DNA of 52,405 nt from a virus (IMGVR_UViG_3300021440_000028:1-52405), one strand, 5' to 3'. Positions 1 to 52,405 are shown, counted from the stretch's first letter. Notes: generated by a model from the letters alone, not told the origin. A program made the numbers and translations.

Positions 1-127
1 TCTGAGGCGACGACATGGCACTGATCACCGAAGACGGCACCGCGAAGGCAGACGCCGAGAGCTACTGCAGCGTCGCCGCAGCCGATGCGCACCACGAAGC
101 TCGCGGCATGACCAACTGGGCCTCTCT
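1..127. repeat. Terminal direct repeat, left copy (circular-assembly overlap)
   Basis: 1-126 is identical to 52279-52404; only the final base differs (T127 vs A52405). The 127-nt length matches a common assembler k-mer. Confidence 0.95.
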
Positions 128-527
128 CAGCACGACGGAGAAAGAGCAGGCCCTGCGCCGAGCGACCGACTACATGACGCAGACCTACGGCCCGCTGTGG
201 GCCGGCCTGCGCTCCCTGCCGACGCAGGCGCTGGACTGGCCGCGCAGCGGTTGTCCGCGGCCCGAGATCTTCCAGGGCTTCTGGGCGCCGACCGAGATGC
301 CTCCGGCGCTGATCAAGGGCTGCGCCGAGTTGGCGCTGCGCGCGGCGGCTGGCGAGCTGCTGGGCGACCAGGGCCGCGAGGTGATCGAGCAGACGGTCGG
401 GCCGATCACCACCAAGTACGCGCAGGGCAGTCCCCAGGCGAAGCGCTACGCCGCCGTCGACGCGCTGCTGGCGCCGCTGATGCTGGCGCCGCGCGGCTCG
501 GGCGTGATGCGGATCGTGCGGGCATGA
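15..527 (+). CDS. Head-tail adaptor/connector (DnaT-like phage family)
   Basis: MALITEDGT..A.SY.SVA.AD.(H/Y) N-terminus and Q.L.WPR motif; first gene of the head-tail joining block. Confidence 0.8.
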   Translation: MALITEDGTAKADAESYCSVAAADAHHEARGMTNWASLSTTEKEQALRRATDYMTQTYGPLWAGLRSLPTQALDWPRSGCPRPEIFQGFWAPTEMPPALIKGCAELALRAAAGELLGDQGREVIEQTVGPITTKYAQGSPQAKRYAAVDALLAPLMLAPRGSGVMRIVRA

Positions 528-955
528 CCGTCATCGCCTGGGATGGCCGTACGCTGGCGGCCGACAAGCGCGCCACCTCTGGCGGCGGCATTGCGCGCAC
601 GGTCACCAAGATCGAGCGGCACGGCGCAGCCCTGATCGCCATGACCGGCTGCTGGGACACGGGCGCCGAGATGCGCGAGTGGTTCAAGGCTGGCGCCGAT
701 CCGGAGAAGTTCCCGGCCAAGGCTCGGGAGGATCGCAGCACGCTGATCGTGATCGACGGCGACGGCATCCGCACCTGGGCAATCGGCCCGCATCCGATGC
801 GAATCGAAGAACCCCGGTGCTGCTGGGGCTCCGGTCGCGACTACGCCGAGGCGGCGATGTACCTGGGCCACGATGCGCGCAAGGCCGTCGAGGTGGCGTG
901 CCACTTTCAGACGGACTGTGGCAACGGCATCGACACGCTGACGCTGGAGGGCTGA
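524..955 (+). CDS. Ntn-hydrolase / proteasome beta (HslV)-like protein
   Basis: Real start is ATG 524 (ATGA overlap). MTVIAWDG..LAADK, TKI, G and GSG motifs, with Thr directly after Met. Confidence 0.7.
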   Translation: MTVIAWDGRTLAADKRATSGGGIARTVTKIERHGAALIAMTGCWDTGAEMREWFKAGADPEKFPAKAREDRSTLIVIDGDGIRTWAIGPHPMRIEEPRCCWGSGRDYAEAAMYLGHDARKAVEVACHFQTDCGNGIDTLTLEG

Positions 956-957
956 CC

Positions 958-1341
958 ATGGCCGTCGACTACACCGCGATCGCCGCCGACACGCTGCAGG
1001 CGCTGGCCGAGGCTGGCGCCGCGGCCACGCTGACCACGCCGGGCGCTGCGACCTATGACCCAGCCACCGGCACGGCCAGCGCGACGCCGACTGACTACAG
1101 CGCCTTCGCGGTGCTGCTGCCGGCCGGCTCCATGAAGGGCGCGGGCCTTGTCTTCGCGCAGGACGTGACGCAGCGCGCGCAGGCCTGGGCGCTGGTGGCG
1201 GCTTCCGGTCTGGCCGCCACGCCAACGCCCGGCTGCATCCTGACCATCGCCGGCACGCGCTACACCGTGATCGGCGCCGATACGCTGCGCCCGAACGGCA
1301 GCACCGCGGTCCTGCACGGCCTGGCTCTGGTGATCGGCTGA
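958..1341 (+). CDS. Head closure / head-tail adaptor protein
   Basis: ATG 958 after a GGAGG RBS; YDPATG motif; synteny. Confidence 0.7.
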   Translation: MAVDYTAIAADTLQALAEAGAAATLTTPGAATYDPATGTASATPTDYSAFAVLLPAGSMKGAGLVFAQDVTQRAQAWALVAASGLAATPTPGCILTIAGTRYTVIGADTLRPNGSTAVLHGLALVIG

Positions 1342-1775
1342 TGGCCCGCGCTCCGTTCGTTGGGCCGCCGCGCCGCGGGTCGTTTGCCCTGCAGATCGGC
1401 GCATGGTCCGACAAGGCGAAGGCCAATGCCGACCAGATCACGCGCAAGCTGGTACTTGAGATCGCCAAGAGCGTGATCCTGAAGTCGCCGGTGGACACCG
1501 GCCGATTCCGCAACAACTGGAACACCAGCTACGGCACGCCGGTGCAGACGATCAGCGACACCGCGGACAAGAGCGGGGCCGGCGCCATCGCCCGCGCCAC
1601 AGCCGTCGCCATGTCGTTCCCGATGGGGCAGACGGTGTGGGTGTGCAACGCGCTTCCCTATGCGCTGCCGCTGGAGTACGGGCACAGCCAGCAAGCGCCC
1701 GCCGGAATGGTCCGGCTCACGCAAGCCGAGTTCCAGGCCAAGGTTGCAGAGATCGCGGCGCAGGTCGCGCGGTAA
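1341..1775 (+). CDS. Neck/tail completion protein (HK97 gp10-like)
   Basis: SPVDTGRFRNNW and N.LPYA..LEYGHS.QAPAGMVR motifs. Confidence 0.85.
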   Translation: MARAPFVGPPRRGSFALQIGAWSDKAKANADQITRKLVLEIAKSVILKSPVDTGRFRNNWNTSYGTPVQTISDTADKSGAGAIARATAVAMSFPMGQTVWVCNALPYALPLEYGHSQQAPAGMVRLTQAEFQAKVAEIAAQVAR

Positions 1776-1787
1776 GGCGGTGACGCA

Positions 1788-2195
1788 ATGAGCATCCGAA
1801 GCATCCGCGCCGCCCTGGAGGTGGCCCTCAACGCCGTCAGCCCGTCGCTGTCGACCCAGTTCGAGAACGTGCCCTTCACGCCGGTGCAGGGCACGGCCTA
1901 CCAGCGCGTGAACCTGCTGCGCGGCACGTCGGAGAACCCGGCGCTGGGTGCCAGCATGTCGCGCGAGGTCGGCATCCTGCAGGTGACGCTCTGCTACCCG
2001 CTGGGCGCCGGCCCGCAAGCCGCAGAGGACCGCGCCGAACTGCTGCGCTCCACCTTCGCCCGCGGCGCGTCATTCACCGCTGGCGGCGTCACGGTGCACA
2101 TCACCGGCACGACCAGCGTCGGCCCGGCCTACGTCGAAGCCGACCGCTACTGCATCCCCGTCAGCGTGCGGTATCACGCGAACGTCTTCGGCTGA
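1788..2195 (+). CDS. Tail terminator-like protein (DUF4128-like)
   Basis: FENVPFTP, GILQV..YP.G.G and F.RG motifs; lies immediately before the tail tube gene. Confidence 0.8.
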   Translation: MSIRSIRAALEVALNAVSPSLSTQFENVPFTPVQGTAYQRVNLLRGTSENPALGASMSREVGILQVTLCYPLGAGPQAAEDRAELLRSTFARGASFTAGGVTVHITGTTSVGPAYVEADRYCIPVSVRYHANVFG

Positions 2196-2222
2196 CCGGC
2201 GCGGGCCGGCAGCAGCTTCCTG

Positions 2223-2248
2223 GCCGCCTTCTGGCGGCTTTCGTGTTT
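2223..2248 (+). terminator. Putative intrinsic terminator/hairpin
   Basis: GCCGCC-TTCT-GGCGGC followed by TTTCGTGTTT. Confidence 0.4.
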
Positions 2249-2282
2249 CTGGGCCGCGGCCCATCGTTGAAAGGGCGCCATC

Positions 2283-3503
2283 ATGGCCATCGCTGAACTC
2301 GCCACTCGCAAGATCACTTTCGCCAAGCAGAGCGGCCTCGGCTCGCTGGCGAGCACCAGCGCCGGCCTGGCGCTGAACTACCGGCCGTCGACCACGATGG
2401 GCCTGTCGAAGGAGTCGTTCACCTCCGACAGCATCCGCACCGACCAGCAGCGCGCAAACCCGCGGCACGGTCTGCGCCGCGGCACGGCCAGCATCGACCA
2501 AGAGCTGCAGATGGCCGGCCACAAGGAGCTGATGGCCGCCGCTCTGCGCGGTTCGTGGGCCAGCACCATCACGACCGGCGCCCTGACCACGATCGGCATC
2601 AACAGCAGCACCCGCACCATCAGCCGCGCATCGGGCAGCTTCGTGACCGACGGCTTCTGCGTGGGCGACATCGTGCGTGCCAGCGGCTTCGCGGCCACCG
2701 CCAACAACGGGAGGAACTTCCGCCTGGCCACCGTCTCCGCGCTGTCGATGACCTACCACGCCGACACCTGGCTCACCGGCATCACGACCGAGTCGGCCGG
2801 CGCCAGCGTCACCATCAGCGTCCCCGGCAAGAAGCTGCAGACGCCGGCCAGCAGCCACACGAAGGACTACTTCACGATCGACGACTGGCACTCTGACGTC
2901 AGCAACCAGACGACCATCAAGGACGCGGTGGTCAACACCATGTCGCTGGACATCGCCCCGGGCGCGCACGCGCAGGTCAGCTTCGGCCTGATCGGCACCG
3001 ATGCCACGCCGACCGGCTCGTCGCAGTACTTCACCAGCGGCAGCATCACCGCGGCGCCGACCGGCGCGCTGCTGGCCGGACCGAACGGTCTGCTGCGCTA
3101 CAACGGCGCCGACTCGGCGGTCGTGCAGCAACTGCAGATCAACCTGGACAGCGGCGCCGACGTGCGCGCGGTCATCGGCGCCAACAAGTCGCCCGACGTC
3201 TTCCGCGAGTCGATCACGATCACCGGCAGCCTGCAGGCGCTGTTCGACAACGCGGCGACCGGCCCGCTGGTGACCTTCGACGCCGAGACGGAGGCCGCGC
3301 TCTACGTCTACCTGTTCGCCGACAGCACCGCGAGCAGCGAGTTCATCATCATCAAGCTGCCCAGCGTGAAGATGATGGGCGCCGACAAGTCGGCCGACGG
3401 CCCGGCCATGCAGCTCAGCGGCAACCTGTCCGCCGGCAGGCTGGCCAGCGGCACGGCGCAGGAGACGACCAGCATCGTCATCGTCGACTCGCTGATGGCC
3501 TGA
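2283..3503 (+). CDS. Major tail tube protein
   Basis: 406 aa, Ser/Thr-rich; L.K.SF.S..IR.D.Q motif; lies between the terminator and chaperone genes. Confidence 0.85.
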   Translation: MAIAELATRKITFAKQSGLGSLASTSAGLALNYRPSTTMGLSKESFTSDSIRTDQQRANPRHGLRRGTASIDQELQMAGHKELMAAALRGSWASTITTGALTTIGINSSTRTISRASGSFVTDGFCVGDIVRASGFAATANNGRNFRLATVSALSMTYHADTWLTGITTESAGASVTISVPGKKLQTPASSHTKDYFTIDDWHSDVSNQTTIKDAVVNTMSLDIAPGAHAQVSFGLIGTDATPTGSSQYFTSGSITAAPTGALLAGPNGLLRYNGADSAVVQQLQINLDSGADVRAVIGANKSPDVFRESITITGSLQALFDNAATGPLVTFDAETEAALYVYLFADSTASSEFIIIKLPSVKMMGADKSADGPAMQLSGNLSAGRLASGTAQETTSIVIVDSLMA

Positions 3504-3508
3504 TCGGC

Positions 3509-3964
3509 ATGGACGACCTGATCAGCTTGGACCTCAACGCGGCGGCCAACGCTGGCGCGTGGATGGAGGTCGTGCACCCGGTCACCGCCATGCCGATCGG
3601 CCTGCGGATCAAGCTGGTGGGAACCGACAGCGACCGCTTCCGCGCCATGATCGAGCAGCAGCAGCGCGAGCGCCTGGAGGCTGTGCGCGCACAGCAGCCG
3701 ATGACGGCCGATCCGGCGGCCCAGCAGCGCGAGCGTGAGCTGCAGACCCTGGCGGCCTGCACCGTGGCCTGGGAAGGCTACGACGCAAAGGTGCAGCCGG
3801 CTGTGCAGGCCGGCGCCGGTGATCCGCACCTGCTCATGGGCGGCGAGAAGCTGTCCTGCACTCCCGAGGCTGTCCGCAAGGTCTACAGCCATCCGGGCAT
3901 GCGGTGGCTGCGCGACCAGGCCGAGAACTTCGTCGGCACACGGGCAAATTTTCTGCGGCCCTGA
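3509..3964 (+). CDS. Tail assembly chaperone (gpG-like)
   Basis: HPVT..P.G.RI.L.G.DSD motif; ends ANF on the slippery heptamer; synteny. Confidence 0.8.
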   Translation: MDDLISLDLNAAANAGAWMEVVHPVTAMPIGLRIKLVGTDSDRFRAMIEQQQRERLEAVRAQQPMTADPAAQQRERELQTLAACTVAWEGYDAKVQPAVQAGAGDPHLLMGGEKLSCTPEAVRKVYSHPGMRWLRDQAENFVGTRANFLRP

Positions 3965-4350
3965 TCGACGGGTTGTGCGCGCACGTCGCCCACTGGGCGC
4001 GCACGCACCTGCCCGACGAGAAGGGCATAACGAAGGCCCGGCAGTGGGCGCTGTTCGCGCAGCGCACCGGCAAGCGGCACCCCGACCTTGATGGACCCGA
4101 GCCGCATCCGGCGGCCCGCTACATCATGGACTGGTGGCGCGAGTTGCACCGGGCGCGCGCTGCTGGCGCTGGCGGCCCTGCGCCGATCGGCTTCGTCGAC
4201 ATCGATGCCTGGGCCCGCCTGACCGGCAGGCGCCCGACGGCCCTGGAGATCGCGGGAATTCGCGCGATGGACGACGCCTTCCTGTCGGCCGTCGGCGATG
4301 AGCTGGCCAAGCGCCGCGAGATCCAGGCCGCGAAGGAGAAGCGCACATGA
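3946..4350 (+). CDS. Tail assembly chaperone gpT part, reached by -1 programmed frameshift
   Basis: A_AAT_TTT heptamer at 3946-3952; the -1 frame is open to 4350 and has the PI...DIDAWARLTG motif. Confidence 0.75.
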   Translation, partial: KFSAALIDGLCAHVAHWARTHLPDEKGITKARQWALFAQRTGKRHPDLDGPEPHPAARYIMDWWRELHRARAAGAGGPAPIGFVDIDAWARLTGRRPTALEIAGIRAMDDAFLSAVGDELAKRREIQAAKEKRT

Positions 4351-6785
4351 CGACAGACATCGCAACGCTGGCGCTGGCGGTAGAAACCTCCGGCGTCAAG
4401 CAGGGCGCCAAAGCACTGGACGAACTCACCGACGCTGGCGCGACGGCCGAGAAGTCGGCGCGCAAGTTGTCCGGCGCGTGGCAAGCCCTCATGGCCGACA
4501 CATCGTCCATCAGCGGCGGCATCGGTCAGCTGGTGGCGCTCCAGCAGCAGAGCAACGCCATGCAGGCGCAGATGCTCACCCTTGCCCACGCAACCAAGCA
4601 AGTGGCCGCCGCCGAAACAGAGGCAGCAGTTGTCCGCGAGCGTGTGGTCACCCGGACCAAGACTGCCGCCAAGGAGACGGCCGACCTGGGAGCCGCCACC
4701 AAGCTGACCGCCTTCCAGACGCAGCAGCTCAGCTACCAGCTCAACGACTTCTTCGTGCAGGTCGCCAGCGGTGGCAGCCCGCTGACCGCGCTGGTGCAGC
4801 AGGGCTCGCAGCTCAACGGCACCTTCGGCGGCGTGGGCGGCACGATCAGCGCCATCACCAGCCTGATCACGCCGTTCCGGCTGGCCATCGGTGGCGCGGC
4901 AGGCGTCGTGGCTGCGCTGGGACTGGCCTACAGCCGGGGCAGTGACGAGCAGGATGCGTTCGCCAAGTCGATCATCCTGACGGGCAACGCAGCCGGCGTG
5001 ACAGTTGGCCAGCTCAACGAGATGGCGAAGGCTGTCGCGGGTGGCATCGGCACGCAGGCCAGGGCGGCCGAGGTGCTGGCGCAGATGGCCGGCTCCGGGC
5101 AGATCGCCGGCGCGCACCTTCAGGCCCTCACCGATGCCGCGCTGCGCTTCGAGCGGGCAGGTGGCCAGGCCGTCGAGGACACCGTGAAGCAGTTCGCGGC
5201 GCTGGGCAAGAACCCGGTGCAGGCCGCCGTGCAGCTCAACGAGGCGACCAACTTCCTCACGCGCTCGCTGTACGACCAGATCAAGGCCCTGGACTCGCAG
5301 GGCAAGTCGGCAGAGGCGGCTGCGGTCGCCCAGCAGGCCTACGCCCAGACGATCGCATCGCGTGCGTCCGACCTGGAAGGTCGGCTGGGTCTGCTGGAGC
5401 GCGGGTGGAAATCGGTCGGCGAGGCTGCTGCTTTCGCGTGGGACCGCATGCTCAACATCGGCCGGCCCGGCACGTTGCAGGAGCAATTGGCCGCAGCCGA
5501 GCAGCAGCTCGCCGCCGCCGGATCTCCCAGGGCCGGGTCGAACCCGCTCCAAGGCGATGCCCGACGCCAGGCCATCAAGCAGCGCATCTCCGACTTGCAG
5601 ATGCAGATCTACATGGAAGGAGAGGCCGCCGCCGCGCAGCAGGCATCCGCCGAGGGCGTCAAGAAGTACATCGCCGAGCAGAGCAAGGCGAAGCAGGCCG
5701 GCATCAGCGAGTACCAGCGCGAAGCCGATGCACTGCGCGAGCGCATGGCGCTGGTCGGCATGAACTCCGAAGCCGACAAGGTGGCGACCGAGATCACGCT
5801 CGGCAAGTACGGCAAGCTGACGCCCGGCCAGGCCGCCGAGCTGCAGGCGCTGGCCGCCGAGATCGACCGCCGGCAGAAGGTGGTCGACCTGGAAAAGGAG
5901 CAGGCGAAGGCTAGGCAGGACCAGTCGAAGCTGGCGTCCGATGCGCTGATGAAGTCTTTCGCCGAGACCGACAAGCTGCGCGACAAGAACACCGCGATGC
6001 GCGAGGAGATCGAACTCATCGGGCAGGACGAGAACGCCAAGGCGGCGATTGAGCGCGCCCGAGTCAGCAGCGCGCGGGCCATCCTGGAAGAGCGGCAGGC
6101 CCTGCTGGCGGTCACCGAGGCCAACGAGACCGAGCGGGCCATCCTGCAGCAGCAGATCGACCTGCTGCGCGAGCGCGAGGAACTGATCACCCGCCGGCAG
6201 GACCTGAAGAACTTCTACGAGCCCGCCAAAGACCTGCCGAAGGACGCCGCTAGTCAGACCTACACCGACGTGCGCGACGCGCTGGCCCGCGCCTTCCAGG
6301 ACACGAAGAACCCGGTCAAGGCGTTCGCCGAAGGTCTGGGCAACGCCATCTTCAGCCGCGTGACCAGCCGGCTGGCTGATGCGCTGGCGACGCAGCTTGT
6401 CGGCACCAGCGGCAACGGCGGGCTGTTCGGCTCGCTGCTGAGCGCGGCCGGCAACCTCCTGAGCGGCGGCGTGCCGTCCGGCGGCACCACCGGCGACTTC
6501 GCGCGCTTCGACCGCAGCCTGCCGATGGCCACGGGCACGAACTACGTGCCCTATGACGGGCTGAAGGCGACGCTGCACGAGGGCGAGGCGGTGCTGCCGA
6601 AGCGGTACAACCCGGCGGCCGGTGGCAGCCCGACAGGCGGCTCGCGTGTGGTCCTGAACTACGCGCCGAACGTGCGCATCGACAGCCGCACCGACCAGGC
6701 CCAGGTGCATGCGCTGGTGGCACAGGCGAACGCTGAAGGACAGCGCCAGATGATGGAAGAACTCCACCGGATGGGGGTCGCATGA
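4347..6785 (+). CDS. Tail tape measure protein (lambda-type)
   Basis: 812 aa, Ala/Gln-rich; QL.D..VQ.ASG.SP.TALVQQGSQL motif; C-terminal ATGTNYVPYDG..A.LHEGEAV.P motif. Confidence 0.92.
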   Translation: MTTDIATLALAVETSGVKQGAKALDELTDAGATAEKSARKLSGAWQALMADTSSISGGIGQLVALQQQSNAMQAQMLTLAHATKQVAAAETEAAVVRERVVTRTKTAAKETADLGAATKLTAFQTQQLSYQLNDFFVQVASGGSPLTALVQQGSQLNGTFGGVGGTISAITSLITPFRLAIGGAAGVVAALGLAYSRGSDEQDAFAKSIILTGNAAGVTVGQLNEMAKAVAGGIGTQARAAEVLAQMAGSGQIAGAHLQALTDAALRFERAGGQAVEDTVKQFAALGKNPVQAAVQLNEATNFLTRSLYDQIKALDSQGKSAEAAAVAQQAYAQTIASRASDLEGRLGLLERGWKSVGEAAAFAWDRMLNIGRPGTLQEQLAAAEQQLAAAGSPRAGSNPLQGDARRQAIKQRISDLQMQIYMEGEAAAAQQASAEGVKKYIAEQSKAKQAGISEYQREADALRERMALVGMNSEADKVATEITLGKYGKLTPGQAAELQALAAEIDRRQKVVDLEKEQAKARQDQSKLASDALMKSFAETDKLRDKNTAMREEIELIGQDENAKAAIERARVSSARAILEERQALLAVTEANETERAILQQQIDLLREREELITRRQDLKNFYEPAKDLPKDAASQTYTDVRDALARAFQDTKNPVKAFAEGLGNAIFSRVTSRLADALATQLVGTSGNGGLFGSLLSAAGNLLSGGVPSGGTTGDFARFDRSLPMATGTNYVPYDGLKATLHEGEAVLPKRYNPAAGGSPTGGSRVVLNYAPNVRIDSRTDQAQVHALVAQANAEGQRQMMEELHRMGVA

Positions 6786-7939
6786 GCATCATCACGCCAT
6801 CCGACACCGCGCTGGCCTACCTGGCCGAGTTGACCATCGGCCAGCAGCGCTTCGACATCAGCGAGCAGAGCGACAGCACCGGCCACACCGCGACGCGGCT
6901 GGGCGGCCCGCCGCGGTGGACTGCGGCGCTGCGCACGCTGGATGCGCTGGAGCCGGCCGTCGCAGCGCTGTGGAAGGCCATCGCGGTCCAGCTGCGCGGC
7001 CGGGTCAACCACTTGGCGCTCTACGACGTGGCGCAACCGCAGCCCCGCGGCACGGCGCGCGGCTCCATCACGCTGGCGTCGACCGCGGCGGCCGGCGCTG
7101 TGTCGCTGGCCCTGGCTGGCTGCATGCCGTCGAACCAGCTGTTCACCTACCACCAGACGCTGGACAACGCGGCATGGTCGAAGGTCGGCGCGACGATCAC
7201 GGCCAACGGCCTGACCGCTCCGGACGGCTCGGCGACGGGCGACACGCTGGTCGAGGACACCAGCACCGGCGGACACTACATCGCCAGGTCGGTGTCCGTC
7301 GTGTCGGGAAACTTCTACACGCTGAGCGCCTATGTCAAGGCGGGCGTCGGAACTCGCTATGCGCGTCTTTTGCTGCCGGCGTCGTCTTTCGGCGGCAATA
7401 AAGGGATCGTCGTCAACCTGTCGACCGGTGCGATCCTGAGTAACACAGGTGGCGTCGCGGCGGCGTCCACCGATGCCGGCAACGGATGGTGGAGGATTTC
7501 TGCTGGCGCAACGGCGACGGCAACGACCTCCACGTTTCCTCAGATTGGAAGCCAGGCAACCACTTCGTTTGCTGCAAGTCACACCGGAGACGGCGTCAGT
7601 TCCATCGGCATCTGGGGCGTGCAGCTGGAGATCGGCGCGCTGACCGACTACCAGGGCAACGCGACGCTCCTGGCCGGCGACATGCTGCAGGTCAGCACCG
7701 GCGTCGGCTCGCACCTGTGCATGGTCACCGCGAACGCGACAGCCGACGGTTCCGGCGCCATGACGGTCAGCATCGAGCCGCCTCTGCGCAAGCAGTTCAC
7801 CAGCAGCACCGCGGTCGCCTGGGACAAGCCGCTCGGCCACTTCAAGCAGCGGCCCGACGCAGTGAACTGGTCTGGCGTGGCTGGCGGCACCGGCGCGGGC
7901 GGCTTCGCCTTCGACCTGATTGAGGACTGGAGCGCCTGA
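6782..7939 (+). CDS. Distal tail (Dit-like) protein with an inserted beta-rich putative carbohydrate-binding domain
   Basis: Follows the tape measure gene; GGP.RW N-terminus and V.IEPPLR C-terminus; central NAAW..APDG..GNGWWRI..WG.QLE insert. Confidence 0.65.
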   Translation: MSIITPSDTALAYLAELTIGQQRFDISEQSDSTGHTATRLGGPPRWTAALRTLDALEPAVAALWKAIAVQLRGRVNHLALYDVAQPQPRGTARGSITLASTAAAGAVSLALAGCMPSNQLFTYHQTLDNAAWSKVGATITANGLTAPDGSATGDTLVEDTSTGGHYIARSVSVVSGNFYTLSAYVKAGVGTRYARLLLPASSFGGNKGIVVNLSTGAILSNTGGVAAASTDAGNGWWRISAGATATATTSTFPQIGSQATTSFAASHTGDGVSSIGIWGVQLEIGALTDYQGNATLLAGDMLQVSTGVGSHLCMVTANATADGSGAMTVSIEPPLRKQFTSSTAVAWDKPLGHFKQRPDAVNWSGVAGGTGAGGFAFDLIEDWSA

Positions 7940-8535
7940 TGCTGACGCTGGACAGCAGCGCGCAGGCGCAGATCGAGGCGAACGTCCGCGGCGTGCAGTG
8001 GCTGGTGTCGCTGGACTTCGCCGGCGGACTGGTGCGCTACACGACGAACGCCGTCGATATCGACTCGGGCGGCAACACCTGGTCTGGCTTCGGCTCGCTG
8101 GTCAGCGTGGAAGGCGTGCGCGAGTCGGAAGACGGCTCACCGGGCGACGTGACGCTCGGCCTGGCACTGACCAGCACCGCGATGCTGGCCGCGGCGATTG
8201 GCAACGTCGAGAACTACCGCAACCGGGCTGTTCGCATGTACCTGCAGCTGATCGGCCCCGACTTCCAGCCTGTCGGCGCCGCGGTGGCGCGCTGGGCCGG
8301 CTACATGAGCAAGGTACGCATCCGCCGCAGCACCAGCAAGGACGGCAGCAGCAGCGGGCGCATCGAGATGATCTGCACCCGCGCCGGCGCCAACCGGTCA
8401 CGCGCGGCGACGGGCCTGCGCCACACGCACGCGCAGCACGTGGTCCGTTTCCCTGGTGACAACGGCTTCGAGTACGTGCAGACGCTGATCGACACGCCGG
8501 CCGTCTGGCTGACAAAGCGCTTCCAGCAGAAGTGA
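7939..8535 (+). CDS. Minor tail protein / baseplate hub-like
   Basis: W.G.G.L.SV and FPGD.GFEYV motifs; synteny. Confidence 0.65.
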   Translation: MLTLDSSAQAQIEANVRGVQWLVSLDFAGGLVRYTTNAVDIDSGGNTWSGFGSLVSVEGVRESEDGSPGDVTLGLALTSTAMLAAAIGNVENYRNRAVRMYLQLIGPDFQPVGAAVARWAGYMSKVRIRRSTSKDGSSSGRIEMICTRAGANRSRAATGLRHTHAQHVVRFPGDNGFEYVQTLIDTPAVWLTKRFQQK

Positions 8536-8948
8536 ACATGGCGCGCTCTATCGCATCCCGGCTGGCCGAGTACCTAGCCGGCGGCCATCGCTTTGACTGG
8601 TCCGACAGCAACTGCGCGCAGTTCGCCTCCGGCTGGGTCCGTGCGGTCGAAGGCCGGGCAGTCGCTGCGCCGTCGCTGCGCGACTTGGCGCATTCGCGCC
8701 GCGTGCTGGCCAGGCTGGGCGGCACCCTGCGCGCTGCCGTGACCGCCGAGCTGGCGCGCGATCCTGTGCCGCCTTCCATGGCGCGGCCCGGCGACGTGGT
8801 GCTGGTCGAGCGCGACGGCGGCCAGACGTTGGGTCTGTGCGCCGGCCAGACAGCTGCAGTCCTGACAGCGGCCGGCGTCTCCAATCTCCCCATGCAGGCG
8901 GCTTCGGCGGCCTGGCACATCGAGCCCGCAGCATGCGCAACCGCCTGA
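8532..8948 (+). CDS. Tail tip assembly protein, NlpC/P60-like (DUF6950-like)
   Basis: FDW..NC..FA and ARPGDVVL motifs; lies before the J-like gene. Confidence 0.7.
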   Translation: MNMARSIASRLAEYLAGGHRFDWSDSNCAQFASGWVRAVEGRAVAAPSLRDLAHSRRVLARLGGTLRAAVTAELARDPVPPSMARPGDVVLVERDGGQTLGLCAGQTAAVLTAAGVSNLPMQAASAAWHIEPAACATA

Positions 8949-11824
8949 CCGCCATCGCCACCGCCTGCGCGCTGCTGGCCCTGCCGGCGGCGGTACAGGC
9001 CGACCCCATCTCGCTGATCGCCGCCGGGTCGGCAGCCGGCTTCACGGGCACCGCGGCGCTGGTCGCCGGCGCGATCGCCACCTATGGCGGCTACGTGCTG
9101 CTGGCTGCCAACATCTACGGCGGCATCGACGCCCGCCGGCGCGCCAAGAACGCGCAGCGCGACGCCACCCGCGCGTACAACGCCAGCGTCACCGATCGCA
9201 GCGTGACCGTGCCGCAAGGCACGCCACCCTGGCGCGTCGTCTACGGCGAGTGCATCACCGGCGGCGCCGTGGTGGCGATGTTCACCACGGACAAGACGAC
9301 CGCGGCATCCAGCGGCGGCGGCACCACAACGAAGCCGGACGGCCTGAAGCACCTGGTGATCCTGATGGCCTCGCACGAGGTCGAGGCGCTGGGCGAGTGC
9401 TTCATCGACGGCGTCAGCCTCGGCGCGCTGGACGCCGACGGCTACGCCACGGCCAGCGACTGGACCACGAACAGCGACAAGAAGCTGGTCACCGTCACCA
9501 TCACCGGCGGCTCGCTGACCGTGACCGCGCCGGCGACGTCGATCGTCAGCGCAGTCAGCAGCGGGTCGGATGAGTCGAACGGATCCTGGAGCGTTGACAG
9601 AACCGTCACGATTGGCGGCGGCGGCACCTTGCTGACCGTCACCGATGGGCTGGCCGAGGCCGGCGCCGTGACCGTGGTCTACGAGACCGCGCTCAACCCG
9701 GGCGTCATCCGTGTGCAGAAGCATCTGGGCACCGACAGCCAGACCGTCGACACCTACCTGAACGGCATCAAGCCGACCGAGTGGGACAGCAGCCATCGGC
9801 TGCGCGGCTGCGCCTACCTGGTCGTCACCCTGGATCTGGAGGACTCGCGATTCCAGGGTGGACCGCCGAATCTCACCTGCCGCGTCAAGGGCCGCAAGCT
9901 GTACGACCCGCGCAAGGACAGCACGAACGGCGGCACCGGCGCGCACCGCTACGCCGACCCGACCACCTGGGAATGGAGCGACAACCCAGCCCTGTGCACG
10001 CGCGACTGGATCGTCGGCGAGTACGGCATGGCCAGCGACAACGCCGACGTCGTCGACAGCTTCACCATCGCGGCAGCCAACGCCTGCGACGTGAGCATCA
10101 CGACCGACATCGGCGGCACGACGGCCGCCGATCGCACCTACCGCTGCAACGGCGTTGCCACGACCGAGGAATCGCGCGAGGCAGTGCTCGACAAGCTGGC
10201 CGACAGCATGGCCGGCTTTGCGATCTACGGCGCGCAGTGGCAGATCCTGGCCGGCGCCTGGACGCCGCCGGTGATGGATCTGACCGACGACGACCTAGAC
10301 GGCCAGATCGAGGTGCTGCAGGCCGGCGCGGGAATCGACGAGCTGGTCAATGGCGTGCGCGGAACCTACATCGGCGCCGACAGCGCCAGCCCGACAGACT
10401 TCGAGCCGTACCAGAACGCTACGTTCGTGACCGCCGACGGCGAGCCGCTGTGGCAGGACGTGGCGCTTCCGTTCACGAACAGCAAGCCGCACTGCGCCAA
10501 CATCGCGCGCATCCTTGTCGAGCGCGGCCGGAATAGCCAGGTCATCCAGTACCCGGCCAAGCTGCGCGCGTGGCCGCTACAGGTCGGCGACCGCGTGACC
10601 GTCACCAGCGCCGAATACGGCATCACGACGCCGAAGACCTACCGCGTCACCGACTGGCAGTTCGGCTTGTCCGCGCCGGTCACGCTGGCGCTGCAGGAAG
10701 ACGCGGCTGACGCCTACGACCTGGTCGATGCGGTCGAGGCCGATCCGACGCCCAACACCGACCTGCCGCCGCCGTGGCTGGTCGAGACCATCGCGCTGGC
10801 CGATCCTCAGAGCGGCACCGCGCACCTGGTGCGGGCAACTGACGGCACGATCACAACCCGCGTCTGGGTGTCGTGGTCCGCGCTGACCGGGGCCTACCTG
10901 CAGGACGGCCAGGGCATGGTCGTGATCCGCTGGCGCCGCGTCGGGACAGACGCGGAGTGGCGCGAGGTCGATGCCGACGCGGGCGACTCCGGCGCGTACC
11001 TGGTCGGCGCCCAGGACGGCGACCGGATCGTGGTCGAGGCCTGGGCGGCGAACAGCGCCGGCTTCCGCGGCCAGTCGGACACAAAGACGCACACGGTCAT
11101 CGGCAAGTCGGCGCCGCCGGCGGACGTGGCCGCCTTCACGGCGATTGAGTGGCCGCAAGGCGGCCGGGCGTACTACTGGGACATGCCGGCCGAACCGGAC
11201 CTCGACGGCTTCGTCGCCCGCTACTGCGACGCAACGCTCGACTACCCGTGGGGCCTGATGACGCCGCTGTGGGAGGCCGGCCGGCTGGACCGCAGCCGCC
11301 ACGCGCAGACGCCGGCCGATGGCGAGTGGGTCATCTCCATCAAGGCCCGCGACACCAGCGGTCACGAGAGCGCGAACGACAAGCGCATGACCATCCTGCT
11401 GGACGCTGGCGGCTTCGGCTCGCCCATCGCATCGATCGACGCCGGCGCGCTTGGCTGGCCTGGCACGAAGACCAACTGCGACGTCCTCGGCTACTACCTG
11501 ATCGAGATCGGCGCACTGACCTGGGACACGATCCCGACGACCTGGGACGCCTGGCTCGACTGGGATGGCGCCTCGGCCGGGTCGCTGGTCTATCAGCACA
11601 CGACGATCGACGTCGGCTCCTCGGCGGCCCGCCGCATCCGCGCTGGCCATGTCGCCGACGGCACCACCACCGTCGAGTACCAGAGCAGCACCGATGGCGT
11701 CAGCTACTCGGCATGGGCGGCGATCCCGTCCAGCACGGTCACCTTCCGCTACCTCCGCGTCCGCTGGACCGTGGCCGGCTCACTGCCGACCCTGTACCGC
11801 GCACAGGTCCGCATCTACTCCTGA
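8933..11824 (+). CDS. Tail tip / central tail fibre protein (gpJ-like)
   Basis: ATG 8933; VVYG, HRLRG.AY, KGRKLYDPR, WSDNPALC..D and FN3-like C-terminal motifs. Confidence 0.9.
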   Translation: MRNRLTAIATACALLALPAAVQADPISLIAAGSAAGFTGTAALVAGAIATYGGYVLLAANIYGGIDARRRAKNAQRDATRAYNASVTDRSVTVPQGTPPWRVVYGECITGGAVVAMFTTDKTTAASSGGGTTTKPDGLKHLVILMASHEVEALGECFIDGVSLGALDADGYATASDWTTNSDKKLVTVTITGGSLTVTAPATSIVSAVSSGSDESNGSWSVDRTVTIGGGGTLLTVTDGLAEAGAVTVVYETALNPGVIRVQKHLGTDSQTVDTYLNGIKPTEWDSSHRLRGCAYLVVTLDLEDSRFQGGPPNLTCRVKGRKLYDPRKDSTNGGTGAHRYADPTTWEWSDNPALCTRDWIVGEYGMASDNADVVDSFTIAAANACDVSITTDIGGTTAADRTYRCNGVATTEESREAVLDKLADSMAGFAIYGAQWQILAGAWTPPVMDLTDDDLDGQIEVLQAGAGIDELVNGVRGTYIGADSASPTDFEPYQNATFVTADGEPLWQDVALPFTNSKPHCANIARILVERGRNSQVIQYPAKLRAWPLQVGDRVTVTSAEYGITTPKTYRVTDWQFGLSAPVTLALQEDAADAYDLVDAVEADPTPNTDLPPPWLVETIALADPQSGTAHLVRATDGTITTRVWVSWSALTGAYLQDGQGMVVIRWRRVGTDAEWREVDADAGDSGAYLVGAQDGDRIVVEAWAANSAGFRGQSDTKTHTVIGKSAPPADVAAFTAIEWPQGGRAYYWDMPAEPDLDGFVARYCDATLDYPWGLMTPLWEAGRLDRSRHAQTPADGEWVISIKARDTSGHESANDKRMTILLDAGGFGSPIASIDAGALGWPGTKTNCDVLGYYLIEIGALTWDTIPTTWDAWLDWDGASAGSLVYQHTTIDVGSSAARRIRAGHVADGTTTVEYQSSTDGVSYSAWAAIPSSTVTFRYLRVRWTVAGSLPTLYRAQVRIYS

Positions 11825-11832
11825 GAGGCCCC

Positions 11833-12780
11833 ATGGCAGACATCAGCACCGCAAACCTCGACTCCGGCTCCGACAGCCCGCGGCTGGCCCGCGCCCAGCT
11901 GCTGGAGGTCGTGCAGCGCGTCAACGACTACGCCGACGAGTTCAGCGCGCCATTCCTGGCCGCTGGCAACGGGGCGCGGGACCAGAACAACGCCAGTGGC
12001 GACGCGGCGCACTTGTGGGAGGTCACGAACGACAACAGCGCCAACCAGGTGCTGCGGGTCAACAGCTATGGCGTGAGCGCCTTCGGCAACAACATGCACT
12101 GGTGCCGCTACAACGGCAGCGTCGCGTCGCCCAGCGCGATCGGCAGCGGGTCTTACCTGATGTCGATGGGCTTCCGCGGCTGGGACGGCTCGGGCGTGTT
12201 GTCGCAATCCGCTGCCGCCTTCCAGGTGCTGACGACCGAAGCCTGGAACTCTGGCGCGCACGGGCTGAAGTTCAACTTCGAGGTCAGCAAGGCAGGCACG
12301 GCCACGCGGCTGCCGGCCATGCAGATCTACGCCGGCAGCACGGACGGCGTGATCGTGCAGCTGGGCGACGGCACTGCGCTGTTGTCCCGGGTGCTGAACA
12401 ACAGCACCACGGGCGGCCTGCAGTTCCACGGCAGCTCGGACCAGAACGGCTCGCAGTCGATCTGGTACGGCAGCGCCCACGCGACGGTGGCGAACAACGC
12501 GCTGCACCGGGCCGACGTGCACCGATGGGAAAGCGTCGGCGCGACCGAGTACATGCGCCTGGACAGCGGCGGTCGGCTGGGCGTCAACACCGCGTCGCCG
12601 CACGCCTCGGCGCAGCTCGACGTGCAGTCGACCACCCGTGGTGTGCGCATGCCCAACATGACGACGACCCAGAAGAACGCAATCAGCAGCCCCGGTGCCG
12701 GCTTGATGGTCTTCGACACCACCCTGGGCAAGCTGTGCGTCTACACCGGCTCTGCCTGGCAGACCATCACCTCGGTGTGA
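11833..12780 (+). CDS. Tail fibre / receptor-binding protein
   Basis: ATG 11833 with GAGG RBS; ISTANLDSG.DSP..AR anchor; C-terminal G..P.MTT.QKNAI.SP..GLMVFDTTL.KLCVY.G..W motif. Confidence 0.75.
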   Translation: MADISTANLDSGSDSPRLARAQLLEVVQRVNDYADEFSAPFLAAGNGARDQNNASGDAAHLWEVTNDNSANQVLRVNSYGVSAFGNNMHWCRYNGSVASPSAIGSGSYLMSMGFRGWDGSGVLSQSAAAFQVLTTEAWNSGAHGLKFNFEVSKAGTATRLPAMQIYAGSTDGVIVQLGDGTALLSRVLNNSTTGGLQFHGSSDQNGSQSIWYGSAHATVANNALHRADVHRWESVGATEYMRLDSGGRLGVNTASPHASAQLDVQSTTRGVRMPNMTTTQKNAISSPGAGLMVFDTTLGKLCVYTGSAWQTITSV

Positions 12781-12796
12781 TTGCGAGGTCAGGGCC

Positions 12797-13138
12797 ATGA
12801 ATGATGCGCAGCACAACGCATTCCAGGACTACACCGTCGGCCAGTTTGACCGGGTGGATTCCGAGTTGGCAGCCATGAAGCAGGCGAATGCCGAAGCCAT
12901 CGCCGCGGCGGTCGAGGCTGGGATCATGGCCGCCGCCAGTAACCCGGCGCTCTGGCAGGCTGCAGGCGCCGCCATGCGACAGCAGGCGCAGAGCGCTGCC
13001 GGTGGCTGGCTGCTGGGCGGGCTGTTCAAGGCGCTGAAGCAGGTTGCCTGGATTGCGGTTTTTGTCCTGGCCGCTTACCAGTTTGCAGGTTGGGCCGGCG
13101 TGATGGGTCTCCTGAAAACCCAGGCGGTGCAGCCATGA
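12797..13138 (+). CDS. Membrane protein, holin/antiholin-like
   Basis: C-terminal hydrophobic helix; lysis-module position. Confidence 0.45.
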   Translation: MNDAQHNAFQDYTVGQFDRVDSELAAMKQANAEAIAAAVEAGIMAAASNPALWQAAGAAMRQQAQSAAGGWLLGGLFKALKQVAWIAVFVLAAYQFAGWAGVMGLLKTQAVQP

Positions 13139-13347
13139 AGCCAGCCGCCTGGTACACCGCGGCTGTCACAGCCGCCATTCTTCCGCTGGTCTACTGGACC
13201 ACCTGGCGCGTGCTGACCGGGCCGTTCAGCGTCGAAGTGCAGAGCATGGTCGTTGGCGCCGTCGTCAGCGGCGGGCTGTCCAGCGTCACAGGGTTTTGGC
13301 TCGGTTCATCGGCCAGCAGCCAGCGCAAGGACGAGCGCGGCGGGTGA
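13135..13347 (+). CDS. Putative two-TM holin
   Basis: ATG 13135 (ATGA overlap); two hydrophobic segments then GFWLGSSASSQRKD, a holin-like C-terminus. Confidence 0.6.
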   Translation: MKPAAWYTAAVTAAILPLVYWTTWRVLTGPFSVEVQSMVVGAVVSGGLSSVTGFWLGSSASSQRKDERGG

Positions 13348-13378
13348 TCTTCAGCCCGGCGCTACAGTCGCGCCGACG

Positions 13379-13594
13379 ATGCTGCCACCCATCCCGCCCG
13401 TCTTCCAGCGCGACCCCCGCAGCCCGGCAGTGCTGCCGCGCGGCTGCGAATCCCTGGTGGCGTTTCGCTCCACCGGCTGGCCCGTGGCCCTCGTCATCCC
13501 GGCCGACTCAGGGCTGATGGATCCGGCCTGTGGCTACTGGCACGGCTTTGCTGCGGCGAACAGCGACGGCCCACCGGATCACGCCGGCGCATAG
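13379..13594 (+). CDS. Hypothetical protein
   Basis: ATG-started ORF filling the gap; no motif recognised. Confidence 0.35.
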   Translation: MLPPIPPVFQRDPRSPAVLPRGCESLVAFRSTGWPVALVIPADSGLMDPACGYWHGFAAANSDGPPDHAGA

Positions 13595-13926
13595 CTCGGG
13601 TCGCGCACCACCGCCGACGGCGGATCTGGGTCGTACGGCCGCGGCGGGCCGCCGCTGACAAGCCGGCACCACCACTCCTGGACGTGGCGCTCGCCGTCGG
13701 TCACCTCGACGCCGGCCAGCACCATGCTGCTGCCGGCGATCCGACCGACCGTGACGCGCTCCATGCGCGCCAGCTCGGCGCCGGCTGCGGTCAGGGTGGC
13801 GATCAGGCCGTAGCGGGCGCCGGTGTCGGTGGTGGCCACGTCGCCACGCACAGGCACCTCGCGCAGTACGTCGGCGCGCAGGAGTCGGCGGCCCTCACGG
13901 CGCAGAAGAACAACGTCGAACAGCAT
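13579..13926 (-). CDS. Hypothetical protein next to attP
   Basis: 115 aa ORF with a globular composition and MVLAGVE...QEWWC segment. Confidence 0.6.
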   Translation of the reverse strand: MLFDVVLLRREGRRLLRADVLREVPVRGDVATTDTGARYGLIATLTAAGAELARMERVTVGRIAGSSMVLAGVEVTDGERHVQEWWCRLVSGGPPRPYDPDPPSAVVRDPSYAPA

Positions 13927-14020
13927 GCCGAGAGGGTAGGGCGGAGGTGGATCAGAAACTGTGCCAGGGCTGCTGGATATTGGACAGCGTCCAACTGGCG
14001 TTCAATATCCGGCAAGTTAG

Positions 14021-14058
14021 AAAAGAAAAAGGCACCTAGCCTTGTGGGCTAAGTGCCT
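14021..14058 (-). terminator. Intrinsic terminator downstream of the tRNA-Asn 3' half
   Basis: AGGCAC-C-TAGCC/GGCTA-A-GTGCCT stem, followed by TTTTTCTTTT on the minus strand. Confidence 0.75.
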
Positions 14059-14077
14059 GTTTCATATCGGTTTTCTT

Positions 14078-14122
14078 TGGCTCCCCGACCTGGGCTCGAA
14101 CCAGGGACCTACGGATTAACAG
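14078..14122 (-). other. attP core: 3' half of tRNA-Asn(GTT), anticodon loop to CCA
   Basis: Minus strand reads CTGTTAATCCGTAGGTCCCTGGTTCGAGCCCAGGTCGGGGAGCCA; there is no 5' half; adjacent to the integrase. Confidence 0.92.
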
Positions 14123-14255
14123 GCGGCGGGTGCAATCGGGCTGGACTCCGCGCCAATGCTCAAAATCTGCCGGTGCACCTCCAATATATCCGAGGCCCCG
14201 TTACAAATTTCTACCTGCGGACGCCCTGCTCGAAACTACTGGATATTGAACACCG

Positions 14256-15341
14256 TCAGGCCGTGATTTTCCGGTCGTTCGGCGCTACGGTCTGCGTCCA
14301 CCTGGCCTTGATGTAGATCTCGGTCGTGCTGGCCTTCGAGTGGCCGCACAGCAGCTGGATGCGCTCGATCGGCTCGCCGGCCAGCCACATGTCAGTGGCG
14401 CCCTTGCCCTTCAGGTCGCGAAAGCCGAAGGCGGGCATCTTGGCCAGCGCCTTGTGCTTCTGCCGGGCCTTGCCCTGGGCCCGCTTCAGCATCGCGCTGA
14501 TCCCGCTGTAGCTGTAGGCCTCGCCGGTCAGCGTGTGCACGATTGGTTGATGCAGCACCGGCACGGCACCGATGGCCTGATCCAGCAGCGCGGCCAGGTC
14601 TCCGGTCACCGCAATCTGCACGCCGCGGCCGGTCTTGCGCTGCTGGAACGCCAGCACGCGGCCACCCTCGGGCGACTGCTTCACCACCGCCGCCGTCCAG
14701 CCCAGGATGTCGGACTCGGGGCGCTGCAGGGTGCGATAGGTCAGCTCCATCAACAGCCGCACGGTGGGGGGCGCCTCTTCGTAGACGGCCTGGTACTCAG
14801 CATCGGTCACGTAGCGGGCGCGTGCGGTTTCGCTGTTGCGCTGGATGCCGCTCGCTCGCATGCACGGGTTGATCTTCAGGCCGCCGTGCCGGTTGCGCAG
14901 CATCCAGCTGATGCACGACGACAGCGCCGCGCGCTCGCGGTTGGCGCGGACCGCCCGGCCTTCTTTCGCCCCCTCCTTCAGGTAGGCGTCGATGTGGTGG
15001 GGCTCGATCTGCTGCGGCAGGAAGTGGCCGAAGATCTGGCGCAGCATGCCCGGTTCGTCGGCCGTGCCGAACGCATCCTGGTAGTCCTTCAGGGTGCGCT
15101 CGCTGCGGAGCTTGGCGCGAACCTGCTGCTCGAAGTCCAGCAGGAACTGCTGCATGAACCAGGTCATCGTGCCGTAGGTGCCTGTCGGGTCAGCGTAGTG
15201 CTCGGCTTTGCGCTTCGCCGCGGCCAGGTCCTTGCCCAGGTTCTCCCACTTGCCTGACCGGTGGGCGTAGAAGAACGAGCCGTGGCGCAGGTACACCCGC
15301 TGCGGCAGGCCCAGGCTGTCGTCCTTACGCTTTCTGCCCAC
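14256..15341 (-). CDS. int: Tyrosine integrase
   Basis: TLQR, F.QRKTG, FRDLKGKGATD, LCGH and T.IY catalytic motifs; ends next to attP. Confidence 0.93.
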   Translation of the reverse strand: MGRKRKDDSLGLPQRVYLRHGSFFYAHRSGKWENLGKDLAAAKRKAEHYADPTGTYGTMTWFMQQFLLDFEQQVRAKLRSERTLKDYQDAFGTADEPGMLRQIFGHFLPQQIEPHHIDAYLKEGAKEGRAVRANRERAALSSCISWMLRNRHGGLKINPCMRASGIQRNSETARARYVTDAEYQAVYEEAPPTVRLLMELTYRTLQRPESDILGWTAAVVKQSPEGGRVLAFQQRKTGRGVQIAVTGDLAALLDQAIGAVPVLHQPIVHTLTGEAYSYSGISAMLKRAQGKARQKHKALAKMPAFGFRDLKGKGATDMWLAGEPIERIQLLCGHSKASTTEIYIKARWTQTVAPNDRKITA

Positions 15342-15618
15342 GCTTCACCCCCCCGCGCCGCATGGCCGACAGGTCAAATACCGGGGCCGGCAGTTTCCCG
15401 TCCGCATCGGCCCCGCTGGCATCGTTCGCCGGCATCATGCGCCCAGCGCCCAGCACGCGCTCCAACTCGCTGCGCATCAGCAGCGGCCGGCCGTTGGGCT
15501 TGCGCTCGACGTGCAGGCCCAGGCGCTTCAGGTAGCGCAGCTGCGCGGCCGGCTGCTCCAGGCCATCGCACAGTGCCTGCAGCTCGGCGTCGGAGAGGAA
15601 GGGAAGGGCGGCGGTCAT
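15325..15618 (-). CDS. Putative excisionase (DUF4224-like)
   Basis: FLSD.EL..L..L.QPAAQ.RYL..LG....KPNGRP.L motif; directly upstream of int. Confidence 0.75.
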   Translation of the reverse strand: MTAALPFLSDAELQALCDGLEQPAAQLRYLKRLGLHVERKPNGRPLLMRSELERVLGAGRMMPANDASGADADGKLPAPVFDLSAMRRGGVKRGQKA

Positions 15619-16007
15619 GGCTTGGCGTCCTCGGTGTCGGCCGGGCTGTACTCGTGCTGCGCCAGCAGCGCCATCACGGCGGCCGGCAGCGGCGTCGCGG
15701 CAAGCTGCGTCCGCACGCTGGCCCAGCCAGCGCAGATCCGGCCATCCAGCGGCGCGTGGCACAGAAAGGGCTTGCCCTCGGCCGCAGCCTTCAGGAAGTC
15801 GAGCTGCGTCTGCAGGCAACCGTTCGGCACGCTGCCGGGCTGGCACGCGCAGGTCTTGCACATCTCGTCGCGCAGGCCTGGCGCCTTGATGGCATCCAGG
15901 CCCAGGGCGACCAGGCGGGCGCGACCCAGCTCGGCCAGGCGTGCGGCGCTCTTGCCCATGGCGCGGCCCTGCGGGCTGACGCGGCTGTGGTGCTTGTCGC
16001 CGCTCAT
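15615..16007 (-). CDS. Cys-rich hypothetical protein
   Basis: CKTCAC..PFLCH..ICAGW; coupled overlaps with neighbours. Confidence 0.7.
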   Translation of the reverse strand: MSGDKHHSRVSPQGRAMGKSAARLAELGRARLVALGLDAIKAPGLRDEMCKTCACQPGSVPNGCLQTQLDFLKAAAEGKPFLCHAPLDGRICAGWASVRTQLAATPLPAAVMALLAQHEYSPADTEDAKP

Positions 16008-16270
16008 TGGATCGGCCTCAGCGTCGCCGGCTTCTTCGGCATGCTGCGCAGCACGAACTGCGCGGTGCCCAGCAGGCGATCGAATGCCGTGTCGGCACCC
16101 TCGGCGTTGGCCATCATCACGCCGGTGACACTGGCCAGCTTCATCAGGTAGTTCCCCATCGCCACGGGGTCAGGGCAGGCCATCCGGCAGGCGGTCAGGT
16201 AGTCGCCGACGGCCTTCTTCGCCAGTTCCTCGGCCTCGGCTGGCGTGGCGGGCTTCTTCGGTTCGGTCAT
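16004..16270 (-). CDS. Hypothetical protein whose C-terminus is duplicated in 18672-18980
   Basis: ATG 16270; GGAG RBS; overlaps both neighbours. Confidence 0.7.
   Translation of the reverse strand: MTEPKKPATPAEAEELAKKAVGDYLTACRMACPDPVAMGNYLMKLASVTGVMMANAEGADTAFDRLLGTAQFVLRSMPKKPATLRPIQ
16026..16144. repeat. 119-bp imperfect direct repeat, copy 1
   Basis: Aligns without gaps to 18694-18812. Confidence 0.9.
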
Positions 16271-16515
16271 CACAGCTCCAGGCTTCCCTGCGCCGGTGCG
16301 CCTTGTGCGGCGCACGTCGGGCAGAGGTGGGTGTCGGGGCCGGTCACCGTGGCGCACTGCGCGCACAGGTGCCGGCTGCAGGTGCCGCTGCGGCGCCTGG
16401 TCGGCGCGTCGCACTGGAACGCCGACGGCTTGCCGCAGGCGCAGCGCGGGCGCGGCGTGCGGCTGCAGATGAAGCCGTTGGCGCCGCCTTGCAGGGTGAA
16501 GGGGGTGCAGGGCAT
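16270..16515 (-). CDS. Small zinc-finger-like protein
   Basis: MPCTPF...CACG..CD..CSRHLCAQC..LCPTC. Confidence 0.7.
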   Translation of the reverse strand: MPCTPFTLQGGANGFICSRTPRPRCACGKPSAFQCDAPTRRRSGTCSRHLCAQCATVTGPDTHLCPTCAAQGAPAQGSLEL

Positions 16516-16517
16516 GG

Positions 16518-16793
16518 TCAGCCTCCAGACGGCGCGGCGTCGATCGGCACGACCACGGTGCGGTGAGTCTTCGCGCAGTCGGCGCAGATCACGGCCCAGT
16601 CGCCGAGCCGGTCCAGACGCATGCCCCACTTCTCGCACTTCTCGGGCGTGTCGAACTGGTCGGCGCCGGCGTTGCGGTAGGCGGGGCCGTGCGGCCAGCG
16701 CGGATCGCCCGGGCCATGCGCGTGGTTCAGTTTGGCGTCGTAGAAGGCCTTGCCTTCGCAGACGTCGCACAGTCGGTAGTCAGCGTAGGCCAT
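16518..16793 (-). CDS. Small zinc-ribbon-like protein
   Basis: MAYADYRLCDVC..K.FYDA and GDWAVICADC. Confidence 0.7.
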   Translation of the reverse strand: MAYADYRLCDVCEGKAFYDAKLNHAHGPGDPRWPHGPAYRNAGADQFDTPEKCEKWGMRLDRLGDWAVICADCAKTHRTVVVPIDAAPSGG

Positions 16794-16795
16794 GG

Positions 16796-17143
16796 TCAGA
16801 ACGGGATCGAGTCGTCGAACTCGCCCAGGTCCAGCACGCGCGGCACCAGCTGCTCGCCGGTGAGCTTGCCGCCCAGCGTCGTGTGGCTGTGCACCGTGAC
16901 CATGCGCGCGGCTGCCACGGCCTGGAAGATCACGAAGACCTTCCCGGCGCCCTTGGTGCTGGCCAGCCGCTGCGCCTCGCGCTCGGCGGTCTCCAGGTCC
17001 GGCTGGAGGATCGCCGGCTGGCGGCCCGCGGGGATGCGCAACGGGCCGGTGGTGCCGAACCGCGGCGGCTCGCCAGTGAACAGCGATGGCCAGGCCTCGA
17101 CGTCGCTGCACTCGACGATCAGGCAGGGGGTCGGGTCAGCCAT
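16796..17143 (-). CDS. Hypothetical protein with acidic DDSIPF tail
   Basis: ATG 17143 after GGAGG; AEREA.RLA motif. Confidence 0.65.
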   Translation of the reverse strand: MADPTPCLIVECSDVEAWPSLFTGEPPRFGTTGPLRIPAGRQPAILQPDLETAEREAQRLASTKGAGKVFVIFQAVAAARMVTVHSHTTLGGKLTGEQLVPRVLDLGEFDDSIPF

Positions 17144-17702
17144 GGGCCACCTCCAGCCGCTTGAACTCGACCACCCACAGCCACGGATTTGCCTCGACGC
17201 TGCCCGGGCCGTTGATCGCCTCCCACAGGCTGAAGTAGCTCTGCCGCGGGTCGGCTGCGTGGTAGTGCTCGCCGGCGGGTAGGCCCCAGCCGTCGTACGT
17301 CTGCACGATGCCCTCGGCGATTGCATCCGCCTCGCTGATCGCCTGCAGCCGCTCGACGCGCACCCTGGTGATATCCAGGGTGATGCGCGACGCGGCGCGC
17401 GGCATGTGGATGCTCGGCTTCCACGGGCCGCCGTAGTCGGTGCGGCTGTCGCTCTCTCGGTACACCACCACGATGGCGCCGGTGGCGTCCTGCGCGACCT
17501 TCGTGCGGGCCCAGGCTTCGCGCACCCACAGCCGGTCGCCGGGCTGTCCGTAGGGGCAAGCAGCGGTCGGTGGCGCGAACTCTTCACCGCCATCGGCGAG
17601 CCGCCAGCGATCCATCTTCACGGCACGCCGCGTCTGCGTCTTCGTGCCGGCCAGCAGGGCGCGCACCATCGGCGCGCTGAACAGGATGGGGCGGTCAGCC
17701 AC
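17136..17702 (-). CDS. ASCH/PUA-like phage protein
   Basis: RPILFSAPMVRALL.G.KTQTRR, GDRLWVRE and WKPSIHMPR.ASRI.L motifs. Confidence 0.85.
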   Translation of the reverse strand: MADRPILFSAPMVRALLAGTKTQTRRAVKMDRWRLADGGEEFAPPTAACPYGQPGDRLWVREAWARTKVAQDATGAIVVVYRESDSRTDYGGPWKPSIHMPRAASRITLDITRVRVERLQAISEADAIAEGIVQTYDGWGLPAGEHYHAADPRQSYFSLWEAINGPGSVEANPWLWVVEFKRLEVAHG

Positions 17703-18669
17703 GACGCACCTCCGGCCACTCGTCATGCGTGCGGCCATCCAGCAGGCGGCCGGCGGCCTTCTTGCCGACCCGAACGAACTCGGCGCCGTGTGCAGCGGTC
17801 AAGTCGTATCGGCGCTCTTCAAGGTCGATGCCGCTTGCCTCGGTTGCCGTCACGGTGTCGCCGTCGCGGTCAGCCTCGACCCACTCTCCCCACTGCTTGA
17901 ACAGGAACGGCACGCCGGCGTCGGCGCACTGGTCGCGCAGGCTGCGGGCCCAGTCGGGGTGCATCGGCCGGGCCTTCGGGCCGCTCTCGCCGCCGCAGAT
18001 CACCCAGTGCAGGTGCGGCGCCTCGCGGTCGGCGCGGCGCAGCGCGTTGCCGGTGATGATCGGGTCGAATTCGTGGTGGCCATGCCCGCCACCGACCGGG
18101 ACGCTGGTCAGGTTGATCGGCCCCAGCATCGGCTCCACGCTCAGGAAGCGAACCGCCGCCGGTGTGCGCAGCAGCTTCGGCACGTCGCGGTCGGCCTCGG
18201 CCTGGTTGACCACGGTGGCACCCAGCCAGACGTTGGGCAGCGGCCAGCGCAGCACCTCTGGCATCAGCCGCGCCGCCTCGTCAAGCATCCGATCCACGTT
18301 GCCGATGCGCTTCGTCAGCAGCAGCCAGTCGAGATCCGGCGTGGCTTCGATCAGACGCAACAGGTCGACGCGCCAGCTGGTCGGCACCTCGTTGTCGAAG
18401 ACGTCGGCCAGGCTGGCGCAGAACACCCGGCGCCGGCGGCCGTGCTGGGCCTGGAAGGCTGCCGCCTGGCGCTGCCACTGGGCCGGCAGCTTCCAGTTCG
18501 CGTCGCTGGTGCGGCGCCGCTGCTCGCCCGTGCCCCACACCACGCCCAGCGTGCGCGCTGGCGTGCTGCGGGCCGCGTAGCAGTCGTCGCAGGCCGGGCT
18601 GACGCGCGTGCAGCCGATCCAGGGATTGAAGGTGCTGTCGCACCACTCGATAGCGGTCTGGTCAGCCAT
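17695..18669 (-). CDS. Phage Gp37/Gp68 (DUF5131) family protein
   Basis: IEWCD.TFNPWIGC..VSP.C..CYA, LLTKR, FLS.EP.LG and WVI.GGESG..ARP motifs. Confidence 0.92.
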   Translation of the reverse strand: MADQTAIEWCDSTFNPWIGCTRVSPACDDCYAARSTPARTLGVVWGTGEQRRRTSDANWKLPAQWQRQAAAFQAQHGRRRRVFCASLADVFDNEVPTSWRVDLLRLIEATPDLDWLLLTKRIGNVDRMLDEAARLMPEVLRWPLPNVWLGATVVNQAEADRDVPKLLRTPAAVRFLSVEPMLGPINLTSVPVGGGHGHHEFDPIITGNALRRADREAPHLHWVICGGESGPKARPMHPDWARSLRDQCADAGVPFLFKQWGEWVEADRDGDTVTATEASGIDLEERRYDLTAAHGAEFVRVGKKAAGRLLDGRTHDEWPEVRRG

Positions 18670-18671
18670 GG

Positions 18672-18980
18672 TCAGTGCACCTTCACCAGCTTGGCCGGCT
18701 GCTTCGGCATGGTCTTCAGCACGAACTGGGCGGTGCCCAGCAGGCGATCAAACGCGATGTCGGCACCCTCGGCGTTGGCCATCATCACGCCGGTGACGCT
18801 GGCCAGCTTCATAATCGCGTACAGGATGATGGTGAACAGCGCATCGATGCCGCCCAAGTAGCCGCCGCTGCCAGGGCCGTCCAGCATGCCCTGCTGGTGG
18901 CAAAGGATGGTCACGCCGATGAACAGCGCCAGACTGAAGCCAATCAGCAGCAGCGCGGGCATGGAAATGGTCAGGGTCAC
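18672..18980 (-). CDS. Chimeric membrane protein (TM N-terminus plus duplicated C-terminus)
   Basis: Two hydrophobic segments, then MKLASVTGVMMANAEGAD, shared with 16004-16270. Confidence 0.65.
   Translation of the reverse strand: MTLTISMPALLLIGFSLALFIGVTILCHQQGMLDGPGSGGYLGGIDALFTIILYAIMKLASVTGVMMANAEGADIAFDRLLGTAQFVLKTMPKQPAKLVKVH
18694..18812. repeat. 119-bp imperfect direct repeat, copy 2
   Basis: Aligns without gaps to 16026-16144. Confidence 0.9.
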
Positions 18981-19246
18981 TTGGTCTGTTCCTTGTGTGC
19001 GAGAACGGCGCGGCCTTCATCAGTCAAGTTGAAGCGGTGCCACGGGTACGGTTCGGCGTGGTCTTCCGTCACCAGCCCGAGTCCAAGAAGCTCGGCCAGC
19101 AGCGATTCCAGCCATGCCGTTCCGCGCTCAAACGTGCTGACGCGCGGGTCAGCGGCCAGCACTTGCAGTGCGTTCTGCACGGTGCGCTTGCCCTTCGGCA
19201 ACTCACCCAGCGAACCCGAGAAACTGCACAGAATCACGCGGCTCAC
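18977..19246 (-). CDS. Hypothetical protein, winged-helix-like
   Basis: GTG 19246 after AGGAG; L...GLV....Y.W..F.LT.EG pattern. Confidence 0.6.
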   Translation of the reverse strand: MSRVILCSFSGSLGELPKGKRTVQNALQVLAADPRVSTFERGTAWLESLLAELLGLGLVTEDHAEPYPWHRFNLTDEGRAVLAHKEQTK

Positions 19247-19518
19247 GGCTGCTCCTTGTGTGTGGCGGCATGCGCCGGGGTGCGGCACTCGCACGGCTCG
19301 GATGGGCCGCAGCACCAATTCGGCTGCGGGTCGCCTTGATACCGGGCCACGCGCTCCACGGTGTTGCCACGCTTGATCCAGCGGGCCACGCTGGCGGCTG
19401 TGTCCTTCTTGTTGTCTGCCTCGTCCCATGCGGCTGCAACAACCTTGCCGCACGGGAGGCGGGCAAGGTACATATGCCCGATCAACTTGGGCGGCGCACT
19501 CACCGGACGGTCAGCCAT
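19243..19518 (-). CDS. Hypothetical protein
   Basis: Coupled ORF with RBS. Confidence 0.6.
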   Translation of the reverse strand: MADRPVSAPPKLIGHMYLARLPCGKVVAAAWDEADNKKDTAASVARWIKRGNTVERVARYQGDPQPNWCCGPSEPCECRTPAHAATHKEQP

Positions 19519-19669
19519 TGCGCTTCTCCTTCTGCTCCACAGCGCGCAGCACTATCACCAGCATCAGCAAGAACCACGCGCCGGCTTCGGTGAATCTGTC
19601 AGCGCCAAGGGCGCGCCCAAACATAGGCGATGCCATGATGAAGAGAAAGACCATCAGCGAGTCAGCCAT
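19511..19669 (-). CDS. Small two-TM membrane protein bounded by 20-bp direct repeats
   Basis: ATG 19669 after GGAG; hydrophobic; GTCAGCCATTGCGCTTCTCC at 19510-19529 and 19661-19680. Confidence 0.6.
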   Translation of the reverse strand: MADSLMVFLFIMASPMFGRALGADRFTEAGAWFLLMLVIVLRAVEQKEKRNG

Positions 19670-20540
19670 TGCGCTTCTCCCCATCGGTGCCGGCCTGGAT
19701 GCCGTGGGCGCGCTCGATGGCGCGGGCGAACGCGACGGTAGGACTTGGAAAACCGCCGTGTCCGGTGAGCCAAAGTCGCTCAATCTGCGCATCAGTCAGC
19801 GCCACCCGTGCGGGCGCCCATTCCGTACAGTCCAGCGCGGCAATCCAGCGGTCGTACTTGGCGGCACGTTCTACCTCTTTGCCGAGCGCCAAGAAGGCAC
19901 CCAAGGCGCGCCGCGCCAGTGACAGGTGGCGGTGCATGTAGTCGATCAGGTCGGCGGGCAGCGCCACCCATGCGGGCGCCTCGGTGGCCCCCTGCTGCCG
20001 CTTCCACTCGCACTCGCATGGAATCTCGATTGCGGCCTGCCACGCGCCCCACGCAGAGCACTTCTCGTAGTCGCCGCCACCGGCGCGGATGAACTCGCCA
20101 TGCCGCTTCCACCACGCCTCAAACGCGATGCGGCTGAAGTCGGGGCTATCGGTCGGCTCGGCCTGTGCCGGCTGGGCGGCAGTCAGCCCGGCCACCGATG
20201 CCGTCTGTGCCGTCTCGGGTTCCGTCAGGCCGTTGACCATCAGCGGCTGGGAAGCGGGGGCTGCGGCGAGGGCCCGCAAGAACGCGAAGATCAGCGGATC
20301 GCGGTCGGGGTAGAAGTCTTGCCCGCACTGTGACGACTTGTTGATGATGGAGGCCCACTTGTCCGTCGCCTGCAACTCCCAGCCATCGGGCGCACTACGG
20401 GCGGCAGGGGCGGCCACGGCAGCAGCTATGCGGTCCAGTTGGGCGTGCTGCTGCGCGCGGGTCAGCGGCTCGAAACGGATGCGCGCGATGATGTCGCTGT
20501 AGAGGTCGAACAGCGCGGCGGCGCGCTCGTCGGTGGTCAT
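19662..20540 (-). CDS. Mosaic hypothetical protein (early operon)
   Basis: ATG 20540 after GGAGG; LTDAQI....FARAIE..HGI C-terminal motif. Confidence 0.65.
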   Translation of the reverse strand: MTTDERAAALFDLYSDIIARIRFEPLTRAQQHAQLDRIAAAVAAPAARSAPDGWELQATDKWASIINKSSQCGQDFYPDRDPLIFAFLRALAAAPASQPLMVNGLTEPETAQTASVAGLTAAQPAQAEPTDSPDFSRIAFEAWWKRHGEFIRAGGGDYEKCSAWGAWQAAIEIPCECEWKRQQGATEAPAWVALPADLIDYMHRHLSLARRALGAFLALGKEVERAAKYDRWIAALDCTEWAPARVALTDAQIERLWLTGHGGFPSPTVAFARAIERAHGIQAGTDGEKRNG

Positions 20541-20626
20541 GCTGCCTCCCTGAGCGCCTGGCGCTCGGTGTAGTTCGCCCGCACCAGCTCGTCGGCCAGT
20601 GGCAGCAGAAACTGCGGCGTCAGCAT
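20537..20626 (-). CDS. Small hypothetical peptide
   Basis: 29-aa ORF that overlaps both neighbours. Confidence 0.4.
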   Translation of the reverse strand: MLTPQFLLPLADELVRANYTERQALREAA

Positions 20627-20946
20627 GCGCGCACCCCAGGCAGCCCGCGCTGCATCGGCGCATCGGCCAGCACCTGCAGACCGCCGAAACCGCCCCAGCA
20701 CTGGCCGTAGGCGTTGAAGCAGTGCCGCACCTCGCCGCGCCCGTCGGCATGGCGTAGCGTCACCAGCACGCCGCTGTCGCACGGGCGGATGTCTTCGACC
20801 AGGTGCTCGGTGCGGATCGTCACGGTCTTGACACCGCGGCCCAGGGTGGCGCGCTCGGTCGTCGGGGCAGGCATCACGCGCTCGAAGCACACGCGCTGGC
20901 CAACCTCGATCCGGCCATAGCGGGGGATGCTGCGGGCGATAGTCAT
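20620..20946 (-). CDS. Hypothetical protein
   Basis: ATG 20946; overlaps the upstream stop codon. Confidence 0.6.
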   Translation of the reverse strand: MTIARSIPRYGRIEVGQRVCFERVMPAPTTERATLGRGVKTVTIRTEHLVEDIRPCDSGVLVTLRHADGRGEVRHCFNAYGQCWGGFGGLQVLADAPMQRGLPGVRAC

Positions 20947-21215
20947 GCGTGCCCCGCCCTCTCGTGCTCGGGCGCGGCCTGCTCGAAGGTGCCCAGCACC
21001 GTGCAGCCACCAGCTTCGACCATCGCCGCCATACCGGCGGTCATCAGCGCCTTGAACTGCTCGAACAGCGCGGGCTGCATGTTCAGCAGGCCGGTGCTGA
21101 TGCACCCGATGTGCAGCGCGCCGTCCATGCTGGCGGTCATCGCCACGTAGGCGTTCACCATCTGGCCTTCTTGCCGGATGGCCAGGCGCAGCATCGCTGG
21201 CTGGACGGCGCTCAC
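20943..21215 (-). CDS. Hypothetical protein
   Basis: GTG 21215; RLAIR.EG..VNAY.A and [10 protein letters not shown] motifs. Confidence 0.7.
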
Positions 21216-21748
21216 TTGACCACCGCCTTCTGGGTGAGCTCGAAGTAGCGCGCCAGGAACGCCGCTCGCGCCTTCCGGGGAGGAATCGGCACGATCTGCT
21301 CGTCCAGCGGCTTGTGCCCAGCGATGCATTCCCAGGTGTGCCGGTCGCCCGGCATCAGGTCCCGCTTCTCGGTGGCCAGGAGCACCAGGTCGGCCGCCTT
21401 CACGCTGGCCGGGAGCTTGGCCGGCAGACCGAAACGGCCCAACACTGCAGCCTCGACGCGGTCCTCGATTACCTTGTAGTCGGGCAGCAGCTGCTTCAGC
21501 GGCTTCGACACGTCGCCGATGAAGGCCTCGGCCGCGTCGTGCAACAGGCCGGCCAGGGCATCCTCGTGCGGCACCACCAGCGACACCAGCACGCTGTGCT
21601 GCGCCACGCTGTAGAAGGTGTGGCAGTGCCCGGTGAACCGACAGATGTGCGACAGCGCGTGCGCGACGTCTTCGATCGTGAAGTCGCTGGCGTGCGGCTC
21701 CGTGAAGTCGAAGTAGACGCCGCTCGCGGTGAGGATGTCGGGCTTCAT
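21212..21748 (-). CDS. HD-domain phosphohydrolase (YfbR/YfdR-like 5'-deoxynucleotidase)
   Basis: [34 protein letters not shown] and [12 protein letters not shown] motifs. Confidence 0.9.
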
Positions 21749-22569
21749 TCGACCACCGCCCGCGTCCGCTTGCCGCGCCGGCCGCCGGTGGCCTTCTGGA
21801 TCGCCGCCTTCGCGCCGGCCTCGAACTCAGCCGCGTCGCTGCTGGCATCGGTCTCGCCGCCTTCGCTGTCGGTGCCGCCGACTTCCACCGGCCAGGCCTC
21901 GCCCTGCGGCTGCTCGTCGAACGGCGCGTCGTCGCTGCTGCCGGCGCCCGGGCCGGCGCTGTCGTCGTGGGCTGCGACGGCGTCAATTTCTGCCTGCGAC
22001 GCTTCGGCGGCGAACAGGTCGCCCGCATCCGGGTGGTCAGCCTCGAACGCCGCCTTGCTGCCGTCGATGATCGGCGCACCGCTGGCGATCACCGGCGCCG
22101 TCACGGTGATCATCACCTCCTGGCCCAGCTTGCCGAACAGCGCGCCGGCCTCGTCCTCGCTGATGTCGCTGGTGCCGACACGGAACAGCAGCTCGATGCT
22201 GCCGCCTTCCATCGGCACGACGCGCAGCTTGTCGATCTTCGATCCGCCGAGTTGGATGTCGTCGCCGATGCCGTGCTGGAAGGCCACGGTCCAGCCCTCC
22301 AGCTTGCCGGCGCACTTCACTTCCTCGATGCCGCGCGCTCGCAGCAGCGGCGTGCTGGGCTCGACGCCCGGCAACTGCTCCTGATCGGGCACGGCCATGT
22401 AGAGCGCGTTGCGCAGCTTGCCTCCGTCCAGGGCATCCAGCAGTGTGTTCGGGCCGGTGATCGACAGGCCCAGGCTGATCGCGCTGACCGGCTCGTCGCC
22501 GTGGATCTCGGTGCGCGGCGTGACCGTCTTCAGGGTTGCGGCGGTCGGGGTGAGAAGCTGAAATGGCAT
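21745..22569 (-). CDS. Hypothetical protein with acidic C-terminus
   Basis: 274-aa ORF with RBS; RTE.HGDE.V.A motif. Confidence 0.75.
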
Positions 22570-22596
22570 GTGCGCCTTTCGTGGTGGTGAAGTGGT

Positions 22597-23466
22597 TCAG
22601 TCGTTGCAGTGGTTCAGTGCCGTCTGAGCGTCGGCAGCCAACTGCTGGTCGGGGATCGAGGCGAACAGCGCGTCGTAGCTCCAGCGGCAGTCGCGGAACA
22701 CGCGCCCATCGCAGAAGTACTCCAGGCCGGACAGCACGTCGTTGGCGATGTCCTTGTCCTCGGTGGTCTCGATCTGAAAGGCTTGCAACGCATCGCGCAC
22801 GCGCCACGGGCCTTCGCTCCAGTCGCCACGGGTCTGCTGCATGGCAATGGCCAAGGCCAGCCGCTGATGCTTGCCGGCCAGCGCGTGCAGCACGTCGCGC
22901 CAGGTCGATTCGATGGGCAACTCGTAGCGCAGCAGCATCGCGGCCAGTTCCATGTCGGCGCGGCGCTTCGCCAGTTCGGCATCGCGCTGGCGCTGGGCTG
23001 CTGCGGCCTTCTGCTCGGACTCGGCGGCAGCCCGTGCCGCGTAGGCCTCGTAGTCCTTCTTCAGCCGCTCATAGGTGCTGGTCGCGTGCTCGAAGTTGTC
23101 GGTGATGCGCACCTCGCGCTGCAGGTCGACCAGATAGCCGGCGTCGTGGCTGATCGTCTTCGGGTAGCGCGAACGGGACTTCAGGTCGCGCTCACTCCAG
23201 CGCTTCGGCATGCCGATGGCGTCCATCACCGCCTTGACGTGGTCCTGCACCGCCTTGTTGTTCTCCAGGGCAGGCAGGTTGCGCTGATGCGCCTCCACGT
23301 CTTTCTGGCGGGCCAGCTCCAGCTGCTGCAGCGCATAGGCGGCCACCCGTGCCGGGTTCTCGCTTCCGCTGTAGCTGTTCATGTATCTCGCGTAACTCTG
23401 CGGGCTGGCCATGCACTTGCCGATGTGACTGCACGGCTCGATGGGCTGGATCTTCAGGTCGGTCAT
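22597..23466 (-). CDS. Hypothetical coiled-coil protein
   Basis: 289-aa ORF with phage-like codon usage. Confidence 0.75.
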   Translation of the reverse strand: MTDLKIQPIEPCSHIGKCMASPQSYARYMNSYSGSENPARVAAYALQQLELARQKDVEAHQRNLPALENNKAVQDHVKAVMDAIGMPKRWSERDLKSRSRYPKTISHDAGYLVDLQREVRITDNFEHATSTYERLKKDYEAYAARAAAESEQKAAAAQRQRDAELAKRRADMELAAMLLRYELPIESTWRDVLHALAGKHQRLALAIAMQQTRGDWSEGPWRVRDALQAFQIETTEDKDIANDVLSGLEYFCDGRVFRDCRWSYDALFASIPDQQLAADAQTALNHCND

Positions 23467-23561
23467 GGCTGGGTGTAGAAGAGGGCGCCCCTTGCGGGTG
23501 GCTGGGAATGCTTGGTGGCCAGGGAGTAAAGCCAGCTTGTCCAGCGCGCCGTGGAACTTGT

Positions 23562-23864
23562 TCAGTGCCGGCCCAGCTCGCGCTCGGCCTGCAGCAGCGC
23601 GGCGTCGACCTCGGCATCGGTCGGCCGCTTCATCTCGTCGGGGTGCTCCATCAGCTTCACGACGCTGTGCAGTTCGCGTAGCGCGGCCAGCGCGCGGTTC
23701 AGCGCATCGGTCTGCTGCAGCGCCAGGTGCGCGACGGGGCTGGCCTGCCGGTCGCGGATGCGCTGTCGGGCCTGGCTGTAGGTGATCTGGCCAGCGCGCT
23801 GCAGGGCGTCGGCTTCGATGGTCGCGGCCAGGCGGACGGCCTCGTCTTCGGTGGCGGCGGTCAC
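23562..23864 (-). CDS. Hypothetical protein
   Basis: GTG 23864 overlaps the upstream stop codon. Confidence 0.55.
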   Translation of the reverse strand: MTAATEDEAVRLAATIEADALQRAGQITYSQARQRIRDRQASPVAHLALQQTDALNRALAALRELHSVVKLMEHPDEMKRPTDAEVDAALLQAERELGRH

Positions 23865-24115
23865 AGCGGCGCGTCCATCTCGTTGCCGCCCTGCGTGGAT
23901 TCCGTCCGGCGCCGCCGCTCGGCGTCCCACTGCTCCCGCGTCTGCATGCGGTAGCCGTTGCCGACTCGGCCCGGCGGGATCGTCAGCAATGCCACCTGGC
24001 CGAGCATCTCGTCCCACCCCAGGCCGTTGCAGCGACGGCCTTCGCCGTCCACGACATCGAAGCCGCAGGCGTGCTCGTCGCCGGGCTCGGGTATCTCGAT
24101 CGTCAGTGTCTTCAT
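23861..24115 (-). CDS. Hypothetical protein
   Basis: ATG 24115; L.WDEMLGQV motif. Confidence 0.65.
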   Translation of the reverse strand: MKTLTIEIPEPGDEHACGFDVVDGEGRRCNGLGWDEMLGQVALLTIPPGRVGNGYRMQTREQWDAERRRRTESTQGGNEMDAPL

Positions 24116-24552
24116 GCTTCGTCTCGCTCGTTGAAGACCACGCCCCATTCGCTGGCGGCGTGGCCCTGGATGGCCAGCAGGTAGTCGCTGAACTCGTCGT
24201 CGTCCAGATCGGACGTCGACATGCGCAGCGAGCGCGTGCCGTCCGCGTGATAGGTCCACTTCTCCACCCCGCTGGCGCAGCGCTGGGGCAAGTGCTCACG
24301 CTTCAGGTACTCGTGGAAGGTCTCGGCGCTGAACCACTGGCCACCAATGCACAGCTGGCGGGCGATCTGGTCCAGTACGCCGGCCCACATGAAGGCGTTC
24401 AGCTCGATTCGCCGGCTGGCGCGCTTCTCGGCCACCATCACCCGCAGCGGCGTGCCGCGACTGGCCAGGGGCCCGGCCAGCGGGCGCACTAGGTCGACCA
24501 GCCGGCGCCAGTCGGCCGGGCTGCGCAGGGTGATGGCGGCCAGGACCGGCAT
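24112..24552 (-). CDS. NinB/Orf family recombination mediator
   Basis: R...LNA.MW...L.QIA.Q, H.Y.KR.HL and STS.L...EFS.YL motifs. Confidence 0.8.
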   Translation of the reverse strand: MPVLAAITLRSPADWRRLVDLVRPLAGPLASRGTPLRVMVAEKRASRRIELNAFMWAGVLDQIARQLCIGGQWFSAETFHEYLKREHLPQRCASGVEKWTYHADGTRSLRMSTSDLDDDEFSDYLLAIQGHAASEWGVVFNERDEA

Positions 24553-26372
24553 CAGGCCGCCCGCTGCTGCCCGTACAGCTCAGCCATCGCGCTGATGTGC
24601 GACTGCAGCTGCTGGCAGATCACCGGCCACTGGCTCTCGCGGTACAGCACGGCGCGGCCGGCGCTGTCGGCGGCGCGGATGTGCAGCACGTCGGCCAGGA
24701 AGGCGGCGTTGACGGTGAAGCCCAGGCGCTCGCAGATCGTGCCGAGCTTCAACGTGGCGGGCTCGTTGGCGGCCGGCGTCTCCAGCCTGCGCAGCGTCGG
24801 GTGTGCAGCGGCGAAGCGGGCGGCGCCCTGCGCCTCGTTCACCGCCTGAGCGGCCGGCGACAGCTCGCGGCCTTCGGGCGACTGCTGCGCGGCCTGCAGT
24901 TCCTCGGCTGCGATGCGCAGCCGATCCGCCTCGGCCGCCTCGCGCTCGCGCCGGGCCAGCGTCTCCTGCTCGGCACGCAGTCGGGCTTCGGCTTCGGCTG
25001 CTGCGCGCCGCTCGGCCTCGGCGATGCGCCGGGCTTCGGCCGCCTGGCGCGCCGCCTCCTTCGCCGCCTCGGCTTCCCGATGCTGCGCGATGCGCGACCG
25101 CACGACAGCAGCGAAGTCGTCGGCCGCCTTGTGCACCAGCTGATGCAGGTCGGCGAACAGGAAGCCGAAGTCGTCGGCCAGGGCCAGCGATTCGAAGGCA
25201 GCTACGTTCGCCCGGATGCCGCGGGCCTGCGCGTCCGCGTCGATCTTCGCCCGGGCCAGCGTCGTGTCCAGCGCGTCCTGCATGCTGGCGATGGACCGCA
25301 GGCCCTTGATGCAGCCGGCGAAGTCGGCCGCCACCGGCTGCAGGCGCATCGGCGCCAGCTCGGCCTGCAGGGCGGCGATGTGCTTGTCCAGCGCGGCACG
25401 GGCGGCGGTCACGGCCTGCTCGCGGACCTCGTCCTTCCGGCGCTTCACCAGCTTGTCGACGTCCAGGCGCACCGTGCGCGCCTCGGCGGCGATCTCGTCC
25501 AGGGCACGGAACAGCGCGTCGATGTCGGCCGTCTGGCTGAGGGCGTGTTCTTTCGCCGCCTTCAGCCGGGTCTCCACGTCGGCGCACCACTTCACGGCCT
25601 TCTCGGCGTCGGCGAAGTCCTGGTCGGTGCGCAGCTCGCGATTGACCGAACGGATGGCACCCAGCGCGGTCGCCTTGAACTCGGCGAGGTTCGACGCGGT
25701 GACGGCGCCGGTCACCTCGATGCGCAGCGCAGGCAGGCTGTCCGGGGCCTTGCCGGTGGGCGCGGCTGGCGCGGCGGCCGGCGGCACGTAGGCGGCCAGG
25801 TCGGCGGCGAACTGCTGCCAGCCGGCCATGATGTCCAGGCGCAGATCGGCGTCCGGCGTGTACCAGCAGTGGCGCGAGTCAATCAGCGCGCCGTCGTCAG
25901 CCCACTTCGTCGCCATGAACAGCACGCGCTCGGCGCCCGACACCATGCACTGGTGCTCCATCTGCACCCGGTAGTGCAGCGGCAGGTCTGCGCCGGTCAT
26001 GTCGCCGCGCATCAGGTCGGCCAGCTCGGCGTTCAAGGTCTTGTGCTCGAACGCCGTCTCGCCGCCCAAAGTCAGTCCGTCGAAGCTGGCGCTGTACTGG
26101 CCCTCGACTCCGACGCACGGATAAAGGTCGTCCTGAACGATGTCCTCGGCCAGCGGCCGGGCCAGCGCCTCGAAGCGGTGGCCGGCGTCGAAGATGCGCT
26201 GCGTGCTGGCGTCGACCTCGGCGGCCAGGCCGGTGTGCACCTCGCGCAGCAGCTGGGCCCGCGTCTTGTAGGGGCTGCAGCCCATCATGGCCGGCGCGTC
26301 GCTGGCGTTGAAGTGCTGGGCGCGGTGGGCGTGCCAGGCGGCGCTGCCCTGGATCAGTTCGACGGTCTTCAT
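24552..26372 (-). CDS. YqaJ/lambda-exonuclease family recombination nuclease
   Basis: QGS..W..HR...ASDAP, ASFDG, EHK and Q..HQ..V.GAE motifs; long coiled-coil C-terminus. Confidence 0.9.
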   Translation of the reverse strand: MKTVELIQGSAAWHAHRAQHFNASDAPAMMGCSPYKTRAQLLREVHTGLAAEVDASTQRIFDAGHRFEALARPLAEDIVQDDLYPCVGVEGQYSASFDGLTLGGETAFEHKTLNAELADLMRGDMTGADLPLHYRVQMEHQCMVSGAERVLFMATKWADDGALIDSRHCWYTPDADLRLDIMAGWQQFAADLAAYVPPAAAPAAPTGKAPDSLPALRIEVTGAVTASNLAEFKATALGAIRSVNRELRTDQDFADAEKAVKWCADVETRLKAAKEHALSQTADIDALFRALDEIAAEARTVRLDVDKLVKRRKDEVREQAVTAARAALDKHIAALQAELAPMRLQPVAADFAGCIKGLRSIASMQDALDTTLARAKIDADAQARGIRANVAAFESLALADDFGFLFADLHQLVHKAADDFAAVVRSRIAQHREAEAAKEAARQAAEARRIAEAERRAAAEAEARLRAEQETLARREREAAEADRLRIAAEELQAAQQSPEGRELSPAAQAVNEAQGAARFAAAHPTLRRLETPAANEPATLKLGTICERLGFTVNAAFLADVLHIRAADSAGRAVLYRESQWPVICQQLQSHISAMAELYGQQRAA

Positions 26373-27172
26373 TGGGCGCCCCCTTCGGCAGAGTCATAGG
26401 CGGCGGCGAAGTCGTCGGTGTCGGCATCGCCGGTCGTGGCCTGCTCGGCGGCCGGTGCCGGCGCGGCGCCCAGCGACAGCACCTGCGCACGCTGCTGCTC
26501 GGTGAAGCTGGCCTTGCTGCTCAGCATCGCCATCAGGTCCTGCGCGGTCTTGCGGCCCGACTCGATCAGGTCGCGCCACTTCGGCAGGTTCGCGGTGAAC
26601 GCCTCGGGCGGGTAGGGCGGCAGTTCCGACTGCACAACGTCAGCCGCGCCCATGTGCTTGACCTGCGGAGCGGCCGGTGCCGGCGCAGCGGCCGGCGTGT
26701 CCATCGCCTCTTCCGCCACCAGCATCCCGCCGATGGCTGCCGGATAGACGGCGCGCACACCCTCGGCGATGCACCGGGCGCGCAGCATCGCCCGCGGGTA
26801 TTTCTTCCAGTTGTCCTTCCCGGTCAGATCGGCCTTCTTGGCCTGCTCAAAAGTCCAGACCATGCGCAGCGCACCGCCAGCCGGATGGGCGAATGTGGCG
26901 TCGGCCTTCGCGTCGTTCAGCTCGTGCCATTCGACCTTGCCGCCGGCCTGCTGGAAGCGCGCCAGCACGCTGTGCGTCTTGCGGGTGGCCTTGCCCTGGA
27001 TGACGTCGTAGTCCTGCGCGATGGTGGCCGGGTGCTGGCCCTCGGCCTGCGCGACCAGCATCAGGGCCATGGCCTGCACCGGGTTCTTCATGCCGAACAG
27101 ACCGGACCCGGCCATCGCGTCGGCCATGATCTGGATGTCGTGCAGCGGCACGACTGCGAGTTGGTTGCTCAT
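26369..27172 (-). CDS. Single-strand annealing protein (RecT/Redbeta-like)
   Basis: DVIQGK and KDNWKKYPRAML.ARC..EG.R..P motifs; paired with the exonuclease. Confidence 0.75.
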   Translation of the reverse strand: MSNQLAVVPLHDIQIMADAMAGSGLFGMKNPVQAMALMLVAQAEGQHPATIAQDYDVIQGKATRKTHSVLARFQQAGGKVEWHELNDAKADATFAHPAGGALRMVWTFEQAKKADLTGKDNWKKYPRAMLRARCIAEGVRAVYPAAIGGMLVAEEAMDTPAAAPAPAAPQVKHMGAADVVQSELPPYPPEAFTANLPKWRDLIESGRKTAQDLMAMLSSKASFTEQQRAQVLSLGAAPAPAAEQATTGDADTDDFAAAYDSAEGGAQ

Positions 27173-27316
27173 GCTCTTTCCCTTGGTGGTGGTGAAGGTC
27201 CCGGGCCTCCGGTGCGGCCGGCCTATCGGTGCTGCAGGTGCTCTCTACCGTCGAACTTCCCCAGGGGGATCAGTAGCCCGCACACCTCACGCGCTTGCGC
27301 GCCCGGGGTTGATGGA

Positions 27317-27685
27317 TCAGCCCAGCGGCCAGCCGGTGGGCAGGAAGATGGAGACAACCGCCACAGCGGCGACAACCGCCAGCGGCCAGAGCAGCGAGCG
27401 CAGCAGGCCGGGCAGCTCCTCGAACGTGCGCGACGGCTCGCGGTGCATGCCGCCCTCGACGGCGGCCGACTCGTCCAGCGCGCCCCAGCCGCTGTGCCGC
27501 TGCGCCTGGTCATCGCCCAGCGCGTCGGCGCTGCCGGGGCCGGTGGCGACGGTGTCCTCGAAGTCGGAGCGGCGGCCGAAGCCGCGGACCGCCCGGCGAC
27601 CCTGCTCGTCCAGACCTGCCGGCATCAGCCGCTCGCCGCGCTGGCGCGCAACGTCGTCGCGCAGGATGTGCAGAAGCTGTCCCAT
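27317..27685 (-). CDS. Hypothetical protein with a C-terminal TM helix
   Basis: ATG 27685 after GAGGAG; hydrophobic C-terminus. Confidence 0.6.
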   Translation of the reverse strand: MGQLLHILRDDVARQRGERLMPAGLDEQGRRAVRGFGRRSDFEDTVATGPGSADALGDDQAQRHSGWGALDESAAVEGGMHREPSRTFEELPGLLRSLLWPLAVVAAVAVVSIFLPTGWPLG

Positions 27686-27783
27686 GTCGATCTCCTCAGA
27701 AGCCGGCGCCAGCCAGGGCGCCAAGAACAAGGCCAATGACGATTGCGGCGAGCCAGTCGGCCCATGTGGTGCGCGAGTCCATT

Positions 27784-28125
27784 TCAGACACCGTGCATGC
27801 GGGCGCCCATCGCGTCCGTGGTGCTGGCGTAGAACGTGCCGTTGATGATCTGGTGGCCAGTGCGCACGCTGCCGCGGGCGATGTACTCGGGTGCGTCCAG
27901 GGCCTGCGCGTCGTCGTGGACGTAGCCCAGTCGCAACTGCTGCTGCACGCCGCACTCTGGGCCGGTCATGCCGTAGCGCGGCGGTTCCAGCGTGATGCCG
28001 ATGCGCACGGGCCGCGTCTGCTGCTCCACGATCGCGACCCGCTGCTGCAGGTGCCGCTGGATGGTCATGTCGCTGGCGCGCGGCATCACAGCCCGCACCG
28101 CTTCGATCTCGGCGGGGCTGAACAT
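27784..28125 (-). CDS. Hypothetical protein
   Basis: ATG 28125, coupled to the upstream gene. Confidence 0.55.
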   Translation of the reverse strand: MFSPAEIEAVRAVMPRASDMTIQRHLQQRVAIVEQQTRPVRIGITLEPPRYGMTGPECGVQQQLRLGYVHDDAQALDAPEYIARGSVRTGHQIINGTFYASTTDAMGARMHGV

Positions 28126-28403
28126 CACAGGCCCGCCCCAAAGCGGCTGCGCTCGCAGTCGTGGCCCAGCTCGGCCACCGTGTCGGCGTCGAAGTACGCG
28201 GCCGGGATCGCCGCGCCGTTGATGCTGATCTGCTCGACCTCGGCGCGCTCGTCGCGGCCGACCATCGTCAGCACGTAGCGCACGATCACCGGCGTCTCGT
28301 GCAGCACCGCGACGCACTCGCCGCCGTCTGCGCCGTGCTGCGGCACGTAGCCCGGCACGCTGTGCGCGGCCAGGGCCTGCGCGGTCAGTTCTGCGTGTGC
28401 CAT
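28125..28403 (-). CDS. First gene of the leftward early operon, hypothetical
   Basis: ATG with RBS about 50 nt downstream of PL. Confidence 0.65.
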   Translation of the reverse strand: MAHAELTAQALAAHSVPGYVPQHGADGGECVAVLHETPVIVRYVLTMVGRDERAEVEQISINGAAIPAAYFDADTVAELGHDCERSRFGAGL

Positions 28404-28456
28404 CTCAACCCCTTGCCGCCACCCGACCCGGTGGGTCTGTCGGTTGGCGTGGGTGT

Positions 28457-28497
28457 ATTACACCGAATGGTGAACATCGTGTCAACACCAAACGGTG
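28457..28497 (-). promoter_or_regulatory. PL promoter with two OL operators
   Basis: TTGACA (28485-28480), 17 bp, TGTAAT (28462-28457); palindromes CACCGAATGGTG 28461-28472 and CACCAAACGGTG 28486-28497. Confidence 0.8.
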
Positions 28498-28541
28498 AAG
28501 TTTCTGCGACACTCGCACCGCGCCCCTAGTTCGCGGGCGTG

Positions 28542-28566
28542 AAAAAGCCCGCACGGGGCGGGCTTC
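28542..28566 (-). terminator. Intrinsic terminator for leftward transcripts
   Basis: AAGCCCGC-ACGGG-GCGGGCTT stem with a T-run on the minus strand. Confidence 0.7.
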
Positions 28567-28593
28567 AGCGGCCGAGAGGCCAGGAGGTCAGAG

Positions 28594-28941
28594 ATGAACA
28601 GCACCAGCACCGCCGCGCCGGCGGTAACTCTGTGCGCGCGGGTCGGCGCTCATGCGATGGCGCGGGCCTACCGCGCCTGCCACGCGGAGCACGTCAACGC
28701 CGCCGCGCGTCGTCAGGCCATGGTCAGCGCGGCCGTCGGCGCCGTTCGGACGGGGCGGCAATTGCTGCTCGGCGCCAGCCAGGCCTGGGATGCCGCCGCC
28801 GTGCAGACGGCGGCGATGGAACAGGCGATCGACATGGCCCTGCAGGCGCATAGCCCCCACTACGGCCCGCCACCGGACAGCGAACAGGACGTGCTGGCGG
28901 CCTACGCCGCCATCGTCGAAGAGGCAAGCCGCGCCGGCTGA
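28594..28941 (+). CDS. Hypothetical protein (immunity region)
   Basis: AGGAGG RBS; Ala-rich helical ORF. Confidence 0.6.
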   Translation: MNSTSTAAPAVTLCARVGAHAMARAYRACHAEHVNAAARRQAMVSAAVGAVRTGRQLLLGASQAWDAAAVQTAAMEQAIDMALQAHSPHYGPPPDSEQDVLAAYAAIVEEASRAG

Positions 28942-28957
28942 TCGGCGCAGGATGGGA

Positions 28958-29137
28958 TCAGGGCTTCTTGCCCTGCTCCAGCAGCGCGACCTTGGCCTCA
29001 AGGTCGTTCACGCGGCGCATCATCTGCGCCAGCATCGCCTGCAGTCCCTGCTGCGCGCTGAAGTTGGCTGGGTTGGCGATCAGCTTGCGGATGTTGTCCG
29101 CCAAGATGGTCGCCCAGTCGTCGGTTGCCTGCGGCAT
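28958..29137 (-). CDS. Small coiled-coil protein downstream of cI
   Basis: ATG 29137 after AGGGAG. Confidence 0.6.
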   Translation of the reverse strand: MPQATDDWATILADNIRKLIANPANFSAQQGLQAMLAQMMRRVNDLEAKVALLEQGKKP

Positions 29138-29175
29138 GGTTCTCTCCCTTGTGATGCCCGGATGCGCCGGGCGCG

Positions 29176-29475
29176 CTACCCGATCTGAATGCAGGTGTAG
29201 GAGTCGCCAAAGGTCTTGTTCTTGAGCGTCCCGGAGCCGCCGCGGATGTAGAGCGTCCACCCTTCGCTGTCGGCCTTGGTGATGTCGCCCCTGCGCTCAA
29301 CTGATACAGCCTGCGGACCGCCAATGCGCGACGTCTTCGGATTGGTGACAGTGAGCGCCGATCCGGCCAGCGTTGCCACACGCACGGAAGCCTTGTCGGC
29401 GTCGTTCTGACACTGCATGCGCTGCGCCTGGGCGCCCACGGACGCCACAGCCAGCATCAGCAGAGCGGCGCGCAT
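29176..29475 (-). CDS. Secreted protein co-transcribed with cI (candidate superinfection exclusion)
   Basis: MRAALLMLAVASVGAQA signal peptide; two Cys; coupled to the cI stop codon. Confidence 0.65.
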   Translation of the reverse strand: MRAALLMLAVASVGAQAQRMQCQNDADKASVRVATLAGSALTVTNPKTSRIGGPQAVSVERRGDITKADSEGWTLYIRGGSGTLKNKTFGDSYTCIQIG

Positions 29476-30107
29476 CAGACCTCTCCCGAGTCCCGACCCG
29501 TGACCACGGCCAGCAGCTGCACGCCGTCGCCGCTGTGCAGCGTCATGTATGCCGTGTTGCGCGCCTCGGCCCGCCAGGCGCCGCCCAGGCCCTGCGCGTA
29601 GCGTCTGACGTGCCGGCCTCCGGCCGCGTCCTGCACCAGCACGCCATGCCCGATCACCGGATATGCCTCGGTGCTGAAGTGCAGTACCAAGCCGCGCGGC
29701 GTATCGGGTGCCAGCGCGTCGTCTGGCATGGCGGCGCGGAAGCGTTTGGGCAAGTCGGAGGCGGGCACAGACAAGATGAACTCCCATGGGTGTTTCGGGG
29801 ATTCATCGTCGGGCTCTGGGTGTCTCAGTTCCTGAGCTACTGTATGGGCGCCCACTCCCTCTGATGGGTGCTGTGTGGGCGTCCAGTCCACAAGGTCAAG
29901 GCTGCCTCGCGGAAGGTCTAGACCCTCCTCAATGCGCCGGGCCACCTTCTCCCCGAAGGACCGCGCGCCGGCCAGCATGCCGCTCCAGTAGCTGATGTTG
30001 CTGCCGAGCCTGTCGGCAAGGTGCCGCGCGCGGTCGCGCTCCTCCACGTGGCGCGCTTTCAGCAGCGCCCGGAGGTTGTGCACGCGCACCAGCTTCTCAT
30101 CGGCCAT
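29475..30107 (-). CDS. CI-like repressor: HTH plus degenerate S24 domain
   Basis: ATG 30107; HTH ending GEKVARRIE..L.LP.G.LD; S24-like C-terminus; divergent from cro. Confidence 0.85.
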   Translation of the reverse strand: MADEKLVRVHNLRALLKARHVEERDRARHLADRLGSNISYWSGMLAGARSFGEKVARRIEEGLDLPRGSLDLVDWTPTQHPSEGVGAHTVAQELRHPEPDDESPKHPWEFILSVPASDLPKRFRAAMPDDALAPDTPRGLVLHFSTEAYPVIGHGVLVQDAAGGRHVRRYAQGLGGAWRAEARNTAYMTLHSGDGVQLLAVVTGRDSGEV

Positions 30108-30133
30108 GTCGATCGATTGCACCGCGCCGCATT

Positions 30134-30174
30134 CACTCAAAGGTGTTGCACTTGCGTTCACCGTTTGGTGTAAT
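30134..30174 (+). promoter_or_regulatory. PR promoter with OR operators
   Basis: TTGCAC (30146-30151), 17 bp, TGTAAT (30169-30174); operators CACTCAAAGGTG 30134-30145 and CACCGTTTGGTG 30159-30170. Confidence 0.8.
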
Positions 30175-30180
30175 GCGGGC

Positions 30181-30462
30181 ATGGACCTGAAGACCTTCCT
30201 CAAGAACCTGGCCGATGACAGCGCGCGGGAGGAGTTCGCCCGTGACTGCGACACCAGCACCGGGCACATGCGGAACTGCATCTACGTCCCGGGAAAGCTA
30301 CTCGCGCCGGCTACGTGTGTGCTGGTGGAGAAGAACAGCGCCCGCGCCGTCATGCGCTGGGACCTGCGCCCCGACGACTGGCACCGCATCTGGCCCGAGC
30401 TGGTGGGCCAGCCGGGCGCGCCGACCGTTCCTGCCCCCGACGCGCAGAAGGCGGTGGCGTGA
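30181..30462 (+). CDS. Cro-like regulator (YdaS-like)
   Basis: MDLKTFL..E.FA..C.TS.GH and V.R.DLRPDDW.RIWPEL motifs. Confidence 0.85.
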   Translation: MDLKTFLKNLADDSAREEFARDCDTSTGHMRNCIYVPGKLLAPATCVLVEKNSARAVMRWDLRPDDWHRIWPELVGQPGAPTVPAPDAQKAVA

Positions 30463-30472
30463 ATGGCCTCCG

Positions 30473-30745
30473 TCAGTTCAGCGACTGGCCGGGTTCTGGC
30501 CCTGCAAGTGGATCGCGTTGCCGTTCTTGCAGGTCGAGTGCATACGCCCGCAGTCCATCTGCCATTGCCAGCGCAGCCTCGACTGTCATCACGACAGCCG
30601 GCAAGCGCACAGGCCGCTGCTCTCGATCGATCGGAACCGGAACGGTCCGAAGGTGCAGCGTGAGCATGCGCACGACGCCGCCCGCCGTGTGTGCCTCGTA
30701 CTCGGTCAGGTTGACCGCGTCCAACTGGTGCACGTCGATTTCCAT
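30473..30745 (-). CDS. Counter-oriented hypothetical protein (moron-like)
   Basis: ATG 30745; compact globular ORF opposite the PR operon. Confidence 0.5.
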   Translation of the reverse strand: MEIDVHQLDAVNLTEYEAHTAGGVVRMLTLHLRTVPVPIDREQRPVRLPAVVMTVEAALAMADGLRAYALDLQERQRDPLAGPEPGQSLN

Positions 30746-30837
30746 GGGTTGCCCGCTCGTGGCGGCTGAAGTCCGGGGGGACTCCAGCATGGCACGGGCC
30801 GGGCGCCCGCCCTTCCACCCGACCAAGGAGCGCTGAC

Positions 30838-30957
30838 ATGCGCAAGCACCTGATCACCCTCGCCATCCTGCTGACGACCGCCACTGCCGCCCACGCCGGC
30901 CGCCGAGACGGCTGGATCGGCCGGTTCTTCCTCGACCTGCTGTCGCTGGTGTCGTGA
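30838..30957 (+). CDS. Small signal-peptide-like protein
   Basis: AAGGAG RBS; MRKHLITLAILLTTATAAHAG... Confidence 0.5.
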   Translation: MRKHLITLAILLTTATAAHAGRRDGWIGRFFLDLLSLVS

Positions 30958-31061
30958 TGGCCATCGCCTCCGACATCGGCTGCCGCCTGCTCTACGCCGG
31001 CTGCGTGCTCACGCTGACGCTGGCTGCGTGCTTCGCCGTGGCGCGGGTGTGGGGTGTCTGA

Positions 31062-31325
31062 ATGCTGACCGCCACCGCGACCGCCCAGGCTCTGCACCAC
31101 GTACAGGTGGCGCTCTACACGCCGCGCACGGGCCTGCATGCCGCCGCCTTGAGCCGGCGCCGCACGCCTGACGGCTTCAGCGCTGAATTGCACCGCGACC
31201 TCGGCATGTGGCTGCTGCGCGCCGTGTTCGACGAGTGGCACCTGCAGTCGCTGCTGCCGACCGAGGCGCGCCAACGACGACGCGCCGAGCCTGCCGGGCG
31301 CGGCCTGAATCCCGATGCGAACTGA
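31062..31325 (+). CDS. Hypothetical protein
   Basis: ORF in the PR operon. Confidence 0.5.
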   Translation: MLTATATAQALHHVQVALYTPRTGLHAAALSRRRTPDGFSAELHRDLGMWLLRAVFDEWHLQSLLPTEARQRRRAEPAGRGLNPDAN

Positions 31326-31404
31326 ACTCCGATTGACGGCTGCTCTGGATAGCGAAGAGCGCGGCGCGGTGCCTCAGCGCATTGATGGTGGCGCTGGCAA
31401 CACG

Positions 31405-31926
31405 ATGAGCTGCCAACTCAGCCAAGACGATCTGCGGATGTTGCGGTCTTGCGGCGCGATCAAGGCTTACCAGACGCAGAAACACCATGCGGTTCGCCGC
31501 GGCGTCGACTTCCATTTGACGCTGGAAGAGTGGTGGGCCGTCTGGAGCTTCAGCGGTCACTTTAGTGAGCGGGGCCGTGGGGCATACCGCTACTGCATGA
31601 GTCGGCATGGAGACGTTGGCCCATATGCCGTCGGCAACGTGTTCATTCAGACCAATGCGCAGAACGTCAGCGAGTTCAGAAAGCGGTTCGTCAGCGAAGG
31701 GCGCCAGCGCCTGAGTCGTAGCCGAATTGGCACCGGGCGCGGCTGGGGGTTCTATCCCGAGCGCAGCAGGTCCAAGCCGTACTTGGTGCAGGTGGCTGGA
31801 ACCAAGCCCACATCGCACGCAACGCAAGCCGAGGCCGAGGCCGAGTACCAGCGGCGATCCGCCGCCGTACTCGCCGAGCGGGAAATGGAGCGTGCGGCAG
31901 TGGTGCATGACCAAGCATCACATTGA
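31405..31926 (+). CDS. His-Me finger (HNH-like) endonuclease with an AP2-like C-terminus
   Basis: RG..F.LT.EEW..W and YCM.R.GD.GPY..GNV...N..N motifs; visibly lower GC. Confidence 0.65.
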   Translation: MSCQLSQDDLRMLRSCGAIKAYQTQKHHAVRRGVDFHLTLEEWWAVWSFSGHFSERGRGAYRYCMSRHGDVGPYAVGNVFIQTNAQNVSEFRKRFVSEGRQRLSRSRIGTGRGWGFYPERSRSKPYLVQVAGTKPTSHATQAEAEAEYQRRSAAVLAEREMERAAVVHDQASH

Positions 31927-32001
31927 CGCGTGATGCGCACAACAGACCACATGAGCGGCTGTCCCTTGTCGGGGGGAAGCCACCAACCACAGGAGAAGTG
32001 C

Positions 32002-32172
32002 ATGTCACGAGGTCAACGACCCAACCTGATCCGAGCAGGCCGGCCAACGAAGCTGTCCAAGGTCCTGGCGCAGTGCAACGCCGACGCCGAGCGCATGCGG
32101 CAGGAAGCCGCGCAGCGGGCGAAGACGGACCAGCCGGCGCCGGTTGTGCTGGGCGAGAAGGTGGCAGCGTGA
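32002..32172 (+). CDS. Small hypothetical protein
   Basis: AGGAG RBS; overlaps the next start codon. Confidence 0.55.
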   Translation: MSRGQRPNLIRAGRPTKLSKVLAQCNADAERMRQEAAQRAKTDQPAPVVLGEKVAA

Positions 32173-34673
32173 GCGACTACACCGCTTTCCTGCGCCAGAA
32201 GATCAAGATGGCCAGCTTCAAGGGCTTCCAGGTGGAGCCCGAGGCCTGCCATCCCTGCCTGTTCCCGCACCAGCGCGACATCGTGCGCTGGGCCGTGCTG
32301 GGCGGTAACCGCGCCATCTTCGCCAGCTTCGGCCTGGGCAAGAGCGTGATGCAGTGCGAGTGGTTGCGGCAGATCGGCGCGGCCGTGCCGGGCGATGACC
32401 CTCTGCTGATCGTCTGCCCGTTGGGCGTGCGGCAGGAACTGATCCGCGACGCGGCGATGCTCGGCATCGAGCTGCGGTTCATCCGCACCGAGGCCGAGAT
32501 GGAGCCGGGCCACCGCTTCTACTGCACGAACTACGAGAGCGTGCGCGACGGCAAGCTGAACCCGCAGATCTTCCTGGCCGTCAGCCTGGACGAGGCGAGC
32601 GTGCTGCGCAGCTTCGGCAGCAAGACCTATCAGGAGTTCCTGCCGCTGTTCGAAGGCGTGCGCTTCAAGCTGGTGAACACGGCCACGCCGAGCCCGAACC
32701 GCTTCAAGGAGTTGATCCACTACGCCGGCTTCCTGGGCGTGATGGACACCGGCCAGGCGCTGACCCGGTTCTTCCAACGCGACAGCGAGAAGGCCGGCAA
32801 CCTGACGCTCTACCCGCACAAGGAGCAGGAGTTCTGGCTGTGGGTGAGCAGCTGGGCAGTCTTCGTGCAGCGCCCGAGCGACCTGGGCTACAGCGACGAG
32901 GGCTATGACCTGCCGCCGATCGAGGTCCGGTACCACGAGGTGCCGACCGACTACAGCCAGGCCGGCGCCGACCGCGACGGGCAGGTCCTGATGTTCACCG
33001 ACCCGGCGCTGGGTCTGAGTGCTGCAGCAGCCGAGAAGCGCGACAGCATGCCTGCTCGCGTGGCGAAGGTGGCGGAGATCCTGGCCGCTTCACCGGCTGA
33101 CCACTTCGTGATCTGGCACGACCTGGAAAGTGAGCGGCACGCCCTGCAGGCGGCGATCCCCGAGGCCGTCAGCGTCTGGGGCAGCCAGGACCTGGACGAG
33201 CGCGAGCGCCGCATCGTGGCCTTTGGCGACGGTGAGTTCCGCGTGCTGTCGACCAAGCCGGTGATCGCCGGCAGCGGCTGCAACTTCCAGCGCCACTGCC
33301 ACCGCGAGGTCTTCGCCGGGATCGGCTTCAAGTTCAACGACTTCATCCAGGCCATCCACCGCGTGCAGCGCTTCCAGCAGCCGCACCCGGTGGTGATCGA
33401 CATCGTCTACAGCGAAGCCGAGCGCGAGGTCCTGCGCACGCTGCAGCAGAAGTGGACCCAACACGAGGAGATGGTGCAGAACATGACCGAGATCATCAAG
33501 CAGTACGGCCTGAACCAGTTGGCCATGCAGGAGGTGCTGGCCAGGTCGATCGGCGTGAAGCGTCTGGAGGTCAAGGGCGACCTGTTCGCGGTGGCCAACA
33601 ACGACTGTGTGGAAGAGGCGAAGCTGCAGCCCGAGAACCACGTCGACCTGATCGTCACCAGCATCCCGTTTGCGAACCACTACGAATACAGCCCGAGCTA
33701 CAACGACTTCGGGCACACCGAGGACAACGACCACTTCTGGCAGCAGATGGACCATCTGACGCCCGAGCTGCTGCGCATCCTGAAGCCGGGCCGCATCTAC
33801 GCCTGCCACGTCAAGGACCGGATCCTGTTTGGCAACGTGACCGGCGCCGGCGCACCGACCGTCAGCCCGTTCCACTGCGAGGCCATCATGCACGGCCGCA
33901 AGCACGGCTTAGACTACATGGGCCTGATCACCGTCGTCACTGACGTGGTGCGGGAGAACAACCAGACCTACCGCCTGGGCTGGTCCGAGCAGTGCAAGGA
34001 CGGCACGAAGATGGGCGTCGGGTCGCCCGAGTACATCGTCCTGTTCCGCAAGCCGCAGACCGATCGGTCGAAGGGCTACGCCGACGTGCCGGTGGCCAAG
34101 TCGAAGCAGGCCTACACCCGCGCGCACTGGCAGGTCGACGCGCATGCCTTCTGGCGCAGCAGCGGCAACCGGCAGATCACCGCCGACGAGCTCGCCGGCC
34201 TGGGTCCGGACAAGCTGGCCAGCATCTTCACGCAGTACAGCCTGCAGCACGTCTACGACTACGAGTTCCACGTCCGGATCGGCGAGGAACTGGAGGCCCG
34301 CGGCGCGCTGCCGTCGACCTTCATGAGCCTGGCGCCCGGTAGCCATCACCCGGATGTGTGGCACGACGTGACCCGCATGCTGACGCTGAACAGCGAGCAG
34401 AGCCGGCGCGCGGTCGAGAAGCACGTCTGCCCGCTGCAGTTCGACATCGTGGACCGCCTGATCGAGCGCTACAGCAACGCGGGCGAGCTGGTCTATGACC
34501 CGTTCTGTGGCCTGGGGACCGTGCCCTACCGGGCCATCCTGAAGGGCCGGCGCGGCGGTGGCAGCGAGCTGAACCCGGCCTACTTCCTGGACCAGGTGCA
34601 CTACCTGAAAGCGGCCGAGCGCGAGTTCTCCATGCCGTCGCTGTTCGATGCGCTGGAGGCGGAAGCCGCATGA
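32169..34673 (+). CDS. SNF2-like helicase fused to a beta-class N4/N6 DNA methyltransferase
   Basis: GTG 32169; GLGKS, LDEAS, TATPSPN and QAIHR..RFQQ helicase motifs; VTSIPF (motif IV), HVCPLQ and DPFCGLGT (motif I). Confidence 0.9.
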   Translation: MSDYTAFLRQKIKMASFKGFQVEPEACHPCLFPHQRDIVRWAVLGGNRAIFASFGLGKSVMQCEWLRQIGAAVPGDDPLLIVCPLGVRQELIRDAAMLGIELRFIRTEAEMEPGHRFYCTNYESVRDGKLNPQIFLAVSLDEASVLRSFGSKTYQEFLPLFEGVRFKLVNTATPSPNRFKELIHYAGFLGVMDTGQALTRFFQRDSEKAGNLTLYPHKEQEFWLWVSSWAVFVQRPSDLGYSDEGYDLPPIEVRYHEVPTDYSQAGADRDGQVLMFTDPALGLSAAAAEKRDSMPARVAKVAEILAASPADHFVIWHDLESERHALQAAIPEAVSVWGSQDLDERERRIVAFGDGEFRVLSTKPVIAGSGCNFQRHCHREVFAGIGFKFNDFIQAIHRVQRFQQPHPVVIDIVYSEAEREVLRTLQQKWTQHEEMVQNMTEIIKQYGLNQLAMQEVLARSIGVKRLEVKGDLFAVANNDCVEEAKLQPENHVDLIVTSIPFANHYEYSPSYNDFGHTEDNDHFWQQMDHLTPELLRILKPGRIYACHVKDRILFGNVTGAGAPTVSPFHCEAIMHGRKHGLDYMGLITVVTDVVRENNQTYRLGWSEQCKDGTKMGVGSPEYIVLFRKPQTDRSKGYADVPVAKSKQAYTRAHWQVDAHAFWRSSGNRQITADELAGLGPDKLASIFTQYSLQHVYDYEFHVRIGEELEARGALPSTFMSLAPGSHHPDVWHDVTRMLTLNSEQSRRAVEKHVCPLQFDIVDRLIERYSNAGELVYDPFCGLGTVPYRAILKGRRGGGSELNPAYFLDQVHYLKAAEREFSMPSLFDALEAEAA

Positions 34674-35443
34674 CCACCGTCACCCGCCCCGCGCTGCTGT
34701 CCGCTATCGCCTACATGCTGCAGGGCGCCGGCCTGACCGAGCAGGAAGTTCAGCAGCTGGCCGGCATGATGGGCGTGAAGCTCGAAGCCGCGCCGATCGT
34801 GCTGCCGCCGAAGGCGCACGACGCCGACAAGCTGCTGCCGCGCGAGCTGGAGGTGCTGCAGCGCATCGACAACGCGGACGGCGCCAGCGTGCCTGAACTC
34901 ATGGCCATCATGGGTCTGAGCATCCAGGCCGTCTCCGGCTATGTGGCGAAGCTGCAGCGCGTGGGCTGCATCGTCCGTGTGAAGGCGCCCGGTGTGCGTG
35001 CTCCGCGCTGCTTCACCGATCCGGCTGCCGCCCAGCGCTGGGTGGACAGCCACCAGCAGCGCGCAGACGCTGAGTTGCAGGCCGTCCGGAAGTCGTTGGA
35101 CGCCAAGCATCAGGCCGAGCGCGAGCGCATCGCAGCCAAGCAGGCCGAGCGAGACCGAAAGGCCGCCGAGAAGGCACAGGCCAAGGCGGCGAAGGATGCA
35201 GCGAAGCCGGCACCGAAGCCGCGTCCGGCGCCCACGCCGGCGCAGAACGTGACGATCCTGAACAAGCCGGCAAGCGTGCGGCTGGAGGGCCCGGCAGTCG
35301 AAACCGTGGCGACACGCCGCACGATCGACAACACCCGACGGCCCGGCAGCCGCGTCGAGGCCGCTGCACCGCTGCCGCCAGATCCGCGCTACCCGAGCTT
35401 CGCCGACGAATGGCGCCGGCTCCGCGGGGAGGCTGCGGCGTGA
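34670..35443 (+). CDS. Winged-HTH DNA-binding protein
   Basis: RELEVL..I....GASV.EL...MGLS.QAVS.YV..L...G. Confidence 0.65.
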   Translation: MTTVTRPALLSAIAYMLQGAGLTEQEVQQLAGMMGVKLEAAPIVLPPKAHDADKLLPRELEVLQRIDNADGASVPELMAIMGLSIQAVSGYVAKLQRVGCIVRVKAPGVRAPRCFTDPAAAQRWVDSHQQRADAELQAVRKSLDAKHQAERERIAAKQAERDRKAAEKAQAKAAKDAAKPAPKPRPAPTPAQNVTILNKPASVRLEGPAVETVATRRTIDNTRRPGSRVEAAAPLPPDPRYPSFADEWRRLRGEAAA

Positions 35444-36375
35444 CCGAGACGAGACCTGCACCGCTGGTGCCCGCTGAGGTCGACCTGCGCGACTTCGCCT
35501 TCATGCCGCTGGACGTTCTGCGGCTTCGCGACTCCGACCTGTCCTGCGTTGAAGACGCCGAAGTGTTCCGGTGCGCCGTGTTGTCCTGGTGCGTGGCGTG
35601 GCACCAGACGCCGGCCGCAAGCCTGCCGGACGACGACACGCTGCTGTCGCGTCTGCTTGGCTTCGGCCGAGACGTGAAGGGCTGGAAGCGCATCCGGGCT
35701 GCCGGTGGACTGAGAGGCTGGATCGAGTGCGACGACGGCCGCCTCTACCACCCAGTGGTGGCGGAGAAGGCCCGCGACGCCTGGCGCGGCAAGCTGGAAC
35801 AGCGCTGGCGCACCGAGGCAGCCAGGGTGAAGAAGCACAACCAACGGCACCGCCTGGACGGCGACAGCGCGGTGGTGATGCCCGAGTTCGACGAATGGAT
35901 GTCACTCGGTTGTCCCTGGGGACAAAGCCTTCCTGTCCCTGGGACACGCGACGAATGTCCCGAGAGACATCCTACCCATGTCCCCCGGGAAACAGCATCC
36001 AAGGGACAGGGAGAGGGACAGGGACAGGGAGAGGGACAGGGAGATTTATTGAATACACCTCCTGACGGAGGTAGCGGCCCGGCGCCGCGCGCCGAACCGC
36101 CGGCCCCGCTGCCAGCTCCGCCTTTCGACGGGACCAATGCCGAAGCGCTCAACGGCAAGGCCGTGGTGCCCATCGCCGTGAACTGGGCGCTCCCCGAGCA
36201 GTGGGGGATCGACGCCGAGGCGTTGGGCTGGCGCCCCGCCGAGGTCGAGCGAGAGGCCGAGAAGTTCCGGCAGTACTGGGCTGCCGGGCGCGGCAAGGGA
36301 ACCCGCCGCAGCGTCAAGGGCTGGCGCCAGTCGTGGAGCGCGTGGCTCGACAAGGCAGCGAGGGATCACCGATGA
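35440..36375 (+). CDS. Replication initiator (DUF1376/YdaU-like)
   Basis: VDLRDF.FMPLDV.RLRDS, WHQ.PA.SLPDDD and DGRLYHPVVAEKA motifs; contains iterons. Confidence 0.85.
   Translation: MTETRPAPLVPAEVDLRDFAFMPLDVLRLRDSDLSCVEDAEVFRCAVLSWCVAWHQTPAASLPDDDTLLSRLLGFGRDVKGWKRIRAAGGLRGWIECDDGRLYHPVVAEKARDAWRGKLEQRWRTEAARVKKHNQRHRLDGDSAVVMPEFDEWMSLGCPWGQSLPVPGTRDECPERHPTHVPRETASKGQGEGQGQGEGQGDLLNTPPDGGSGPAPRAEPPAPLPAPPFDGTNAEALNGKAVVPIAVNWALPEQWGIDAEALGWRPAEVEREAEKFRQYWAAGRGKGTRRSVKGWRQSWSAWLDKAARDHR
35911..36056. repeat. Putative replication origin iterons
   Basis: Four TGTCCC..(G)GACA-type inverted units, then tandem GGGACA/GGGAGA hexamers at 36003-36044 and AT-rich TTTATTGAATA. Confidence 0.7.
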
Positions 36376-36905
36376 GCACCACCTACCGTGCGTCGCGGCG
36401 CGACCAGCGCATCGCCGACGAGTTCCTGGACGGGCATGGTCCGTGCGCCTTCTGCGGCAACTCGGCGCCGAAGGACGAGCTGGCCAACTTCGGCGCGCGC
36501 TGCAGGCCCTGCTACGACGCCTACTGCCGCGGCGATCGGCTGTATCCGCAGCTGTCGCCGCAGCAGCGCCGCGCCATGGCCGACCAGGTGCGCAGCGCGC
36601 TGTCCGGTCGGCTGCGCATCTCGGGCCGCGAGCACATCGCCCAGCTGCAGGCCCGCGCTGATGCCGGCGAGGCGATGAGCCCGGGCCAGCACGGCTTCCT
36701 GCAAGCGGTGCGTCGTGCTGCTGGCCTGCCCGATGAGCCGCGCCAGGCGCTTCCTGCTGAGCCCGCAGTGACCGCTGTCGCCCCGATGCCTGCTGCGGAC
36801 CACCTTCCGCCACTGCCCGAAGAGATCCCGCCCTGGGTCCTGGACGACATCCCGCCGGCCGACGACGTCGAGTTTCCGGCCGCCAACGCATCCGAGCCCG
36901 CATGA
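36372..36905 (+). CDS. Zinc-binding protein at the helicase-loader position
   Basis: CAFC...CRPC; coupled to the initiator. Confidence 0.6.
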   Translation: MSTTYRASRRDQRIADEFLDGHGPCAFCGNSAPKDELANFGARCRPCYDAYCRGDRLYPQLSPQQRRAMADQVRSALSGRLRISGREHIAQLQARADAGEAMSPGQHGFLQAVRRAAGLPDEPRQALPAEPAVTAVAPMPAADHLPPLPEEIPPWVLDDIPPADDVEFPAANASEPA

Positions 36906-37504
36906 CCAAGCCCACCACCAAGCCCACCGGCGGCGTTCGCACGCTGGCCGACCTGCGCGACCGCTGCACCATCGACGAAGAGACCGGGTGCTGGAACTGG
37001 TGCCTCGCCGTGGCGACCAGCCGCGGAGGCGTGATTCCGATGGTTCACCTCGCTGCCGGCGTGCTGCCGGGCGTGGATCGGCAGTCCACGGTGCCTGCCG
37101 CCCGCGCGGCGTGGCTGCTGTCCGGACGGAAGCTGAAGCGCGGGCACGTGGTCTATCGCCTCGTCTGCGAAGCGAAGCGCTGCATCAACCCGGAGCACTG
37201 CGCCGCCGCTACTCGGCCGGATGCCCTGGCAGCAGTGGCCGCCACTGGCCGCAACCGCGGCAAGCCGCAGCGCCAGGTGAGCACCGCGCTGGCCCGCCGC
37301 TGCATGGCCAAGCCGGTTGATGTGGTGCGCCGCGCCGAGGAGCTGTTCGCAGCCGGCGCGATGCAGAAGGACGTGCGCCTGCAGCTGGGGCTGTCGCAGA
37401 AGACCGCGGCAGCCATCCGCGAGGGGCGCCATATGCACAGCGCCGGGCGCCAGGGTGTGCTGCGCGGTGCGTCGGTCTTTACGCTGGGAGTGCCCGCAAC
37501 GTGA
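36902..37504 (+). CDS. HNH-like (zinc-binding loop) protein with a C-terminal HTH
   Basis: TGCWNW and C...RCINPEH motifs. Confidence 0.7.
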   Translation: MTKPTTKPTGGVRTLADLRDRCTIDEETGCWNWCLAVATSRGGVIPMVHLAAGVLPGVDRQSTVPAARAAWLLSGRKLKRGHVVYRLVCEAKRCINPEHCAAATRPDALAAVAATGRNRGKPQRQVSTALARRCMAKPVDVVRRAEELFAAGAMQKDVRLQLGLSQKTAAAIREGRHMHSAGRQGVLRGASVFTLGVPAT

Positions 37505-37959
37505 TCCACCTCGTGCTGCCATACCCGGTGTCCGCCAACCGCTACTGGAAGGCCGTCACCATCCCCGGCCGGACCATGATGGCGCCGTCGAAGGAGGCCA
37601 AGGCCTACAAGGCCGAGGTCTCGAAGATCGCCCGCGCTGCCGGCCTGGCGGCACCGATGGCTTGCCGTGTCGAGATGTGGCTGAGGCTCTACCCGGCCCG
37701 CCCGCAGGACTGGGCTCGGCGCACTCGCCTGGATCCGGCAGGCTGGGATGACGACGTCCGCTGCATCGATCTGGGCAACGCCGAGAAGGTGCTGGGCGAC
37801 GCGCTGCAGGGCATCGTCTACGTCGACGACAAGTGGATCTGGCGCCAGCACAAGGAACGCATGGAGCCGGACGCGAAGGGCGCTCGCGTGGAGTTGGCGA
37901 TCCGCGCGATGGCGCCGCGCCTGGTGCCGCAGGCCGAGCTGCTGGAGCGGGCCGCGTGA
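37501..37959 (+). CDS. rusA: RusA-like Holliday junction resolvase
   Basis: LPYPVSANRYW and D..N..KVL.DALQG..Y.DD motifs. Confidence 0.85.
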   Translation: MIHLVLPYPVSANRYWKAVTIPGRTMMAPSKEAKAYKAEVSKIARAAGLAAPMACRVEMWLRLYPARPQDWARRTRLDPAGWDDDVRCIDLGNAEKVLGDALQGIVYVDDKWIWRQHKERMEPDAKGARVELAIRAMAPRLVPQAELLERAA

Positions 37960-38120
37960 TGGTGTACCTGGTCCCGCCAGGCCGCGGCAATCACTCGCCG
38001 CTGGTGCTGGTCTACGACACGAAGCGCCGCGACGAGCTGCCGCTGCCGATCGACCTGAAGCGCGGTGACCGCGTCGCTGTGCTCGGCAGCGTGTGGCGCG
38101 TGCAGAAGGTGGTGCAGTGA
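37959..38120 (+). CDS. Small hypothetical protein
   Basis: L.PPGRGN..PL motif; coupled start. Confidence 0.55.
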   Translation: MVYLVPPGRGNHSPLVLVYDTKRRDELPLPIDLKRGDRVAVLGSVWRVQKVVQ

Positions 38121-38208
38121 TGGCCCCGGTCTGCCCGCTGTGCCGCGGCCCGCACCCCCTCAGCCGTTGCCCTGGCTGGCTCGGACGGCGCAAGCAGCCG
38201 AAGGCCGG

Positions 38209-38487
38209 ATGACAGCCGTTGCATGCCCCGACTGCACTCGCAGCCGCGCAGGCCTGTGGTGCGGGTACATGGCCAGCTGCCCGGACTGCTGCGCCCGGGC
38301 CATCGCCCGCAGCCTCCCCGCATTCCAGGCGCTGCACCCGCGCGGCAGCGGCGAGCGCGACCCGTTGCGCGACGCCATCCAGCGCGCCATGCCAACCACC
38401 GACTACGCCACCGCCCGCCGCATGGTCTGGGCCTGGTGGCAGCACGATCACCCCGAAGCTCTGGCGCACGCGCCTGCCAAACCATGA
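38209..38487 (+). CDS. Small Cys-rich protein
   Basis: CPDC...C..CPDCCAR. Confidence 0.6.
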   Translation: MTAVACPDCTRSRAGLWCGYMASCPDCCARAIARSLPAFQALHPRGSGERDPLRDAIQRAMPTTDYATARRMVWAWWQHDHPEALAHAPAKP

Positions 38488-39143
38488 ACACTGCCAGCAC
38501 CCTTCAGCAAGTTCCGGCAACCTTCGCCGCATCCAAGATCATCGGCAAGCACCGATTCGGTCCAGGCCTTGTTCTTCGCGTTGCTGCTGTCGGGTCTTCG
38601 TGGATCTTCCGGTACACGTCGCCAGTCACCGGGAAACGGCGCGAGATAGGGCTTGGCCCGCTGGCAGCAATGAACGACGAGCAGTTCGCGGCTGAGTTGG
38701 CGCGCCACCGATCCGACGTGCACAAGTTCCACATGGAGATTCGACAGGGGCGTTGTCCGCTGGCCGAGAAGCAGGCCGCTGATGCCAGCAGAAAGGTCGA
38801 GTCAATCCGAAGCCGGGGGCTGACCGTCCGAAGAATGTTGCGCAAGTGGTGCGATGCAAACGAGAGCCGATGGTCGACGAAGTACGCATCGTCAGTGGCG
38901 CGGATGATCGAGAACGATCCGCCAGGGTGGCTGCTGGACATCCCGGCCATCGACTTGACGGCAGAGCACGTCATCGATGCGCTGCGCGAGATGGAGCGGA
39001 ACATCCCCGCCCGCCGGATCGACCTTGCGCGGCAGCGCCTCTCATGGGCCCTGGAGTGGATGATCGACGGCGGCCACCTGTCCGCGAACGCGGCCGGCGT
39101 GCTGCGCATCGTGCGTGGGCGCTTTGCCGAGGTCGACGCATGA
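38484..39143 (+). CDS. Integrase arm-binding plus core-binding domain protein, no catalytic domain
   Basis: G.GL.LRV...SWIFRY..P.TGKRRE.GLG arm-binding motif, then a helical SAM-like domain; ATGA overlaps at both ends. Confidence 0.75.
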   Translation: MNTASTLQQVPATFAASKIIGKHRFGPGLVLRVAAVGSSWIFRYTSPVTGKRREIGLGPLAAMNDEQFAAELARHRSDVHKFHMEIRQGRCPLAEKQAADASRKVESIRSRGLTVRRMLRKWCDANESRWSTKYASSVARMIENDPPGWLLDIPAIDLTAEHVIDALREMERNIPARRIDLARQRLSWALEWMIDGGHLSANAAGVLRIVRGRFAEVDA

Positions 39144-39667
39144 ACTTCGCCGACCGCTACGCCCCCGCCACCCGCGCCAGCAACCTCGGCAGCAAGCCGG
39201 ACACGACCAGCAGCCCCAGCGACGTGCTGGGCGCCGCCGGGCTGGCCGCCAAGCGCGTGCCATTGGGCATCGCCCTGATGCGCCTGCTGTCGGGCGACAA
39301 CCACGCGATCCGGCCGATTGTGGAGATGCTGGCCGGCATGGCATGGGACCGAGCCCGCCGCGACGGTGTGAAGCTGCGCCGCACGCAGGCCGAGGACATG
39401 GCGCAGACGGTGCTGGACTGGTGCCGCGATGGTCGCTGCCGGCGCTGCGGCGGCCACGGCTTCAAGCTGATCCCGGGCGCCCCGGCGCTGAGCGAGCATC
39501 CGTGCCCCAGCTGCCAGGGCGGGAAGGTACGGTTTGATCGCCTGTTCGCCATGGAGCGCTTGGGCGTGGCGTGGTGGCTGCGGGAGCAGATCGAGCGAGA
39601 CATGGCGATGGCCGGCCCCGAGGCCATGAAGGCGCTGGCGGAGCGCATGACGCTCCCCGGGGCTTGA
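39140..39667 (+). CDS. Q-like late antiterminator
   Basis: DVL.A.GL, CRRC.G.G and CPSC.G.G zinc finger; immediately upstream of the late promoter. Confidence 0.75.
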   Translation: MNFADRYAPATRASNLGSKPDTTSSPSDVLGAAGLAAKRVPLGIALMRLLSGDNHAIRPIVEMLAGMAWDRARRDGVKLRRTQAEDMAQTVLDWCRDGRCRRCGGHGFKLIPGAPALSEHPCPSCQGGKVRFDRLFAMERLGVAWWLREQIERDMAMAGPEAMKALAERMTLPGA

Positions 39668-39690
39668 CAGGCGCGGGATTTGCATACAAT
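39664..39690 (+). promoter_or_regulatory. Putative late promoter PR'
   Basis: TTGACA 39664-39669 and TACAAT 39685-39690, but the spacer is short (15 bp). Confidence 0.55.
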
Positions 39691-39768
39691 CCGGCCCAAG
39701 CCGACAGAGCCGCGATCACTGCGGCACAAGCAAAAGAGGCCCCGCCCACGCTGGCGGAGCCGACCCCG

Positions 39769-39800
39769 AAAAGCCCGCCACCGTGCGGGCTTCGTCGTTT
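39769..39800 (+). terminator. Putative tR'-like terminator
   Basis: AAGCCCGC-CACCGT-GCGGGCTT then CGTCGTTT. Confidence 0.55.
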
Positions 39801-39917
39801 CTGGACGGCCGGCGGCCTGGGCCGGCGGCGCGGAGTCACAGACCGCGCCCATGCATTCGCACCGCGCTGCCCGGTGACCAGGTGAGGAAGCAAACAGCAT
39901 GCGCCCAGCGCGGACCA

Positions 39918-39999
39918 CGGCCGGACGGTCGCCCGCGTGAGTCTGATGGGCGCGTTCCGCCGGCGGATGCCGGCACCTTGCCGCGGTGGATGCCGAGGC
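39918..39999 (+). promoter_or_regulatory. Three GGAY-tetraloop hairpins in the terS leader
   Basis: 39918-39931, 39959-39974 and 39980-39999. Confidence 0.6.
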
Positions 40000-40010
40000 G
40001 GGAGAAGCGT

Positions 40011-40523
40011 ATGGCCAGAGCGCAAGCCCAGCCGGCGCAGCAGAAGTCCAAGGGCGGACGCCCAACCAAGTTCGACGCCAAGCTGGTGAAGCAGGCCCGC
40101 GAGCTGGCGCTGCTGGGCCTGACCGATGCCGAGATGGCAAAGGTGTTCGACGTCGCGAACTCGACGTTCAAGGAGTGGAAGGCAGCGCATCCGGCGTTCG
40201 CGCGGGCGCTGATCGACGGCAAAACCATCGCCGACGCCCAGGTCGCCGCCAGCCTGCACCACCGCGCCGTCGGCTACAGCCACCCCGAGACGGTCATCAA
40301 CGCCTGGCAGGGGACGATCATCAAGACGCGGGTGATCCGACACTACCCGCCAGATACCCAGGCGGCCCTAAAGTGGCTGCACAACCGGCACCCGAGCCGC
40401 TGGCGTGCCCAGCCCGAGCCGATGGATGACGACGAGGCGCCGCCGCCGGTCAAGGTCGTGATCGAAGTCAAGGACGCCCGCAAGCGCCCCGACGATGCCG
40501 AGCCTGAACCGGCCACAGGCTGA
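40011..40523 (+). CDS. terS: Terminase small subunit
   Basis: GRPTKF, LGLTD.EMA..F.V, ADA.VA.SL..RA.GY and HYPPDT.AA..WL.NR motifs. Confidence 0.9.
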   Translation: MARAQAQPAQQKSKGGRPTKFDAKLVKQARELALLGLTDAEMAKVFDVANSTFKEWKAAHPAFARALIDGKTIADAQVAASLHHRAVGYSHPETVINAWQGTIIKTRVIRHYPPDTQAALKWLHNRHPSRWRAQPEPMDDDEAPPPVKVVIEVKDARKRPDDAEPEPATG

Positions 40524-41778
40524 GTTCCTGGCGCTGCCGCAGAAGTACCGGGCCTATGTCGCCGGCTTCGGGGCAGGAAAGACCTTTGCGGGAGCCGCAG
40601 CGCACTGCAGGCACTCGCTGGAGTGGCCGCGGGTCAACGCCGGCTACTTCGCGCCGACCTACCCGCTGATCCGGGACATCTTCTATCCGACGATCGAGGA
40701 GGTCGCGCACGACTGGGGCTTGCGGGTCAAGGCGCACGAGTCGAACAAGGAGGTGCACCTCTTCAGCGGCCGGCAGTACCGCAGCACGATCATCTGTCGC
40801 AGCCTGGAGAAGCCGGCCGACATCGTCGGCTTCAAGATCGGCCACGCCCAGGTCGACGAGCTGGACCTGCTGAAGCCGGACAAGGCGGCGGCGGCCTGGC
40901 GGAAGATCCTCGGTCGGATGCGTTACAAGCGCGACGGCCTGCGCAACGGCATCGACGTGACCACGACGCCCGAGGGCTTCCGGTTCGTCTGGCAGCAGTT
41001 CGTGCGGGATGTCCGCGCGAAGCCCGAGCTGGCCAAGCTCTACGGCATGGTGCAGGCCAGCACCTACGACAACGAGGCAAACCTCCCCGACGACTACATC
41101 GACAGCCTGCGCGCCAGCTACCCGCGCCAGCTGATTCGCGCCTACCTGCGCGGCCTGTTCGTCAACCTGGCCAGTGGCAGCGTCTACGCCGACTTCGACC
41201 GCGAACTGAACGGCTGCACGACGCTGCCGCGCGAGGGTGAAACGCTGCACGTCGGCATGGACTTCAACGTGCTGAAGATGGCCGCGGTGGTCTTCGTCGA
41301 CCGCGACAACGACCCGCACGCCGTCGGCGAGTTCGCCAACGTGCGCGACACGCCGACGATGGTCAGGCTGCTGCGCGAGCGGTACGTGCTGGACAGGAAA
41401 GCGCCGCACAACCTGGTGATCTACCCCGACGCGAGCGGGCAGAACACCAGCAGCAAGAACGCCAGCGAGTCGGACCTGAGCATCCTGCGGCAGGCCGGCT
41501 TCACGGTGAAGGTCAACAGCCACAACCCGAAGGTCAAGGACCGGGTCAACGCCGTCAACGCCCTGATCCTGAACGACAAGGGCCAGCGCCGGCTGAAGGT
41601 CAACGCCCAGGCCTGCCCGCACTTCACCGAGGCGCTGGAACAGCAGGCCTACGACGAGCACGGCGACCCGGACAAGTCGGCGGGCCATGACCACCACAAC
41701 GACGCCGGCGGCTACCGCCTGGTCTACACCTGGCCGGTCAAGAAGCCGGGCGCGGTGATCACCAGCCTGCGCGCCTGA
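40495..41778 (+). CDS. terL: Terminase large subunit
   Basis: AGFGAGKT Walker A, VDELD Walker B, TTTPEG, GMDFN and DH..DA.GY motifs. Confidence 0.95.
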   Translation: MPSLNRPQAEFLALPQKYRAYVAGFGAGKTFAGAAAHCRHSLEWPRVNAGYFAPTYPLIRDIFYPTIEEVAHDWGLRVKAHESNKEVHLFSGRQYRSTIICRSLEKPADIVGFKIGHAQVDELDLLKPDKAAAAWRKILGRMRYKRDGLRNGIDVTTTPEGFRFVWQQFVRDVRAKPELAKLYGMVQASTYDNEANLPDDYIDSLRASYPRQLIRAYLRGLFVNLASGSVYADFDRELNGCTTLPREGETLHVGMDFNVLKMAAVVFVDRDNDPHAVGEFANVRDTPTMVRLLRERYVLDRKAPHNLVIYPDASGQNTSSKNASESDLSILRQAGFTVKVNSHNPKVKDRVNAVNALILNDKGQRRLKVNAQACPHFTEALEQQAYDEHGDPDKSAGHDHHNDAGGYRLVYTWPVKKPGAVITSLRA

Positions 41779-41792
41779 GAAAGCACCCCAGC

Positions 41793-43205
41793 ATGGCCCA
41801 AACCGTCGCATCACAGTCGCAGGAAGTCGCCGAGATGTCGGCCGACTGGGAGCTGTGTGAGGACCTGCTGGAAGGCACGCGGGCCATGCGCGCGGCGCGC
41901 GGCAAGTACCTGCCAAAGTGGCCGGCCGAGGAGGCCGACGCCTACGACGCCCGCGTGAAGTCGGCGGTCCTGTTCCCGGCCTACAGCCGCACGGTCTCGA
42001 CGCTGACCGGCAAGCCGTTCGGCAAGCCGCTGGTGCTGAGCGAGGATGCGCCGCCGCAGGTTGTCAAGTGGATGCAGGACGCCGACCGCGAGGGCCGCAA
42101 CCTGCACGCCTTCGCGGCCGACTGCATGCAGACGGCGCTGGGCTTCGGGTTCGGCGGCATCCTGGTTGAGTACCCGGTCGTGAAGCGCGAGCCCGGCTCC
42201 CGGCCGCTGACTCAGGCCGAGGAAGCGGCACAGAAGCTGCGGCCCTATCTGGTGCTGGTCAAGCCCGAGCGCATCCTGGGCTGGCGCACGCAGCGCGTGA
42301 ACGGCCAGACGGTGCTGACGCAGCTTCGGCTGATGGAGGAGATCGAGGAGCCCGACGGCGAGTGGGGCGTGAAGTGCGTCGACCAGGTGCGCGTGCTGAC
42401 GCCCGGAGCCTGGGAGATCTGGCGCAAGCCGGAGGGGAAGGATTGGCAGGACGCGACGCTGTTCGACAGCGGCACCACGTCGCTGGCCTACATCCCGTTC
42501 GTGCCGTTCTACGGACAGCGCGAGGGCTTCATGGAGGCCAAGCCCCCTTTGCTGGAGGTCGCACACCTGAACGTCGCGCACTGGCAGTCGGCCAGCGACC
42601 AGCAGAACATCCTGCACGTTGCCCGGGTGCCGATCCTGTTCGGCAAGATGCTGGGCGATGGCGTGACGCTGAAGGTCGGCGCGCAGTCTGGCGTGATGGC
42701 CACGACGCCCGAGGCCGATCTGAAGTGGGTTGAGCACTCGGGCGCGGCGATCGAGGCCGGCAAGGCAGATCTGGAGGCGCTGGAAGAGCGCATGCGCCAG
42801 GCCGGCGCCGAGCTGCTGGTGATCAAGCCTGGCCAGGTCACAGCAACGCAGACGGGCGTCGAGAACGCCGTCGGCATGTGCGCGCTGCAGCGCATCACGC
42901 TGGACCTGCAGGATGCGCTGAACGCGGCGCTGGCGATCGTCTCGGAGTACGCGAAGCTGCAGCCGGCGGCCACGGTCACGATCTACAGCGACTTCGGCGT
43001 GTCGACGCTGGCCGAGGCCTCCGCCGATCTGCTGCGCAACGCAGCCGATGGCGGCTACATCAGCGCGGTGTCGTTCCGCGAGGAACTGCGTCGCCGCAAC
43101 CAGTACGCGGTCGACGAGGACACCGAACTGGCGCGGCTGGAGGCGCAGGGGCCGAACCTGGGCACGGTGAACAACCCGGCGGGCGGCGGTGGCAACGCTC
43201 AATGA
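41793..43205 (+). CDS. Portal protein (DUF4055-like)
   Basis: GT.AMR.A..KYLP.WP.E, PPL..A.LN..HWQS.SDQ and TATQ motifs. Confidence 0.9.
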   Translation: MAQTVASQSQEVAEMSADWELCEDLLEGTRAMRAARGKYLPKWPAEEADAYDARVKSAVLFPAYSRTVSTLTGKPFGKPLVLSEDAPPQVVKWMQDADREGRNLHAFAADCMQTALGFGFGGILVEYPVVKREPGSRPLTQAEEAAQKLRPYLVLVKPERILGWRTQRVNGQTVLTQLRLMEEIEEPDGEWGVKCVDQVRVLTPGAWEIWRKPEGKDWQDATLFDSGTTSLAYIPFVPFYGQREGFMEAKPPLLEVAHLNVAHWQSASDQQNILHVARVPILFGKMLGDGVTLKVGAQSGVMATTPEADLKWVEHSGAAIEAGKADLEALEERMRQAGAELLVIKPGQVTATQTGVENAVGMCALQRITLDLQDALNAALAIVSEYAKLQPAATVTIYSDFGVSTLAEASADLLRNAADGGYISAVSFREELRRRNQYAVDEDTELARLEAQGPNLGTVNNPAGGGGNAQ

Positions 43206-44304
43206 CCGGCTGCAGGATGATGTCGTCTCGCACGCCGTCGACCTGCAGCAATTCGGAAATCACCTGGTCGCGAGGATCATCGCGCAGCTCAATCGGACCG
43301 ACGCAGAGCTGATCGGCCGGCTGCAGGCAGCCCTGGATGGGCTGCCGGCGACGGCCACAAGCGTGGAGAGGATCGGCGCGCTGCTGCAGAGCGTGCGGAC
43401 GCTGAACCTGACGGCCTACCAGGCGATCGAGCGCGAGCTGACCGCCGAGCTGCGCGCGCTGGCCGACTACGAGGCCGGGCACCAGCTGGAGCTGTTCCGC
43501 GCCGAGATCCCGCCGCAGATCGTCACCCGCGTGGGCGTGGCGGCGGTCAACGTCGAGCAGGTGTTCGCCGCGGCCATGTCCCGGCCGTTCCAGGGCCGGC
43601 TGCTGCGCGAGTGGGCGGCGGACATCGGCGAGGCCCGGATGGTGCGCATTCGCGACGCGGTGCGGCAGGGCTTCGTGCAGAACGAGAGCATCGGCCAGAT
43701 CGTGCAGCGCATCCGCGGCACGCGGGCCAGGGCCTACAAGGACGGCCTGCTGGAGATCGACCGGCGCGGCGCCGAGGCGGTGGTGCGGACGGCAGTCAGC
43801 CACACGGCCGGCTTCGTGCGCGATCGGTTCATGGAGCAGAACGGCGACCTCGTGAAGGCCGAGGTCTGGACATCGACGCTGGACAGCCGCACCAGCGAGG
43901 GATGCCGGATCCGCGACGGCCTGCAGTACACGCCAGGCGATCACAAGCCGATCGGGCACAAGGTGCCATGGCTCGGCGGGCCGGGCCGGCTGCACTGGTG
44001 CTGTCGCAGCACGGCGGTGCCGGTGGTGAAGTCCTGGCGCGAGCTGGGCGTGCCGATCGATGAGATGCCGCCCGGCGAGCGGGCCAGCATGGATGGCCAG
44101 GTGCCCGCCGACACGACGTTCGCGGCCTGGATCAAGCGGCAGAGCGCCGCGCGGCAGGATCAGGTGCTGGGCGCCACGCGCGGCCGGCTGATGCGTTCCG
44201 GCGGGATGGATCTGCCGGACTTCTACGACAACAAGGGGACGATGCTCACCCTGGACGAGCTGCGCCAGCGCGACGCGGCGGCATTCAGGCGGGCAGGGCT
44301 GTAG
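43189..44304 (+). CDS. Minor head protein (SPP1 gp7 / Mu gpF-like)
   Basis: VRTA..H.A, STLD.RTS..C..RDG and HW.CRST motifs. Confidence 0.88.
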   Translation: MATLNDRLQDDVVSHAVDLQQFGNHLVARIIAQLNRTDAELIGRLQAALDGLPATATSVERIGALLQSVRTLNLTAYQAIERELTAELRALADYEAGHQLELFRAEIPPQIVTRVGVAAVNVEQVFAAAMSRPFQGRLLREWAADIGEARMVRIRDAVRQGFVQNESIGQIVQRIRGTRARAYKDGLLEIDRRGAEAVVRTAVSHTAGFVRDRFMEQNGDLVKAEVWTSTLDSRTSEGCRIRDGLQYTPGDHKPIGHKVPWLGGPGRLHWCCRSTAVPVVKSWRELGVPIDEMPPGERASMDGQVPADTTFAAWIKRQSAARQDQVLGATRGRLMRSGGMDLPDFYDNKGTMLTLDELRQRDAAAFRRAGL

Positions 44305-44314
44305 CATCGGCGCC

Positions 44315-44551
44315 GTGCCGCTGCACCTGATCCCCGGAACCCCCGCGCCTGACACGCCAGCCGAGCGGGTGCGCAAGCGCCTGCGCGCGACGAAGCCGGC
44401 CGAGATGCTGCAGTGCCGGCGGTGCGCCGGCCGCGAGGTGCTTGTGAGCATCACCGGCGCGACGATCAAGGGCGGCAAGGTGTCCGGCGGGACGAAGGCA
44501 TGGCTGTGCGCGACGTGTCACCGCAAGGGCGAGAGGGTGGTGCTGGCGTGA
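44315..44551 (+). CDS. Small zinc-ribbon protein
   Basis: QCRRC.GRE...LCATC. Confidence 0.65.
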   Translation: MPLHLIPGTPAPDTPAERVRKRLRATKPAEMLQCRRCAGREVLVSITGATIKGGKVSGGTKAWLCATCHRKGERVVLA

Positions 44552-44685
44552 TCTGCAAGCCCCGCATCAAGCGCGACGGCCGCGGCTGGGCATGTGCAGG
44601 CCTTGGCAAGGAAGGCAACGGCAGGACGCCCCGCGCAGCGTTTCTCGACTGGCTGAACGAGGCCAGCTTCTTCCCGTACATCTGA
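44548..44685 (+). CDS. Small hypothetical protein
   Basis: KPRIK...W.C...G.G.TP..AF..W motif. Confidence 0.5.
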   Translation: MICKPRIKRDGRGWACAGLGKEGNGRTPRAAFLDWLNEASFFPYI

Positions 44686-44822
44686 AGCCCGCCGGACTGG
44701 CAGCGACGGGCCCAGCGCCAGCCGGCGAGCACCCCCGGCTGTCGAGACTGCCAGACCGGCCAACCAGGGCGCCGCGCTTGCCGGACGCGCACTCTCCAGC
44801 CCGACATCAGACGCACTACTCC

Positions 44823-44855
44823 GAAGGCCCCGCGGCGCAAGTCACGGGGCCTTTC
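44823..44855 (+). terminator. Hairpin/terminator upstream of the scaffold leader
   Basis: AAGGCCCCG/CGGGGCCTT stem followed by TCTC. Confidence 0.5.
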
Positions 44856-44857
44856 TC

Positions 44858-44947
44858 ATGCCCGCGCCGCGGATGCGGCAGGGCATCCAGGCCGGACGGC
44901 CACCAATCGCGGCGGATGCCGCACCCACCCGCTGGCGGACGCCGGCG
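44858..44947 (+). promoter_or_regulatory. Four tandem GGAY-tetraloop hairpins in the scaffold leader
   Basis: 44866-44879, 44890-44901, 44909-44922 and 44930-44947. Confidence 0.7.
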
Positions 44948-44966
44948 CAACCTTGACCACACCACT

Positions 44967-45740
44967 ATGCCCTTCAAGTACGACGCCCAAGGCCAGATCG
45001 TCACCGCCGACCACAACGGCATCAAGCTCCCCGTGTTCGTCCACCCGGACGGCAAGGAGGCGCCGTTTGATGCTGACGGCACGATCAACTCGATCAACGC
45101 CCGCGCCGAGCAGTCGCGCCGCGTTGAAGGCGAGAACAAGACGCTCAAGGAGCAACTTGCCGCGTTCGATGGTCTGGACGCCGTGAAGGCCCGCGAAGCC
45201 ATCGAGAAGATGAGCACCGTCGATCTGTCGAAGATGGTGCACGCAGGCGAAGTGGAGAAGGTCAAGGGCGAGATCGCCAAGACCTACGAGGCGAAGCTGG
45301 CCGCCAAGGACCAGGAGATGGCGCAGAAAGACGCGGCCATTTGGAAGCGCACGATGGACGCCGCCTTCAACGGCTCCAAGTTCATCGGCGAGAAGGTCGC
45401 CATCCCCGCGCAGTTCCTGCGCTCCACCTACGCCCAGCACTTCAAGCCGGGCGAGGACGGCGAGCCGGTCGGCTACTTTGCTGACGGTCGACCGATCATG
45501 TCCTCCAGCACGCCGACCAAGTTCGCGTCCTTTGATGAGGCGATGGAATCGATCATCGCCTCAGACCCTCACAAGGCGTCGATCCTGAAGGGCAGCGGCG
45601 CGTCCGGTGGTGGCGCGACCGGCGGTGGCAGCGGCGGTGGCAACGGCAAGACCCAGATCTCGCGCGCAGCCTGGCAGGCCCTGAGCCCGCTGGAGCAGCG
45701 CGCCAAGGCGACCGACCCCAAGGTCGAGATCGTCGACTGA
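44967..45740 (+). CDS. Capsid scaffolding protein (DUF6651-like)
   Basis: PV.VH.DGKE.PFD, coiled coil, F..SKFI.EK and ILK..GASG.G motifs; lies before the capsid gene. Confidence 0.85.
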   Translation: MPFKYDAQGQIVTADHNGIKLPVFVHPDGKEAPFDADGTINSINARAEQSRRVEGENKTLKEQLAAFDGLDAVKAREAIEKMSTVDLSKMVHAGEVEKVKGEIAKTYEAKLAAKDQEMAQKDAAIWKRTMDAAFNGSKFIGEKVAIPAQFLRSTYAQHFKPGEDGEPVGYFADGRPIMSSSTPTKFASFDEAMESIIASDPHKASILKGSGASGGGATGGGSGGGNGKTQISRAAWQALSPLEQRAKATDPKVEIVD

Positions 45741-45840
45741 GCACGGCGGGAGACCGCCGGCACCCGGCCCCGGATGGGGATCGGTTCAACCAGGCCGCAC
45801 GTCGCGGCCACGTTCCCATCTGACAAAGGAAACCGCCATC

Positions 45841-47141
45841 ATGGCAAACCTCCGCACTTCCCTCCGCACCGCTGCGCTGGCCTTCGTGGCCGCCGTCGCG
45901 GCCTTCAACCCGATCGCCACCATGGCCTCCGCCACCGCGCGGCTGGCCGACTGGCTGCTGCAACCGGTGCCCCAGGGCGGCGTCCTGGCCGCCAACACGC
46001 TGACCGGCATGATCAGCACCATCTACACGGCGCTCGACGTCGTGTCGCGCGAGCTGATCGGCTTCATCCCGTTCGTGTCGCGTGACGCCACCAGCGCCAG
46101 CGGTGCGGTCGGCCAGACCGTGCGCTCGCCGATCGCTCCCGCGATCAGCCTGGAAGACGTCAGCCCGGGCGCGACCCCGGCCGACTCGGGCGACCAGACC
46201 ATCGGCTATGCCGACGTGACGATCACCCGCAGCAAGGCCGCGCCGATCCGCTGGACCGGTGAGGAGCAGCTGTCGGTCAGCCAGTTCGGCCAATACAACG
46301 TGATTTTGGCCGGTCAGTTCCAGCAGGCCTTCCGCGCGCTGGCCAACCTGGTGGAGAGCGACATCGCGCTGGCAGCCAAGGCCGCCGCGTCGCGCGCCTA
46401 CGGCACGGCCGGCACCACGCCGTTCGCCACCGCGGCCGATCTGTCGGACCTGTCGCAGATCAACAAGATCCTGGACGACAACGGCGCCCCCGCGTCGGGC
46501 CGCGCGATGGTGCTGAACTCGGCCTCGCGCGCCGTGCTGGAAGGCAAGCACAGCGAGCTGTTCCGCGTGAACGAGGCGGGTGACGCTGCCGCCATGCTGC
46601 GCGAGCGCCAGATGCGTCGCCTGATGGGCTTCAGCATGGGCTACTCGGCCGGCCTGGTGACGCACACCAAGGGCACGGGCGCCAGCTACCTGGTGAACAA
46701 CGGCAGCGGCATCGCCATCGGCGGCACGACCATCGCGGCCGACACCGGCTCTGGCACCGTCCTGGCCGGCGACGTGGTGACCTTCGCGGCCGACTCGGCC
46801 AACAAGTACGTGGTCGGCACCGCGCTGTCCGGCGGTTCGTTCTCGCTGAACAAGCCGGGCGCCCTGGTGGCTATCCCCGACAACAACGCCATCACCGTGG
46901 GCAACAACTACACGCCCAACATCGCGTTCACGCAGAACGCGATCGTGCTGGCAGCCCGGGTGCCGGCCATGCCGGAAGGCGGCGACTCGGCCGACGACGT
47001 GATGCTGAGACCGATCCAGTCTCGGGCCTGACCTTCCAGGTCGCCATGTACCGCCAGTACCGCCGCGTGAAGATCGAGGTGTCGCTGGCCTGGGGCGTGG
47101 GCACGCCGAAATCGGAACACATCGCCCTGTTGCTGGGCTGA
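45841..47141 (+). CDS. Major capsid protein (P22 gp5-like), frameshifted near 47008
   Basis: [22 protein letters not shown] motif. The first frame stops at 47031. The family-like C-terminus [30 protein letters not shown]...EHIALLLG is in the -1 frame, ending at 47141. Confidence 0.9.
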
Positions 47142-47162
47142 TCCCCGGCTTCGTCCCCACCT

Positions 47163-47201
47163 GAAGGCCCCGCCGGAGCGATCCGCGGGGCCTTCTCCAT
47201 T
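47163..47201 (+). terminator. Terminator/hairpin after the capsid gene
   Basis: GAAGGCCCCGC...GCGGGGCCTTC followed by TCCATT. Confidence 0.6.
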
Positions 47202-47215
47202 CAGGAGCAGCCGAC

Positions 47216-47512
47216 ATGGCAGGAATCAGCAAGGCCGAGCGCGAGGCGCGCGCGGCAGCCGCGGCAGCGGCAGAGCAGGGCGGCGAGCAGCCGCAGGACA
47301 CCGGCGACGCCAGCAACGCCGGCGCCGACGAGGCGGCCGCGCTGCAGGCCAAGGCGATCGCCGAGGCGGAAACTGCAGCCGCGGCAGCGGCCCAGGCCGT
47401 GCAGCTCGTGCCCATGGTGCGCAGCGCCAGCCAGTACCCCGCGCCGCACACCGCCGACGTGCACCCCGACGAGGTCGGCAACTTCGCCGCCGGCGGCTGG
47501 CAGCCCGCCTGA
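47216..47512 (+). CDS. Small capsid-associated protein
   Basis: Ala-rich; C-terminal V.MVR....P.TADVHP.EV.N...GGW motif; AGGAG RBS. Confidence 0.7.
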   Translation: MAGISKAEREARAAAAAAAEQGGEQPQDTGDASNAGADEAAALQAKAIAEAETAAAAAAQAVQLVPMVRSASQYPAPHTADVHPDEVGNFAAGGWQPA

Positions 47513-47591
47513 CCACCTGCAGGACTCAGCCGCCGTGCGCCCGCCCCGTGCGGGCGCATCCGCTTGAGCCCAGCACCACGAGGACAGCACC

Positions 47592-48674
47592 ATGCCCCAG
47601 ACCATCTACGGCGGCCAGACCGGCGCCGAAACACTGCGCGCCGGCAGCGTGCTGACCGTGACGCTGGTCGTCGGCACGGGCGCCACCGTCTTCCGCTCGA
47701 TCGGCGGCGCAGCGTTCACGGGCGAGCCGGCACTGACCGCGACCACGACCTACGGCCCCTACGAGAACGACCAGACGTTCAAGGTCTGCCCGTTTTCCGG
47801 GGCGACCGTCACCATGGATGTCTCCGCCAGCCCTGGCGCGCAGCCGAACGACGCCCAGGCGGCCGCGCTTGCTGCCCTGGTGTCAGGGGCTGGGAGTGCC
47901 GTCGTCACCGGACTGGACACGCTGGCCAGCCGCGTCCAGCTTGCACACTGGCCTTGCGGCGACAGCGCGACCACACTGGGTGATGCAGTGGGCAAGGGGC
48001 CGTCGATCGCAGTGGCCGGCACCACCACCGGCGCGCTCGGAACGGCGGGCTGGTTCACCCATGATGCCGCGGGAAACACGCTGCAACTGAAGGCCATCCC
48101 GTACATCGACGGCCTGATCAACATGACGACGGACGGCGCCATCCTGATCGGATGCGATCTGTTCCTCACAGGCTGGCCCAGCGCGGGCACCGAGTACCTG
48201 TGGGCACTGCACCGGTCTGCCGAAAGCACCACGGGCGGGCTGGCCCTCACCATCAGCAACAGCGCAGCCGGCCGGTTCTCCGTGCAGTACAAACCCAACG
48301 GCGGCAGTCAGAACGAAGTAACCGGGTTCGCCCCCGGCACCTACCTGAACGTGCGCAACTCTCTGCTGGTGGAGGCCATCGTCAACACGGCGCGCGCCGA
48401 ACTCACCACGCACTTCTTCCACAACGGCCGCCTGGAGCGGTCCAACGTGTGGCCGCTGGCCACGCCCCCAGCCGCTGATGCGGCCTGCGGCCTCAATTTC
48501 TCCGGCTACGGTGCCACGCCCACTGCCAAGGTGGGCAGCGGCGGCAGCACCGGCGCCCGCGTGCAGAACCTGCTGGTGGGTCGCCACAACGGCAAAGACC
48601 GCAACCTGGCCGGCCGGCTCGCCCGCGACATGTACGCCAATGCCGCGCTGCCTTCCTGGCTCACCCGCATCTGA
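47592..48674 (+). CDS. Putative head decoration/fibre protein with a ConA/LamG-like beta-sandwich
   Basis: YGPY-containing N-terminal module; AHW...D..G.G then a beta-rich domain; position after the capsid gene. Confidence 0.55.
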   Translation: MPQTIYGGQTGAETLRAGSVLTVTLVVGTGATVFRSIGGAAFTGEPALTATTTYGPYENDQTFKVCPFSGATVTMDVSASPGAQPNDAQAAALAALVSGAGSAVVTGLDTLASRVQLAHWPCGDSATTLGDAVGKGPSIAVAGTTTGALGTAGWFTHDAAGNTLQLKAIPYIDGLINMTTDGAILIGCDLFLTGWPSAGTEYLWALHRSAESTTGGLALTISNSAAGRFSVQYKPNGGSQNEVTGFAPGTYLNVRNSLLVEAIVNTARAELTTHFFHNGRLERSNVWPLATPPAADAACGLNFSGYGATPTAKVGSGGSTGARVQNLLVGRHNGKDRNLAGRLARDMYANAALPSWLTRI

Positions 48675-48683
48675 GGATCAATC

Positions 48684-50069
48684 ATGGCAATCAGCTTCTG
48701 GTGGCTCGGCCACGCAACCACTGCCACCGCCCGCGTACTGGTGCGTGGCACCACCAACGGCGCAGTGACTGTCAGCGGCAGTTTTGGCAGCGTGTCGGCC
48801 ACGCTGGACACCACAGTCAATGACGGCGTGGTGGTGCTCAACGTCAACGGCCTGGCGCCCAACACCAGCTACCCCATCACCATCACCGACGCCTCGGGCG
48901 CATCCGAAGTGGGCGCGCTCAAGACCATGCCCAGCATCGGCGGCAAGGTGGCCTTCATCTCCTGCGACGAGCGGGTGCGCTCGCTGACGGACCTCGCGCA
49001 GAACATCATTGCGGCCGGCGCGAATGCGGTGTGCCACGAGGGCGACTACGTGTATGTCGCGGCCAACCTCACCAACTACAACGGCGAGACCAGCCCGGCC
49101 ATCAACACTGCCAGCACCCCGGCCAATTACGCCAACCACTGGCGCCAGTGCAAGCGCAAAGCCGACAAGCGGTTGCTTGAAACGATGGTCCCGCACTACT
49201 ACATGTTCGACGACCACGAGTTCGGCGGCGACAACTGGGACCATTCGGTCAAGCTGGCGCAGACCACGCTCAACGTCGCCAGCGGCAGCACCGACACGGG
49301 CGGCCTCGGGCTCAACGGCAGCGCGGAGGTGGATGCCTCGTGGTGGGCCGCACGTCAGGCTGCTGCCTACTACATGGCTGGCAACCCGGCGTCCGAATAC
49401 ACGGCTGACAAGCCGCAGGGTGCCCAGGCTGGCACTGCAGCCAGCCAGTACCCGGCTGCTGGATACCGTTTCATGGTGGGAGACATCGAGGTGTTTCACC
49501 CCGATCTGTTCACCTCGCGGTCATTCCTGGCCGCCACGGACAACGCCAGCAAGACCATGCTGGGCGCGGCGCAGAAAGCCTGGCTGAAGGCGGCCCTGCT
49601 TGCCTCCACCGCCACCTTCAAGGTGATCGCCAGCGGCAAGACCACGTACAAGGCCACTGCCGGCGGCACCGGCGATGACTGGACGGTCTATAGCACCGAG
49701 CGCGACGAACTGATCGACTACATCAATGCCCAGGGCATCAAGGGCGTGGTGTGGATGTGTGGTGATGCACACGGAGCCTTCGTCAGCTACGACCCGGCCA
49801 AGGGCCACATTGCGGTCTGTGCCAACCCGGCCGGCGTCGATCACATCGTGCAGGCCACTGGCTACCAGCCGTTCACGGTGTGGAAGGAAAGCGCGTACAC
49901 ACCCAACGCCACCACCGACCCGCGCAAGGCTGGCCTGTTCGGTCTTTGCGAAGTGGTCACCGCGGCCAGCGGCTTGAAGACCCTGCTGGTGCGCCTCATC
50001 GACCAGTACGGCGTCGAGCTGTGGCGCGGTCAGGTCGACCAGGGCACCAACGTGCTGCGCACGGCCTGA
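48684..50069 (+). CDS. phoD: PhoD-family alkaline phosphatase / phosphodiesterase
   Basis: FISC, GDYVY, DDHE..DN, TMLG..Q.AWL...L..S.A.FKVI.S, DDW..Y..ER..L and GD.H motifs; N-terminal FN3-like domain; no signal peptide. Confidence 0.88.
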   Translation: MAISFWWLGHATTATARVLVRGTTNGAVTVSGSFGSVSATLDTTVNDGVVVLNVNGLAPNTSYPITITDASGASEVGALKTMPSIGGKVAFISCDERVRSLTDLAQNIIAAGANAVCHEGDYVYVAANLTNYNGETSPAINTASTPANYANHWRQCKRKADKRLLETMVPHYYMFDDHEFGGDNWDHSVKLAQTTLNVASGSTDTGGLGLNGSAEVDASWWAARQAAAYYMAGNPASEYTADKPQGAQAGTAASQYPAAGYRFMVGDIEVFHPDLFTSRSFLAATDNASKTMLGAAQKAWLKAALLASTATFKVIASGKTTYKATAGGTGDDWTVYSTERDELIDYINAQGIKGVVWMCGDAHGAFVSYDPAKGHIAVCANPAGVDHIVQATGYQPFTVWKESAYTPNATTDPRKAGLFGLCEVVTAASGLKTLLVRLIDQYGVELWRGQVDQGTNVLRTA

Positions 50070-50183
50070 TCAGCCATGTCCGTCCAACCACTGATCCGCC
50101 CGAGCGCCAGACCGCACGATGCAAATGGCCAGGATGCCGCCGCAGCTCCACAGCGCAACGGCGGCCAGCAGGGCAATGCACAT
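50070..50183 (-). CDS. Putative 37-aa single-TM peptide, antisense to the late operon
   Basis: GGGAGA RBS; MCIALLAAVALWSCGGILAICIVRSGARADQWLDGHG. Confidence 0.45.
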   Translation of the reverse strand: MCIALLAAVALWSCGGILAICIVRSGARADQWLDGHG

Positions 50184-50292
50184 GTCGGTCTCCCAGGGTC
50201 AGACGCCGCAGCATGGGCACGCCCCATGTCAGCTGTGTGACGTGACCGCAGCCTGATCCCATCCCCTGCCGGTGCACCACTGAAAGCACGCC

Positions 50293-50700
50293 ATGACCGT
50301 CCAGAACTCCACCGCCGTGCGCAACGCCCAGGGCGACGCATGGGAGACCGCCATCGGCACCAGCGCGAAGCTGCGCATCTACACCGGCGCCCAGCCGGCG
50401 AACTGCGCAGCGTCGCGCACCGGCACGCTGCTGGTCGAGTACAGCCTGGCCAGCGACTGGTGCGCGGCTGCCAGCTCGGGCGCGAAGGTGTTCAACAGCC
50501 TGCCGCTCAGCACCACGGCAGCGGGCACCGGCACGGCCGGCCACTACGCCATCATGGACAGCGCCGGCACGACCTGCCACGAGCAGGGCAGCGTGACGGC
50601 CACGGGCGGCGGTGGCGACCTGACGATCGACAACACCTCGATCGCCAGCGGGCAGACGGTCAGTGTCACCGGCTTCACCAAGACCTGGCCGGGGGCCTGA
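50293..50700 (+). CDS. Virion structural protein
   Basis: RNA..D, L.IY.G.QP, G.LL, QG.V...GGGGDL..DN.SI..GQ.V motifs. Confidence 0.75.
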   Translation: MTVQNSTAVRNAQGDAWETAIGTSAKLRIYTGAQPANCAASRTGTLLVEYSLASDWCAAASSGAKVFNSLPLSTTAAGTGTAGHYAIMDSAGTTCHEQGSVTATGGGGDLTIDNTSIASGQTVSVTGFTKTWPGA

Positions 50701-50702
50701 GC

Positions 50703-51560
50703 ATGATCATCCTGTCGTCCACCAGCGACAAGCTGCGAGTCGTCACCGACAGCACGGCCAACACCGATGTACACGCCAGCTGGGCTGACTTGACCGTCGG
50801 CACGGGCGCGACGACCGCGGACCGCAAGAACACGGCGATCGGCAGCGCGACGACCACCGATGTCGTCAGCTCGCCATCGTCCGGCGTCGTGCGCACGGTC
50901 AAGACCCTCCACATCCGCAACAAGCACGCGACGCTGGCACAGACGGTGACTGTCCAGCACACCGACGGCACGACTGCTGTCGAGCAGATCCAGATCAACC
51001 TGCCCGCCGGCTACGTGCTGCACTACGACGAAGGTGCGGGCTTCGAGGTTCAGGACGCCTACGGGCGAGGCCTCGCCAACTGGAGCGCCAACGGCAGCGG
51101 AGCTGCGGTAAACGCCCTGAATATGGTGGTGCTGACATCGGACGTCACGAACGCCAACGCGGTCGCCAACACCATGCAGGACATCACCGGGCTGGCGTTC
51201 AGCGTCACAGCCGGTGAGACCTATTACTTCCGCTTCATCATCGACTTCACGGCGGCAGCTCTGACCACCGGCTCGCGCTTCAGCATCTCGGGCCCGGGTG
51301 CACCAACGCGGCTGGCTTATCGCACTGTCGTTCCGTCTGCTGGCACCTCAGAGACACTGACGGTCGGCATTACCGCCTATGACTTGCCGGCCGCTGCCGT
51401 AGCGGCAACCCCCGCGTTGGCCGGCAACGTGGCCCAGGTCGAGGGGTTCATCACGCCGAGTGCATCCGGCAGCGTGATCGCGCGCTTTGCCTCCGAAGTC
51501 GCGGCCAGTGCCATCGTGGCCAAGGCTGGCAGCTTGTGCACGTGGGTGCGGGTGCTGTAA
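50703..51560 (+). CDS. Virion structural protein (fibre-like)
   Basis: ATG 50703; Thr/Ser/Ala-rich beta composition; DITGL.FSV.A..TY motif. Confidence 0.7.
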   Translation: MIILSSTSDKLRVVTDSTANTDVHASWADLTVGTGATTADRKNTAIGSATTTDVVSSPSSGVVRTVKTLHIRNKHATLAQTVTVQHTDGTTAVEQIQINLPAGYVLHYDEGAGFEVQDAYGRGLANWSANGSGAAVNALNMVVLTSDVTNANAVANTMQDITGLAFSVTAGETYYFRFIIDFTAAALTTGSRFSISGPGAPTRLAYRTVVPSAGTSETLTVGITAYDLPAAAVAATPALAGNVAQVEGFITPSASGSVIARFASEVAASAIVAKAGSLCTWVRVL

Positions 51561-52283
51561 GTGGCCCGCGGCCTGTTCGCTTCTGAGGCGGTCGCGCAGG
51601 GGTGGTTTGCGCCCGAGGCGCTAGCGCTCGGGTGGTTTGACGAAGCGCTGATCGACGCCGGCAGCACTGCTGGAGCATCCGCAAGCGCTGCGCAGTTGCT
51701 CGCCGCTCCCGCGCAGGCGGCAACAGCTGCGGTGACGGCGCAGGCGCAGTCCTCGCAAGCACTCGCGGCACCATCGCAATCCGCAGCCGCTGGCGTCACA
51801 GCCACAGCAGCAGCATCCCAGACCCTGCCGGCGGCATCACAGTCGGCTGCGGCCGGTGTGAACGTCGCCGCCGCGGCTTCGCAGTCGGTGGCGGCTGTTG
51901 CGCAGGTGGCCGCCGCTTCGGTGGCGCCGGCCAGCGATCGGAACGCGCAGGCCGCGCAGAACCTGGCGGCGCCGGTGCAGTCAGCAACGGCGGCAGTCGT
52001 TATCGCTGCCGGCTCCATCGTCGTGATGGACCCGGCGATCAACGCGGCTGTCGCAGCGGTCCTGGTGGCCGCTTCGGCATCGCAGGCCCTGCAGGCTGTG
52101 ACGCAGTCGGCGACGGCTGCCGGCCCGAACACCGACGAGACCTACCCGCTGGCCGGCGACATCCAGGCCTACCCAGTCGGCGCCGCGCAGGCCTATCCGC
52201 TCAGCGCCGCGGCCGACTACCCGCTGGCTGGCCAAGCTCAGGCGCTGCCTCTGGCCGGCATCCGCCAGACCTACCCGATCTGA
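51561..52283 (+). CDS. Ala-rich repeat protein, probably structural
   Basis: About 21-aa SQ.LAA..QSA.A.V repeats and C-terminal YPL(A/S) repeats. Confidence 0.65.
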   Translation: MARGLFASEAVAQGWFAPEALALGWFDEALIDAGSTAGASASAAQLLAAPAQAATAAVTAQAQSSQALAAPSQSAAAGVTATAAASQTLPAASQSAAAGVNVAAAASQSVAAVAQVAAASVAPASDRNAQAAQNLAAPVQSATAAVVIAAGSIVVMDPAINAAVAAVLVAASASQALQAVTQSATAAGPNTDETYPLAGDIQAYPVGAAQAYPLSAAADYPLAGQAQALPLAGIRQTYPI

Positions 52284-52405
52284 GGCGACGACATGGCACT
52301 GATCACCGAAGACGGCACCGCGAAGGCAGACGCCGAGAGCTACTGCAGCGTCGCCGCAGCCGATGCGCACCACGAAGCTCGCGGCATGACCAACTGGGCC
52401 TCTCA
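52279..52405. repeat. Terminal direct repeat, right copy
   Basis: Matches 1-127 except for the last base. Confidence 0.95.

Follow-up and report, generated by a model that had tools for sequence, protein, structure and literature searches.

A conserved RNA leader of GGAU-tipped hairpins on the late head-gene messages of a phage and its relatives

GGA hairpins and structural-gene operators described so far

CsrA recognises the consensus A(N)GGA (CANGGAYG or RUACARGGAUGU), displayed on a loop some 6 nt long. The targets of CsrA/RsmA and the decoys CsrB/RsmZ expose GGA on several short hairpins, one of them beside the ribosome-binding site, an arrangement which suits a multivalent protein and which is shared by the phage leader described here. 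Unlike CsrA sites, however, this leader carries a 4-nt GGAU loop closed by a C-G pair instead of ANGGAN, and it is found in hosts without CsrA and, among the genomes and loci scanned, on phage head-gene leaders only. The TwoAYGGAY RNA motif, presumably RF01731, likewise consists of hairpins that recur and share a conserved terminal loop containing GGA. It differs in its AYGGAY hexaloops and its number of hairpins (two), and no Rfam 15 family, TwoAYGGAY included, gave a gathering-score match in the window (the whole stretch of viral DNA analysed here, a complete phage genome of 52,405 bp with about 69% GC) or in 20 related loci.

The coat operators of MS2, Qbeta and PP7 and the autoregulation of the P22 scaffold offer a parallel of another kind, a fixed-loop hairpin lying by the start of a virion gene, with feedback by a structural protein as the logic proposed. 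Synthesis of the P22 scaffold is reportedly autoregulated at the post-transcriptional level (studies of 1985). To our knowledge, post-transcriptional control of a scaffold is known, genetically, for P22 only, and we know of no defined RNA target of the P22 scaffold protein. The head module of the present phage also includes a P22-type coat, recognised here by a weak PF11651 match and annotated in relatives as 'P22 coat protein 5 family'. In contrast to the coat operators, the leader is an array of 2-4 hairpins, lies 5' of the start codon without covering it and belongs to dsDNA phages, and P22 itself is without it.

Two further kinds of phage RNA hairpin are relevant. The boxB elements of the lambda and P22 nut sites resemble the leader in their 5 bp hairpins and purine-rich loops of 4-5 nt. 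BoxB folds like a GNRA tetraloop with one base flipped out, and the G-N-G-A-U pentaloops seen in some relatives (see below) could relate to the GGAU tetraloop in the same manner. Unlike boxB, the leader belongs to late head genes and is tied to their start codons, not placed 3' of early promoters, and its loop sequence is different. Terminators are annotated in the late operons of HK97, HK639, lambda and P22, and a hairpin of the window (44823-44854) is of the same kind; in contrast to these, the GGAY hairpins are without a U-tract, form a separate element and go unmentioned in the annotations. Finally, the T4 endoribonuclease RegB is described as a phage factor reading GGAG, and rarely GGAU, in intergenic leaders, and as needing single-stranded GGAG followed by an A-rich run (PMC1702504). 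RegB-like cleavage was set aside because of this requirement; unlike RegB sites, GGAU is held here in a tight GC hairpin. The GGAU-hairpin head-gene leader is classed as a member of no catalogued family and, by kind, as a fixed-loop hairpin operator or leader.

The scaffold leader of the phage

The order of the late genes was read from PHROG and Pfam scans of the window:

40011-40523, + strand: terS (PHROG 309, E 6.6e-44)
40495-41778: terL
41793-43205: portal
43189-44304: Mu-F-like head morphogenesis protein
44315-44551: zinc-ribbon ORF, 78 aa
44967-45740, + strand: scaffold gene, 257 aa (DUF6651 / PF20356, PHROG 784 and 206)
45841-47031, + strand: major capsid gene (PHROG 283, E 3.9e-77)

Similarity of the capsid protein to the P22 coat family is weak (PF11651, E 6.6e-5, below the Pfam cut-off). 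A long ORF at 44592-45740 spans the hairpins of the scaffold leader, and homology to scaffold proteins begins only at its residue 129; because homologues are about 255-262 aa long, the scaffold start was set at 44967. No coding periodicity of third-position GC (GC3) was seen in 44686-44966 or in 39668-40010 and this, together with the homology and length data for the scaffold, places both hairpin clusters in non-coding leaders, of 281 and 343 nt respectively. The scaffold leader comprises the following elements:

44823-44854, + strand: terminator-like hairpin GGCCCCG...CGGGGCC, then UUUCUCAU; in the minimum-energy fold, opening the leader, a conserved element
44858-44886, + strand: hairpin 1, two-tiered, with outer stem AUGCCC/GGGCAU; matches helices 1 and 2 of covariance model R1 (see below)
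44866-44879, + strand: inner stem-loop of hairpin 1, GCCGC-GGAU-GCGGC
44890-44901, + strand: hairpin 2, GGCC-GGAC-GGCC, in the fold and in the R1 alignment
44909-44922, + strand: hairpin 3, GCGGC-GGAU-GCCGC, in the fold and in the R1 alignment
44930-44947, + strand: hairpin 4, CGCUGGC-GGAC-GCCGGCG with one U·G pair, in the minimum-energy fold
44948-44966, + strand: C/A-rich spacer without a Shine-Dalgarno sequence, up to the scaffold ATG

A first-pass annotation of the same DNA had proposed eight such hairpins, four before the scaffold gene, three before terS and one before the capsid gene, together with a scaffold start devoid of a Shine-Dalgarno (SD) sequence. All eight are present. The four of the scaffold leader are all kept, along with the terminator-like hairpin, in its minimum-energy fold (z = -2.65), and none of them has the U-run of an intrinsic terminator; hairpin 4 is an extra copy beyond the usual three. 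The 19 nt 5' of the scaffold ATG read CAACCUUGACCACACCACU and, as proposed, contain no SD; an SD-less, CA-rich spacer also occurs in three relatives (L001, L003 and L007).

Hairpins with a GGAY loop and a stem of at least 4 bp number 19 on the + strand of the whole genome and 6 on the - strand. Comparison with shuffled sequence, a check put forward with the original proposal, bore it out: when the + strand was shuffled 300 times with its dinucleotides preserved, the mean was 9.7 hairpins (sd 3.1), and the largest cluster within 100 nt, which holds four, was reached in none of 300 whole-genome shuffles (two at most). Locally, the count of four in the scaffold leader was reached in 0 of 2000 shuffles. 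The tetramer GGAT is a stem-flanked loop at 12 of its 141 occurrences on the + strand against 4 of 159 on the - strand, the background for the most frequent loop tetramers listed being about 2-3%.

Covariation, layout and spread of the leader

A DNA-level search of the phage collection returned one short match to the leaders (in Caulobacter phage DMCA) and none for terS, and single-protein locus searches, made before the profile search, returned one viral locus and none in genomes. The profile search of the scaffold protein allowed 80 prophage loci to be fetched, from Pseudomonas, Cupriavidus, Pandoraea, Acidovorax, Labrys, Afipia, Xanthobacter, Rhizobium, Roseovarius, Pantoea, an Opitutaceae MAG and others. 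Homologues of the protein number 637 at E <= 1e-10, and PF20356 is present in all of the 120 listed. Within the 170 nt 5' of the scaffold ATG, at least one stem-GGAN-stem hairpin was found in 45 of 49 inspected loci and at least two in 42 of the 49. The common layout leads from an intrinsic terminator with its T-run through hairpins 1, 2 and 3 to an SD (often GGAG) and the ATG. A typical hairpin 1 has an outer stem UGCCyG/GGGCG around an inner x-C-GGAU-G-x, hairpin 2 typically reads GGGCC-GGAU-GGCCC and hairpin 3 GGGC-GGAU-GCCC.

The covariance model R1 was derived from a MAFFT alignment of the leaders of 34 relatives, from which the window was excluded. Since RNAalifold recovered few pairs from the raw MAFFT alignment (8 only), in which the hairpins were misaligned, the structure was set by hand from per-sequence folds. 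R1 gives 42.6 bits (E 6e-11) to the scaffold leader of the window (44858-44934) and, among 82 related loci of prophages or phages, finds the motif directly 5' of the scaffold ATG in 77, that of E. coli phage HK639 being one of them. Five DUF6651 loci (Acinetobacter, Moraxella and one proteobacterial MAG) gave no R1 match, which indicates that the motif is dispensable for this scaffold family. P22 was considered as a carrier of the motif and rejected, the gap between its genes 1 and 8 being 13 nt with no R1 match.

The alignment of 34 leaders does not depend on the model; in it, 89.1% of the cells are paired, against 68.4% in column shuffles and 31-49% in slid controls, and doubly changed cells number 116, against 40.5 in the shuffles, none of 500 of which reached the observed value. 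An alignment of all 103 R1 matches over the 82 loci has 90.7% of its cells paired and double changes in 18 of 18 pairs, values biased towards the model to which this alignment is fitted. The coding strand carries 102 of these 103 matches. Among the motif pairs G·U occurs 169 times against 21 for A·C, an excess which implies selection on the sense-strand RNA, not on DNA or antisense RNA. The loop is GGAU in 88 of 103 cases for hairpin 1, 92 for hairpin 2 and 63 for hairpin 3, the remainder being mostly GGAC or GGAA; it is 4 nt long, and the two bases 5' of GGA are stem bases, mostly GC or CC. Two claims of the first-pass annotation, that the stems vary yet stay paired around a fixed GGAY loop and that the structure is one of sense-strand RNA, are upheld by these counts, as they are by the alignment of relatives' leaders that it had suggested. 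With very high confidence, the array is a conserved sense-strand RNA structure. It represents, in this phage, a cis-acting RNA leader that is conserved on the messages of late head genes.

Some features of the layout could be counted over 69 distinct scaffold leaders. A terminator hairpin with its T-run lies directly 5' of the motif in 54 of them; the counterparts of this terminator in relatives carry U6-8, and hairpin 1 starts a few nt after the tract. Fifty leaders have three GGAN hairpins, 18 have two and one has a single hairpin. The distance from the last hairpin to the start codon has a median of 12 nt. An SD-like 4-mer is found 3' of the last hairpin in 36 of the 69, so that the relation of the motif to the ribosome site is not uniform.

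Further copies of the motif occur in the terS and capsid leaders of the window:

39918-39931, + strand: first terS hairpin, CGGCC-GGAC-GGUCG, outside the minimum-energy fold
39929-40013, + strand: terS-leader copy of the motif (R1 18.6 bits, E ~1e-3, second-best in the window), ending on the terS ATG
within 39929-40013, + strand: outer hairpin GCCCGC...GGGCGC of the terS leader
39959-39974, + strand: terS hairpin GCCGGC-GGAU-GCCGGC
39977-40002, + strand: third terS hairpin, with a GGAU loop and one internal G·A mismatch
40011, + strand: terS ATG, with SD GGGAGAAG
45760-45843, + strand: weak partial copy in the capsid leader (R1 13.8 bits, E 0.027, third-best), ending on the capsid ATG
45768-45779, + strand: hairpin-1-like CCCC-GGAU-GGGG of the capsid leader
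3' part of the capsid leader, + strand: unrelated hairpin GGCCGCACGUCGCGGCC, then SD AAGGAAA and the capsid ATG (45841)

The hairpins proposed for these two leaders stood in part. The three of terS, a count that none of 2000 local shuffles reached, are in place, and two of them are kept in the minimum-energy fold (z = -0.75); the first is absent because a longer hairpin at 39899-39955 competes with it, and the third is interrupted by its mismatch. Close relatives with a terS that is 77-99% identical (L089, L101, L102 and L103) keep the hairpins, and L091 keeps them partly. Changes among these relatives preserve pairing: GGUCG becomes GGCCGC, the first hairpin of L101 and L103 reading GCGGCC-GGAC-GGCCGC, and a closing U·G becomes U-A. 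The terS copy was not found in the 8-9 kb upstream flanks of six distant prophages, only two of which show a terS homologue, and the sole 17-bit R1 match in these flanks is inside terL. Since close relatives keep the terS copy and the distant prophages are without it, it appears to be a feature of the lineage of the window, whereas the scaffold and capsid copies are general.

The single capsid hairpin is present at 45768-45779 but lies outside the minimum-energy fold, in which GGAUGGGGAU pairs with a downstream CCCAUC stretch, and its count of one was reached in 47 of 2000 local shuffles. A second R1 match (E <= 0.1) is found at the capsid start in 25 of 82 related loci. The idea that leaders of head and packaging genes are marked in the manner of a regulon holds for scaffold and capsid in the relatives, and for terS in the phage analysed here and those closely related to it.

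An exact complement (at least 7 nt) of a GGA-containing leader stretch was found further downstream in 7 of 26 capsid leaders; in several of them it reads CCCAUCCGGG and is complementary to hairpin 1. From these complements an alternative long-range helix is predicted in capsid leaders. The capsid leader of the window has an imperfect version of the complement to hairpin 1.

In the bacterial genomes searched, strong matches to the motif lie only at prophage head genes. Five whole host genomes contain 1-3 R1 matches each, ten in total, seven of which are scaffold leaders of known loci while one lies about 0.9 kb downstream of such a leader; the remaining two are weak (E 0.004-0.006). With eight of the ten matches at or beside prophage scaffold genes and the other two weak, the motif does not behave as a host repeat or a REP-like repeat. 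A pattern scan of IMG/VR for three CGGATG cores with GC flanks found at least 120 stretches, with 80 loci and 94 matches listed. Three real hairpins are present in 41 of the 94 matches listed, and the ORF downstream of these encodes DUF6651 in 38 cases and something else in one, with too little sequence in two. Among the other 53 listed, which are without three real hairpins, a DUF6651 ORF is next in 19, the sequence is too short in 5 and the remaining 29 resemble tandem repeats.

Isolated phages carry the motif as well. It precedes both the scaffold and the capsid gene in Salicola phage CGphi29, Rhizobium phage RHph_X2_24 and Synechococcus phage Ssp-JY42, and has GGAA tips in Caulobacter phage DMCA. 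In the cyanophage Me-ZS1 of Microcystis the pentaloops GUGAU, GCGAU and GUGAA are found before the scaffold homologue, and GAGAU takes the place of GGAU in one capsid hairpin of Ssp-JY42 and in the terS leader of L091; in view of these variants the tip is better written G-(N)-G-A-Y/A. Loop variants follow phage lineage, and the hosts include alpha-, beta- and gammaproteobacteria, an Opitutaceae (Verrucomicrobia) MAG and cyanobacteria. The first-pass annotation did not recognise a named motif here, and indeed no Rfam family matches: at E <= 10, the region 44500-45000 gave four unrelated weak rows only. A search of the article literature on GGAU hairpins or tetraloops, DUF6651 and the HK639 late operon yielded no description of the element; passages of the Minerva preprint treat TwoAYGGAY and UG27, not a GGAU head-gene leader.

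A comparison of the window with the IMG/VR contig L001 gives an uneven identity profile, with 85-98% from 43389 to 44888, the end of hairpin 1, 55-79% across the remaining leader and the greater part of the scaffold gene, and 92% again at 45689-45788. This profile shows that a scaffold cassette including hairpins 2-4 has been swapped and that one of the joints falls within the array.

Candidate readers of the leader

The leader probably lets one reader tune the output of head proteins. It seems plausible, at somewhat less than even probability and by analogy with described operators, that this reader is encoded in the phage head module and that the array acts as its translational operator, the reader most likely being the free DUF6651 scaffold. 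A position 12 nt before the start codon is inside the 30S footprint. A reader encoded in the head module is favoured because the tips follow phage lineage, the hosts are diverse, the last hairpin falls in this footprint and hairpins 2-4 travel with the cassette, and the free scaffold is the first candidate because of the analogy with autoregulation of the P22 scaffold. The constant companions of the motif are the scaffold gene and a capsid gene, the latter bearing a P22-coat-family label or a weak Pfam match in the cases checked.

On this proposal the repeated, identical, C-G-closed G-G-A-U/C tips would form a multivalent platform for one RNA-binding reader from the head module, most likely the unassembled DUF6651 scaffold protein. 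Free scaffold would sit on the hairpin beside the ribosome-binding region and thereby lower the translation, and possibly the stability, of the scaffold and capsid messages and, in this phage, of the terS message, so that head-protein output would track assembly. The AlphaFold2 model of the scaffold (mean pLDDT 74.5) combines long helices with a small sheet at the N-terminus and an alpha/beta part at the C-terminus, and no RNA-binding fold is recognisable in this predicted structure. A Foldseek search of the model against the PDB returned no match at E <= 0.001, and thus no structural hint of RNA binding by the scaffold.

A broader version of the proposal is rather doubtful. It would have an assembly-feedback regulon in hundreds of phages of Proteobacteria and cyanobacteria, in which the unassembled DUF6651 scaffold, or the P22-type coat as its partner, binds G(N)GAY hairpin arrays on the scaffold, coat and some terS leaders and sets stoichiometry post-transcriptionally. 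If it were true, the leader would be an RNA operator of the sort that has long been lacking for the autoregulation of the P22 scaffold, and such leaders would double as recombination joints for swaps of scaffold cassettes.

The neighbouring genes are less constant. A small phage protein had been suggested as reader at first pass, and the only conserved small neighbour is the zinc-ribbon ORF (44315-44551); considered as a reader like Com of Mu, it was rejected, an iterated HMM finding it in 24 of 82 loci, one of them a locus without the motif. The Mu-F-like gene is detected by tblastn in 60 of 82 loci, and some modules run directly from portal to scaffold.

A universal host component other than CsrA, such as the 30S subunit, S1, an RNase or a chaperone, is an unlikely reader, for which the GGA tips would be standby or enhancer sites recruiting ribosomes to head genes expressed at very high levels, most usefully where an SD is absent, as in the window. 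This would fit the presence of the motif in phages of very different hosts, the CA-rich spacers without SD of the window, L001, L003 and L007, and the position of the motif at scaffold and capsid, the most abundant head proteins; moreover, GGA is the core of the SD itself. However, the closing C-G pair and the fourth loop base, usually U with C or A as rarer alternatives, are conserved in addition to GGA, GGAUG is a poor match to the anti-SD, the nearest loop in the window is 26 nt from the AUG, and five host genomes contain only two weak matches away from prophage head genes.

Improbable, too, is a purely structural role, in which the late mRNA would be cut in the U-tract and the stacked hairpins would shield the resulting 5' end and keep the ribosome site insulated. 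The scaffold-capsid segment would then outlive the portal-terminase segment, and GGAU would be kept only as a favourable tetraloop. Hairpins at the 5' end are known to stabilise bacterial mRNAs such as ompA, and hairpin 1 begins within a few nt of a U-tract which, with its terminator hairpin, lies immediately before it in 54 of the 69 distinct leaders. Such a role would leave unexplained one common loop sequence on freely changing stems, as well as the G-N-G-A-U pentaloop variants, and GGAU is outside the extra-stable tetraloop classes UNCG, GNRA and CUUG. Under the preferred reading of an operator for the free scaffold, hairpin 1, which abuts the U-tract, would probably stabilise the 5' end left by any cut of the message at that point, and the stabiliser and operator roles may coexist.

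There is little likelihood that the array is a signal for antitermination or pausing in the nascent RNA, of the boxB/N or HK022 put kind, making polymerase resistant to terminators across the head operon. The operon does hold internal terminators, the hairpins are as small as boxB (about 5 bp, with loops of 4-5 nt), and the relative HK639 uses RNA-based antitermination elsewhere. However, the motif lies 3', not 5', of the terminator next to it and has its 3' end tied to the start codon; no boxA-like element stood out, and no Rfam family matches.

Binding sites for host CsrA/RsmA, the Csr-type factor suggested at first pass, are highly improbable as a general explanation. GGA does stand in hairpin loops, as in the CAGGAUG repeats of CsrB and the GGAUG contained in the SELEX consensus, and the genomes of the Pseudomonas and Luteibacter hosts encode CsrA. 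In contrast, the phage has no gene of the CsrA family (PF02599), and such a gene is absent from 8 of 10 host genomes with motif-bearing prophages (two Cupriavidus, Acidovorax, Labrys, Xanthobacter, Rhizobium, Methyloversatilis and Roseovarius), so that the check for csrA once proposed went against it; moreover, the tetraloop does not follow ANGGAN, being without an A two bases 5' of GGA. For these reasons host CsrA was rejected as the general reader. Chance GC-rich palindromes, protein sites at the DNA level or a genome-wide REP-like repeat can practically be dismissed: at 69% GC some 2.5% of the occurrences of the commonest tetramers are flanked by at least 4 bp of complement, but the cluster was never reached in shuffles, 102 of 103 matches share the coding strand, G·U pairs are more frequent than A·C (169 to 21), and strong matches in whole host genomes lie only at prophage head genes.

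One late transcript gives rise to hundreds of scaffold and coat subunits and to few portal and terminase subunits, by a mechanism that is mostly unexplained. An RNA element that covaries strongly, is absent from the catalogues and sits precisely at the scaffold and capsid genes offers a way into this question of stoichiometry, and it provides a clean new family for catalogues of the Rfam type and, for phage annotation, a marker of where head genes start. Since the motif is present in a laboratory phage, HK639, the question of regulation is directly testable. In HK639, R1 gives 55.4 bits to the leader, which lies before HK639_05 and for which the GenBank record annotates the terminator only; of 5426 complete E. 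coli genomes, 12 contain the same leader.

Exchange and loss in the scaffold leader

Identity between the window and the related IMG/VR contig L001 is 85-98% over 43389-44888, the last position being the end of hairpin 1 (the first, two-tier hairpin of the array), falls to 55-79% through the remaining part of the leader and across the scaffold gene, then returns to 92% from 45689 on.

44889-45688: swapped scaffold cassette, as delimited by the identity profile against L001

On this profile the scaffold cassette is a mosaic swap, with one recombination joint within the hairpin array. The GGAU hairpins (C-G-closed GGAU tetraloops) have been lost from the DUF6651 scaffold leaders of five relatives with low-GC hosts, L070, L072 and L074 (Acinetobacter) and L071 and L005 (Moraxella). 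In all five the terminator is preserved, as is the AUGCCUG with which hairpin 1 starts, and L005 retains one GGAA hairpin.

Variant tips and predicted long-range pairing

At equivalent leader positions GGAU can be replaced by pentaloops of the form G-N-G-A-U/A (GUGAU, GCGAU, GUGAA and GAGAU), suggesting that the putative reader, a hypothetical RNA-binding factor recognising GGAU tips, tolerates one additional base between the two Gs of the tip.

L228 (Microcystis phage Me-ZS1) 1430-1500: pentaloop leader
L229: capsid leader with pentaloop
L091: terS leader with pentaloop

A GGA-containing stretch has an exact complement of at least 7 nt further downstream in 7 of 26 capsid leaders; for example, CCCAUCCGGG is the complement of hairpin 1. 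An alternative long-range helix enclosing hairpin 2 is thereby predicted in these leaders.

L081 3298-3394; also L078, L042, L041, L002 and L066: capsid leaders with downstream complement
Window 45772-45815: imperfect version, capsid leader

The terS leader and its boundary

39738-39792, both strands: back-to-back terminator-like hairpins
39899-39955: long hairpin GCGCCCAGC...GAUGGGCGC in the terS leader

The terminator-like hairpins sit between the upstream gene, which ends at about 39667, and the terS leader, suggesting that a new transcription unit begins at this leader. The long hairpin may constitute a separate late-leader element; its outer sequence recurs in the terS leaders of L092, L094, L095 and L099, related loci whose terS is just 34-50% identical to that of the window.

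Small ORFs upstream of the scaffold leader

44315-44551: 78-aa zinc-ribbon ORF (CxxC...CxxC), PHROG 15916, weak DUF6300 match
44548-44685: 45-aa ORF overlapping it downstream, with coding GC3

Of the 82 related loci, 24 carry a member of the zinc-ribbon family; the sole counterpart found for the 45-aa ORF is in L001.
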